From positions 28,830,001 through 28,894,000 of the forward strand of contig CM059427.1 of NCBI GenBank assembly GCA_030390025.1: a stretch of 64,000 nucleotides of DNA. Direction: 5' to 3'. Of the stretch, positions 1 through 64,000 are shown piece by piece (within the stretch, counting starts at the first letter, position 1; each line of letters opens with the position of its first letter). The position numbers and the translations under genes were made by a program. The DNA is from Squalus acanthias (taxonomy: Eukaryota). The notes beneath the pieces are model-generated. The model saw only the letters and a list, made by a program, of their open reading frames with translations. It was not told the DNA's origin and did no database searches.

Positions 1-278
1 ATTTTCATGTATAAACATTCAATTGTCCTGCATGGCACAGCTGATTAAACAAATTGGGGCGGATTTTCCACTTTAGGCGCAATCGGGAAATTCAGCACAA
101 ACTGTGCTGGTTAGGTTACAGTTCAAGTTTCTGCCAAAAATGCATTTGCATAATCACAAATGTAAAATCTTCAATGAACCAGCACTATCGGTCAGCGTAA
201 CAGAACCTAATTGCTTATTTTTGCATTAAAAAATATTCATTGATGTATTTAAAGTGGCAACCTGGTGTAGTTTTATTA

Positions 279-495
279 AATTGAGAGGTCGCACAACACC
301 AGGTTATAGTCCAACAGTTTTATTTGAAATCACAAGCTTTCGGAGCTATCGATTGCTCCTTCCTCAGGTGAAGTAAATTAGATACAGAATCGCCAAAGCA
401 TATATAGATAGAGAACAAAGCATGTGTACCTTACAATTGCAGACCACTAAATTAGATCATCCTGACTATCTGCCGAGGTGTGATAAAGTTAATTA
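279..495 (-). mobile_element. Penelope-like element terminal fragment (family B) with 10-bp TSD
   Basis: Flanked by agttttatta at 269-278 and 496-505; contains a hammerhead motif at 330-371. Confidence 0.7.
330..371 (-). ncRNA. Minimal type-I hammerhead ribozyme motif
   Basis: Minus strand reads tcac-CTGAGGA-a-ggagc-aatcgata-gctcc-GAA-AGCT-T-gtga: CUGANGA and GAAA cores, stem II, stem I tcac/gtga and palindromic AGCU in place of helix III. Confidence 0.75.
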
Positions 496-959
496 AGTTT
501 TATTAGACAGCCGAAAATGTGTTTAATCACAAAAAAGTAGTGTCTAGTCCTCCACCCGAGTAACCCAAATTTAAATCACTGAAAATGACTTTAAAAAACT
601 ATATTGAACGATTTACTAGTTTCATTGGTGTACCCTGTCTATTTTTTTTTTATATATAAAAACTTTTAAAACCTGCCTACGAGTGCCCGTGCGCCTAAGA
701 AAACAAGCTCAAATTGAGACTCCCCTCGAATGGCTGCAAACAGGCCATACTCATTATTTCAATCTTGGGAAGTGGCCAGTTTTGTGGACGGGGCCGGCTT
801 CGGGCAAAATTATTTTTAAACCAGCGATAAAGATTTACGCTTGGCATAACTTATGCTTGAGTTTCCGCGATCTTTTGCGCTGGTTCGGCCGATTTCACCC
901 GGATTGTGCTGATCATACTCAAGTACAATGGGATAGAGTTTGCGCTAGTTTTAACAGAC

Positions 960-1215
960 TGACAGTATTAAATTTCCCATCACTGCTGGTTATAAAAGTC
1001 CTAAATGAAGTTAATTTGGGATAGTCTCCAAACTCATTTTCTAATGTTGCAATAAATTGACAGCTTCATTCAAAGACCACTAGAGACAAATGTGGAAAAT
1101 GAAATGCTCCATTGGGGTAAAAAGGGGTGGTGAAATTGATGCCATGGCACATTATTTTGGCAGGATAGATTCAGCTTTGCCTTGAATCTGACCCGTTCTA
1201 CACCTTACCTTCAGT
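960..1215 (+). mobile_element. Degenerate LF-SINE-like element
   Basis: ctggttataaaagtcctaaatgaagttaatttgggatagtctc and ggcacatt...agctttg resemble the recalled LF-SINE body and the better copy at 50590-50830. Confidence 0.35.
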
Positions 1216-1775
1216 ACAAACATTCACCTATGAAATGTATAAGGTTTCAAAAATCATCTTAAGCCACTTTTATTTTGATCTTTGACTATCAGCTTCTATA
1301 GCCCAGACTCCTGCAGCCACAGTAAGGCAAAATGGTTGAATTTTGTTGAGATTCATCGGTCAGGAAAAACAGTTTTCCTTCTTTGCTTTAGCACTTGCCA
1401 CCAGTCTGACTTTGGCCACTAAATGCACGGCATCAATGCAGTGTGATCTTCAAGGATTTTCAGAATGCCCCTGTTGAAGTCGTTATGTCATCAACAGAAG
1501 AATTGTGGTTGTGCATGTGCAGTGGCCAATTTGACATGGCTGCTGTGTGCGTACCACCTCTTCAAAGCACTTTCTTGCTGGTTCAGATGGAGACTGGTGA
1601 TACAGCTTCAGTGTAAATTCCAGAGAGCAGCTCTCTGAGGCTGCTCTCCCAAGATCTGGCATAGAGTGTAAAAGTGTCTTTTAAAACAGAGGTATTTGGA
1701 GAAATATAAATGCAAGTTCATTTATTCTAACAAAAAATCACGTCCCAAAACTCTGCCAACCAACAAATTAATTTG

Positions 1776-2130
1776 GAAGTGCAATCACTGCAATTGTGTA
1801 GGTAAATGTAGCAGCCAATTTGCACACAGCAAGATGCCACAAACAGCAGGTGAGATAAATGACCAGTTAATTTCTATTTTGATGGTGTCGGCTGAGAGAA
1901 GAATATTGACTAGGACACCAGGACAACTCTCGGCTTCTTCCTCCAAGAGTACTATGAGATTTTTTATGTTCACCTGAGCAGGTAGATGAGGCATTGGTTT
2001 AAGTTTCATCTGAAAGATGCCATCTCCAATGATGCAGCACTCCTTCAGTACTGCACTTATGTGTCAGCCACAAAGTCCTGCACTTGGGCTTAAACAGAGA
2101 TAAGAATGCGACCAACTGAACCAAACTAAC
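1776..2130 (-). mobile_element. Deu-domain tRNA SINE (SacSINE1-like), diverged
   Basis: gcagccaatttgcacacagcaag...tttcatctgaaagatg...gcactccttcagtactgcac, colinear with 46513-46966. Confidence 0.75.
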
Positions 2131-3024
2131 ACAAGAATAATAATAAATGGATGGCAAGGTCACAATCAACATACAGCACATCTCTTTTTTGTCACTCTGC
2201 AGGAATACTCCAAAGTGAAGGTATCTTGATTGCACATTAAAAATAAATTGTATGTGTGAAACGTCCTAACAAAATGAATGAAAGAAAAGGTAATGAACTG
2301 TTAAATGCAGTAACACAGAAGTTTCCACCGATGATACTCTGCACTGAATACACCAAATTGTCTGGGATTTTGGGAAAACCCACACAAATGCCATTTTCTT
2401 TTTAAAAATCATATTTAAGGCTCAAGGTCCAGGATACAAGTAAAGTTTGATACCTCAAAGATAAATCTAAATTAACATTTTCTGTCTTTTGATTTAATAA
2501 ATGTTACTACTTAATGCAGCACCTTCAAAGCAAAGCCATGTCAAAAGAAAAACTATAGTGTCCAGCTGTTGCACATGATTTCTAGGATCCATACATTGGA
2601 TCTCTGTTCGAAGATGAAAGAACTGAAGATGGGTGCGGTGTCAACAGCCACACCTGGAGATATAGTAGCCCTTATTTTACATGTGCATGGAATATTTGAA
2701 AACTGCATACTTATTACATTTACAGGAGACATGAAAGGAACTTTTTAATAGGCCCGGCAAATTGCCCATGCTTGATCTCCCTGAGGAACCCTTTTTTTAA
2801 GTTTACATCATGGCTCCGCATGCATCATATGCTACACTCCTGTGTCAGTGTCTAACTTGTGAGCCAAACAAAAGGACAATTTCAAGAGTCAGACTGCATG
2901 GACAAATCTATGGATGCAAAGTTTCTGTTGTAGTAGTGATCTTAACATTCTCAACCCATCCATCCTCTCCAACTATTGCCTAATCTTTAACCTCCCTTTC
3001 TTCTCTAAGGTTCTCAAATACATC

Positions 3025-3785
3025 GGGCCAAAAATTCGGCCCTTCCCGGGTGAGTACGCACTGTGTACTCACCCGTAAGGCGTCCTGAAGTGCTGGTTTC
3101 CTGCATGCACTGCGCATGCACGGGAAACTGTAACTTCCGGTCTGGTGAAGGGGGCGGTTCATAGGTGAACCGCGTGCGTGGTAGAGGCTGCGCGCACGCA
3201 GCAAACTTAGTTTTTTTTTCAGGTTTCTACGGGAGGGTAAGTATTGAAGAACCTACGCTTTTAAAAAGGAGGCGCAGGGACCCGTTTTCAACAAGGTAAG
3301 TGGTTAATTAAGTATAATTTAAAAATTTTCTCAACAGGTTTATCTTTTTTAGATACTTTAAAGAAAGGTAAGTTTATTTTTAGCACTGTTAAAAAGTATT
3401 TTAATTTTTTCAAAAATTAAAATTTTTGTTTAAAGTAGTTAATTTATTTAACTTAGTTATTTTATAAATGTGATGGTTTTTTAAAAATTTATTTTAAGTT
3501 TAGCTGTTCTTTTGGGGCCGATTTCAATTCATAGATTTGACAGGTCCTGTCAAATCTATGAATGAAAGATGGTCTGCTGCCATTGGCTCTCCATGGCCCA
3601 CGTGATCCCAGGGGACGCATCGCACTAACTACGCCCCTGGGACACACAAGCACTGTGCGCTGGCACTTGGAGCAGGCCCAGGAGCTGAAGTTCCCGTGGG
3701 CCCAGAGGTCAACGGCAGGCGCAGTAGGTAAGTGCGCGCGCGATCCTTACCCCCGCGGCAAGCCGGAGAGGCAAATTTCAGGGCC
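3025..3785. mobile_element. Harbinger-like MITE (family H2) with 3-bp TSD
   Basis: Imperfect TIRs gggccaaaaattc / aaatttcagggcc; flanked by atc at 3022-3024 and 3786-3788; internal hairpins; no ORF. Confidence 0.7.
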
Positions 3786-3799
3786 ATCATCTCCCAAAA

Positions 3800-4123
3800 C
3801 TCCCTATCTGAATTCCTCACAGCACTGAGATGGTCCTGGACAAAATCATGAATGATATCCTCTGTTCACAACTATGGTCTGTTATGCCTCTTTGTCCTCT
3901 CAACAATGTTTGATACGGTGGACCATACTATCCATGAACTTTCCTCTGTTGCCAGCTGTGTGAATCCCCTTGCACAATTCCATTATCTTTCTGAATGGAG
4001 CCGGCTTATCTCCAAAGCAGTCACCTCTGGGGCTCCTCAAGGTTCTACCATTGGCCCCCTCCTCTTCCTCATCTACATGCTGGCCCTCAGCAATATGATT
4101 CACAGGCATGGTGGTCAGCTTCC
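3800..4123 (+). mobile_element. L2 LINE ORF2 (RT) fragment
   Basis: Translates FDTVDH...SGAPQGSTIGPLLFLIYMLALS; L2-like sequence resumes around 5790-6000 and 6415-6720. Confidence 0.75.
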
Positions 4124-5618
4124 ACAGAACTAGCTGCGCCTCTAGCCAAACTGTTCCAGTACAGCTACAACACCTGCATCTATCCGACAATGCGGAAAAC
4201 TGCCCAGGTTTGTTCTGTCCACAAAAAGCAGGACAAATCCAACCTGGCCAATTACCGCCCCATCAGTCTACTCTCAATCATCAGCAAAGTGATGGAAGGT
4301 GTCATCGACAGCACTTGTTCACCAATAACCTGCTCACTGATGCCCAGTTTGGGTTCCACCAAGACCACTCGGCTCCCGACCTCATTACAGCCTTGGTCCA
4401 AACATGGACAAAGGAGCTGAATTCCAGAGGTGAGGTGAGAGTGACTGCTCTTGACATCAAGGCAGCATTTGACAGAGTGTGGCATCAAGGAGCCAGAGTA
4501 AAACTGAAGTCAATGGGAATCGGGGGGAAAACGCTCCACTGGCTGGAGTCATACCTAGCACAAAGGAAGATGGTTGTGGTGGTTGAATGGTCAATCACCA
4601 CAGCCCCAGGACATCGCTGCAGGAGTTCCTCAGGGCAGTGTCCTCGGCCCAACCATCTTCAGCTGCTTCATCAATGACCTTCCCTCCAATATAAGGTCAG
4701 AAATGGGGATGTTCCCTGATGAGTGCAGTGTTCAGCACCATTCACAACTCCTCAGATAATGAAGCAGTCCATGCCCGCATGCAACAAGACCTGGACGACG
4801 TTCAGGCTTGGGCTGATAAGTGGCAGGTAACATTCGCGCCACAGAAGTGCCAGCCAATGACTATCTCCAACAAGCGGAAGTCTAACCACCTCCCCTTGAC
4901 ATTCAACGGCATTACCATCGCCGAATCCCCCACCATCAACATCCTGGGGGGGGGTCACCATTGACCAGAAACTGAACTGGACCAGCCACATAAATACTGT
5001 GGCAACAAGAGCAGGTCAGAGGTTAGGTATTCTGCAGCGAGTGTCTCACCTCCTGACTCCCCAAAGCCTTCCACCATCTACAAGGCACAAGTAAGGAGTG
5101 TGATGGAATACTCTCCACTTGCCTGGATGAGTGCAGCTCCAACAACACAAGAAGCTCGACACCATCCAGGACAAAGCAGCCCGCTTGATTGGCACGCCAT
5201 CCACCACCTTAAACATTCACTCCCTCCACCACCGGCGTACTGTGGCTGCAGTGTACACCATCTACAAGATGCACTGTAGCAACTCGCCAAGGCTTCTTCG
5301 GCAGCACCTCTCAAACCTGCGACCTCTTCCACCTAGAAGGACAAGGGCAGCAGGCGCATGGGAACACCACCACCTCCAAGATTCCCATCAAGTCACACAC
5401 CATCCTGACTTAGAAGTATATCGCCGATCCTTCATCGTCGCTGGGTCAAAATCCTGGAACTCCCTACCTAACAGCACTGTGGGAGTACCTTCACCACACG
5501 GACTGCAGTGGTTCAAGGCGGCGGCTCACCACCGCCTTCTCAAGGGCAATTAGGGATGGGCAATAAATGCTGGCCTTGCCAGCGACGCCCACATCCCACA
5601 AACGAATATTTAAAAAAA
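4124..5618 (+). mobile_element. CR1-group LINE family B, 5'-truncated RT with 3' tail
   Basis: NYRPISLLSIISKVME, ALDIKAAFDRVWH and [10 protein letters not shown]; ends gggcaataaatgctggccttgccagcgacgcccacatccc plus an A tail; frameshifted. Confidence 0.9.
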
Positions 5619-5624
5619 TGGAAA

Positions 5625-5785
5625 AAAAGACTTGCATTTATACATTGCCTTTCACGACCTCAAGATGTCTCAAAGCGCTTCAGAGTCAATTAAGTACCAC
5701 CTTTACGTGTAGCCACTGTTGTAATGTAGGAAACGGGGCAGCCAATTTGTGCACAGAAAGATCCCACAAACAGCAATGTGATAAT
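5625..5785 (-). mobile_element. Deu-domain SINE 3' part
   Basis: aagacttgcatttata...gcagccaatttgtgcacagaaagatcccacaaacagcaatgtgataat matches 46530-46680. Confidence 0.7.
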
Positions 5786-6004
5786 ACTCGCGCTCTCTCT
5801 CCAACGCCTCTCTTCCTTATTAGGAAGGCTGGAACCCAGCATTAACTCCACTCCCTTGTCACTGATCCCATTTCCAATCCCCAGTCACTGGCTCCATGCC
5901 CCAATGTATTAAATTTAAACTTCTTGTCCTCAAGTCTCTCCAAGGCTTTACCCTACTCTATCTTTGCAACCTTCTCCAGCCTTATATCTCCCCCACTTCT
6001 TTTA

Positions 6005-6412
6005 AAGAACATAAGAAATTGGAGCAGGAGTAGGCCATTCGGCCCTTCGAGCCTGCTCCGCCATTCAATGAGATCATGGCTGATCTTCTGCCTCAACTCC
6101 ATTCACCGGCCCTATCGGCATATCCCTTGATGCCCTTACTAGTCAGAAATCTATTGACTTCTGTTTTGAATATACCCAATGACTGAGCCGCCAAAGTCCT
6201 CTGGGGTAGAAAATTCCAAAGATTCACCACCCTCTGTGTGAAGAAATTTCTTCTCATCTCAGTCCTGAATGGCCTACCCTTTATCCTGAGGCTGTGGCCC
6301 CTGGTTCTCCCAGCATCCACCCTATCAAGCCCTGTATCAATCTCTTCTCATACGACAGTCCCGCCGTCCCAGGAATCAATTCTCATGAACCTTCGTTGCA
6401 CTCCCTCTATGG
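6005..6412 (-). mobile_element. CR1 LINE 3' end with internal deletions
   Basis: aagaacataagaaattggagcaggagtaggcc tail; GRPFRTEMRRNFFTQRVVNLWN. Confidence 0.85.
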
Positions 6413-7164
6413 CACTCCCTCCTTTTAGTCCTCCAACTCTGGCCTTTTGTGCATTAATCCCTCCTTTCCATCACCATTGGTGGCAGCACCTGCAGCTACC
6501 TTGGGCATAGTCTCTGGAGCTCCACCACCCCCCCAAAAAAAACCTCTCCTGTCTTTTCTCCTTTAAAAGTCTTTTCAAAACCCAACTTTTCAGCCAGACT
6601 TTGAGTTACGCTCCTCCTAACCTCACCCTTCATGACTCAGCATCCATTTATCTATTTCCTTTTGCCAAGTGCCTGGGGACACTGCTTCTGTTAAAGATGC
6701 TATATGAAAGCAAGTTGTTATATTGGTACTACTGTCTTTGATCTTGTACACAGACTATTGACTTCACACATTATGTGACGATTAAATAAATGCTCCAGAA
6801 ATTCAGGAGCTTTGGATCCAACCTACAGTAAACAATCAAATGTCTGTACTTGTTTCCCCAAGTATATCTGAGAATTAGCCATTTTGTTTTAATGCTCCAC
6901 TGGAGGTTGGGGTTACCAGCTAAAAAAGTTTAAGAGACACCTTGGTTGGTGAGCAGCTGCTCATCTTGACTAATTGGGCAATATTGAATGGCAAGTTTTA
7001 TAGGCTTGGAGCATCTGACACCATTGTCCCAACTATGCCCAAAATCCGTAACAAAATCTTTTCTGGATTTCAGAAGGTGTGTGCAACAAAAAATAATTCT
7101 AGCAATCTCTATTCACGGCCACATATTTCTGATATCTGCAGATCTGACACCTTGATGAAGGAAG

Positions 7165-7535
7165 GAATTTGCATTTATATAGCACCTTTCATGACCGTAG
7201 GATGTCCCAAAGCTCTTAACATTCAATGAAGTACCTTTGAAGTGTAGTCACTTTTGTAATGTAGGGAAATGTGGCAGCCAATTTACACACAGCAAGGTCC
7301 CACAAACAGCAACGAGATAAATAATGAAAGAGTCTTGTTTTTAGTGATGTTGGTTGAGGGACAAATATTGGTCAGGACATTTTGGGAACTCCATTGCCCT
7401 TAGTTGATTAATGCCATGGGATCTTTTACGTTCACCTAAGGTAGTAGACCGAGCCTCGGCTTAATGTCTCATCGGAAAGACTGTACCGCCGACAATATCA
7501 ACCTAGATTATGTGCTCAAGTCTCTGCAGTGGGAC
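7165..7535 (-). mobile_element. Deu-domain SINE
   Basis: Colinear with 46530-46910 (ttgcatttatatagcacctttcatgacc...atgccatgggatcttttacg...tgtgctcaagtctctg). Confidence 0.75.
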
Positions 7536-8106
7536 TACATTAAAGGTGCGATATAAATACAAGTTGTTATTATAAGGTAATTTCATCTCCACAAAACACA
7601 TCTTTTTAAAATTTACAAGGACAACACCTCTATAACTATGTATATATGATAAAATAAATCTCCTTTAATTAAAAATAAAATTTCCAGCAAAGGTTAAAAT
7701 GTAATGCAGGATGGTAGATCTATCTTGCACCTCATCAGTTCAGATGCGACGTTTATACAACAATTTTGTATTAACACTGCATGGTGTCATTCCAATGAAA
7801 AAAACTATTGCTATACTTCAGATTTTTAAAATCTCAATCTTTAATGCAACCTTTAATAGATGCTAGGACTGAAAATTTAACTTTTCTAACCAAAGCGATG
7901 CAGTGGTTACTATAAATGTCATGAAAACAAAACTTCTGAGAGCATTTGGAAGTTTAACAAGTTCAATTTTATCAACCCCGGGTAATTGATGGCAGTATAT
8001 TTCAAAGACCATTTCATTATCAGGAGCCGTAACCAAATAGGAAGTCCAACCTGTGAATGAAACGACATTTCACAAACTCTCATATGAAATAATTTGTAGA
8101 GTTTAC

Positions 8107-8245
8107 CAGTATGTTCCCGCTCCTTGAGATGTCAGATCCATTCCATCTACTGCATTATAATTATCATCATCCATAATTTTTGATAAGCCAAAATCAGTTA
8201 TTTTTATTTCTCCACATGCAGTTCCGTCAACCAAGAGGATATTAC
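8107..8245 (-). CDS. TLK1: Tousled-like kinase exon (139 nt), DFG motif and activation loop
   Basis: atttag|GT AAT ATC...TAC TG|gtaaac = (G)[45 protein letters not shown](W). Across the five exons, YAAVK, DTDT, SIVMQ, ALRY, LVDGT and GMDLT match TLK1 rather than TLK2. Confidence 0.95.
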
Positions 8246-8784
8246 CTAAATGCAAAATTAAAATACCTGTGTTACCTGCATTTTACTTGAATAATTTAAT
8301 AAAGTAAAACTGTTTTTATATTCATCTTTGGCTGTGAGCTACTGTACCGAGTCTCATATAGCTGGCAGCCACATAAAAAAAAGAATCATAGGTTTATTTT
8401 GAAGACTTGCAGTCAGAAATATCAGTTTTTAAAATGTGTCTTTCTAATTATCACCAATCTTCTTAAGGTCTGTAAAAGTGCTGCTCCAACAACAATGTAA
8501 TTTGGTGGTGACATCATAACTCAATGTCATGACATCATGCACACACACTGCTCTTTTCTAGTGTCATCATGGTGTTACTACTCCACGCAAACACACTGGC
8601 CAAAATGTCACAACCAGCCTGTGGTTTGCTTAGAATGCCATACTACAACAGTGCAGCCAGTTTACAGGAATGCTGTAATAAAAGGAAATGAGCACCGCAG
8701 TTACCTCACATTGCCAATACCTTGGCTGCAATGTAAACGCAGTTTAAGTCATTACTAGCTTCCCCTGATCATTTAGAAGGCAAA

Positions 8785-9150
8785 TACGGATGTGGTACTG
8801 AGTCAGCCGAGGAAGGTCCCAGGTTTAATTCCTGGTCTGTGCAGAGTTGACTGATATCAGGCAAAAGAGCAATAAAGGATCTACAACTGGCATCAGCAAC
8901 CCCAGGTGGGGAGCAGCACCTTGCATTTATATAGCGCCCTTAACACAGAAAAACACTTCAAGGTGCTTTGAAGAAGAGGAAGGAAAACATTGGAAAAGAT
9001 AGGGGAATGGACAAAAACAAAATCCAGATTGCTATGCATTGCCCCCTGCTGGGAAGTACAGCTGTGAGGTCCCTGATGGTCAAATAGCTGACCATTACTC
9101 ACTGTCTAGACTTGCACATTAAGAATGGCCACATGTGCATTATAGCAGAG
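8785..9150 (+). mobile_element. Unclassified tRNA-type SINE with an L2-tail fragment inserted at about 8915-9000
   Basis: B-box-like caggtttaattcctggtctgtgc; internal ttgcatttatatagcgccc L2-type tail. Confidence 0.45.
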
Positions 9151-9374
9151 GACTACCAACAAAAGCTGCCATACATTTCAGCATTCATATTCTTTCACTT
9201 TCTGTATGGAATACAGCTTTGGACATTTTTGCAGTTTATTAGGCATCAGTTTCAACTATAAATTGCATTTATTCTAATATTTTAATTAATTGATAAGCCA
9301 TTCCAAAAACCACAAACAGCATATAATGATGTGTCTAATTAAAAAGACCCAAGACATCTGAACATGTCCGGTCA

Positions 9375-9638
<264 letters not shown>

Positions 9639-10910
9639 TCACCAGCACATTATGTAGATTAAAACTTTTTGCTTGGTCTATTTTAACTATACCACTTTTG
9701 AACCATTCTTTGGCGGTTGGCTCCTGTAGCGCAAATCTCCCATAGCTGGTGGCTACATCAACATAAACCGGCCATATTTTTAGACCAAAGACGACAATCC
9801 ATTTTTCAACTGGGTCTTCCTAGCTGTTACCAATCTTAATGGGGGTAGTGTTTCAGTGGCAATGCCAATCCACAAACTTTGTCCATTATTTTGTAGTGAC
9901 ATCATGACGCAGTATCTTCACATCACTACTCTATGCATGTGTACTGCCCAGAATGTCAAACCAGCTTGAGCATGCAAGGAATGTTGGGCCCCCACAATGC
10001 AGCTAGTATATAGGCAGACTGGCTGCATTTTACAAAATAAAATAAATGCGAATGAGCTAAGTTAACACACTCTTGAGACCAAGGCTGCAATATAAAAGCA
10101 CTTTATTTTAAGTAGTTCTATTTAAGTATTGGTAAAACTGCAAGTATTAGTTTTTGCAAGAGACAATTTATTGATTGTGAAAGGAAGGAAACCATACCGT
10201 TAACCTAATGTAGTTTTACTGCCACTTTGAAGATACAAATGGTGAACTTCCAATTTGCCACATATTGCTGTCAATTTTGACAGACCACATCTCTGCTGTA
10301 TAAGCAGCATGGAAGGATGGTTAAATATGGAGGGTTCAGTTGAGGTCCTCAAAGCACCAGAAAACCTCTGCACAGTATGCCTCAAAACTAAACGCACTTT
10401 TACACTCGGGTTGAGGGAAAGCAATATCCGTGCAACATCTTACCCATTTTTTATTTGCTAAACTATGGAACTTTTGTATTCTATACTTCGAGATTAAAAC
10501 AAAACAGATTCGGTTTGGCTTTTTAGGCCGTATCTACTTGCACGGTCACCTTTAATAACCTGTTTATCTGTACATCAAGGCCATCTACACTTAAAATCCA
10601 TTCATTCAAAATGCATTTCCTTTCCCTATTCTTACTGCCAAACTTATTCACATTTATTTATATTGAACTGCATTTGCCCATCCTATGTGCTCCTGCAGCA
10701 GTCCTTCACAATCTTAATCAAAATTTGCTCCCTCTTAATTTGGTGTCACTGGCAAACTTCAACATTGTTCCTTCAAATTCCAAGGCTAGATTACGTGCAC
10801 ATTAATAACAAGTAGTTTGTCTGTGGGCTCCCACCCCACAAAACTTGTACATCAATAAGCAATGTGCATTGCAATTTTTCTTCATTTAATACATCATAAC
10901 TAATGCTAAT

Positions 10911-11622
10911 GGGGTAGTTTCCGCTTTGGGTGCAATCAGTGAAACGGGCACAAATTGCGCCAGTTTTGAAAAGTTTTTTTCCCCTCGAGTTTCCGCTCAT
11001 TCATTGGCATATCACCGAACGCAAAATCTGCCATGAACAAGCGCAATCAGGCAGCGTTTTAAAACATAATTCTAAACAAAAAATTTTGCTTTAAAAAAAA
11101 ATATTCCCTGATATATTTAAGAGTGGTAACGAGGTGCAGTTTGATTAATATAGCTGAAAATAAGCATTTTTAATCAGTGTCAATCCACCACCTGTGAGCA
11201 ACCTGAATTTAAATTACTGAAAAATATATAGAACCACTTGCTAGTTATATTGGGGTACAGCAGTCAGTTTCTTAGTAAATTAAAAACAAAATTAAATTCA
11301 AAAGCTTTCAAAACGTTCCTATTAGCGTTCTTGCAGCTTAATCTTTACAGCCTCCTCAAAGGCCCGCAAACGAGCGCAATTAACGGAAACTCCCAATGGT
11401 GATTAATTCAAACGGGGGGGGGGGGGGGGGGGAGGCATGGCCAGTTTTGTGGGCAGGGCCGGCTTCTAGCTCAAAGTTTTTTAAACTAGCGCAAAAGATC
11501 GCAGAAACTCAATTTGTACTGAACGTAATTTGTGCTTAAAATTCTGCAATTTTTTGCACGGTTACGCCAATTTTGGGTGAATTGCACCGAAAAAACCAGC
11601 GCAAGTGAGTGGTAACTCCAGG
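10911..11622. mobile_element. Non-autonomous DNA transposon (MITE family H1)
   Basis: Imperfect terminal inverted similarity (gtagtttccgct / agtggtaactcc); homologous to 56-912; contains a G run at about 11415-11432. Confidence 0.6.
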
Positions 11623-12319
11623 CTTTGCAAAGGTATGTAACAAATCTCATCAGAAATCTGCACTTGCTTCAACTGACCTGCTACTACACTAATAAATGGG
11701 GTGCTGTAACAGAATGATTACCAACTGGAACCCATCGGGATCAATACCTATCCCATGAAATTCTGTTCAGTAAAACACCATGGCAGTGTTTTGATTTTTT
11801 AAATTTAAAAAAGGCAACACCTTTTTGAAGACATTTATATTTTTTCCTGCTTTATTCAACATGCACCATCAAGGACAGACAAATTGCATACAGGCCTCTA
11901 CCGATGCCACACTATTAAAATTTCATTTCACTACAGCAGGAGAAGCCCCCAGCTTCCCACAAAGAAAATCAAACTGACACGATGTAAGTTTGAATGGGAT
12001 CTGTTAAAGCAATTCTGAACAGAATAATCATAAATTCCTTTTGTACCTACAAACTTATCAAACTAAACTTTGAAATTATGAAGTTTATCTTCCTATTAGT
12101 TTGCCTGTAAAATTAAGATGCTATTTGAGGCTAGTCTTGAGTTAGTTATTTCCCCTTTAGCCTGACTGTCCATGCCACAGGTTCACCATAACACACTCTT
12201 TTTCATATACAAGGGATAAAAAGGTAAGCCACTGATTTCAACTCATATCATGCTGACCTGTTGCTTTTTCAAAAGAATGGAACATATTCATTCTGAAATC
12301 ACAAAGCAGCATATACTTA

Positions 12320-12593
<274 letters not shown>

Positions 12594-13513
12594 CTAACAC
12601 AAAAAAAAAAAAAAAAATTGTACTTACAAATAAAGTTTGATAGCCTCTTAATTAATGGGATTTCAAAATAATATATGCCAGCACACACTTCTTTCAGGGC
12701 TCCAAATAAATCTTTTTAAAAGAACAAACCAACCTCAATTACACTATCCATGGGAAGCACAAAGGTTTTTGAAAGGTGTACAATACACGCTGAAAGGCAT
12801 AAGATGAGATATCTTGTTGAGACTTACTGCCTATCAGTGTTACTTGCTAACAGCGAAGGCAAAGTCCCAAGCCCTCTTACTGAAGGACCACTCTCAGGAA
12901 TGCTCCCACGCATTTGCACCATGGAGAGATGGAATGTGGATCTGATCCTGAGATTTAGCAAGCAATGACTTATATCACATCACTGTGAGAAGTTTATAAG
13001 TGGAAGTCAAGCAAGTCCACACAAAAAGAACAAAAAAAAAGAGGTACTGCAAGACCAAAGTTCTACTAAAAAAAAAAATTGTATAGCTTAATTAAGTCTC
13101 CTTTCACTTGCAGGATGGATGGTGAATTGGTCCAACTTCAAGCAGCATTCCCTTGCAAGAGGAAGAGTGGAAACAGCACTGAATCCTAGCTAGGCAGGCT
13201 GTGAATTGAAGTCCAGAAATGCATGGAGCATCATGAAGTCTGCCAATGGCCACAGAAGGAAGGTGGGCCAAAAGTAGCTCCCAAGCAGTATTATGAGAAC
13301 CACTGCTATCTACTACTATGTCAAAACTAGAGAAACGTGTTACGTGGTCACAAGATGGATATGGATGAGGAAGGCTATTCAAATCAATCCCAACTCATCT
13401 ATCTAGAAAGAACCCATAGTCTAATGTCCTACTGTTCAGGTTTAATTTGAAGTAGTCTTCTAAATTTACCTTTTCTATACCATTTACTATCTTATCTACC
13501 TCTAGGAGATCCC

Positions 13514-13616
13514 ACTTCTGACGAAAGGTCTTCGACCTGAAATGTTAACTCTGTTTCTCTCTCCACGGATGCTGCCTGGCCTGCTGAGTTTTTCCAGCGT
13601 TTTCTGTTGTTATTTC
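13514..13616 (+). mobile_element. PLE-derived short insert (family A) with hammerhead core, 9-bp TSD
   Basis: TSD ggagatccc at 13505-13513 and 13617-13625; CTGACGA-a-aggtc-ttc-gacct-GAAATGTTAAC; inserted in an old CR1 remnant. Confidence 0.8.
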
Positions 13617-16600
13617 GGAGATCCCCTCTTGGTTGTCTTCTTTCAAGACTGAAATGCCCAAGTTTCTCCAATCTTGTGGGTCTTCTCTGTGCTCAGTTAC
13701 CAGAACTGGACACAGCATTCAAAGTATGACCTGACCACACACTGTACAGTTTAAGCATACCTTCCTCCAATTCATAAGAACATAAGAAATAGGAGCAGGA
13801 GTAGGCCATTCGGACCATCGAGCCTGCTCCGCCATTCAATAAGATCATGGCTGATCTTCTACCTCAACTCCACTTTCCTGCACTATCCCCATATCCCTTA
13901 ATATCCAAAAATCTATCAATCTCTGACTTGAATACACTCAACGACTGAGCATCCACAGCCCTCTGGGGTAGAGAATTCTAAAGATTCACCACTCTCTGAG
14001 GGAAGAAATTTCTCCTCATCTCAGTCCTAAATGGCCGACCCCTTATTCTGAGACTGCGATCCCTGGTCCTAGACTCCCCAGCCAGGGGAAACATCCTCCC
14101 TGCATCTACCCTGTCAAGCCCTGTAAGAATTTTGTATGTTTCAATGAGATCACCTCTCATTCTTCTAAACTCCAGAGAATATAGGCCTTGTCTACTCAAG
14201 CTCTCCTCATAGGACAAACCCCCCCATCCCAGGAATCAGTCTGATGAACCTTCGTTGCACTGACTCTATGGCAAGTATATCCTTCCTTAGGTAAGGAGAC
14301 CAAAACTGTACACAATACTCCAGGTGTGGTCTCAATGCTGCCCTATATAATTGGAGTAAGACATCTTTATTCTTATACTCAAATCCTCTTGTAATAAAGG
14401 CCAACATACCATTTACTTCCTTAATTGCTTGCTGTACCTGCATGTTAACTTTGATTTGTGTACAAGGACACCCAGGTCCCTCTGAACAGCAACACTTCCC
14501 AATCTCCCACCATTTAAAAAATACTCTGCTTTTCTATTTTTCCCACCAAAGTGGATAACTTCGCATTTCTCCACATTATATTCCATTTGCCATGTTCTTG
14601 CCCACTCACTTAGCCTGTCTATCTCCCTTGACGCCTCTTTGCATCCTCCTCACAACTTACATTCACACCCAGCTTTGGTTGTATCAGCAGCAAAATTGGA
14701 TATATTACATTTGGTCCCCTCATCCAAATCATTGATATAGATTGTGAATAGCTGAGGCCCAAGCACTGAATCTTGCGATACCCCACCAGTTACAGCCTGC
14801 CAACCCGAAAATGACCTGTTTATTCCTACTCTCTGTTTTCTGTCCGTTAACCAATCCTCAATCCATGCTAGTATATTACCCCCAATCCCATGAGCCCTAA
14901 TTTTGTTTAATAACCTCTTGTGTGACACCTTATCGAATGCCTTCTGAAAATCCAAATACACCACATCCACTGGTTCCCCCTGATCTATTCTGCTAGTTAC
15001 AACCTCAAAAAACACTTAACAGATTCATCAAACATGATTTCCCTTTCATAAATCCGTGTTGACTCTGCCCAATCCTATTATTATTTTCTAAGTGCCCTGT
15101 TACCACGTCCTTAATAATAGATTCTAGCATTTTCCCCACTACTGATGTCAGGCTAACTGGTCTGTAGTTCCCCGTTTTCTCGCTCCCTCCTTTCTTAAAT
15201 AGTGGAGTTACATTTGCTATGTTCCAATCCGCAGGAACGTTCTAGAATCTATGGAATTTTGGAAAATGACAACCAATGCATTCACTATTTCTATAGCCAC
15301 CTCTTTCAAAACCCTAGGATGTTGGCCATCAGGTCCAGGGGATTTATCAGCTTTCAGTCCCATTAATTTCTCTAGTACTATTTTTTTTATACTAATATTC
15401 ATTTCTTTCAGTTTCTCACTCTCGCTAGACCCTTGGTTCTCCACTATTTCTGGGAAGTTTTTTGCGTCTTCCTCCGTGAAGACAGACACAAAGTATTTGT
15501 TTAATTTCTCTGCCATTTCCTTATTCCCCATTATAATTTCTCCTGTCTCAGCCTATAAGGGACTCACGTTTATCTGCTAATCTTTTCCTTTTTACATACA
15601 TATAGAAGCTTTTGCAGTCTGTTTTTATGTCTCTCACTAGTTTACTCTCATATTCTATTTTCCCTTTATCAATTTCTTGGTCCTCCTTTGCTGAATTCGA
15701 AAATCCTCCCAATCCTAAGGCTTACTGCTCTTTTTGGCAACATTATAAGCCTCTTCCTTTGATTTAATACTATCTTTAACTTCTCTTGTTAGCCACGGTT
15801 GGACCACTTTTCCTGTGGGGATTTTGTGCCTTAAAGGAATGTATATTTGTTGTAAATTATGTATTAATTCTTTAAATGCTAGCCATTGCTTCTCTACCGT
15901 CATACCTTTTAATGTAGTTTCCCAATCTACCTTAGCCAACTCGCCCCTCATACCTACATAGATTGCTTTGTTTAGATTAAAGACCCTAGTTTTGGATTGA
16001 ACTAAATCACTTTCAGACTCGATATAAAATTCTATCATATTATGGACACTCTTCCCTAAAGGCCCCTTTACTACAAGGTTATTAATTAACCCTTTCTCAT
16101 TGTACAATACTAGATCTAAAATAGCCTGTTCCCTAGTTAGTTCCTCAACATACTGATCGAGAAAACTATCTTGTATACATTCCATGAATTCATCCTCCAC
16201 ACTATTACTGCAAATTTGGTTTGCCCAGTCTATATGTAGATTAAAGGCCCCCATGATTACTGTATTACCCTTGTTACATGCGCCTCTAATTTCCCTGATT
16301 TATACTCTACAGCTACTGTTTGGGGTCTATAAACAACTCCCACCAATGTTTTCTGCCCCTTGCTGTTTTTTTAGCTCACCCAAACTGATTCTACTTCTTG
16401 ATTTTTGGAGCTAAGATCCTTTCTCTCTACTATCTTTATCCCATCCTTTATCATGGCTACCCCTCCTCCTTTTCCATTTTGCCTATCTCTTCTAAAAGTT
16501 AAGTATCCTAGAATATTTAGTTCCCAACCTTGGCCACATTGCAACCATGTCTCTGTAATGGCTATTAGATCACACCTATTAATTTCTATCTGCGCTATTA

Positions 16601-16622
16601 ATTCATCTATTTTGTTGCGAAT

Positions 16623-18538
16623 TTTGTTGGGGAGGGTTTAAACTAAAATGGCATGGGGTTGGGAACCTGTGCAGGGAGACAGAGGAAAGGGAAGCAAGGA
16701 TAGAAACAAAAGACAGGAAGGAGAAAAGCAAAAGTGGAAGGCAGAGAAATCAAGGGTGTAAATCAAACAGGGCTACAGTAAATAATAATTCGAAAAGGAC
16801 TAAGAGTGTTAAAAAAAACAAGCCTGAAGGCTTTGTGTCTTAATGCGAGGAGCATTCATAATAAGGTGGATGAATTAGCTGTGCAAATAGATGTAAACGG
16901 ATGTGATATAATTGGGATTATGGAGACATGGCTCCAGGGTGAACAAGGCTGGGAATTCAACATCCAGGGGTATTCAATATTCAGGAAGGACAGGCAAAAA
17001 GGAAAAGGAGGTGGGGTAGCATTGCTGGTTAAAGAGGAGATTAACACAATAGTAAGGAAGGATATTAGCTCTGATGATGTGGAATCTGTATGGGCAGAGC
17101 TGAGAAATACCAAGGGCCAGAAAACGTTAGTGGGAGTTGTATACAGACCCCCAAACAGTAATGTTGAGGTTGGGGATGGCATTAAACGGGAAATGAGAGA
17201 CGCGTGCAATAAGGGCACAGCAGTTATCATGGGTGACTTTAATCTACATATAGATTGGGCTAACCAAATTAGTAACAATACTGTAGAGAAGGAATTCCTA
17301 GAGCGTATACGGGATGGTTTCCTGGACCAATATGTCGAGGAACCAACTAGAGATCAGGCCATCTTAGACTGGGTATTATGTAATGAGAAAGGATTAATTA
17401 GCAATCTTGTTGTGCGAGGCCCCTTGGGTCGGAGCGATCATAATATGATCGAATTCTTCATTAAGATGGAGAGTGAAGTAGTAGTTGACTCAGAGACTAG
17501 GGTACGGAATTTAAATAAAGGAAACTACGATGGTATGAAGCGCGATTTGGCTAGGATGGATTGGGGAACGTTACTTAAAGGGTTGACGGTGGATAGGCAA
17601 TGGCAAACATTTAAAGATCGCATGGATGAACTACAGAATTTGTTCATCCCTGTTTGGCTTAAAAATAAAACAAAAAAGGTGACTCAACTGTGGCTAACAA
17701 GGGAAATTAGGGATAGCATAAGATCCAAGGAGAGGACATATAAATTGGCCAGAAAAAGCAGCAAACCTGAGGATTGGGAGCAGTTTAGGATTCAGCAAAG
17801 GAGGACAAAAGGATTAATTAAGAGGGGGAAAATAGAGTACGAGAGTAAGCTTGCAGGGAACATAAAAACTGACTGCAGCAGGCGGTTAAGAAGGCAAATG
17901 GTATGTTGGCCTTCATAGCGAGAGGATTAGAGTACAGGAGCAAGGATGTCTTGCTGCAGTTGTACAGGGCCTTGGTGAGACCACACCTTGAGTATTGTGT
18001 GCAGTTTTGGTCGCCTTATCGGAGGAAGGATGTTCTTGCCACGGAGGGAGTGCAGCGAAGATTCACCAGACTGATTCCTGGGATGGCAGGAATGGAGAGA
18101 GATTGGGTCGATTAGGCTTATATTCGCTAGAGTTTAGAAGAATGAGAGGGGATCTCATTGAAACTTATAAAATTCTAATAGGACTGGACAGACTAGATGC
18201 AGGAAGGATGTTCCCGATGGCAGGGGAGTCCAGAACCAGGGGTCACAGTCTAAGGATAAGTGGCAAGCCATTTAGGACTGAGATGAGGAGGAATTTCTTC
18301 ACCCAGAGAGTGGTGAACCTATGGAATTCTCTGCCACAGAAGGCAGTTAAGGCTAATTCATTAAATATATTCAAGAAGGAGTTAGATATATTTCTTAAGG
18401 CTAAAGGGATCAAGGGATATTAGGAGAAAGCAGGGACAGGGTACTGAATTTGGATGATCAGCCATGATCTCATTAAATGGCGGAACAGGCTCGAGGGGCC
18501 GAATGGCCTACTCCTGCTCCTATCTTCTATGTTTCTAT
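16623..18538 (+). mobile_element. Nested CR1 with open endonuclease region and deleted RT core
   Basis: ORF 16806-17918 (LCLNARS, ETWL, VYRPP, GDFN, SDHNMI); jumps from AGNIKTDC to the C-terminal KANGMLAF region; gaat repeated at both junctions. Confidence 0.9.
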
Positions 18539-18729
18539 GAATGCTTCACGCATTCAGATATAATGCCTTTAGCTTTGACTTATTTCTATTTTTCCCTGAT
18601 GTCACTTTAGTCACTGAGGCCTTATTACCTTTGTTACTCTCTCTGTCCCTTCCTGACCCACTCTGCTTATTTTTACCCAAAACTCTACTCTGCTCTGGAG
18701 CCTTGACATTTCTCTTGCTGCTTTTAAAT

Positions 18730-19074
18730 GATGCACTGCAGCAACTCGCCAAGGCTTCTTTGGCAGCACCTCCCAAACCCGCAACCTCTTCCACCTAGGA
18801 CAAGGGCAGCAGGCGCATGGGAACACCACCGCCTCCAAGTTCCCCTCCAAGTCAAACACCATCCTGACTTAGAAGTATATCGCCGATCCTTCATCGTCGC
18901 TGGGTCAAAATCCTGGAACTCCCTACCTAACAGTACTGTGGGAGTACCTTCCCCACACAGACTGCGGTGGTTCAAGAAGGTGGCTCACCACCACTTTCTC
19001 AAGGGCAACTAGGGATGGGCAATAAATGCTAGCCTTGCCAGCGACGCCCACATCTCAAACAAATCAAAAAAAAA
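18730..19074 (+). mobile_element. CR1-group LINE family B 3' fragment nested in CR1
   Basis: Highly similar to about 5267-5600 (MHCSNSPRLL...HHHFLKGN plus tail). Confidence 0.88.
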
Positions 19075-21149
19075 TTACTCTTTCCTGAATCCTCCCACCC
19101 CCCCTTTATGAGTTTAAAGCCCTGTCTACTGCCCTAGTTATTCGGTTCGCCAGGACACTGGCACCAGCCTGGTTTAATTGGAACCCGTCGAATGGAACAG
19201 CTCCCTCTTTCCCCAGTACTGGTGCCAGTGCCCGATGAACTGAAACCCCTTCCTCCCACACCACTCTTGGAGCCACACATTTAAACCTCTAATCTGTTTG
19301 TCCCTATGCCAATTTGCACGTGGCTCAAGTAACAATCCAGAGATTATTACCTTTGAGGTTCTGCTTTTTAATTTGGATCCTAGCTCTTCAAACTCCCTCA
19401 GCAGAAACTCATTCCTAGTTCTACCTATGTCGTTGGTTCCTACGTGGACCACGACAACTGAATCCTCCCCCTCCCACTCCAAGTTCTTCTCCAGTCGCGA
19501 GGAGATATCCTTAACCCTGTCACCGGGCAGGCAACACAACCTTTGGAACTCCCGGTCGTGGCTACAGAGAACAGTATCTATCCCCCTGACTATACTGTCG
19601 CCTACCACTACCCACATTCCTTTTTACTCCCCCTCCGTGACTGGCCTCCTGTACCACGGTACCGTGGTCAGTTTGCCCATCCTCCCTGCAGTCCTTGTTC
19701 TCATCCATACAGGCAGCAAGTACCTCATACCTGTTGGACAAGGTGAAGGGCGGAGGCTCCTCCATCACTACATCCTGGGTCCCCATACCTTCCTGACTTG
19801 CAGTCACACCTTCCTGTCTCTGACCATTGACTATTTCAAAGGTACTGCTTAACCTAAGGGGTGTGACTGCCTCCTGGAACAAAGTGTCCAGGTAACTCTC
19901 CCCTTCCCTGATGCATCGCAATGTCTGCAGCTCAGACTCCAGCTCAACAACTCTGAGCCGAAGTTCCTCGAGCTGCAGACACTTACCGCAGATGTGGTTG
20001 CTCAGGATCTCATTGGTCTCCAGCAACTCCCACATGCTGCAGTTACGACACACCACCTGCACGGCCATCTCTATCTAACCTTAATTTATTTATACAATTA
20101 GTTACAATATTTATTCAAACGATTATTTTTACTGTTAATTTTTAGTTTTAATTAGTTAATTTAGTTTTAAGTTATTAATTCAATAAAGTTATGGTAATTA
20201 ATACTCTCCGAGTTCTGAATTTAACCCACTTACCTAACCTAGATAGCAAAAGAGCTGTATTACTCACCAACCAACCACCTACCCCTGCTGTCCTGTGACG
20301 TCACTCCTTGTTTTTTTTAAGCCTCTGCTCCCGCTCAGGCCCGCGCGGTGTCCTAGGCCTTCTCCGGTGCTCCCTTTAAGCCGCCGCTCCCGCTGCCTCT
20401 GCTCCGCTCAGGTCCGCGCTGTGTCCTGGGCCTTCTCCGGTGCTCCCTTTAAGCCAGCGCTCCTGCTGCCTCCACTCCCGCTTTGGCTATATAGTTTAAC
20501 ATTCTATTTGTTCTGCTAGTTGCAGCTTTGTTGTGATTGGATATGTTAAGCAGAGTCTACCAATACCACTAAATCTTTCTCAACATCACTTAGCTATTTT
20601 CACACCATTCTAAGGAGTACTTGTGTCATCCTTTGTTTCTTCCTATGTCCATACATTTGTCATTTCATTCATCTGCTACCAGACTCTGAGGTGGCAGGAG
20701 GAGGGGAGCATTGACAAGTTTGGTCAACATCCCTGAGTTTGTAACACTGGCCAATTTGACCAATATGCACCGAGGCTCTGAATCCAAATCATTAATGGTT
20801 TTAAAATAAAAGCTAAAACTGGTTAGAGATGCAGTAAAATTAGGCAATTTAAAAAATAAGCACCTCTTATGCTGAGTTCTGAAGTACTTGCATCATTTGT
20901 GAATTTTACCAGGATGCAGCCCATTACTAGTCATCTCATTTTGTAACCTAAAATTGTCATAAATTATTCAGTAACTAAGCATGCGCATTTTATGTTTTGC
21001 CTTTACCAAGGAGTCCTCCAATTATTATTCAACATTTACCAAAGATAGCCAAGTTGCACAATTTTTCTATAATATAAAATTATAAAAAATGCACCCAAAT
21101 TCAAATTAACTAAGGGTTAAAACAACTGGCACAGCAAACATTTAATCTG

Positions 21150-21775
21150 AATAGAATCATAGAATAGTACAGCACAGAAGGAGGCCATTCGGCCCATTGA
21201 GTCTGCGCCGGCTCTTTCGAAGAGCAATCCAGTTAGTCCCACTCCCCCACCTTTTCCCCATATCCCTGCAATTTTTTCCCCTTCAAATATTTATCCAATT
21301 CCCTTTTGAAGGCTACTGTTGAATCGGCCTCCACCACCCTTTCAGGCAGTGCATTCCAGATCCTAACCACGCGCTGCGTAAAAAAGTTTTTCCTCATGTC
21401 ACCTTTGGTTCTTCTGCCAATCACCTTAAATCTGTGTCCTCTGGTTCTCGACCCTTCCACCAATGGGAACAGTTTCTCTCTATCTACTGTCTCGACCCCT
21501 CATGATTTTGAACACCTCTATCAAACCTCTTCTCAATCTTCTCTGCTCTAAGGAGAGCAACCCCAGCTTCTCCATTCTATCCACATAACTGAAGTCCCGC
21601 ATCCCTGGAACCATTCTTGTAAATCTTTTCCGAACCCTCTCGAAGGCCTTCACATCCTTACTAAAGTGCGGTGCCCAGAATTGGACACAATACTCCATTT
21701 GAGGCCGAACCAGTGTTTTATAAAGGTTCATTATAACTTCCTTGCTTTTGTACTCTATGCCTCTATTTATGAATC
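21150..21775 (-). mobile_element. CR1 LINE 3' fragment
   Basis: LYKTLVRPQMEYCVQFWAPH; atagaatcatagaat tail. Confidence 0.88.
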
Positions 21776-22324
21776 TTCACAGGAGGTTTTAACAAAAATC
21801 AAACTGCAGTTTTGACCTGCATCCTAGGACAAAAATAATGAGAGGCACTAAATTAGTAATTTTGCAAATGCGGTTATGGAATACATTGTTTATAAACAAC
21901 ATAATCACTCATATGGCTTTGATTCCTAAAACTACAATCAATTCAGTCCAAAAGACACAAACTCAAAGAAAAAATCAGTACCAATAAAAGGGTTTCCTGA
22001 TGTGGGACTTGAGATAAACACCATTTATTTGTTGAAAGACATTTATCCGAATGTCAACATGGAACATTTGAGATTTCAATATAGATTTCCTACAGGCTTG
22101 CAGAAGTGCTGAACAGATACATTAAACAGTGCAGCACACAAATACTGCGTCAGTTAAATGAACACTTTGATACCCAATTTCTTTTGCCATTAATTCAATG
22201 TTAAATTAATGTGCCCATTTAAGTACAGACCAGGTATGTGCACAGATTCTCAACTTTTGACAGCCATTCAATAAGTGCACACATTTTTTCTTAAGCAGCT
22301 CATTGTCCCAAGCAGAATATCTCA

Positions 22325-22510
22325 CGTAAGAACAAAGGAATAGGAGTAAGCCATTCAGCCCCTCGAGCCAGGTCTGCCAGTCAATTGGATCATGGTGATC
22401 CATACCTCAGCTCCATTTGCCCAACCGTTGCTCTATATCCCTTGATAAACTCACCTAACAAAAATGCATCAATCTCAGTCTTGAAAATTTCAACTGACCC
22501 AGCATCCATA
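22325..22510 (-). mobile_element. CR1 3' tail fragment
   Basis: taagaacaaaggaataggagtaagccattcagcccctcgagcc. Confidence 0.7.
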
Positions 22511-22782
22511 CCTTTTAACTCAACTATCACAGTTAATTACTGACCTTAGAAGTTGATAAAACTGAATGACACCTCGGGTAAGAATATTGATTTTCTTATT
22601 TTGAACTCAAAATGTCTAGAGACAATTGAAACCAGCAAGACAATGTAGTAATCACTGAACAGACTACCAAGTTCCAAAAAAATAGACTGCCACTCATAGA
22701 ATCATACAGTACAGAGGTCGTCATTCAGCCAGTCATGCTTGTGATGGCTCTTTGAAAGAGCAGCCGTGCCACACACACTTTT

Positions 22783-25700
22783 TAGAATCATGGAAATTTA
22801 CTGCACAGGAGGCCATTCGGCCCATTTTGTCTGTGCCGGCCAAGAAAGAGCTATTCAGCCTAATCCCACTTTCCAGCTCTTGGTCCATAGCCTTGTAGAT
22901 TACGGTACTTCAAGTGCATAGCCAAGTACTTTTTAAATGTGATGAGGGTTTCTGCCTCTATCACCCTTTCAGGCAGAGAGTCCCCATCACCCTCTGGATG
23001 AAAAAAGTTCTCAACTCCCCTCTAATCATTTTACCAATTACTTTAAATCTATGCCCCCCTGGTTATTGACCTCTCTGCTAAGGGAAATAGGTCCTTCCTA
23101 TCCACTCTATCTGGGCCCCATATAATTTTATACACCTCAATTAAGTCTCCCTCAGCCTCCTCTGTTCCAAAGAAAACAACCCCAGCCTATCCAATCTTTC
23201 CTCATAGCTAAAATTCTCCAGTCCTGGCAACATCCTCGGAAATCTCCTCTGTACCCTCTCTAGTGCAATCACATCTTTCCTGTAATGTGGTGACCAGAAC
23301 TGTATGCAGTACTCTAGCTGTGGCCTAACTCGTGTTTTATACAGTTCAAGCATAACCTCCCTGCTCTTATATTCTATGCCTCGGGTAATAAAGGAAAGTA
23401 TCCCGTATGCCTTCTTAACCACCTTACCGACCTGTCCTGCCACCTGCAGGGATCTGTGGACATGCACTCTGTTCCTCTACACTTCTCAGTATCCTACCAC
23501 TTATTGTGTATTCCCTTGTCTTGTTAGCCCTCACACTTCTCCGATTGAATTCCATTTGCCACTTTAACGCCCACCTGACCAGTCCATTGATATCTTCCTG
23601 CAGTCTACAGCTTTCTTACATACGAATTAGGAGCAGGAGTAGGCCACTCGGTCCTTCGAGCCTGTTCCGCCATTCAATAAGATCATGGCTGATCCGATTA
23701 CTCCACATTCCCGCCTACCCCCGATAACTTTTCACCCCCTTGCTTACCAAGAATCTATCTACCTCTGCCTTAAAAATATTCAAAGACTCTGCTTCCACCC
23801 CCCTCTGAGGAAGAGAGTTCCAAAGACTCACGACCCTCAGAGAAAAAATTTCTCCTCATCTGTCTTAAATGGGCGACCCCTTATTTTTAAACAGTGACTC
23901 CTAGTTCTAGATTCTCCCACAAGAGGAAACATCCTCTCCACATCCACCCTGTCCAGACCCCTCAGGATCTTATATGTTTCAATCAAGTCACCTCGTACTC
24001 TTCTAAACTCCAGCGGATACAAGCCTAGCCTGTCCAACCTTTCCTCATAAGACAACCCGCTCATTCCAGGTATTAGTCTAGTAAACCTCTGAACTGCTTC
24101 CAACGCATTTAAATCCTTCCTTAAATAAGGAGACCAATACTGTACACAGTACTCCAGATGTGGTCTCACCAATGCCCTGTGTAACTGAAGCATAACCTCC
24201 CTACTTTTGTATCCAATTCCCCTCGCAATAAACAATAACATTCTATTAGCTTTCCTAATTACTTGCTGTACCTGCATAGTAACCTTTTACGATTCATGCA
24301 CTGGGACACCCAGATCCCTCTGCATCTCAGAGCTCTGCAATCTCTCACCATTTAGATAATATGCTTCTTTTTTATTCTTCCTGCCAAAATGGACAACTTC
24401 ACATTTTCCCACATTATACTCCATTTGCCAGTTCTTTGCCCACTCACTTAACCTATCTATATCCCTTTGTAGCCTCCTTATGTCCTCTTCACAATTTACT
24501 TTCCTACCTATCTTTGTGTCATCAGCAAATTTAGCAACCATACCTTCGGTCCCTTCATCCAAGTCATTTATATAAATTGTAAAAAGTTGAGGCCCCAGCA
24601 CTGATCCCTGTGGCACACCACTCGTTACATCTTGCCGATCAGAAAATGACCCATTTATTCCTACTCTCTGTTTCCTGTTAGCTAGCCAATCTTCTATCCA
24701 TGCCAATATGTTACCCCCTACACCATGAGCTTTTATTTTCCGCAATAACCTTTGATGTGGCACCTTATCAAATGCCTTCTGGAAATCTAAGTACAGTATA
24801 TCCACCGGTCCCCTTTATCCACAGCACATGTTACTTCCTCAAAAAACTCCAATAAATTGGTTAAACATGATTTCCCTTTCACAAAACCATGTTGACTCTG
24901 CCTGATTACTTTGAACTTTAAGTGCCCTGCTATAACGTCTTTAAAATAGCTTCTAACATCTTCCCTATGACAGATGTTAAACTAACTGGCCTGTGGTTTC
25001 CTGCTTTCTGTCTCCCTCCCTTTTTGAATAAAAGGAGTTACATTCGCTATTTTCCAAACTAATGGAACCTTCTCCAAATCAACCACACGGCCAATTTTTT
25101 TATCATCTGCAAACTTCTTAATCATGCCCCCTACATTGAAGTCTAAATCATCGATATATACCACAAAAAGCAAGGGGCCTGGTACTGAGCCCTGCAGAAC
25201 CCCACTGGAAACAGCCTTCCAGTCACAAAAACATCCATTGACCATTATCCTTTGCTTCCTGCCAGAGTCAATTTTGGATCCATGTTGCCACTTTCCCTTG
25301 GATCCCATGGGCTTTTACTTTTCTGACCAGTCTGCCATGTGGGATCTTGTCAAAAGCCTTGCTAAAACCCTTGTAGACTACATCAAACGTGCTACCCTCA
25401 TCGACCTTCCTTGTTACCTCCTCAAAAAATATCAAATTAGTCAGACACGACCTTCCCTTAACAAATCCGTGCTGACTGTCCTTGGTTAATCTCTGCCTTT
25501 CTAAATGTCCACCCCAGTCCAACGCCGGCATCTCCACATCATGATTTCTAAATGACGATTAATACCATCCCTCAGAACTTTTCCAATAATTTGCCCACCA
25601 CAGAGGTTAGGCTGACTGGCCTGTAATTACTCGGTCTATCCCTTTCTCCCTTTTTAAACAATGGTACAACGTTAGCAGTCCTCCGGCACCACACCTGTAG

Positions 25701-26170
25701 CCAGAGAGGAGTGGAAAATGATGGTCAGAGCCTCCGCTATTTCCTCCCTTGCTTCTCTTAACAGCCTGGGATATATTTCATCCGGGCCTGGCGATTTATC
25801 TACTTTCAAAGATGCTAAACCCCTTAATACTTGATGTTTATCTCATCTAATATTTCACACTCCTCCTCCTGAACTACAATGTCTGCATCGTCCCTCTCTT
25901 TTGTGAAGACAGACGCAAAGTATTTATTAAGAACCATACCCACTTCTTCCGCCTCCACACACAGGTTATCTTTTTGGTCTCTAGTAGGCCCTACTCTTTT
26001 AGTTATCCTCTTGCTCTTTATGTATTTATAAAACATCTGTGGGTTCTCCTTGATGTTACTTGCCAATATTTTTTCATGCCCTCTCTTTGTTTTCCAAATT
26101 TCCTTTTTAATTTCACCCCTGCACTTTCTATAGTCCTCTAGGCTTTCTGCAGTACTGAGCTCTCGGTGTC
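22783..26170 (-). mobile_element. CR1 ORF2 fragment with a second CR1 nested at about 23617-25075
   Basis: Outer copy 22783-23615 resumes at about 25077; the inner copy has its own tail and YLDFQKAFDKVPH...KFADDTK. Confidence 0.85.
25508..25544 (+). mobile_element. 37-nt retroposed insert (probable PLE terminal piece) with 10-bp TSD
   Basis: tccaccccagtccaacgccggcatctccacatcatga flanked by tttctaaatg at 25498-25507 and 25545-25554, inside a CR1. Confidence 0.7.
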
Positions 26171-26194
26171 TGTACTGAGCTCTCGGTGTCTGTA

Positions 26195-26770
26195 TTTTTG
26201 TCTGTAACCCTGTAAGTTTCGCATCCTCAAGTACCCGTCCAACTCCCTACGGGGTCAGTTTCCACCACCTTTCCAGATCCCGACAACTCAGTGAAATTTT
26301 TTTCTCATCTCCCCTCTAGATCTTTTATCATTGATTTTAAAACTATGACCTCTTGTTATTGACCCACTCACCAGAAGGAATAGTTTTTCTCTATCAAAAC
26401 CTCTCATCATCTTGAAAACCTTTATTAGGTCACCTCTTAACTTTCTCTGTTCCAAGGAGAATAGTCCTAGCTTTTCCAACTTGTCCTCATAAATGAAGTC
26501 CCTCATCCCTGGTAAACCTCCTCTGTATCCTTTCTAAGGCCTCTATATCTTTCCTTAAGTGTGGTGCCCAGAATTATCCACAATAATCCACATGAGGTCT
26601 AACCAATGATTTATAAAGTTCCAGCATGATCACTTTGCTTTTATATTCTATGGCTCTATTTAGAAACCCAAATAACCCATATGCTTTGTTAACCATCTTA
26701 TCTGCCACCTTTTAGGATTTGTGTATATGGACACCAAGGTGTCTCTGCTCATCTAAACATTTCAAAATGA
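26195..26770 (-). mobile_element. Older CR1 3' fragment
   Basis: EKLGLFSLEQRKLRGDLIKVFK. Confidence 0.8.
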
Positions 26771-27299
26771 TGCCAGATCATAAAATTTGTAAACCATCTT
26801 TGTAGCCTCAGTATGCTGCTACTTTACCAAATGGAAGGAATTGCTGTATATCATTTTAAAAAGCTGTGTCTCATCTAAAAAAAAAAGCTGGTTAGTTGAG
26901 CGCATTGTTGACTAGCACCAGCTGGTACATTCAAAAACATCTGAACTTTAACATGCTCTTGTTTAGCATTCTGAAAATTTAAAGTGTCAGGTGAGCAACG
27001 CACACTACATGTACAGTAATCAGCAGGTGATACACTGAACAATGCATTCTGATGACCAGCACTTCAGATGCACTTGTTTAAAATGCTGGCTGGTAGTGCA
27101 GGGACCTTTCTATCCACGTTGAGACTTGAATGGTAAAGATTCTCAAAATTGTTTCTCTAGTCATCTCACTGGTCTAAACCAGTGGTGCTCAAGACATACC
27201 CCACAAACTCCCATTATCTGGGCCTCAAAGTCCTAAGCTGATTATTTTCTATTTGCATGACCGGTCTGTAAAATAAAGTAGTTTAATGATTCCCACCTG

Positions 27300-27727
27300 G
27301 CCTAGTTTCCCTGAACCAGGATCTTTCAGTAGTTTCATGCCGATCTCCCTTCATGCCCTCTTCAAGGTCATCTTGTCCATGAGACCCACCTCCTGCTCCC
27401 TTGACCCACAAAACTACTGACTACCCAAATTCTCTTCCTGGTCCTCATGCTAGCTGACATTGTAAATAGTGCCCTCTCCCCAGGTACTGTACACCCATGC
27501 CCTTTTAAAACTGCAGTAACACCCACTCCTCAAAAATACCCACCCTTAACCCCTCTGTCCTTGCAAACTACCACTCCATCTTCAACCTCTCCAAAGTCCT
27601 TGAACAGGTTGTTGCCTCCCAAATCTGTACCCATCTTTCCCGCAATTCTATGTTTGAATCCCTCCAATCAGGTTTCCCACCCACACCACAGCACTGAAGT
27701 GGACCTAATCAAAGTCACAAATGACAT
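27300..27727 (+). mobile_element. L2 LINE ORF2 fragment
   Basis: FKTAVTP...HHSTEVDLIKVTNDIL. Confidence 0.7.
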
Positions 27728-27729
27728 TT

Positions 27730-28140
27730 TGGAATCAAGAAAGATAAATCGGAGTATTTTCAAAATGGTGAGAAACTGTACAAACTGTAGAGGTGCAGAG
27801 ATTTGGGAGTCCAAGTTCACAAATCATTTAAAGTTAGAAGACAGGTACAAAAAACAATCAAAATGGCTAATGGAATGTTGGCCTGTATCTCAAGGAGGCT
27901 GGATTACAAAGGGGAGGAAGTTATGCTTCAGCTGTATACAGCCTTGTTCAGACCCCATCTGGAATACTGCGTTCAGCTTTGGGCACCGCACCTCAGAAAG
28001 GATATATTGGCATTGGAGGGGGTGCAGCACAGGTTCACCAGAATGATACCGGGGCTTAGAGGCTAAAATTATGAGGACAGGTTGCATAAACTTGGCTTGT
28101 ATTCCCTGGAGAATAGAAGATTGAGGGGTGATCTGATACT
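27730..28140 (+). mobile_element. CR1 ORF2 fragment
   Basis: LYTALFRPHLEYCVQLWAPHLRKDI. Confidence 0.82.
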
Positions 28141-28417
28141 GGTTCAAAGCATTTCACAGAGGAGTAATCAAAAAAATTAACAAGCTGGAGGAGTTATTTG
28201 GAAGGGCGACAAAAATCTTAGGCAATGAGCTGAGTTTTAAGGAGGGTCTTAAAGGTCAATACGGGGTGGAGAGGCAGAGAGGTTTAGGGAGGGAATTCCA
28301 GAGCATGGTGCCTAGATGCAAGAAGCGGAGAATTTGGGGGTTGGGTGGGGGGGGGATTGTAGAGCTGGAGGAGGTTAGAGAGAAAGTGAGGGGTGAGGCA
28401 CTGAAGGGATGAAGGAT

Positions 28418-29116
28418 GAGCGACTGCTGCCAATGACATAAAGCATGCGCAGTTCCAGTGGGTTTTTTTGGTTGTCCTTGCCGGACTTCCCACAGACTGG
28501 TGAGAGAGAAAGGTGAGGGGTGGAAATTTCAGGTATTGTGAGGTCTGTAATGTGACTTGAAGGTGATATTAGGATGTTGTCAGCTTGTGAGAGTTTTATT
28601 GTAATCTCGCGGAGTGTGCTTATCGCTATCAGGTCCTCTGTCCGTTGTGGTTTGAACATGCAGCTGGTGAACAGAATGCAGGCGCAGGATGTTAGGATTT
28701 AATCGGCTGGGAAAAGGATCACTGAGAAAGAGAGTAGACACACTGTGGAGAGATAGATCGAGGAGCACTAGACAAAGAAACTGGGGAGGAAAACAAGAGG
28801 GAGGGCAGAGAAGGAATGTGAGGGGAGAGGGAGAGGGAGAGGGAGAGGGAGAGGGAGAGGGAGAGGGAGAGGGAGAGGGAGAGGGAGAGGGAGAGGGAGA
28901 GGGAGGCAGCGGTGTGATTAATTCATCAGAATGAACTGCTAAAACTTCCAGTACAACTTAACGAGGAAATTTGACTTGAAGGTGATATTAGGATGTTGTC
29001 AGATTGAGAGAGTTTTATATTCGCTATCAGCTCCTCTGTCTTTTGTGGTGAACGTTACATTTTCAAATTTGGGACCTGGCATTTATGCGCATCCGGTTCA
29101 TTGGCAACAGTCACTC
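28418..29116. mobile_element. Unclassified TIR-bounded insert within a minus-strand L2
   Basis: 19-bp inverted ends gagcgactgctgccaatga (28418-28436) / tcattggcaacagtcactc (29098-29116), 2 mismatches; L2 text continues on both sides. Confidence 0.55.
28823..28904. repeat. (GAGAGG)n microsatellite, about 13 units
   Basis: Directly visible. Confidence 0.95.
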
Positions 29117-29439
29117 CATAATTTTAAATTTAAGGTGATGGGGCACTAGGAGTCAATGTAGGTCAGTGATGACGGGGGGGTGGGGGCGAAATGGGGGAGC
29201 GTGATTTAGTGTGGGAGAGGATATGGGGAGTAAAATTTTGTGAAGGATGGAAGGCCAGCTAGGAGAGCACTGGAATAGTCAAGTCTGGAAATGACAAGGG
29301 CATGGGTGATGGTTCAAGCAGCAAATGGGCTGAGATAGGGACAGTGATGGGTAATGTTACAGGGCTGGAAGTAAGTGGGTTTTAAGGTGGAAAGGACATG
29401 GGGTAGGATAGGATTCTGAAGTTGCAAACAGTCTAGTTC

Positions 29440-31633
29440 AGTTGGCTAAGGTAGATTGGGAAACTACATTAAAAGGTATGATGGTAGACAAGCAATGGCT
29501 AGCATTTAAAGAATTAATACATAATTTACAACAAATATACATTCCTTTAAGGCACAAAAATCCCACAGGAAAAGTGGCCCAACCGTGGCTAACAAGAGAA
29601 GTTAAAGATAGTATTAAATCAAAGGACGAGGCTTATAATGTTGCCAAAAAGAGCAGTAAGCCGGAGGATTGGGAGGATTTTAGAATTCAGCAAAGGAGGA
29701 CCAAGAAATTGATAAAGGGAAAATAGAATATGAGAGTAAACTAGTGAGAGACATAAAAACAGACTGTAAAAGCTTCTATAGGTATGTAAAAAGGAAAAGA
29801 TTAGCAAAAGTAAATGTGGGTCCCTTACAGGCTGAGACAGGAGAAATTATAATGGGGAATAAGGAAATGGCAGAGAAATTAAACAAATACTTTGTGTCTG
29901 TCTTCACGGAAGATGACGCAAAAAACCTCCCGGAAGTAGTGGAGAACCAAGGGTCCAGCGAGAATGAGGAAGTGAAAGAAATGGGTATTAGTAAAAAAAT
30001 AGTACTGGAGAAATTAAGGGGGCTGAAAGCTGATAAATCCCTTGGACCTGATGGCCTACATCCTAGGATTTTGAAAGAGGTGGCTAGAGAGATAGTGAAT
30101 GCGTTGGTTGTCATCTTCCAAAATTCCATAGATTCTGGAACAGTTCCTGTGGATTGGAAGGTAGCAAATGTAACCCCAGTTATAAGAAAGGAGGGAGAGA
30201 TAAAACAGGGAGCTACAGACCAGTTAGCCTGACATCAGTAGTGGGGAAAATGCTCAAATCTATTATTAAGGACGTGGTAACAGGGCACTTAGAAAATAAT
30301 AGGATTGGGCGGAGTCAACAGATTTATGAAAGGGAAATCATGTTTGACGAATCTGTTAAGTGTTTTTTGAGGTTGTAACTAGCAGAATAGATCAGGGGGA
30401 ACCAGTGGATGTTGTGTATTTGGATTTTCAGAAGGCATTCGATAAGGTGTCACACAAGAGGTTATTAAGCAAAATTAAGGCTCATGGGATTGGGGGTAAT
30501 ATACTAGCATGGACTGAGGATTGGTTAACGGACAGAAAACAGAGAGTAGGAATAAATGTGTCATTTTCGGGTTGGCAGGCTGTAACTAGTGGGGTACTGC
30601 AAGGATCAGTGCTTGGGCCTCAGTTATTCACAATCTACATCAATGATTTGAATGAGGGGACCAAATGTAATATATCCAAGTTTGCTGCTGATACAAAGCT
30701 GGGTGGGAATGTAAGTTGTGAGGAGGATGCAAAGAGGCTTTAAAGGGATATAGACAGGCTAAGTGAGTGGGCAAGAACATGGCAAATGGAATATAATGTG
30801 GAGAAATGTGAAGTTATCCACTTTGGTAGGAAAAATAGAAAAGCAGAGTATTTTTTTTAATGGTGAGAGATTGGGAAATGTTGGTGTTCAGAGGGACCTG
30901 GGTGTCCTTGTACACAAATCAAAGTTAACATGCAGGTACTGCAAGCAATTAAGGAAGTAAATGGTATGTTGGCCTTTATTACAAGAGGATTTGAGTATAA
31001 GAATAAAGATGTCTTACTGCAATTATATAGGGCCATGGTGAGGCCACACCTGGAGTACTGTGTACAGTTTGAGTCTCCTTACCTAAGGAAGGATATACTT
31101 GCCATAGAGGGAGTGCAACGAAGGTTCACCAGACTGATTCCTGGGATGGGGCCGGGGGGGGGGGGTTGGGGGGGGGGGATTGTCCTCTGAGGAGAGATTG
31201 AGTAGACTAGGCCTATATTCTCTGGAGTTTAGAAGAATGAGAGGTGATCTCATTGAAACATACAAAATTCTTACAGGGCTTGACAGGGTAGATGCAGGGA
31301 GGATGTTTCCCCTGGCTTGGGAGTCTAGAACCAGGGGTCACAGTCGCAGATAAGGGGTCGGCCATTTAGGACTGAGATGAGGAAAAATTTCTACACTCAG
31401 AGGGTGGTGAATCTTTGGAATTCTCTGCCCCAGAGGGCTGTGGAGGCTCAGTCGTTGAGTATATTCAAGTCAGAGATCGATAGATTTTTGGATATTAAGT
31501 GAATCAAGGGATATGGGGATAGTGCAGGAAAGTGGAGTTGATGTAGAAGATCAGCCATGATCTTATTGAATGGCAGAGCAGGCTCGAGGGGCCAAATGGC
31601 CTACTCCTGCTCATATTTCTTATGTTCTTATGT
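29440..31633 (+). mobile_element. CR1 LINE, 5'-truncated; same subfamily as 13774-15935 in inverted orientation
   Basis: Nearly identical translations (MFFEVVTSRIDQGEPVDVVYLDFQKAFDKVSHKRLL in both); ttcttatg tail. Confidence 0.92.
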
Positions 31634-31654
31634 TTAGCCTGCGACAATAGCTGG

Positions 31655-32605
31655 GAGGGAGTGCAAGGAGAGAGAGAGATCTGGGGGATAGCAAAATACT
31701 GCAGATGCTGGAAATCCGAAATAACAACAGAAAACGCTGGAAAAACTCAGCAGGCCAGACAACATCCGTGGAGAGAGAAAGAGAGTTAACGTTTCAGGTC
31801 GAAACCCTTCGTCGTTCCGACGAAGGGTTTCGACCTGAAACGTTAACTCTCTTTCTCTCTCCACGGATGTTGTCTGGCCTGCTGAGTTTTTCCAGCGTTT
31901 TCTGTTGTTATTTGAGAGATCTGGGGGTGTTTGTACACAAATCTTTGAAGGTGGCAGGACAGGTTAACAAAGCAGTTAATAAAGCATATGGGATTCTGGG
32001 CTTTATAAGTCGAGGCATAGTGTACAAAAGCCCGGAAGTTATGCTAAACCTATATAAAACACTAGTTCGGCCCCAGCTGGAGTAGTGTGTCCAACTCTGG
32101 GCACCACACTTTAGGAAGGACGTGATGGCTTTGGAGAGGATACAGAAGAGATTTACTAGAATGGTTGTTCTCCTTAAAAGCAGGGAAGGCTATGAGGAGA
32201 TTTGATAGAGGTGTTTAAAATCATGAAGGGTTTAGATTGAGTAAATAAAGAGAAACCGTTTCCAATGGTTGAAGAGTCGATAACGAGAGGGCACAGACAT
32301 GAGGTGAGCGGCAAAAGAACCAGAGGCCACACAAGGAAAAAAAAAATTTACGCAACGAGTGGTTTGGATTTGGAATGAACTGCCCGATAGGGTGGTGGAT
32401 ACAGATTCAATAGTAGCCTTCAAAAGGGAATTGGATAAATACTTGAATGCTAAAAAATTGCAGGGATATGGGGAAAGAATTTGGGGGGGGGGGGGGTGAC
32501 TGGTAGAGTGGAACTAACTGGATTGCTCTTCGAAAGAGCAGACATAGACACAGACTCAAAGGGCCGAATGGATTCCTTCTGTGCTGTACTATTCTGTGAT
32601 TCTAA
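31655..32605 (+). mobile_element. CR1 3' fragment interrupted by a palindromic PLE-derived insert
   Basis: RDLGVFVHKSLKVAGQV...LYKTLVRPQLE; attctgtgattcta tail. Confidence 0.85.
31688..31913. mobile_element. PLE-derived inverted dimer (family A), 96-bp perfect arms, 14-bp TSD
   Basis: Arms 31719-31814 and 31818-31913, loop ttc; TSD gagagatctggggg at 31674-31687 and 31914-31927. Confidence 0.88.
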
Positions 32606-32619
32606 ATAGAATCAGGGGC

Positions 32620-34200
32620 AAGGGTACAGAGCTTGTGATGGGGGCAGAAAATGATGGCTTCAGTCTTCCCAATGTTTAACTGGAGGAAATTGTGGCTCAT
32701 CTGTCAATTCCAGACAAGTAGCCTGACAACATAGAGAAAGTGGAGAGATAAAGTTGGGTGTCGTCAACATACATGGAAGTTGCCCTCATATTTGTGGATG
32801 ATGTTGCCAAGGGGTAGAATGTAGATAAGGAACAGGAGAGGACCAAGGATAGATTCTTGGGGGACTCTGGAGGTTATGGTGCAGGTGCAGGAAGATAAGC
32901 CATTGCTGGAGATGCTCAAGCTACAATCACATAGGGAGGAGTGGAACCAAGCAAGAACCGCCCCACTGAGCTGGTCAATGGAGGAGTAGCGTTGGCGGAG
33001 GATGTTGTGGCTGACCGTGGAGTGCTATTTCAGTGCTCTGTGAGGGGTGAAAACCTGATCAGAGATTTAAACAGGCAGTAGTAGGACAGATGGGCATAGA
33101 TTTGGGAGTTGACAACATCTTTAAGGACTTGAGAGGAAGGGAGGTTCAAGATGTGTTGGTAGTTTGCAAGGAAACAGGTAGGAGGTTGGGTTTTTTAAGG
33201 AGGGGGTGAGGATGGTTATTAAAGGGAGAGGGACCATACCCAAGGAGGGAATCATTCACAGTCAGATAGCATGGGGACCAGGAAGGAAAGTTGAGTGATC
33301 AGCAGTTTAGTGGGAATGGGGTCAAGGAAGCAGGAGGTGGTCTCGTGGACAAAATGAGCTCGGAGATGGCATGAGGGGAGATGGGACAGAAATGCAGAGA
33401 AGGATGTGAGTTCAGGTATGGGGCACAGGGGAAGGGGGAAAGCAGCTGATCAGATAGTGTCAATCTTGGTGACAAAGGAGTCCATGAGCTCCTCGCATTT
33501 GTTGGAGGTGGGGGTGAAGGGGTTTAAGGAGATGGTTGGTAGTGCAGAAAATAAGCCAGGGGTTATCTTTGCTATCCAGGATGATCCTGAAGTAGTGTGC
33601 AGTTTTGGTAGAGAAGAGTCCAGCTCGATCACACTTGATGTGGTTCAGCCAAATCTGTTGATGGATGACTAAACTAGTGGTGTGCCAGATATACTCAAGT
33701 CTGCGGCCCTTGGACTTGTGGGAACGCAGATAGGGGCCATACCAGGGATAGAATAAAATTTTTGTTGGGAGACAAGAGCATCAAAGGTGGAGGATGGGAG
33801 TGGTTGAGCAAATTGACAGCTGTAGAGGTACTGTGGCGAATGGAGGGAGTTTCAAAGTATAGCAAGTCACTTGGGGAATGGGGGAGGGGTTATTTATTTT
33901 TCCAGGGGTAGACACAGAAGGAAGTGGAGTTGGGAGTAGGTAGATGTGGGCAAAGTGGGATATAAGGAAATGGTCGGAGATTACCTTGTCAGTGATCAAG
34001 GCAATGGGAGTAGAGGGGTCATGGGAGATGGGAAGTTTGAGGGGGTGGTTATGAATGAGTTTGCATGGAGGCAAAGGTTTATGGAAGACAGGAGGACAAT
34101 GAATTCAAAGAGAAGAGGGCAAGAGTGGCTGAGATGTTATTTGAAATCAGAGTCGTTGTCAGTGCAGAGGCTGAAGGAAGAAAGGAGGGATGATATCTCT
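32620..34200 (-). mobile_element. L2 LINE ORF2, decayed
   Basis: Purine-rich + strand; gggtgtcgtcaacatacat corresponds to the RT YVDDT motif on the minus strand; KCEELMDSFVTKIDTI; ISDHFLI. Confidence 0.75.
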
Positions 34201-34204
34201 GTGA

Positions 34205-34790
34205 AAAATAGCTATGGTTAAAGACAGAGAGAGAGCCATTCTATTATTTGGCTAGCTTAAATGTTACTGATGAATCCTGGAAAACTGTGCACAGTGCACA
34301 TGCCCAGACTGCCCTTCAACTAAGAGTCTTGGCAGACCAGGATTTTAGTAAAGACTGAGGCCTCCAAGTAAAATCTTTACTGAAAGTTTCAAAAGACACT
34401 GAAGAATTCAGTGGATAAATTTACTCACACTTTTGTGAAATAGGTCATTTTCAAATTTATTTTGTTTAAATCTTTATTTTGGACATTAGAAATTTAAATT
34501 AGTATGAAAAACAAAGGCACATGAAAACATTTTCAGAAAGTATTTTAAGCAATTTGTGTGAACCCACTTCCCAGATTACGCAATCACAGAACATTTCCTC
34601 ATTATCAAATAGTAGTTAGTGTATCTTACAGCGTGACATTTTTAACATTGAAAATACCTATCACAGCGCCACCTATACGACTAATAGTAGTGCAGGTACT
34701 TCAATGAAATACATGTCTCAGGTACGAAGTTTAACATACTAGTCCATCTCCCATGGCAGCGCACACGGCAAGTCACAGAATATGACTACT
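34205..34790 (+). repeat. Unclassified local repeat unit, copy A
   Basis: ccattctattatttggctagcttaaatgttactgatgaatcctggaaaactg is present inverted at about 42720-42775; gactgaggcctccaagtaaaa is shared with about 38451-38472. Confidence 0.75.
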
Positions 34791-36358
34791 CTTACTTGGC
34801 TGCTATCTTCATGTTGCTGTTTTTTCTCTCTCACTTTCTCTTCTCTCCCCATAACTCTCCTTTTGATTTTCTCTGTCCTCTTTTGCTTCTCGCAATGTCT
34901 TTTTTTATTTTTTCCTTATGGAAGTGGTGGATGGCACAGCTCAATATGGTGGAGAAAGGAGATGCCCACAGCAGTTGGGCTAAGGTTGCGGGGAAAATGT
35001 GGGCCTCAGCGGCTCCTTTTGCATCTTCTTCCCTAATCACTCATGCTTGTCCCCTTCGCCCAACTCCATTGCATCCCCTACGCTTTCACCTTCCCACTAT
35101 TGGCTCCCCTTTCTACCACTCCCTTCCTCGCACCACTAACTCCTACCTCTACTCATTTAAATTACTCCTTTAACCCTAGTGTTCCGCCCTCATCCACCAT
35201 AACCTTAACCTTCCATCCAGTCCCCTTCCCCCCACTCATTTGCTTCCCCCAAGGGTAGGTGGCAAGAGGACCCCCATCTTCAACCTGTTTTTGTTAACTT
35301 TCAGAACTAATTTAAAAAAAAAATCTAATTAGAATGAGGAAGGAGACTGCCTCTCTGTCTCTCACTCATAAGTGTTAGCAGTTACAATCTCTCAGCATGA
35401 CCGAGCACTTGGACAAGTATCATCTGATCAAAGAGAATCATCACGATGAAGGTTAGGTCTTATCTGACTAATCTAGTTGAATTATTTAAATTTTTTTTTT
35501 TTTTTTTTTAAGGACGTCGCTAGCATAGTAGATAAGGGAGTGTCTGTGGATGTTGTCTGTATGGACTTCCAGAAGGCATTTGATATGGTTCTGCACAAGA
35601 GATTATTAGCAAAAACGAGAGTACCTTGGAGGAATTGGAGATAATCTTGTGACATGGGCCGGTAATTAGTTGTGAGATAGAAGACCGAGCAGAGAAAAAT
35701 GGAATATTCTCTGATTGGTGGTATGTGACAAGTGATGTTCCCAAGGGATCTGTACTGGGCTTCAGCTTTTCACCATATTTATCAATGACTTGAATGAGGA
35801 AGAGAGTTGTATATTCAAGTTTGCAGATGACACTAAGTTAGGAAGCACAGTATGTTGTGTAGATGTGAGCAAGGAAGTTACAAAGTGACAGACAGATTAA
35901 GTAAGTGGGCAAACCTGTGGCAGCTGGAGTTCAATATGGGGAAGTGTGAGGTCATTCATTTTGGATCCAAGAAAGACAAATCAGAATATTTTCTTAATGG
36001 TGAGAGACTAGGAGTTGTTGAGGAGCCAAGGAATTTAGGTAGCAATGTACACAAATCACAAAGCTAGTGCAGAGGTACAAAAAGTAATCAAAAAGGCAAA
36101 TGTTTTGGCCTTTTATATCAAGTGGGATGGAATTCAAAAGTGAGCAAGTTCTGCTTCAGTTGTGCAGAGCCTTCATCAGACCCAATCTGGAATACTGCTT
36201 CAGCTTTGGGCACAACAACTCATATATTGGCCTTGGAAGGGGTACAGCGCACAGTCACCGGAATGGCACCAGCGCTTAAAGAGTTAAGTTATGACGACAT
36301 GTTGCATAAACATAGCTTGTATTCCCTTGAATTTATACGGTTGAGGAGTGATATAAAT

Positions 36359-37412
36359 CAGGGGTTCTCAACAATGTTCTCTGCAATTTCTTTTGGGCTG
36401 CATGGCCCATTCAAAATTCCGCGCATACATGTTTTTTTCAATTTAAAAGCCGGCTCACTGGCTGTGCGGGACCCCAAGAGTGCTGCGCACCCACGCAGCT
36501 TAAAGGGAACATTGGTTCTCAACCTTTTTGCTTCTGAGGACCCCGCCCCCCCCCGCCCCGCCCAGTGTTCTAAAAAATTCCACAGACCCCTTGTAACACA
36601 ACACAGCTTTTCTTTAAGAGTGGCTCCTGTCACGTGGTAAAAAACAGCAGCAAATTCGCACACAGCACGATTCCACAACAGAAAATCAGATGGATCACCA
36701 TAAACAACGTGCACCTAAGCTCCAGGCTCACTTCCCAATGCAAAAAAAGTCAACTTTCATGGCCGTCCGCACCTTGAGTCAGTGATGCCCCTGGGACTCG
36801 GACCCAGGACCATGAGCTCCCGGTGGCAGCAGCAGCGAGCAGTTTGATCAGCCGCCCGTGCAATACTCAGCTCTGTAAACAACTGCCACGGACTAGTAGC
36901 AGTCAGCCGCATAAAGAACGAAAAGTGAAGTCAGCCGATCACTCGCAGACACACTTCAGTTAATTCTTGACCCATTACCCCACAAAACTGACATCAAACC
37001 CCACCGACCTGCATACTCCACTTACCCGATTTAAACCTGGCAGGCAGGAGAGCGCTCGGACTACCGGGAAAAGAACCCGCTGCCATCCGTCACTAACGGA
37101 ACTGGGGAGGAGCGGGGGCGGGGGTCTCTCCCTCCTCCAACGTCAGCGGCAGCACATTGGCCCAACCTGACCTGGTGCACTGCATTAAACTCTCTCTCTA
37201 TTTTGAGGTGGGTAAAAAAAAAAACCCCTATTTCAAGGTATCATTCTTAGCAATAAACAGGGCACCACTGACATCGGTAGTGATCAGTCTCGCTCTTTTT
37301 ATTGTCGACCCTGCTCACAGAATGGGATTTTTAAAAAGATTTTCATTTTTGTAGGATGCTATTTTGGCAGACCACTTGAAACCTTCTCGCGGACCCCGGT
37401 TGAGAACCCCTG
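36359..37412. mobile_element. Non-autonomous hAT (Charlie-like) transposon
   Basis: TIRs caggggttctcaac / gttgagaacccctg; perfect 8-bp TSD atataaat at 36351-36358 and 37413-37420. Confidence 0.9.
36372..36514. mobile_element. 143-bp hAT MITE nested in the left TIR of the outer hAT
   Basis: TIRs caatgttctct / agggaacattg; 8-bp TSD gttctcaa at 36364-36371 and 36515-36522. Confidence 0.85.
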
Positions 37413-37423
37413 ATATAAATCAA

Positions 37424-37594
37424 GGGCCTAGAAAATTGTTTCGGTCGGTGGCGCAAAACAGGCGGTATCGGATCGGCCACCCGTTATACGCAGCACCTGA
37501 TATTCAGTTCTATTGACTGCAATGGAACTAAATATCAGGCGCCCGATCAGATACTGCCCGTTTTGTGCCAACACCCGAGACGAATCTCTACTCC
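37424..37594. mobile_element. Foldback MITE of about 170 bp
   Basis: Whole element is an imperfect palindrome: tggcgcaaaacaggcggtatcggatcgg / ccgatcagatactgcccgttttgtgcca and cctgatattcagttctattg / caatggaactaaatatcagg. Confidence 0.75.
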
Positions 37595-38079
37595 AAAATA
37601 TTTTAAATGATAAAAGGATTCGATAGGGTAGATACAGAAAAACTATTGCCTCTGGTGGAGGAATCCAAAACAAGGGGGCATTAGTTTAAAATTAGAGATA
37701 GGACATTTAGGAGTGAAGTCAGGAAGCATTTTTTTTTAATAAAAAGGGTAGTGGAAATCTGGAACTCTCTCCCTCAAAAGGCTGTGGATGCCAAGTCATT
37801 GAAAATTTCAAGACTGAGAATGATAGATTTTTGTTGGGTAATGGTATCAAGAGATTATGGAATAAAAGGCAGGTAAAATGGAGTTGGGGTACAGATCAGT
37901 CATGATCTAATTGAATGGTGCAACAGGCTCAAGGGGGGATGAATGGCCTACTCCTGTTCCTATGTTCCTCTCATGTGTAATTAACTTCTTTGTCAACAAA
38001 ACACTGATGAGATAATTAGTTGGCTTTAAAATTCAACTGTGGTTTTTGAAAATTGAACTATTAGTATCAATTCACACTT

Positions 38080-38875
38080 GCTCTCTCATCTCTCTCTTTC
38101 CCATCTCCGCTCTCTTGCCTTCAAGCTTAATACACTTTCTGAAGTCCATAAAACACAAAAAACTACAACAGGTATGTAATCAATTAAGTGTCCTATTTAT
38201 CCTCTCACACGCACCGTTGTAGAAAAAAAAACACATAATAAATTTTACCTTAATAAAGTTTTTGAAATTTGTCCTCAAGCATTTCTTCAAATTATTTTGA
38301 AAAACTGAACAGGAACTGCTAGAAGCTAAAGAAAGAATATTCCATCAGTACAGCTGACTGAATGGTACTGATGCATCCTGGGGAAATTAGGTACACTGCT
38401 CATGCTGAGACTGTATATTCCGACTAAGTCCAAACCTAGTCTCTTGGGAGAGACTATGGCCTTCAAGTAAAAACTATAATGAAGACACAAAATCTAATTC
38501 CAGTGATAAATGATAGTGAAAATGTAAAACTTTTTTTTATAAACTTTGTTTAAACCCTTATTATAGGCATCAGAAATTTCAGTTATTGAGGGGGAAGAAA
38601 ACCAAAATCAAAAATTCTCAGACAAATAATACTCACTATAAAATAACAGCTATTCTCTGATAGGCAGTCGTGACCGCCTTGAACACTGAAAGCACATATC
38701 ACAGCACCACCTACAGGCATAACATGCATTTCAGATATTTATAATGGGTTTTTACCATCGGACCACGGTTGACAAAGGTCTTTTCAATGTGAAACACATG
38801 CCTTGTGAATCAAATATAATACGTAACTACTCAATCTCCCATGGCATTACATACTGGGAATCAAGGCCAAATATA
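38080..38875 (+). repeat. Unclassified local repeat unit, copy B
   Basis: Shares tttgtttaaa..catcagaaatttcagt..tgaggggga, atcacagcaccaccta and atctcccatggca with copies A and/or C. Confidence 0.65.
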
Positions 38876-39182
38876 GTCTTGGGGTTAGACAGCAGGGGAT
38901 AATTGGATCGGGGCATGGAAGGATTGCAACACTGGAGACCAGAAGGCAAAATCAGAGCAGGGTGAGGAGGAAACACAAACGTACACCAGGGTTAGTGAGG
39001 GGAAGGTAGAGTAGCATTAGAGGCTGGGAAGGAAATGGTATGAGGAGTTTGTAAATGCTAAGCGGTCACATGAGAATGAAGATGCATGGGTTGGGAGAAG
39101 GGGACGTGGAACTGGAGCCAACTACAGCGATGTAACAACTAACAGCAATAAGGGAAAAGAAAAAGAATTTTAAAAAGAAAAA

Positions 39183-39470
39183 AGATTTACATAGGATATA
39201 CAGCACAAACTGGCCATTCGGCCCACCCAGTCCATGTGGGCGTTTATGCTCCACTCGAGTCTCCTCCCGTCTTTCCTCATCTAACTATCAGCATAACCCT
39301 CTATTCCCTTTTCCCTCATATGCTTATCTAACCGCCTCTTAAATGCATCCATACTATTTGCTTCAACCACTCCATGGTAGCGAGTTCCACATTCTCACCA
39401 CTCTCTGGGTGAAGAAGTTTCTTCTGAATTCCCTATTTGATTTCTTGGTGACTGTCTTATATTAATGGTT
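39183..39470 (-). mobile_element. CR1 3' tail fragment
   Basis: ttacataggatatacagcac..ggccattcggccc; ccactctctgggtgaagaagtttcttctgaattccc. Confidence 0.8.
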
Positions 39471-42299
39471 GAATTATTTAAAAATAACCTGACTGTAGCA
39501 ACTTCACACGAACGCACGCACACACACAGCAATTAGGGGCTATCATTTTAGGGACAGTGAATTGTAAAACAATAAGTTTGATTTGTATACGTTAACTAGG
39601 TCATGGGAATGTGCAGGACTCAAACTAAGAGCAGGGGATCAAAGAAAGCTGTGGAATCAAAAGGATATAAAAATGTTGGACGAAATGTGGCTAAAACATG
39701 AAAGAAACCAATACAATAGCAGGCATACATGACGTTCTCATTGCAGGGGAAGATGCGTGCAGGGCAGCAGGAATTGGAGATTGAACCTGACTACAGTAAT
39801 TTTGTTCTGCCCAAAGAATAAAGAAAAAGCCAGGAGAACGAAATGAAAGAATTTCAGCTATAAGATGAAAAGGAGCTTCAGTGGGGCCTTGAGGGATTTG
39901 GAACATGACAGCAGAAGCAGGAGCCTATGCACCATTTATATCTAGGTTGGCAGCAGCACATTTACTTACTTACAGGTATCATCCTTTGACGTTAAAAATA
40001 CTATTAAAGAACATACACATCTACAAGTGATGAACAATTAGTTAAAATTATTTCACTATTTTACCTCAACTTTAGGTAGTGTAGAAATAAATATTTTAAA
40101 CCCTTCCTGTATATGCAGTACTGTTGCGTGAGCCACAAGGCTGGATGAGTATGTGACATGCAAGGCATGACACCCTCAACATTGCAAAATCTTTTCACAG
40201 CGCCAGCTACAGGCATAACTGCTTCAGTCAGGTCATTTTTAAAATTAATTCAACTTGTTTGATTGAACCTTCTCTTCCCCTTCCACCACCTCTTTCTTTC
40301 TTTTCCCTTATTGCTGTTAGTGGTTACATCGCTGTAGTTGGTTCCAGTTCCATGTCCCCTTCTCCCAACCCATGGGGCAAGGCTGCTATTAAATTTTGCA
40401 TGCACCACATAGTTAATATCTAATCGCACCGATTGCTTTACATCGGTGACAAATTTGCAAGCACTGACGTACTGTTTTTAAATATATTACTAGCGGATTT
40501 TCCATTGTGTTGCTCAATGTAATTGGATGATGCCGTGCTTTATAAATGCAGAAATATTGTGCCATGTAGCGCACAATATATTACTCTGCTGCTAAGGCGG
40601 TTATGTCCCCTTAAGCCCATAAAGTTTAACTGCTGTTAAGTAAACAGCTGGTTAGTTCAGGGTTTAATCACTATTCTGACTAAGTCAGAAACCTGACTTC
40701 ATTTTATTTGTTGGAAAAATGTGATTGGTAAAGTCAATTAAGGAGCTGAAGATATTCAGACTTTTTGGTCTGCTGGGTTTCTGATACGCACAAAAACCTA
40801 TTACTATATTTAAGAGTCTCCAAAGCAGGCTACTGAAGTCGATATACACCTTTGCCAAATATGAAGTTTTCATACTTTACCCATAGATATAACCCAACTG
40901 TCCAAGTCCAAAGAGTTTAGGAGCAGACTGGCAAAGGTATGGCTTCGGGACTCCCAAGTATGCACGAGTTGCTGCTAGAGTTTAACTAGCTAAAACCATA
41001 CAGCTTGTCAGAGTCCCTTCCTGCTACTTACCCATCTAAGACCACCTTACTCATTGAGACACCTGGCTTGTAGAGTAATCTGGAGCAGATAGGGAATAAT
41101 CCCAGCACCAGTGACAGGCCTACCCCTCCAGCTAATTTGTCTCACTAATGGAATCTGGTCAATCACTCGCAGTACCCTGGAGTAATACTGACTTGGCTGG
41201 TTCAGGTATTGGATTACTGACCCTGCCATAGAGGGTGAATTTGGTTGAGTCACCATTGCCAGGAGTATTATTTGGGGCTACCTCAACCCCAAAGACACCA
41301 CTTACCTCTCTTGCCCCAAGAAGGATAGCCACTAGTTGGCTGTTTGACAACTGAGAAGCACAAGTTTCAGTCCTCACTAGGTGAACAGCAGCAGTTCTTC
41401 GAGTTGAATGGTGAATAGCACAACTCACCATAAGATGCGCAAGTACATTGCCACGGACGACAACATAGACACTAACCATATCCCACTGAACAGGTGATTC
41501 CACCAGTTGCAGGTACATAGTTTGTGCGCGTCTTTCTGCAACTCAAGCGTGTTCTCATGCCCAGCCTCCAGGTAATGTCTTTCAGCAGCTGTCGCCCAAG
41601 TGTTAAAATTTCCTCATTGGCTATACGGCTAGCATTTGCTTTCAGCACCTTGCAAGGACCTAAATAGGGCAGCGTATGTTGTGCCAGCCACATCAACGCT
41701 CTAGATATCGACATCCAATGCCGGTAACAGGCTTATTCAAGATCCTCATGCTCTTCTTTGTGCCACAAACTCACCCATAGTTTGGTTCTGGATCTTGCAC
41801 ATGCCCTTCCATTGCATGCCTATGAATTCTAAATCATGAAAGAGAACATATACCTTTGTATTTTCGAATCAATACCCTCATGGTCCCCTGGAGCTGTGAA
41901 AGACCATAATACTGCACTTCTGGGTCCTCAAGCGTAGTATTATGCTCCTAGAGAGTTTTGCGACATTGTAAATGACTGCCTTTGTTTCATTATAGTTTTT
42001 CAGTAGGACACAGAAATTTGCATGACACTTACATAGAACGTACAGCAAAGAAACAGGCCATTTAGCCCAATAAGTTTATGTTCCACACAAGCCTCCTGCC
42101 ACTTGAAATGTGATCATCTGGAACTACATACCATTTTTATTTTTGGATATATCTACTTATATATCTTTTAAAAAATCTTGCATATAACACACTTCCTCTA
42201 CAAATTAACCTAATTTCTTGTATTATGCATTATAATGGTAACCCATATATCAAAAAGCCATAATGGAAAAACCCTATGCCAACATTTTACAATAGGAAA

Positions 42300-43070
42300 A
42301 GCCTCATCAACTTTCACCATCAGAGTGTCTTGGTGAACCAAATTAATCCAAGTACTTTTTAGGAAAACAAATCCACCATTTTTCCCCTCAGTCACTGAAA
42401 TTTCTAATGTCAAAATAAAGTTTTAAACAAAATTAAAAGCATTTTACATATTTCACAATTCTTTCATGTACCATTTGCCGGCAATTTAAATGTTTACGGT
42501 CCATACTACGGGTTTAAACAAAATAAATATCATGTTATGTATTTCAAAATAACACGACTAAATTTATCCATTGAATTCTTTAGTATCTTTTGATACCTTC
42601 ATTCAAGATTTTACTTGAAGGCCTCAGTCTCGACCAAAAGCCTGGACTTAGACTTGTTATTTACGCCCAGTTCTTAGTTGAAGGGCAGGTCCTGCAGGTT
42701 GCACATGTGTAATGTGAACAGTTTTCCAGGATTCACAAGTAACATTTAAGCTAGCCAAATGATAGAATGGTTCTCTTTCAGCCTTGAACAAAAGCTATTT
42801 GGTTGCTTTTGAATATTATTCAAAAAAAGCTACAGAATAAATCTCAAAAGTTTTATTGAGGTTAAATTTATACTGAGTTTATTTTAAACTGAGCATGTGT
42901 GTGCATGTGTGAGTGAGAGATAGAGAAACAACAATAGACTGACTGTATACCTGTTATTGCTCGAGTTGATGTTTGAATTAAACTAATATGCTTTCTGAAG
43001 TTAAGTGCACATAAGGGGGAGGGGGTGGGAAGAGAGAAGAGTGATAGAGAAAGAGAGACATACCCACAGT
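42300..43070 (-). repeat. Unclassified local repeat unit, copy C (inverted)
   Basis: Reverse complement aligns by eye with 34205-34560 and 38080-38600. Confidence 0.72.
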
Positions 43071-43349
43071 TATACTTCCACGAACCAAACACATTTAACG
43101 TTTGCAGAGAATTTAAGTAAGTTACACTGCCAAACTCCCTAAGCCCCACCACAGTGCTGTCAAACACTAGGACACTCATCCCAGTTCTGACATAACCAAG
43201 GACTGTCCTCACTGCAGCTAAATCCCACTCCCTCAACCCAGTATTAGGAATAAATAATTTTAAATATATATATCCTTCTTTTCCTAAGTATCTATTGTTG
43301 TCTGATAACATCTGTAAAGAGCCTTGGGATGCTATATAAATGCAAGTTG

Positions 43350-46300
43350 TTGTTATAAAGCATTTACATAGCATCTTTAATATAATCACACCGAAGGCTC
43401 TTCATAGAATCATAATCAGACAAAAGCAGATACTGAACCGGGGAAGGATGACCAAAAGCTTGGGCAAAGAGTTGGGTTTTAAGGAGGGCCCTAAAGGAGG
43501 AGGGAGACGGAGAGGTTTAGCGAGAAATTTCCAGGACATCGGGCCTTTTGGGCTGAAAGCACGGCCACATAGAACTCGGCAGCAGGATTATTAGGCTGGA
43601 GGTTAGAGATAGGGAGTGGCAAGGCCATGAAGGGAGATAAATACAAGGATAAGATTTTTAAATTGAAAGCCGGGAGTCAATGTAGGTCAGCAAAGAAAGG
43701 GTAACGGGCGAGCGAGACTTGCTGTGGGCTAGGATTAGGGCAGAAGCTTTTGGGATAAGCTGAAGCTTATGAAGGGTGCAGGATGGGAGACTGGGCAGGA
43801 GAGTATTGGAATAGTCGAGTTTTTTTAAAGTTCGTTTATGGGATGTGGGCGTCGCTGGCAAGGCCAGCATTTATTGCCCATCCCTAATTGCCCTCGAGAA
43901 GGTGGTGGTGAGCTGCCTTCTTAAACCGTTGCAGTCCGTGTGGTGAAGGTACTCCCACAGTGCTGTTCGGGAGGGAGTTCCAGGATTTTGACCCAGCAAC
44001 GATGAAGGATCGGCGATATACTTGTAAGTCAGGATGGTGTGTGACTTGGAGGGGAACTGGGAGGTGGTAGTGTTCCCATGCGTCTGCTGCCCTTGTCCTT
44101 CTAGGTGGAAGAGGTCGCGGGTTTGGGAGGAGCTGCCGAAAAAGCCTTGGCGAGTTGCTGCAGTGCATCTTGTAGATGGTACACACTGCAGCCACGGTAC
44201 ACCGGTGGTGGAGGGAGTGAATGTTTAAGGTGGTAGATGGGGTGCCAATCAAGCGGGCTGCTTTGTCTTGGATGGTGTCGAGCTTCTTGAGTGTTGTTGG
44301 AGCTGCACTCATCCAGGCAAGTGGAGAGTATTCCATCACACACCTTACTTGTGCCTTGAAGATGGTGGAAAGGCTTTGGGGAGTCAGGAGGTGAGACACT
44401 CGCCGCAGAATAACTTGCCTCTGACCTGCTCTTGTTGCCACAGTGTTTATGTGGCTGGTCCAGTTAAGTTTCTGGTCAATGGTGACCCCCAGGATGTTGA
44501 TGGTGGGGGATTCGGCTATGGTAATGCCATTGAATATCAATGGGCAGTGGTTAGACTCTCACTTGTTGGAGATGGTCATTGCCTGGTACTTCTGTGGCGC
44601 GAATGTTACCTGCCACTTATCAGCCCAAGCCTGAACGTCGCCCAGGTCTTGTTGCATGCGGGCATGGACTGCTTCATTGTGAATGGCACTGAACACTGTG
44701 CAGTCATCAGCAAACATCCCCATTTCTGACCTTATGTTGGAGGGAAGGTCCTTGATGAAGCAGCTGAAGATGGTTGGGCCTAGGACACTGCCCTGAGGAA
44801 CTCCTGCAGCGATGTCCTGGGGCTGTGATGATTGACCTTCAATCACCACAACCATCTTCCTTTGTGCTAGGTATGACTCCAGCCAGTGGAGAGTTTTGCC
44901 CCCCCCCCCCCCGATTCCCATTGACTTCAGTTTTACTAGGGCTCCTTGATGCCACACTAGGTCAAATGCTGCCTTGATGTCAAGGGCAGTCACTCACTTC
45001 TCCCCTGGAATTCAGCTCCTTTGTCCATGTTTGGACCAAGGCTGTAATGAGGTCAGGAGTCGAGTGGTCTTGGCGGAACCCAAACTGGGCATCAGTGAGC
45101 AGGTTAATGGTGAGTAAGTGCTGCTTGATAGCACTGTCGATGATACCTCCCATCACTTTGCGGTTGATTGAGAGTAGACTGATGGGGCGGTAATTGGCCG
45201 GATTGGATTTGTCCTGCTTTTTGTTGACAGGACATACCTGGGCAGTTTTCCACATTGTCGAATAGATGCTAGTGTTTTAGCTGTACTGGAACAGCTTGGC
45301 TAGAGGCATGGCTAGTTCTTCAGCACGATAGCCGGGATGTTGTCGGGCCTCATAGCCTTTGCTATATCCAGTGCGCTCAGCCGTTTCTTGATATCACGTG
45401 GAGTGAATCAAATTGGCTGAAGGCTGGCTTCGGAGAGTCTGGAGGTGACAAAGGCATGGATGAGGTTTTCAGCAGCAATTAGGCTGAGGTGGGCAATGTT
45501 AGAGATGGAAATGGTCGGTCTTGGGTAATGTGGATGGAATCGGTGGAAAGGGTTTGTGGTGGGAGCCGAAATAATGCCTTCAGTCTTCCCACTGTTTAAC
45601 TGGAGTAAAGTGCAGCTCATCCAACACTGGATATCGGACAAGAAGAAGATAGTGAAGGAGTCAAGATAGGTGGAGAGATAGAGCCGGGTGTCAGTGTACA
45701 CATGGTAATGTCCCCAAAAGACAGCATGTGGATGAGGAATAGAAGGGGGCTAAGGATAGGCTCTTGTGCGACTCCAAAGGCAATGGTGTAGAGGCGGGTG
45801 GGGGAAGCATGGTAAACAGCGAGGATTTTCAAGGAGAGGTAATATGGGTGGAACAAGGTGAAGTGCTCAGAGGAGAAACTACCAGAGGATTAGCGGGAGA
45901 GACCAGGGTGTGATGTGGCAAGAAGTGTTACATTGCCACCGTGGCAGTTTTGGTGAGGCAGGTGGTGGGAAGTATAGCCAGACAGGAAGGCTTCAGCAGG
46001 GGGTAAGGTATCATCACCTGCGAGCCAAGTTTCAGTTAAATCCAGGAAGTCAATGCAATCACCCACTATAAAGTCGTGGAGAACAAGGGCCTTGTTTGTG
46101 AGTGAGCCGATATTCTGGAGGGAAATGCGAAGGGGGCAGTGACGATGGTCTTCTGGCAAAGTCCAAGACGGCAGTTGTGAGTGGGGCAGGATGGATGGAG
46201 GTAAGGTTAGCCCCCCAGCGAGCGTACTCAGTTGGAAGATGAGCAAGAGAGCAGGATGGGACAGTTGGAGCTACTGCTTTTAAGTAGTAAGCGATGGGCC

Positions 46301-46500
46301 CGTCAGAGAATGTCAGGAGAGGCACAGAGGGTAGCTGCGGGCTATTCCAAACGGGGTTCAAGCCTGGAACAGCAGCAGGAGAGTAGGAAGGCAGAGTAGT
46401 AGTCATTGGGATAGGGATTGGGGGAGGCCAAGTACCCAAGGGGAAAAAAGAAAGGTGGCATGACAGGAAGGAGGGGGGAGAGGAGACAGGAGACAAAGGC
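43350..46500 (-). mobile_element. L2 LINE (3' end 43350-43819; ORF2 45433-46500) interrupted by a family-B LINE
   Basis: LDYSNTLL..LHKLQLI; LIHAFVTSRL; endonuclease-like LQNIGSL..DFLDLTETWL. Confidence 0.75.
43820..45432 (-). mobile_element. CR1-group LINE family B; inverted copy of 4124-5618
   Basis: [31 protein letters not shown]; same 3' tail. Confidence 0.9.
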
Positions 46501-46512
46501 TCAAAAGAGGCC

Positions 46513-46966
46513 AAGAAAGAAAGAGAGAAATAAAGACTTGCATTTATATAGTGCCTTTCACGACCACCTCAAAGCACTTTACAGCCAATGAAGTACTTTT
46601 GAAGTGTAGTCACTGTTGTAATGTAGGAAACGCGGCAGCCAATTTGCACACAGCAAACTCCAACAGCAATGTGATAATGACGAGATAATCTGTTTTTTTT
46701 TTGTTATGTTGGTTGAGGGACAAATAACTCCCCTGCTTTTCTTCGAAATAGTGCCATGGGATCTTTTACGTCCACCTGAGAGAGCAGATGGGGCCTCGGT
46801 TTAACGTCTCATCTGAAAGATGGCACCTCCGACAGTACAGTACTCTCTCAGCACTGTACAGGAGTGTCAGCCTAGCTTTATGTGCTCAAGTCCCTGGAGT
46901 GGGACTTGAACCCACAACCTTCTGACTCAGAGGCAAGTGTGCTACCAACTGAGCCACAACTGACAC
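46513..46966 (-). mobile_element. Full-length Deu-domain tRNA SINE (SacSINE1-like)
   Basis: Minus-strand head with A box tggctcagttgg and B box ggttcaagtcc; central domain shared by at least 5 copies here; L2-like tail ..ctatataaatgcaagtcttt. Confidence 0.85.
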
Positions 46967-46974
46967 TGAGAAAA

Positions 46975-48752
46975 AGGGAGACAGAACTCTATAATTAGGA
47001 GGATAGACAGCGTCCTCTGCAGCCATGAACGAGAATCCCAAAGGGTGTGTTGCCTACCCAGTGCCAGGGTAAGGGATATCTCATAGTAGCTGGAGAGGAA
47101 CTTGGAAAGTGAGGGGGTAAATCAAGTTGTCGTGGTCCATGTTGGAACAAACGACATAGGTAGGAACAGGGAGGAGGTCCTGCTGAAAGAGTTTCAGGAG
47201 TTCGGCTCTAAATTAAAAAGCAGGACCTCGAGGGTAATAATCTCTGGCTTATTGCCCAAGCCATGTGCAAATTGGCATAGAAGCAGACAAATCAGGAGAA
47301 TTAACACGTGGCTAAAGGGCTGGTGTGGGAAAGAGGGGTTCCTTGTCATAGGGAGATGGCAGAAATATTATTTTGCTTCAGTATTTACCAGGGAGATAGA
47401 ACAGGTGGACATGACATTGGATGAGAGATGAGTAATGAGATAAGTGCATTTAAAATTAAAAAAGGGGATATATTAAATAAACTAAACAAACTCAGGATAA
47501 AACCCCTGGATTACATCCACACATTTTAAAAGAATCTAGGGAAGAGATAGAAGAGGCATTACTACGCATATTTAATAATTTGTTAGAAAAAGGTGTAGTG
47601 CCAGAGGACTGGCGGATAGCTAACGTAATATTGATATTTAAGCAAGGGGATAGAACATGTCCAGGGAATTATAGACCAGTCAGCTTAACATTGGTGGTAG
47701 GAAAAATAATGGAATCCCCACTAAAGGAGAGAACAGAGAACATCTAGAAATGAAAAATCTAATAATGAATAGTCAGCATGGATTTCCAAATGAGAAAATC
47801 TAGCTTGACCAACCTTATTGAATTTTTGAAGAGGTAACAGAGAGAGTAGACAATGGTAATGCAGTAGATGTAATTTATCTAGATTTTCAAAAGGCCTTCG
47901 ATAAGGTACCCCATAATAGACTAATGAATAAGGTCAGAGAATGTGGAGTCAGGGGACAAGTAGCAGAATGGATTGCTCGCTGGCTTTAAGAGAGAAAGCA
48001 GAGAGTGGGAGTAAAGGGTAGCTATTCACAGTGGCAGAAGGTGGGCAGTGGTGTTCCACAAGGATCAGTGCTGGGACCACTGCTGTTCACAATTTATATT
48101 AACGATTTAGACTTTGGAATCAAAAACACAATTTCTAAATTTGCTGATGATTCCACATTGGGGGGGGGATAGTTAATACTGAGGAGGACTGCAACAAATT
48201 ACAGGAGGACATTAATAAACTTGCAGAATGGGCAAATAATTGGCAAATGAAATTCAACACAGATAAATGTGAGATATTACATTTTGGTAGGAAGAATAGG
48301 GAGGTCACTTATCACTTGGAGGGTGCTAGTCTAGGTGGGGTAGAGGAACAAAGGGATCTCGGTGTACAAATACACAAATCATAAAGTTGTGACACAGGTT
48401 AGTGAGGCCATAAAAAAAGCAAACCAAACACTAGGATTTATTTCTAGAGGGATAGAATTGAAAAGTAGGGAAGCTATGCTAAACCTGTATTGAACCTTGG
48501 TTAGACTACACTTAGAGTACTGTGTGCAGTTCTGGTCGCCATATTATAAAAAGGATATAGAGGCACTGGAGAGGGTGCAGAGAAGATTTACAAGGATGAT
48601 ACCAGAAATGTGAGGGTATACATATCAGGAAAGGATGAACAGGCTGATAGATTTAGATGAGAAAAGACGGTAGGAGGCTCGAGTGGAGCATAAACTCCGG
48701 CATGGACTGGTTGGGCCGAATGGCCTGTTTCTGTGCCGTATATCCTATGTAA
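46975..48752 (+). mobile_element. CR1 with ORF1 esterase remnant joined to ORF2 RT (internal deletions)
   Basis: VVVHVGTNDIGR then YFASVFTRE; YLDFQKAFDKVP; tail aatggcctgtttctgtgccgtatatcctatgt. Confidence 0.85.
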
Positions 48753-48936
48753 TTAACGGGCTCAGGTCCAGACTAGGAGCCAAAATGCATATGCAATTGG
48801 ACAGAGGGAATTTGGATTATTTTGGCATGGTAATTAGAAGAGACATGGCCAGGCCATAAACAGAGGATCTTCCCCCTTGCTCCAGGTGCCTTGCATAGAG
48901 TGGATCGAAAATTGTCACACCCAGTTTACTTGATAC

Positions 48937-49198
48937 TTTTTATCTTTCCTGCCTCTTACATAAGCACAGCATGTTCTTTCAACTCCTTCCTCCCCTCCTA
49001 AACCCCCCCCCCCCCCCCCGTCTCTGCACCTGCTTAATATTTGTTACATCTCCAGCTTTTTCCAGTTCTGATGAAGGGTCCCAGACCTGAAACGTTAACT
49101 CTGTTTCTCTCTCCACGGATGCTGCCTGGCCTACTGAGTATTTCCAGCATTTTCTGTTGTGATTTCAGATTTCCAGCATCCGCAGTATTTTGCTATCG
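48937..49198 (+). mobile_element. PLE terminal fragment (family A) with intact hammerhead, 10-bp TSD
   Basis: TSD tacttgatac at 48927-48936 and 49199-49208; 3' part homologous to 13514-13616 and 31688-31913. Confidence 0.8.
49064..49100 (+). ncRNA. Minimal type-I hammerhead ribozyme motif
   Basis: agtt-CTGATGA-a-gggtc-cca-gacct-GAA-ACGT-T-aact: both cores intact, stem I agtt/aact, palindromic ACGU. Confidence 0.78.
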
Positions 49199-49314
49199 TA
49201 CTTGATACCTTAATGTTACAATAAAATGTTACAATATCTAATTAATCAACTATCAACCCACAGGTGCAAAACCTCACTGGATCAACAACCCCACAATGCA
49301 TTCCACAAATTTGC

Positions 49315-49432
49315 AGTATACAGACCTGCATGAAACTTGGAAAGTACTATATACTGTACTGTATATAGAACAGACACAACTTGAGTGTACTATATACAGG
49401 ACAGCACACAGCCTGAAGTGTACTATATAAAG
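49315..49432. repeat. Degenerate minisatellite, about 30-bp unit containing gtactatata
   Basis: aagtactatatac, gtgtactatatacagg, gtgtactatataaag. Confidence 0.5.
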
Positions 49433-50589
49433 TATGTATGGGAGAAAATGCCATGTAACACAGAATGCAGCATCAGTGTCACTGATTTGCTTTTCAGCCA
49501 GGTGACCAGCACCCTCCATTTTAAAAAAGGGACACTCATTCATAGTTGTCATTTTAGTGGCCAGAGTTGTAGAATTCTATCCAAAGAACCAATAAAAATC
49601 CCAGAACATCATCATTTAATAAAAATGAAATTCTTACTTACTCACTGTAAATCAGTGACCCTGAGGTTATCCCCTATATTGTATAAACACCCCAATTTTT
49701 ATAAAACAGCATATCCTATAACTCAGCATCAGCAACGTCACAGGAGATCAGGCAGCAATACAGTAAAAGTTGTGTGCAAAGCACTTCAGTACCGTACACA
49801 CTTCCTGTAAGTATCCCATTTATTTCCTGTAGCAGTTTCCTCGTCACCCTTTGTTGATTCACTCTGATAATTCAATGTGTTACATGGCATAACATCCCAG
49901 TATGAAACAACATATCCTCAAACTTGAGTAATCCCACAGGAGTTCTGCTAATGTACACTTCTTCTATAATGGAGTTTGAAATGCAAGTTAACACAAAAAA
50001 AATGCACCACCCACATTGAAGAGCAACAACGAAGGAGGAGGGGGAAAACGAGGAAGAAAGGGAAATCCAATAGTGAAAAGTTGCAGAAAATGTCACTTCT
50101 CAGGCTACATATTCTCTTTTTACCAGGTCCACAAAAATCTGCAAGTAATTGGCCTACTTGAATGACATATTTGACAGCCGATTTCCTGTGCAGACCTGAA
50201 CAACACTGGCATCTTTTCTGCTCCTGAATGGTCTGAGCATTTATACTTAAATTTCTGTATTAGCTTGGCCTATCAAACAGGAAGAACCCTATTTACAATG
50301 ACAAATGGATTTGACATTAATTTTCTTACTAAAAAAAATCCTAGTCATAGACAAAATAACTCAAGAGTTCTCTTACTCAGCATACACAATCAGAAGGAAC
50401 CAAACTACATAATGTTTCAAGCATGATTGCCACAACAGCACAGCATATGGTTTAGAAATCCTGGCAAAAGACGATCATAAACCGATTTTTAGATTTAGTG
50501 CATAGATTTTTTATTAATCTTTTCTTGGAACTTTGCAGATTGTGTTTAAAGAATTAAGTTCAGATAAAAAATTAACACGGCAAGTTGGC

Positions 50590-50830
50590 TGCACATTTAG
50601 GTTGTCCTTCCACCCGAGCACCCAGGTTAAAATCTATACCAGAATGATGAGATGAAAGTCCCATCTCTTGTCTGGCTGTAAAAGATCTTCCTGAGTAATT
50701 AAAATAGTCAGTCTCAACCCAGTTCCCAGTGGACATGTGTGCACACATCACAAAAAATCAGTAACATCAGCACTAACTCGGCAATCTCACTCATAAGAGC
50801 AAAATGAATGGCAGCTCCAGTGATTCTCCT
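50590..50830 (+). mobile_element. LF-SINE-like element
   Basis: gatgaaagtc..ctggctgtaa..gtctcaacccagttcccagtggacatgtgtgcacacatcacaaaa..gcactaa matches the recalled LF-SINE core. Confidence 0.65.
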
Positions 50831-51059
50831 CATGAAAAGAAAGGTTCATGGGATCATGGTATTGTGGACAGTTACTGAGTAGAAGCCAAGTACCTCCCCA
50901 CAAAGAGAGGGAGGAATCAACAACTAGTAATGACAACTGCCATATAATGCCTCACTTGCATTATGATTGCTAGGTATAGTCTAGCCTCCCAATCGCTTTC
51001 ACTTGCTCATGTCCCCCAAGTGTAAGTAGGAGAAAAGGAACAGCAACTAAAATGACAAT

Positions 51060-51811
51060 AGCCCTGAAATCGCGGTCTCCGTGAAGGCGAAGCGTATGCC
51101 GTCGTAAGCCTTGTAAAAAGGCCCCGCAAGTTCCGGGTTTCTGAGCATGCGCGAAAACACCGAACTTGCGAACTGGCCTGCGACCCAATCGCTGGCGCAG
51201 AGTTGGGCGATTTGCCCAACTACTGCTCAGCAAATGCCCACGAAACCCTTATGTCTGGTAAAAGCAGGCGTAGGTCCTGCTTTTGCCAGCGTAGGGCCTG
51301 CTTTTGCCAGCATAAGGCTTAATATAAATGTTAAATTAAAATTAAAAAAATTAAGAAAAACACAAACACTTAAAATTAGTTTATGTAAATTTTGGCCCGG
51401 ATTAAAATGCTTAAAATTATTTTTCAAAAAATTAAATTTTTTATTTTAAATGCTTGATTAAAGGGACTTTTAATTAATTTTGAAAATGGGGACATTTATT
51501 TTTATTCCACTTGTGTAAATTATTTATTGATTTGGGGATTCCTCATATGCTTATGGGGATTCCCTTCGTAAATGGAATCCCCATAAGCATAATAGGAATC
51601 CTGCTTTCTGATTGGAGTACCTGTCCTATGTGATCCCAGGGATGCTTCCAAACCGCTTGCGTCCCTGGGATCCATGGGCCTTTACGCAGGCATACGCCTG
51701 CAGGCCCAGGACCCGAAGCCTGGGAACCAGCAGGTATGTTCGTATTTTTATTTTTTTTTTCGGGTCAGAGGTGTGCTCCGCAGGTATGCCTCCAACCGCA
51801 AATTTCGGCCC
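51060..51811. mobile_element. Harbinger-like MITE related to 3025-3785
   Basis: TIRs gccctgaaatcgcgg / ccgcaaatttcggccc; same order of hairpins and gtgatcccaggg..ccctggga as 3025-3785. Confidence 0.7.
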
Positions 51812-52512
51812 ATTGACAGTATCAGTAACAAGGCACCTATGCACATGAAACACTAGTTTTTCCAGCAGCCATTTATAAGGCGGCATATATTTTGAGTACA
51901 ACTTTGCAGGACCCTACCTGGACATATCAGAGGGGAAAAGGAAGCTGAAATGCAAAGAAGTTGTGGAAACAAAGATGAGGGACGAGGGAAACAGTGAAAA
52001 AATGGATAGGCTGGAAATACTAGCAGAGAACACCAACCTGGTAGCTGCTCAACAGCCAGGCAGCACAAGGATAAAAAAAAATACAGTGAACACTAGGTGA
52101 CTTACCTTCTGATGATGTACTGGAGAGAACACCAAGAAAATGCTACATACTATCTCCATGTCAGGTGAGAAAGCTACACAGCATCAAATCTTGCAAAACT
52201 CATAAATCATGCAAGATATAAGAAATAACACAAAATGGCAAAATAATTGCTAAATCAAGCCATTTATCAGGGGAAAATTATTTAAATGAAGAATGAGAAT
52301 CTTTGAGCCATGAAGGTTTGAAGATTCTTAAAGGGTACAATAAATAATTTCATCAGGTCACATTATATATACAAATACACTTTGCCTAGCCAACCAAACA
52401 CATCTAGTAATCTTAGTTCCTTTTCATAGTGAAAACCTAGTGTCTTGCCAAGTAACTCAAACAGAAGTCGCATAATTTTGAAATTCTTAACAATCTCTAG
52501 ATGTTCTCATTA

Positions 52513-52629
<117 letters not shown>

Positions 52630-52774
52630 TTAACATTGGAATATCAGCCAAACATTCTAGGAACAAATTAACTATTTTTTGCACAGGTGGACATCATAAA
52701 AGATGTGGACAAAATCAAAGTCTTCAGATGAGTGAAACTGGATACTGTACACTGAACTATATATTCCTGATTTT

Positions 52775-53290
52775 TTAGTTGAAGATAGCGTAAGATGAGT
52801 TAATATATCCAAATATGATTAAACAAGTCACTATTCGATTTTCAAAAATTTTAAAACTGAGCAGTTGGGTAGGTTTTTTGTTGTTGAGTAGAATGGTAGT
52901 GACTGCTGTTTTGAAGAAGGAAGGTGCAATACCAGAGGATAGTAATAAGGTTGATGATGTCAACAAGCAGAGGGCTTAGGAGAGGGAGTCAAGGGAGGAG
53001 GTGGGCTTCATTAATTAGAAGAGGGAAGAGGAGATGATTCGTGGGAATAGCTGTGGAAGAAAGGTGGAATGAAGGGACAATTTGGAAGGAGCAGCTAGGA
53101 ATAGCAGCCAGGAGCAAAAGCAGAGGCACAACTGGGGAGTGTCTCAGTTTTGGAAACAAAGTCATTTATACACTTCTTGCATTTAAACTGTGAGGCGCGA
53201 ACACGGGAGCAGTGAGGAGAGATGGAGGAGATCGGAATTTCTTCCACTCAACAAGATCATTTTGGAGCAGTGGGCACATTTAGCCAGGGA
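52775..53290 (-). mobile_element. Old L2 fragment
   Basis: LSSGIAPSFFKTAVTTILL. Confidence 0.55.
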
Positions 53291-53459
53291 GAAGGAACAA
53301 TAGTAAATATTTAGCTATATCTGACAATGAACTTCCAGGCCAGACACGCACCAGGTACATTCGAGATTACAGCTCCTGATTTCAGGACACGGACTTGGCT
53401 GTTGTAAAAGGGAGACACGAGGGTGATTAGCTCTGTGGTCTGCACAGAGTGATCCTAAC

Positions 53460-56400
53460 CGGGTGCTTCTAAACAGAGTACTAAGGTTGGGAATTTGGAG
53501 AGAGTGGGCATTCAAAGCAGAGGGGGAAGGAGGAGAGAGTGAAAGGAGCGGCCGGAGATAAAGATAGGCCCGAGAGCCTGGAGGGAGCACGAGCATCAGG
53601 GAGCAAGGTAAATGACGTCAGCACAAGGGAAGGAGTGGAAAAGAAAGAAAAAAATTGGTGAGTAGCTGGTGAAGGATGTCACTGAGCGGCTGCAGGACAT
53701 TCGGAGGGCGGAGGGTAAACAGCCAGAGGTCATGACATAGGTAGAAAGCGGGATGAGGTCCTGCAGGTAATTTTAGGGAGCTAGGAAAGAGATTAAAAAG
53801 CAGGACCTCAAAGGTAGTAATCACGAGCAAGTGAGTATAGAAATAGGAGGAAAGAGCAGATGAATGTGTGGTTAGAGAGATGGTGCAGGAGGGAGGGCTT
53901 TAGATTCCTGGGACATTGGGACTGGTTCTGGGGGAGGTGGGACCTGTACAGGCTGGACAAGTTGCACCTCAACAGAGCCAGGACCAATATCCTCGCCAGG
54001 GGGAGAAGAGCGGTTGCTAGTGATGTTGGGGAGGGTTTAAACTAATTTAGCAGGGGGCTGGGCACCTGGATGTAGCATTAGAAAGGAGAAACATGGTGCA
54101 CAAAGGATTGGGGAGATAGCACTAGAGTAAGAAATAGTACTGTATTAGGTGGGGTCAGACTAAGAATACAAGGAAGTTTAAGATAGGTTTACAGTGCATG
54201 CGTGTAAACACATGAAGCGTGGTAAATAAGGTTGGTGAGCTGCAGGCGCAAACAGCCAATAGCCACATGGAAATATGATGTTGTGGCGATAACAGAGACC
54301 TGGTTCAAAAAAGGGCAGGATTGGGTTTTAAATATTCCTGGTTAGAAGGTGTTCAGTAAAAATAGGGAATGAAAAAAAGGAGGTGGGGTGGCAGTATTGA
54401 TTAAGGAGAATATTAGTGTTGGAGAGAGAGGATGTTCTGGAGGGGTCAAGGACAGAATCTATTTGGTTAGAGTTAAGAAACAATAGAGGTGCCATTACAC
54501 TACTAGGTGTATTCTATAAGCCACCAACTAGTGGGAAGGATATAGAGGAGCAAATTTGCAGGGAAATTACAGAGAGGTGCAAGAACTATAGAGTAGTTAT
54601 AATGGGGGACTTCAATTATCCTAATATAGACTGGGATAGTAATAGTGTAAAGAGCAGAGAAGGGGAAGAATTTCTGAAGTGTGTTCAGGAGAACTTTCTT
54701 GATCAGTACGTTTCCGGCCCAACAAGGAAGGATGCATTGCTGGATCTGGTTCTGGGGAATGAGGTCGGTCAAGTGGAGCAAGTATCAGTAGAGGAACATT
54801 TAGGGAACAGTGATCATAGTATCATAAGGTTGTATTAGCAATGGAAAAGGACATGGGGCAATCTAGAGTAAAAAATACTTCATTTGAGGAGGGCCAATTT
54901 CAGTGGGTTGAGAACGGATCTGGCCCGGTTAAATTGGAATCAAAGATTGGCAGGCAAAACTGTAATCGAACAAGGGGCTACCTTTAAAGAGGAGATGGTT
55001 TGGATACAGTCGAGGTACATTCCCATGAGGGGGAAAGCTAGGGAAACCAAAGCCAGAGCTCCCTGGATGATGAAAGAGATAGAGAGTAAGATGAAGCAGA
55101 AAAAGGGGGCATACGAGAGATGTCAGGTTGAGAATACAAGAACCAGGCTGAATATAGAAAGTTCAGAGGGGAAGTGAAAAAGGAATTAAGAGGGAGTATG
55201 AGAATAGACTGGCAGCTAACACAGGAGGGAATCCAAAAGTCTTCTATAGGCGTATAAATAATAAACGGGTAGTAAGAGGAGGGGTGGGGCCGATTAGGGA
55301 CCAAAAAGGAGACCAACGCATGGAGGCAGAGGGCATGGCTGAGGTACTATATGAAACTTTGCATCTGTCTTCACCAAGGGAGAAAGATGCTGCCAAAGTC
55401 AAAGTGAGAGGAGGTAGTTGAGATACTGGATGGGATAAAAATTGATAAAGGAGGTACTAGAAAGACTGGCTGTACTTAAATTGGATAATTCACCTGGACT
55501 GGATGGGATGCATCCTAGGATGCTGAGGGAGGTAAGGGTGGAAATTGCAGAGGTACTGACCATAATCTTCCAATCCTCCTTAGATACAGGGGTGGTGCCA
55601 GAGGACTGGAGAATTGCAAATGTTACACCCTTGTTCAAAAAAAGGTGCAAGGATAAACCCAGCAACTACAGAGCAGTCAGTTTAAGCTCGGTAGTGGGTA
55701 AGTTTTTAGAAATAATAATCTGGGACAAAATTAACAGTCACTTGAACAAGTGTGGATTAATTAAGCCAGCACGAATTTGTCAAAGGCAAATCGTGTTTAA
55801 CGAACGTGATTGAGTTTTTTGATGAAGTAAGAGAGGGTTGATGAGGGCAATGCGGTTGATGTGGCGCACATGGACTTCCAAAAGGCGTTTGATAAAGTGC
55901 CACATAATAGGCTTGCCAGCAAAGTTGAAGACCATGGAATAAAGGACAGTGACAGCATGGATACGAAATTGGCTAACTGACAGGAAACTGAGTAGTAGTG
56001 AACGGTTGTTTTTCGGACTGGAGGAAGGTATACAGTGGTGTTCTCCAGGGGTCGGTACTAGGACCACTGCTTTTCTTGATACATATTAGTGACTTGGACT
56101 TGGGTGTACAGGGCACAATTTCAAAATGTGCAGATGACACAAAACTTGGAAGTATAGTGAACAGTGAGGAGAATAGTGATAGACTTCAAGAGGACAGAGA
56201 CAGGCTGGTGGAATGGGCAGACATGTGGCTGATGAAATTTAATGCAGAGAAATGCGAAGTGATATATTTTGGTAGGAAGAACGAGGAGAGGTAATATAAA
56301 CTGAAGGGTAAAATTCTAAAGGGGGTGCAGAAACAGAGAGACCTGGGGGTATATGTGCACAAATCGTTGAAGGTGGCAGGGCAGGTTGAGAAAGCGGTTA

Positions 56401-57032
56401 AAAAAGCTTACGGGATCATAATTACAGGTGGAGAATACAAAAGCAAGATAGTTATGAACAACCTTTATAAAACAGTGGTTCGGCCTCAACTGGAGTATTG
56501 TGTCCAATTCTGGGCACCGCACTTTAGGAAGGATGTGAAAGCCTTTGAGAGGGTGCAGAAAAGATTTACAAGAATGGTTCCAGGGATGAGGGACTTCAGT
56601 TACGTGGACAGACTGGAGAAGCTGGGGTTGTTCTCTTTAGAGCAGAGAAGGTTGGGAGGAGATTTAATAGAGGTGTTCAAAATCATGAGGGGTCTAGACA
56701 GAGTAGATAGAGAGAAACTGTTCCCATTGGCGGAAGGGTCGAGAAACAGAGGACACAGATTTAAGGTGATTGGCAGAAGAACCAAATGAGACATGAGGAA
56801 AAACGTACGCAGTAAGTGGTTATGATCTGAAATGCACTGCCTGAAAGGGTGGTGGAGGCAGATTCCATTGTGGCTTTCAAAAGGGAATTGGATAAGTACC
56901 TGAAGGAAAAAATTTGGAGGGCTACAGGGAAAGGGCGGGGGAGTGGGACTAGCTGATGTGCTTTTGCAGAGAGCTGGCACGGGCTCGACGGGCCGAATGG
57001 CCCCCTTCTGTGCTGTAACCATTCTATGATTC
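53460..57032 (+). mobile_element. CR1 LINE, 5'UTR to tail, ORF1 largely deleted, ORF2 frameshifted
   Basis: NVWLERWCRREGFRFLGHW; GVFYKPP..MGDFN..SDHSII; DFQKAFDKVPH; ccattctatgattc tail. Confidence 0.9.
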
Positions 57033-57904
57033 AAACTATCTGGAATTGAGGCAGTTCTGGAGGAATCAATGGAAGCTTTGATATTTTTGCAAGGAGAGGG
57101 TCTAAAGGGAGAAGAATGAAAGTGGTGGGGTTTAGGTTGTCAGGGTAATGTGTATACAGAGGGAAATGAGAAAGTGATTCAAGAGCTCTATCCAAAATGG
57201 AGATCTCAAGGCCCCATGTGATAATGAGGTCACGGCATGGCCATGCGCATAGCAAAGAGAGTAAGTGCAGAGGGCGAGTTCTGTCGAATTGTAAAGTCAG
57301 ACCAGCATTCTGAATGGAGATGAACTAATGTAATGCAATGGATTTTCATTTGTTGCTTGGAAAATATATACAATAAAACCAGGCTTCAAAGAATTGTTCT
57401 ATCCAAAGAAGCACATATAACTTGATCTTGTATTATGGGATTGACTTCATATGATCTGATGGGCAGTCTACTGTTGAAGAGGTTTGCTACATTTATACCA
57501 GAAGATTTAAACTCAAGAAAGGATCATCATTCACCACAATTCCCTTGCAAAATAGTAAGAGGATGTTTTGGAAATTTAGAAAGAATTCCAAATTTTATTA
57601 CAAGTACGCAGTTACGACATTATCATAAAATACAAATTAGTGCAAACTTACAAGATTTTGCTCCAACATTTAGAAAACGTACTTAGAAGCAGCCCAGCCC
57701 TTGAGATGAGCTATTATAAATGAAGATCCAACCAAGCGGGTCAATCATTTCTCAATTATATGAGTTAGTCATTTGACTAAGGCAAGAATATTGTGAAATT
57801 TTAAGAAAATTTGTACTTTATTGATTCCAGGGGTTGGGGTGGGGAAGAGCCTAAAGATCAGTAAACCATCAAATCAAGTCAGTGTAAAGTCAGTAACTTC
57901 CTTA

Positions 57905-59493
57905 AAGTCAAACTAATGGGACTAAAGGTGGACAAGTCCCCTGGACCCGATGGCCTGCTTCCTATAGTCTTAAAAAAGGTGGCTGCAGAGATAGTGGATG
58001 CATTGGTTATAATCTACCAAAATTCCCTGGATTCTGGAGAGGTCCCAGCGGCCTGGAAAACCGCAAATGTAACGCCCCTATTTAAGAAAGGAGGGAGACA
58101 GAAAGCAGGCAACTATCGACCAGTTATCCTAACATCTGTCATTGGGAAAATGCTGGAGTCAATCATTAAGGAAGTGGTAGCAGGACATTTAGAAAATCAT
58201 AATATAGTCAAGCAGAGTCAGCATGGTTTTATGAAAGGGAAATCATGTTTGACAAATTTGCTGGAATTCTCTGAGGATGTAACGAGCAGGGTGGATAAAG
58301 GGGAACCAGTAGATGTTGTGTATTTGGATTTCCAGAAGGCATTCAATAAGGTGCCACATAAAAGGTTGCTACACAAGATAAGAGCTCCCGGGGTTGGGGG
58401 TAATATATTAGCATGGATAGAGGATTGGCTAACTAACAGAAGAGTGTCGAGATAAATGGGTCATTTTCAGGTTGGCAAACTGTAACTAGTGGGGTGCCGC
58501 AGGGATCAGTGCTGGAGCCTCAACTATTTACAATCTATATTAATGACTTGGATGAAGGGACTGAGTGTAATGTAGCCAAATTTGCTGATGATACAAAGGT
58601 AGGTGGGAAAACAAATTGTGTGGAGGACGCAAAGAATCTCCAAAGGGATATAGATAAGCTAAGTGAGTGGGTAAAAATCTGGCAGATGGAGTTTAATGTG
58701 GGAAAATGCGATGTTATCCACTTTGGTAGGAAAAATAAAAAAGCAAATTATTTTTTAAATGGGGAGAGATTACAAAATGCTGAGGTACAGAGGGATCTGG
58801 GGGTCCTTATACATGAATCACAAAAAGTTAGCATGCAGTAATTAGGAAGGCAAATGGAATGTTGGCCTTTATTGCAAAGGGAATGCAGTATAAAAGTAGG
58901 GAGGTCCTGTTACAACTGTACAGGGCATTGGTGAGACCACACCTAGAGTACTGCGTACAGTTTTGGTCTCCTTATTTAAGGAAGGATATACGTGCATTGG
59001 AGGCAGTTCAGAAAAGGTTCACGAGGTTGATTCCGGAGATGAAGGGGTTGACTTATGAAGAAAGGTTGAGCCTATATTCACTGGAGTTTAGAAGAATGAG
59101 AGGAGATCTTATTGAAACATAAGATTCTGAAGGGGCTTGACAGGGTAGATGCAGAGAGGATGTTTCCCCTTGTGGGGAAATCTAGAACTAGGGAACATAA
59201 TTTCAGACTAAGGGGGCACCCTATTAAATCGGAAATGAGGAGGAATTTCCTCTCGGAGGGTCGTGAATCTTTGGAATTCTCTTCCCCAGAGAGCTGTGGA
59301 GGCTGGGTCATTGAATATATTTAAGGTGGAGATAGACAGATTTTTGAAAGGTAAGGGAATGAAGGGTTATGGGGAGCAGGCAGGGAAGTGGAGTTGAGGC
59401 CAAGATCAGATCAGCCATGATCTTATTGAATGGTGGAGCAGGCTCGAGGGGCCAAATGACCTACTCCTGCTCCTACGTCTTATGTTATTATGT
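57905..59493 (+). mobile_element. CR1 LINE, 5'-truncated RT with tail
   Basis: KSPGPDG..NYRPV..YLDFQKAF..KFADDTK. Confidence 0.92.
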
Positions 59494-60059
59494 ATCTTTA
59501 TTCAGTTTTAATTGCCAAGAATTCAACTTTTTGTGCATTTAGGCCTTTTGAATATTTTCTTTCAATATTGTTGGTTAGCGTTTAAAGGTGCATTAACAGA
59601 AAGCCAGTTCCCATAATATGCATTTTCCATAGTAAAGCTGTTAAGTTATAACTATAGTGAAAATGTGCAAAACATTTCTACTTCCAGTAATCGGACAAGT
59701 CCCGGTTTCTGAAAATGACTGATGCTTCGATAGTTTCCAGTAAGATTTTCAAAGGCAATTTGGAACATAATGAAAAGTTAATTATAAAGTTTGGGAAGCA
59801 TTGGAGGTACTAAGTGAAGTGATAACTTACATACAGTAATCTGGGAGTACAAAAAGTTCTCAACATAACCATTTTAAACAGGCAAACATTATTTTTTTTT
59901 TATATAAACGGTGATGATATATTAATATTCATGAACACTTCAATTTTTAAATGTGGCCTTTTAAGGTGACAAATTGATGTTTAAGGATAGCGATGTTTAA
60001 AAAAGCGAACCTGGTGTCTGATCAGAAGAAAGCAAACTATTACGTTTGGTAAAAGAAAA

Positions 60060-60190
60060 ACAAACTACAAATACTGGAAATCCAGAATAAAAACAGAAAC
60101 TGCAGAAATTAAACAGCAACCCCGTTAGTATCTGCAAAAACAAAAGATGGGTTAATGTTTCAGGTGGGTACCCTTATTCAGAACTGGAAA
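60060..60190 (-). mobile_element. Old PLE family-A fragment with mutated hammerhead
   Basis: Minus strand reads ccagtt-CTGAATA-agggtacccacct-GAAACATTAAC, colinear with 49062-49190. Confidence 0.65.
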
Positions 60191-61549
60191 TCGGAAGGTA
60201 AGAGTCAATTAAGGGAACCAAACAAAATAAAAGCCTCGGTGTGTGTGTGGTGGTGGGGAGAGAACAGGTGGAAGGTGGGGTTATGTTTTGGGGTTTTTAG
60301 TTGCAATATTTCTCTCAGGTTTAATGTCTCAGAGCATTCTTGTAAGAGAGCCCTCACACCCTATAAACAGAAGTGTACCTTTACATGCCCAATATCTAGG
60401 TATTTTGTAGGGAGCGCGGGGGTTGAACTAAAAAAATCCTTGTTACTGTATTTTGGCTTACTGGTTAGACCACTTGCCTTCATGTAATCTTGCTGGAACT
60501 CAGAAGGTGGAAGAATAAACCCTTCACTAGACGGTGGTTTGGGCTATAAACTGCCAAACAGATTTATTAAACAGTAAATGGATGTGAACAGTAATGTGAC
60601 ACATTAAGTTTACAGTAGTTACAGTCTTAACTATCCTTAATTGGAAGGATGAAACTAGCATACATATATGCTACACTAAACTGCAATGCGAACTGGACCA
60701 GACACAAGGTCCCTGAATATTAATCTTACATGACAAGTTTGCTGTTGACCATCCACAGAGACTCACTGGCGTATATACTTCCTGTCAGATGTCACAGATG
60801 GACTGCTCAATTGGATTAAAAACAGACTGAGAATTACTTTTTAAAATTTGACCATGTCACAGACAAAATGTCTATTCTGGGATTATGGATATTACAGTAA
60901 GTTGGGCCATTAACAGTGGATGGACCTGAATTTTAAACCCAATATGTACCATGACAGAAAGCAGCCAATACCATGACACATAATACTAGTAATTTGAGAC
61001 ATGATATACAGCAAGTGTAGCATGTTTGGGAAGAACAGGTGTTGGACCTATAGTTCCCAAAGCTTTCCACCATTGGGGGTTTTCCTCACTGCATGTCTGG
61101 GTCTGTTGTAGACTAATTGATAGAGATGGTTTTCCACGATTCCTCAACAGTTCCATTATTGTTGGATCATGCAACTACCAGAATGGTAGAAGACAAACTA
61201 GGTGGGACCTTGATCTTTTTTCATCTAGCATTTTCTATGTTCCTATAGATAAAATGCTTAATTTTTGTCACGGGGAGGACGAGAGATAATGGGTTAAATG
61301 ACCAAGGAGGATTTTTTTTAAAAAAGACAAGATGAAAACTGTTGCTGATATGCAAAGAGTATCTCAGTGAGACAATGGAAAAGCATTAAAACAAAAGGCA
61401 TGCAAATAGCTAATTAAGAAAAAAGTAGCAAATGCTAGAAATCTGAAATAATTAACTTAATTCCAGCATTTTATGTTTTTATTTCCAAAATCCAGCTTCA
61501 TCAATTTTTTTTTATTTGTACTGTTTGATTTACTGCAGCTTCTTTTCCA

Positions 61550-62478
61550 GGAATCATATCATAGAATCGTATAAATTTACAGCATAGAAGGAGGTCATTC
61601 AGCCCATCATCTGTGCTGGCTACTTGTAGGTTACGGCACTTCAAGTGCACATCCAAGCACTTTTTAAATGCACTGCCTCTACCACCCTTTCAGGCAGAGA
61701 GTTCCAGACCCCCACTACCCTCTGGATGAAAAAAGTTCTCCTCAACTCCCCTCTAATCCTTCTACCAATTACTTTAAATCTATGCCCCCTGGTTATTGAC
61801 CTCTCTGCTAAGAGAAATAGATCCTTCCTAGCCACTCTGTCTAGGCCCCCCAATTTTATACATCTCAATTAAGTCTCCCCTCAGCCTCCTCTGTTCCAAA
61901 GAAAACAACCCCAGCCTATCCAATCTTTCCTCAGTTAAAATTCCACGGTCCTGGCAACATCCTCGTAAATCTCCTCTGTACCCTCTCTAATCTTCTCTAT
62001 ACCCTCTCCAGTGCAATCACTTCTTTCCTGTAATGTGGTGACCAGAACTGTACACAATACTCTAGCTGTGGCCTAACTAATGTTTTATACAGTTCAAGCA
62101 TAACCACCCTGCTCTTATTGCTCTTATATTCTATGCCTTGGCTAATAAAGGAAAGTATTCCGTATGCCTTCTTAACCACCTTATCTACCAGTCCTGCTAA
62201 CTTCAGGGATCTGTGGACATGCACTCCAAGGTCCCTCTGTTTCTCTACTCTTCTCAGTATCCTACCATTTATTGTGTATTCCCTTGCCTTGTTAGCCCTC
62301 CCCAAATGCATTACCTCACACTTCTCCAGATTGAATGCCATTTGCCACTTTTCTGCCCACCTGACCAGTCCACTGCTATCTTCCTGCAGTCTACAGCTTT
62401 CTTCCTCACTATCAACCACACGAGCAATTTTTGTATCATCTGCAAACTTCTTAATCATGCCCACTACATTGAAGTCTT
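61550..62478 (-). mobile_element. CR1 3' fragment
   Basis: [37 protein letters not shown]. Confidence 0.9.
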
Positions 62479-62814
62479 AAAGTCCTAAAGTTCTATTGCG
62501 CTCCAGCATAAATCCAATTTGTCTCGCTCATCTTGATCACCATCCTTGCTGCCCTTTACCGTTTTTGTTTGCAACTATTTATCAAAACCCATTTTCACAA
62601 CTGCATCCCTTTCCTCAGCACCTGCCTCCAGCTTTGACTTATCCCATGTGGATTTCAGCTGAAGTTTCATGCTTCCTCTTTCGGATCCATTTGTGATCAC
62701 CAGTGTAGCCTGGATATTTAATTTACCTTTCAGCGTTTCACACAATCCACTCTCTCTCTCTCTTTCCATGCGTCACACATACATGCTTACTCTAGCCCCC
62801 TCTCTTCAGCAGCA

Positions 62815-63080
62815 CCGTCAGCTGTGGCTCAGTTTGTAGCATTCTCATCTCTATGTCAGACGTTAAACCGAGGCCTGTGTGTCCTTCCGTGGCACTATTT
62901 CCAAGAAAAGCAGGGGAGTTCTCCCCAGTGTCCTGGCCAATATTTATCCCTCAACCAACATCAATCACTAAAACAGATTATCTGGTCATTATCACATTGC
63001 TGTTTGTGGGAGCTTGCTGTGCGCAAATTGGCTGCCCACGTATCACACATTACAACAGTGATGACAAAAGTACTTTGGGG
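62815..63080 (+). mobile_element. Deu-domain SINE, internally deleted
   Basis: gtcagctgtggctcagtttgtagca head; ttgctgtgcgcaaattggctgcc. Confidence 0.78.
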
Positions 63081-63084
63081 CTCA

Positions 63085-63600
63085 GATACACAGATCTTTA
63101 AAAGTGAGAGGACAAGTTGATAAAGGTGTAAAAAGAACATATGGAATCCTAGGTTTTATAAATAACAAAACAAAGAGGTAATGTTAAACCTATATAATTC
63201 CATGTCCAATCTTGAGCCTTTACTTTAGAAAAAGTGTCAAGGCCTTGGAGAAGATGCAGAAGAGACTCACCAAAATGACACCAGGAATAAGAAATTTTAG
63301 TTGTATGGGGTATAGAAAAATTGGGGCTCTTTTCATTTGAACAAAGATGAAGAGGAGGAGAGCTGACTAGGTGTTCAAATTTATGATGCAGTTTAGAAAA
63401 GGTCAGTAAGTTAACTAGAGAGCATAAATTTAAGACCAACTAAAGAATGGAGAGGTTAGGAGAAATTTATTTTGAGTAGAATTGCCCTAGCAGAACCAGA
63501 AACAGTGGTGGTAGTAAAGTAACTTTCAAAAAGCAAATCGATAAATATGTGAAGATTTTTTTTTTAAAAAAGGGCAGAAGAATGTAAAATTCTATGATTC
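63085..63600 (+). mobile_element. Old CR1 3' fragment
   Basis: atgttaaacctatata..aaggccttggagaagatgcagaagagactcacc; ttctatgattc tail. Confidence 0.65.
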
Positions 63601-63604
63601 TTTC

Positions 63605-64000
63605 GCCCTCTGATCTCTTCTCTCAAACTTTTCATCTGAGAACTGCCACTGCAATAACAAGCAGTCTGTGTTTGTCCACTCTCCTTACTCACTCTGATCT
63701 ATCTCCTTCTGAACCTGTAGCTCTCCATTCTCTCAATTTCAACTCTAACACTATCAAATTTGCTGACAAGGAGGTGTTGTTGTCATATGACAGAATGCCC
63801 TCTATAGAGTTGAGATCCAATACCAACTATCTGACGCTTCCTCTTATTCCCTTGGAACATGACCCCACCAAACCATAATCTCCCAGGCTGTCATCTTAAC
63901 TATTCAGGAGATCTTTCCCCTAACCACCTTCAATCTTGTAGTTTCCCAACCCTTAACAGCCGGTTTCTACCTCCTCTCCAAGATACACAAATAAGACTGT
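63605..64000 (+). mobile_element. Decayed Penelope-like element reverse transcriptase, running off the window end
   Basis: DLSPSEPVALHSL..IKFADK (PLE IKPADKG), LEHDPT, and gccggtttctacctcctctccaagatacacaaa = AGFYLLSKIHK (PLE FY-LPKIHK motif). Confidence 0.8.

Follow-up and report, generated by a model that had tools for sequence, protein, structure and literature searches.

In the window, i.e. the whole 64,000-nucleotide stretch analysed here, a short insertion is found between two copies of a 14-bp target-site duplication (TSD), Table 1. It consists of two arms that are exact reverse complements (96/96 positions) around a TTC centre. Both the 96-bp palindrome and the perfect TSD had been described in a sequence-only reading of the window, and both are real. 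The insertion interrupts an older LINE fragment, and when the flanks are rejoined they align across the site with a second LINE copy at 56320-56759 (70% over 452 columns, beginning 18 nt left of the duplication). We take the host LINE to be a CR1, as it had been labelled; Pfam shows APE and RT domains only. No host exon was found in the 17 of 45 long open frames that were scanned in the window, where the only domains are those of LINEs.

The insert is asymmetric. A 31-nt tail, overlooked in the earlier reading, is present on the left arm only, and in long copies of the family the tail sequence continues into an ORF. We number the element from +1, the A of CC-A-GTTC directly before the hammerhead. 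The tailed arm begins at +6 and the tailless arm at +2, and G31814 and the TTC centre together make up positions +2..+5 of the element in the right arm. The centre is thus not an untemplated loop. G31814 fits both arms, i.e. there is a 1-nt microhomology at the joint. The palindrome is two head-to-head leader copies of a Neptune/Nematis-type Penelope-like element (PLE), which agrees with its earlier identification as an inverted PLE pseudo-LTR structure. At the tailless ends of the insertion sites at 31914 and 13620, GAGATC is located within two bases of the start; other duplications, inspected by eye, show no apparent preference of this kind.

Table 1. Coordinates in the window of the focal insertion, its hammerhead motif and two further copies of the same family.
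Feature	Position	Strand	Basis or remark
Left TSD copy, 14 bp, in older LINE fragment	31674..31687	.	exact repeat at 31914-31927
Penelope tail, 31 nt, element ~+103..+134, left arm only	31688..31718	-	matches 49169-49197 and long copies L102-L129
Left (tailed) arm, leader from +6; ORF start codon at 31765-31763	31719..31814	-	arm comparison
Head-to-head joint; GTTC = right arm +2..+5	31814..31817	+	sits at the commonest 5' end of the family
Right (tailless) arm, ends at element +102; ORF start codon at 31867-31869	31818..31913	+	arm comparison
Right TSD copy, 14 bp	31914..31927	.	exact repeat of 31674-31687
Minimal type I hammerhead motif, right arm	31814..31847	+	motif scan against the descriptor in the available text of PMC4209133
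Stem I of the motif	31814..31816 with 31845..31847	+	motif scan
Core box CCGACGA	31817..31823	+	motif scan
Stem II	31825..31836	+	motif scan
GAAA	31837..31840	+	motif scan
Single tailless arm of the same family, start ~+1, 9-bp duplication	13512..13619	+	sequence comparison
Single tailed arm of the same family, extends upstream beyond +1	49032..49200	+	sequence comparison

The ribozyme call was made by inspecting the motif against a published minimal descriptor. A whole hammerhead is found in the right arm only, with a cleavage site predicted from the motif after position 31844. Its core box has C for U at core position 4, and this CCGACGA box is a subfamily variant seen in 4 of 30 unselected copies. 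In the left arm the truncation falls within the first core box, so that C3, U4 and the stem I 5' strand are missing. A CUGA box mutated in both arms, as previously noted, is therefore right for the right arm (C at position 4) but not for the left, where the box is truncated and not mutated. An intact CUGANGA...GAAA..UH core with stems I and II is absent from both focal arms; the motif is found in family copies. According to the available text of PMC4209133, the focal motif shares with the type I hammerheads of metazoan PLEs the core boxes, a bulged base before stem II and the palindromic positions 15.2-16.2, and differs from them in the C at core position 4 and in a G-U instead of a G-C pair at the base of stem II. 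The same paper describes minimal hammerheads in PLE repeats as mostly solo, with opposite-strand pairs at 100-700 bp; unlike those pairs, the focal motif has a truncated partner, and the two are placed back to back in a hairpin.

Rfam gives no match in the window at the gathering level, and at E<=10 there is no hammerhead, just sub-threshold miRNA and other hairpin-shaped models, which we rejected as artefacts of the long stem. The RNA fold of the palindrome has an energy of -202.6 kcal/mol (z -28.6, none of 200 shuffles as good), and the entire hammerhead motif is predicted to be paired inside the 96-bp hairpin. Folded as monomers, the three hammerheads of the window are no better than shuffles (z +0.97, -0.26 and -1.43), as expected for minimal dimeric motifs. 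The hammerhead of the focal copy is predicted to be inert. Where transcribed, the thousands of near-perfect 200-bp hairpins of the family could feed double-stranded-RNA pathways.

The parent element can be read from longer copies. Upstream, the copies run into the final part of an ORF, which encodes RT motifs and a GIY-YIG domain as well as a CxxxxCxxC linker; downstream, they pass through the additional 31 nt into the beginning of this ORF, whose ATG is inside the arm. The arm is the leader of the element, i.e. the hammerhead, the start codon and the first codons. One copy (L070) has an open frame of 402 aa with the RT motifs, the CxxxxCxxC linker and GIY-YIG, and another (L117) has an ORF of >700 aa from the ATG inside the arm, with a Pfam RVT_1 match (E 7e-6) under the curated cut-off. 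Pfam gives no match at 1e-3 for the 402-aa piece and no endonuclease match; GIY-YIG was read from motifs in the translations of L070, L086 and L117. As judged from these translations, the parent is an endonuclease-bearing PLE with a single ORF (RT and C-terminal GIY-YIG). A CX2-5CxxC linker between RT and endonuclease marks the Neptune and Nematis clades in the available text of PMC8557442, and by this criterion the element is of the Neptune or Nematis type.

Pseudo-LTR partial tandems, with an upstream copy of the 3' region and the hammerhead, are present at 12 of 30 ORF-start loci. L117 (contig C17, ~51.08 Mb) is a young long copy with an upstream pseudo-LTR and a frame open to the end of the examined stretch. 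In L086 a 2.8-kb element copy is found inside a 67-bp tandem array (sense 5067-5477 and 8295-9001). The window itself contains an older relative of the same Penelope ORF at 62593-62689 and 63671-63999, 67-76% identical to L103.

The 3.7-Gb genome was searched with exact-match anchors. An exact 19-nt anchor occurs 59,408 times, and exact anchors downstream of the cleavage site give 3,929 head-to-head pairs; reversed-pattern controls give none. The gap between the downstream anchors, which is 70 if both arms reach +1, is 0-30 in 250 pairs, 31-61 in 2,182, 62-92 in 1,345 and 93-123 in 152. With exact inner anchors, 2,271 pairs have a gap of 8-38 and 619 a gap of 39-69. Thousands of pairs share the focal build, many with diverged arms. 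The count and mapping of axes across the genome, as the earlier reading had suggested, relate the axes to the hammerhead: 90% of the 3,929 pairs are joined near its 5' edge, and pairs joined further out occur too. The axis is thus non-random and clustered at the hammerhead, as proposed, but it is not at the cut site. The pile-up of joints, which single-arm copies share, is located ~30 nt 5' of the predicted cleavage site.

These positions bear on the idea that ribozyme cleavage makes the RNA end where the arms meet. The joints are within the hammerhead region, and in 2 of the 50 pairs listed the arms meet exactly at the cleavage site. However, the gap is 30 nt or less in just 250 of 3,929 pairs, and cleavage would strip the core from the arms, whereas the arms keep it. 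The accessible part of PMC11167929 adds, for another PLE, that no reads end at the cleavage site and that cleavage is unneeded. We regard this explanation as very improbable.

An assembly artefact or a later rearrangement of a single copy is hardly credible either. Short-read contigs do not confirm the locus: they are swamped by repeats there, and the depth of the unique flank is ~2, 0 and 0 in three samples. Against this stand the exact 14-bp duplication, the asymmetry of the tail and the existence of thousands of similarly built pairs, in many of which the arms have diverged. No empty-site joint was seen among 15 of 183 joints listed from the short-read contigs.

We analysed the anatomy of 51 pairs: the first 50 listed, all selected for both inner anchors and situated in the first 68 Mb of a single contig, and the focal one. 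In 50 of the 51 a tailed arm is combined with a tailless one (p 2e-14 against independent 50:50 use), and the remaining pair has a damaged tail. A clean duplication of at least 11 bp is present in 37 pairs; it measures 12-16 bp, with a mode of 14 (15/37). Tailless ends centre on +102 (22/37 at +99..+103) and tailed ends on ~+138. The joint could be scored in 42 pairs, nine of the 51 being too complex and dropped. The arms overlap by 0-4 nt in 35 joints, and 1-3 filler bases are found in seven. The tailless arm reaches further 5' in 25 pairs, by at least 3 nt in 24 of these, the tailed arm in 12, and the two are equal in five (p 0.047 on 37). No arm extends beyond position 0 in this set, which is gap-limited. 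A mobile palindrome of the Foldback or MITE type was considered and rejected, as the 51 pairs differ greatly in their centres and have asymmetric outer ends.

A further set of 105 arms, some seen from both sides, contains ~23 distinct inverted pairs. The exceptions to the pairing of one tailed with one tailless arm are L194/L195, in which both arms are tailed, and one or two pairs without any tail (L177, L174). The inner start site is where two of the inverted tailed arms end, at +97 and +101. Four apparent single copies (L077, L139, L120, L158) have a tiny inverted second arm of ~10-80 nt at their 5' joint; many single copies may be pairs that have lost an arm by trimming. In L081, L085 and others the joint contains a short templated insertion that copies arm sequence close by. 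Such joints resemble those of polymerase-theta end joining.

As a rule the two arms of a pair share a common source, as had been proposed: diagnostic sites are discordant in 8.7% of comparisons within pairs vs 34-38% between pairs, and 12 of the 51 pairs have no substitution between the arms. The variants named earlier (ctctttctc and gttgtctgg) are indeed in both focal arms, and the 13.5-kb and 49-kb copies lack them. They do not prove arm-to-arm copying, since both arms of another pair (L033) carry them too and are identical to the focal arms over the shared columns. A few pairs have arms of mixed subfamilies: L013 in the unselected set, and L088 and L090 among 14 loci (L087-L100) chosen by eye from listings. 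Different standard loop II variants are seen between the arms of L013, L088 and L090-L093, which suggests two templates or later conversion. Five other candidates (L008, L015, L019, L049, L087) rest on 1-3 nt beside the joint and were not counted.

The origin first proposed for the palindrome was fold-back synthesis at the ribozyme, where a cDNA or antisense RNA strand folds back on itself at the hammerhead, so that the second arm is copied from the first; the available text of PMC3846280 likewise proposes self-priming, with an antisense strand as template. Fold-back would give near-identical arms such as those of the 12 pairs without substitution, it explains the rarity of two tails, and the joints do have microhomology, some of them at the element's own short palindromes. 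However, a copy cannot exceed its template. Neither focal arm is a plain copy of the other, because +2..+5 is missing from the tailed arm and the tail is missing from the tailless arm. Fold-back of a tail-primed strand needs the tailed arm to reach furthest 5', but at the focal locus and in 25 of 42 pairs it is the tailless arm that does so, and the joints are ~30 nt off the cleavage site. Single copies that are tailless and flanked by a duplication of their own are frequent, and the arms of some pairs belong to different subfamilies. At the focal locus fold-back is already contradicted unless the centre was rearranged later. We consider it improbable; it may account for some of the 12 pairs in which the tailed arm is longer.

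The reading that we favour, and hold to be fairly probable, is that both target strands are primed at two known start sites of the element RNA, that both copies run off a fixed RNA 5' end, and that the copies are then end-joined. The target would be cut in a staggered manner, ~14 nt apart. Priming would use the outer start site (~+135) on one strand and the inner start site (~+102) on the second, as with the Poseidon protein in vitro. Both copies would extend to the 5' end of the RNA, probably a transcription start, and run off there; their source would usually be the same, possibly even a single RNA molecule with strand displacement. The cDNA ends would be trimmed and then joined. The hammerhead would be a passenger at the front of the RNA, and its cleavage would not set the axis. 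According to the available text of PMC11167929, the Poseidon protein cleaves and extends both strands, two internal starts bound the tail, and ribozyme cleavage is unneeded; start-site use is equal between the strands in that element of another clade, which does not itself predict that each pair has one arm of each kind.

A fixed 5' end is seen in copies of all kinds. Among 70,834 matches to the first half of the hammerhead, the similarity breaks before +3 in 4,967, before +2 in 6,867 and before +1 in 4,888. Samples of 30 contained eight point mutants that run on for the break before +2 and four for the break before +1. After removal of point mutants the loss is ~7% per base at the boundary vs ~0.27% upstream (30 loci), so copies stop at one RNA position ~25x above background. 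This sharp boundary at +1..+3 is common to palindromes and single copies. Independent short-read contigs have 173 loose ends exactly at +2 (L103 position 2262), although contigs cannot show RNA starts. In three putative RNA runs the depth step from leader to upstream sequence is 14-20-fold vs 4-fold in DNA, but summed contig depth is no measure of expression and this step was given no weight.

The boundary reads as an initiator-like CCAGTTC, and most subfamilies have an AT-rich block at ~-30, not clearly the focal one, which is without the TTAAA block. It reads equally well as a splice acceptor. The same double priming and joining could thus take place on an RNA whose 5' boundary is set by processing, either at a polypyrimidine-CAG splice acceptor or by trimming to a protein-bound hammerhead. 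All 26 copies that extend beyond +1 have a pyrimidine tract and CAG, and 12 of them a branch-like motif. In the Penelope of D. virilis an intron runs up to the 5' end of helix I (available text of PMC4209133), and transcription starts 46 nt before a 75-nt intron (PMC2377424, as far as its available text goes). Splicing, however, would add an upstream exon. A duplication of at least 9 bp abuts G+2 in 14 of 18 single copies (gap -4 to +2) and the upstream sequences are unrelated; therefore there is no shared upstream exon, and an RNA 5' end is favoured. The commonest start, moreover, retains the G of the AG, and no GT-AG joint ending at the boundary was found among 15 of 64 joints listed from the putative RNA contigs. 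We judge RNA processing to be unlikely. As far as the sequences tell, the boundary is probably an RNA 5' end, i.e. a transcription start; no clear case of a cap-derived extra G was seen among the copies at the boundary.

The one-each rule, the concordance of the arms and the lead of the tailless arm would all follow from a single RNA with strand displacement, and the tailed arms that stop at +97 and +101 have the geometry expected if two primers act on one RNA. The mixed-subfamily pairs would instead fit two RNAs, and the arms of L013, L088 and L090 argue against a strict single RNA. In a more specific version, put forward tentatively, a single RNA would serve both target strands in each event, with priming at two fixed sites; synthesis from the inner primer would go first and be displaced by that from the tail primer. 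The short run-off inserts would derive from linear, uncut RNA that begins immediately before the hammerhead, and the long partial-tandem copies from another template, e.g. hammerhead-cut circular RNA. On this version the joints would map the transcription start of the element to the base. None of the 12 ORF-bearing long copies starts at +1 and all 12 run past it, which has a chance of ~7% if about one in five stops there (an estimate) and is a weak hint of a second template.

The favoured mechanism resembles L1 twin priming, where both strands prime and an inverted 5' piece, a microhomology joint and a target duplication result. In L1, however, the two pieces do not overlap, whereas here both arms copy the same 96 nt, which needs strand displacement or a second RNA.

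The layout itself, an inverted pseudo-LTR with a tail, is already published, and the focal locus is one of thousands. Inverted pseudo-LTRs with head-to-head joints, a 31-bp tail at one end and target duplications are described for Pen2/Pen2a_Av in the available text of PMC3846280, and the scheme is given in that of PMC8557442. There too the pseudo-LTR contains the first codons and TATA-like and initiator-like motifs. Compared with Pen2/Pen2a_Av, the insertions here are leaders of only ~100-135 nt in thousands of copies, the duplications are of 12-16 bp instead of 9-10, and the joints argue against the self-priming model. PAc, a Poseidon element of Anolis studied by in vitro TPRT (PMC11167929), has a hammerhead beside the ORF start and two internal starts that bound the tail, as here, but is of a different clade, the shark-type element having the CX2-5CxxC linker. 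The pairing of one tailed with one tailless arm and run-off palindromes do not appear in the available text of that paper. In the open literature we found no paper on the focal Penelope-like family, on Penelope twin priming or on the one-each rule. The focal locus alone matters little. The family statistics bear on how PLEs acquire their tails and inverted termini. They connect the two start sites seen in vitro with the two target strands, speak against self-priming as published and yield a predicted RNA 5' end.

Non-LTR retrozymes (bioRxiv 10.64898/2026.07.22.740005) are likewise short, non-coding, hammerhead-bearing and PLE-derived. According to the accessible text they are head-to-tail tandem arrays, whereas the focal insertion is a head-to-head pair rebuilt at insertion, and we rejected this assignment since its hammerhead units are not head to tail. 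Elsewhere in the genome, on contig C1 (6988709-7059147), seven hammerhead copies are on the same strand, several of them ~1.7 kb apart; this cluster is a tandem array or a local duplication, possibly retrozyme-like. The window also contains two short imperfect palindromes unrelated to the Penelope family (3522-3567 and 51536-51601), each followed by similar sequence, which are perhaps another small repeat family.
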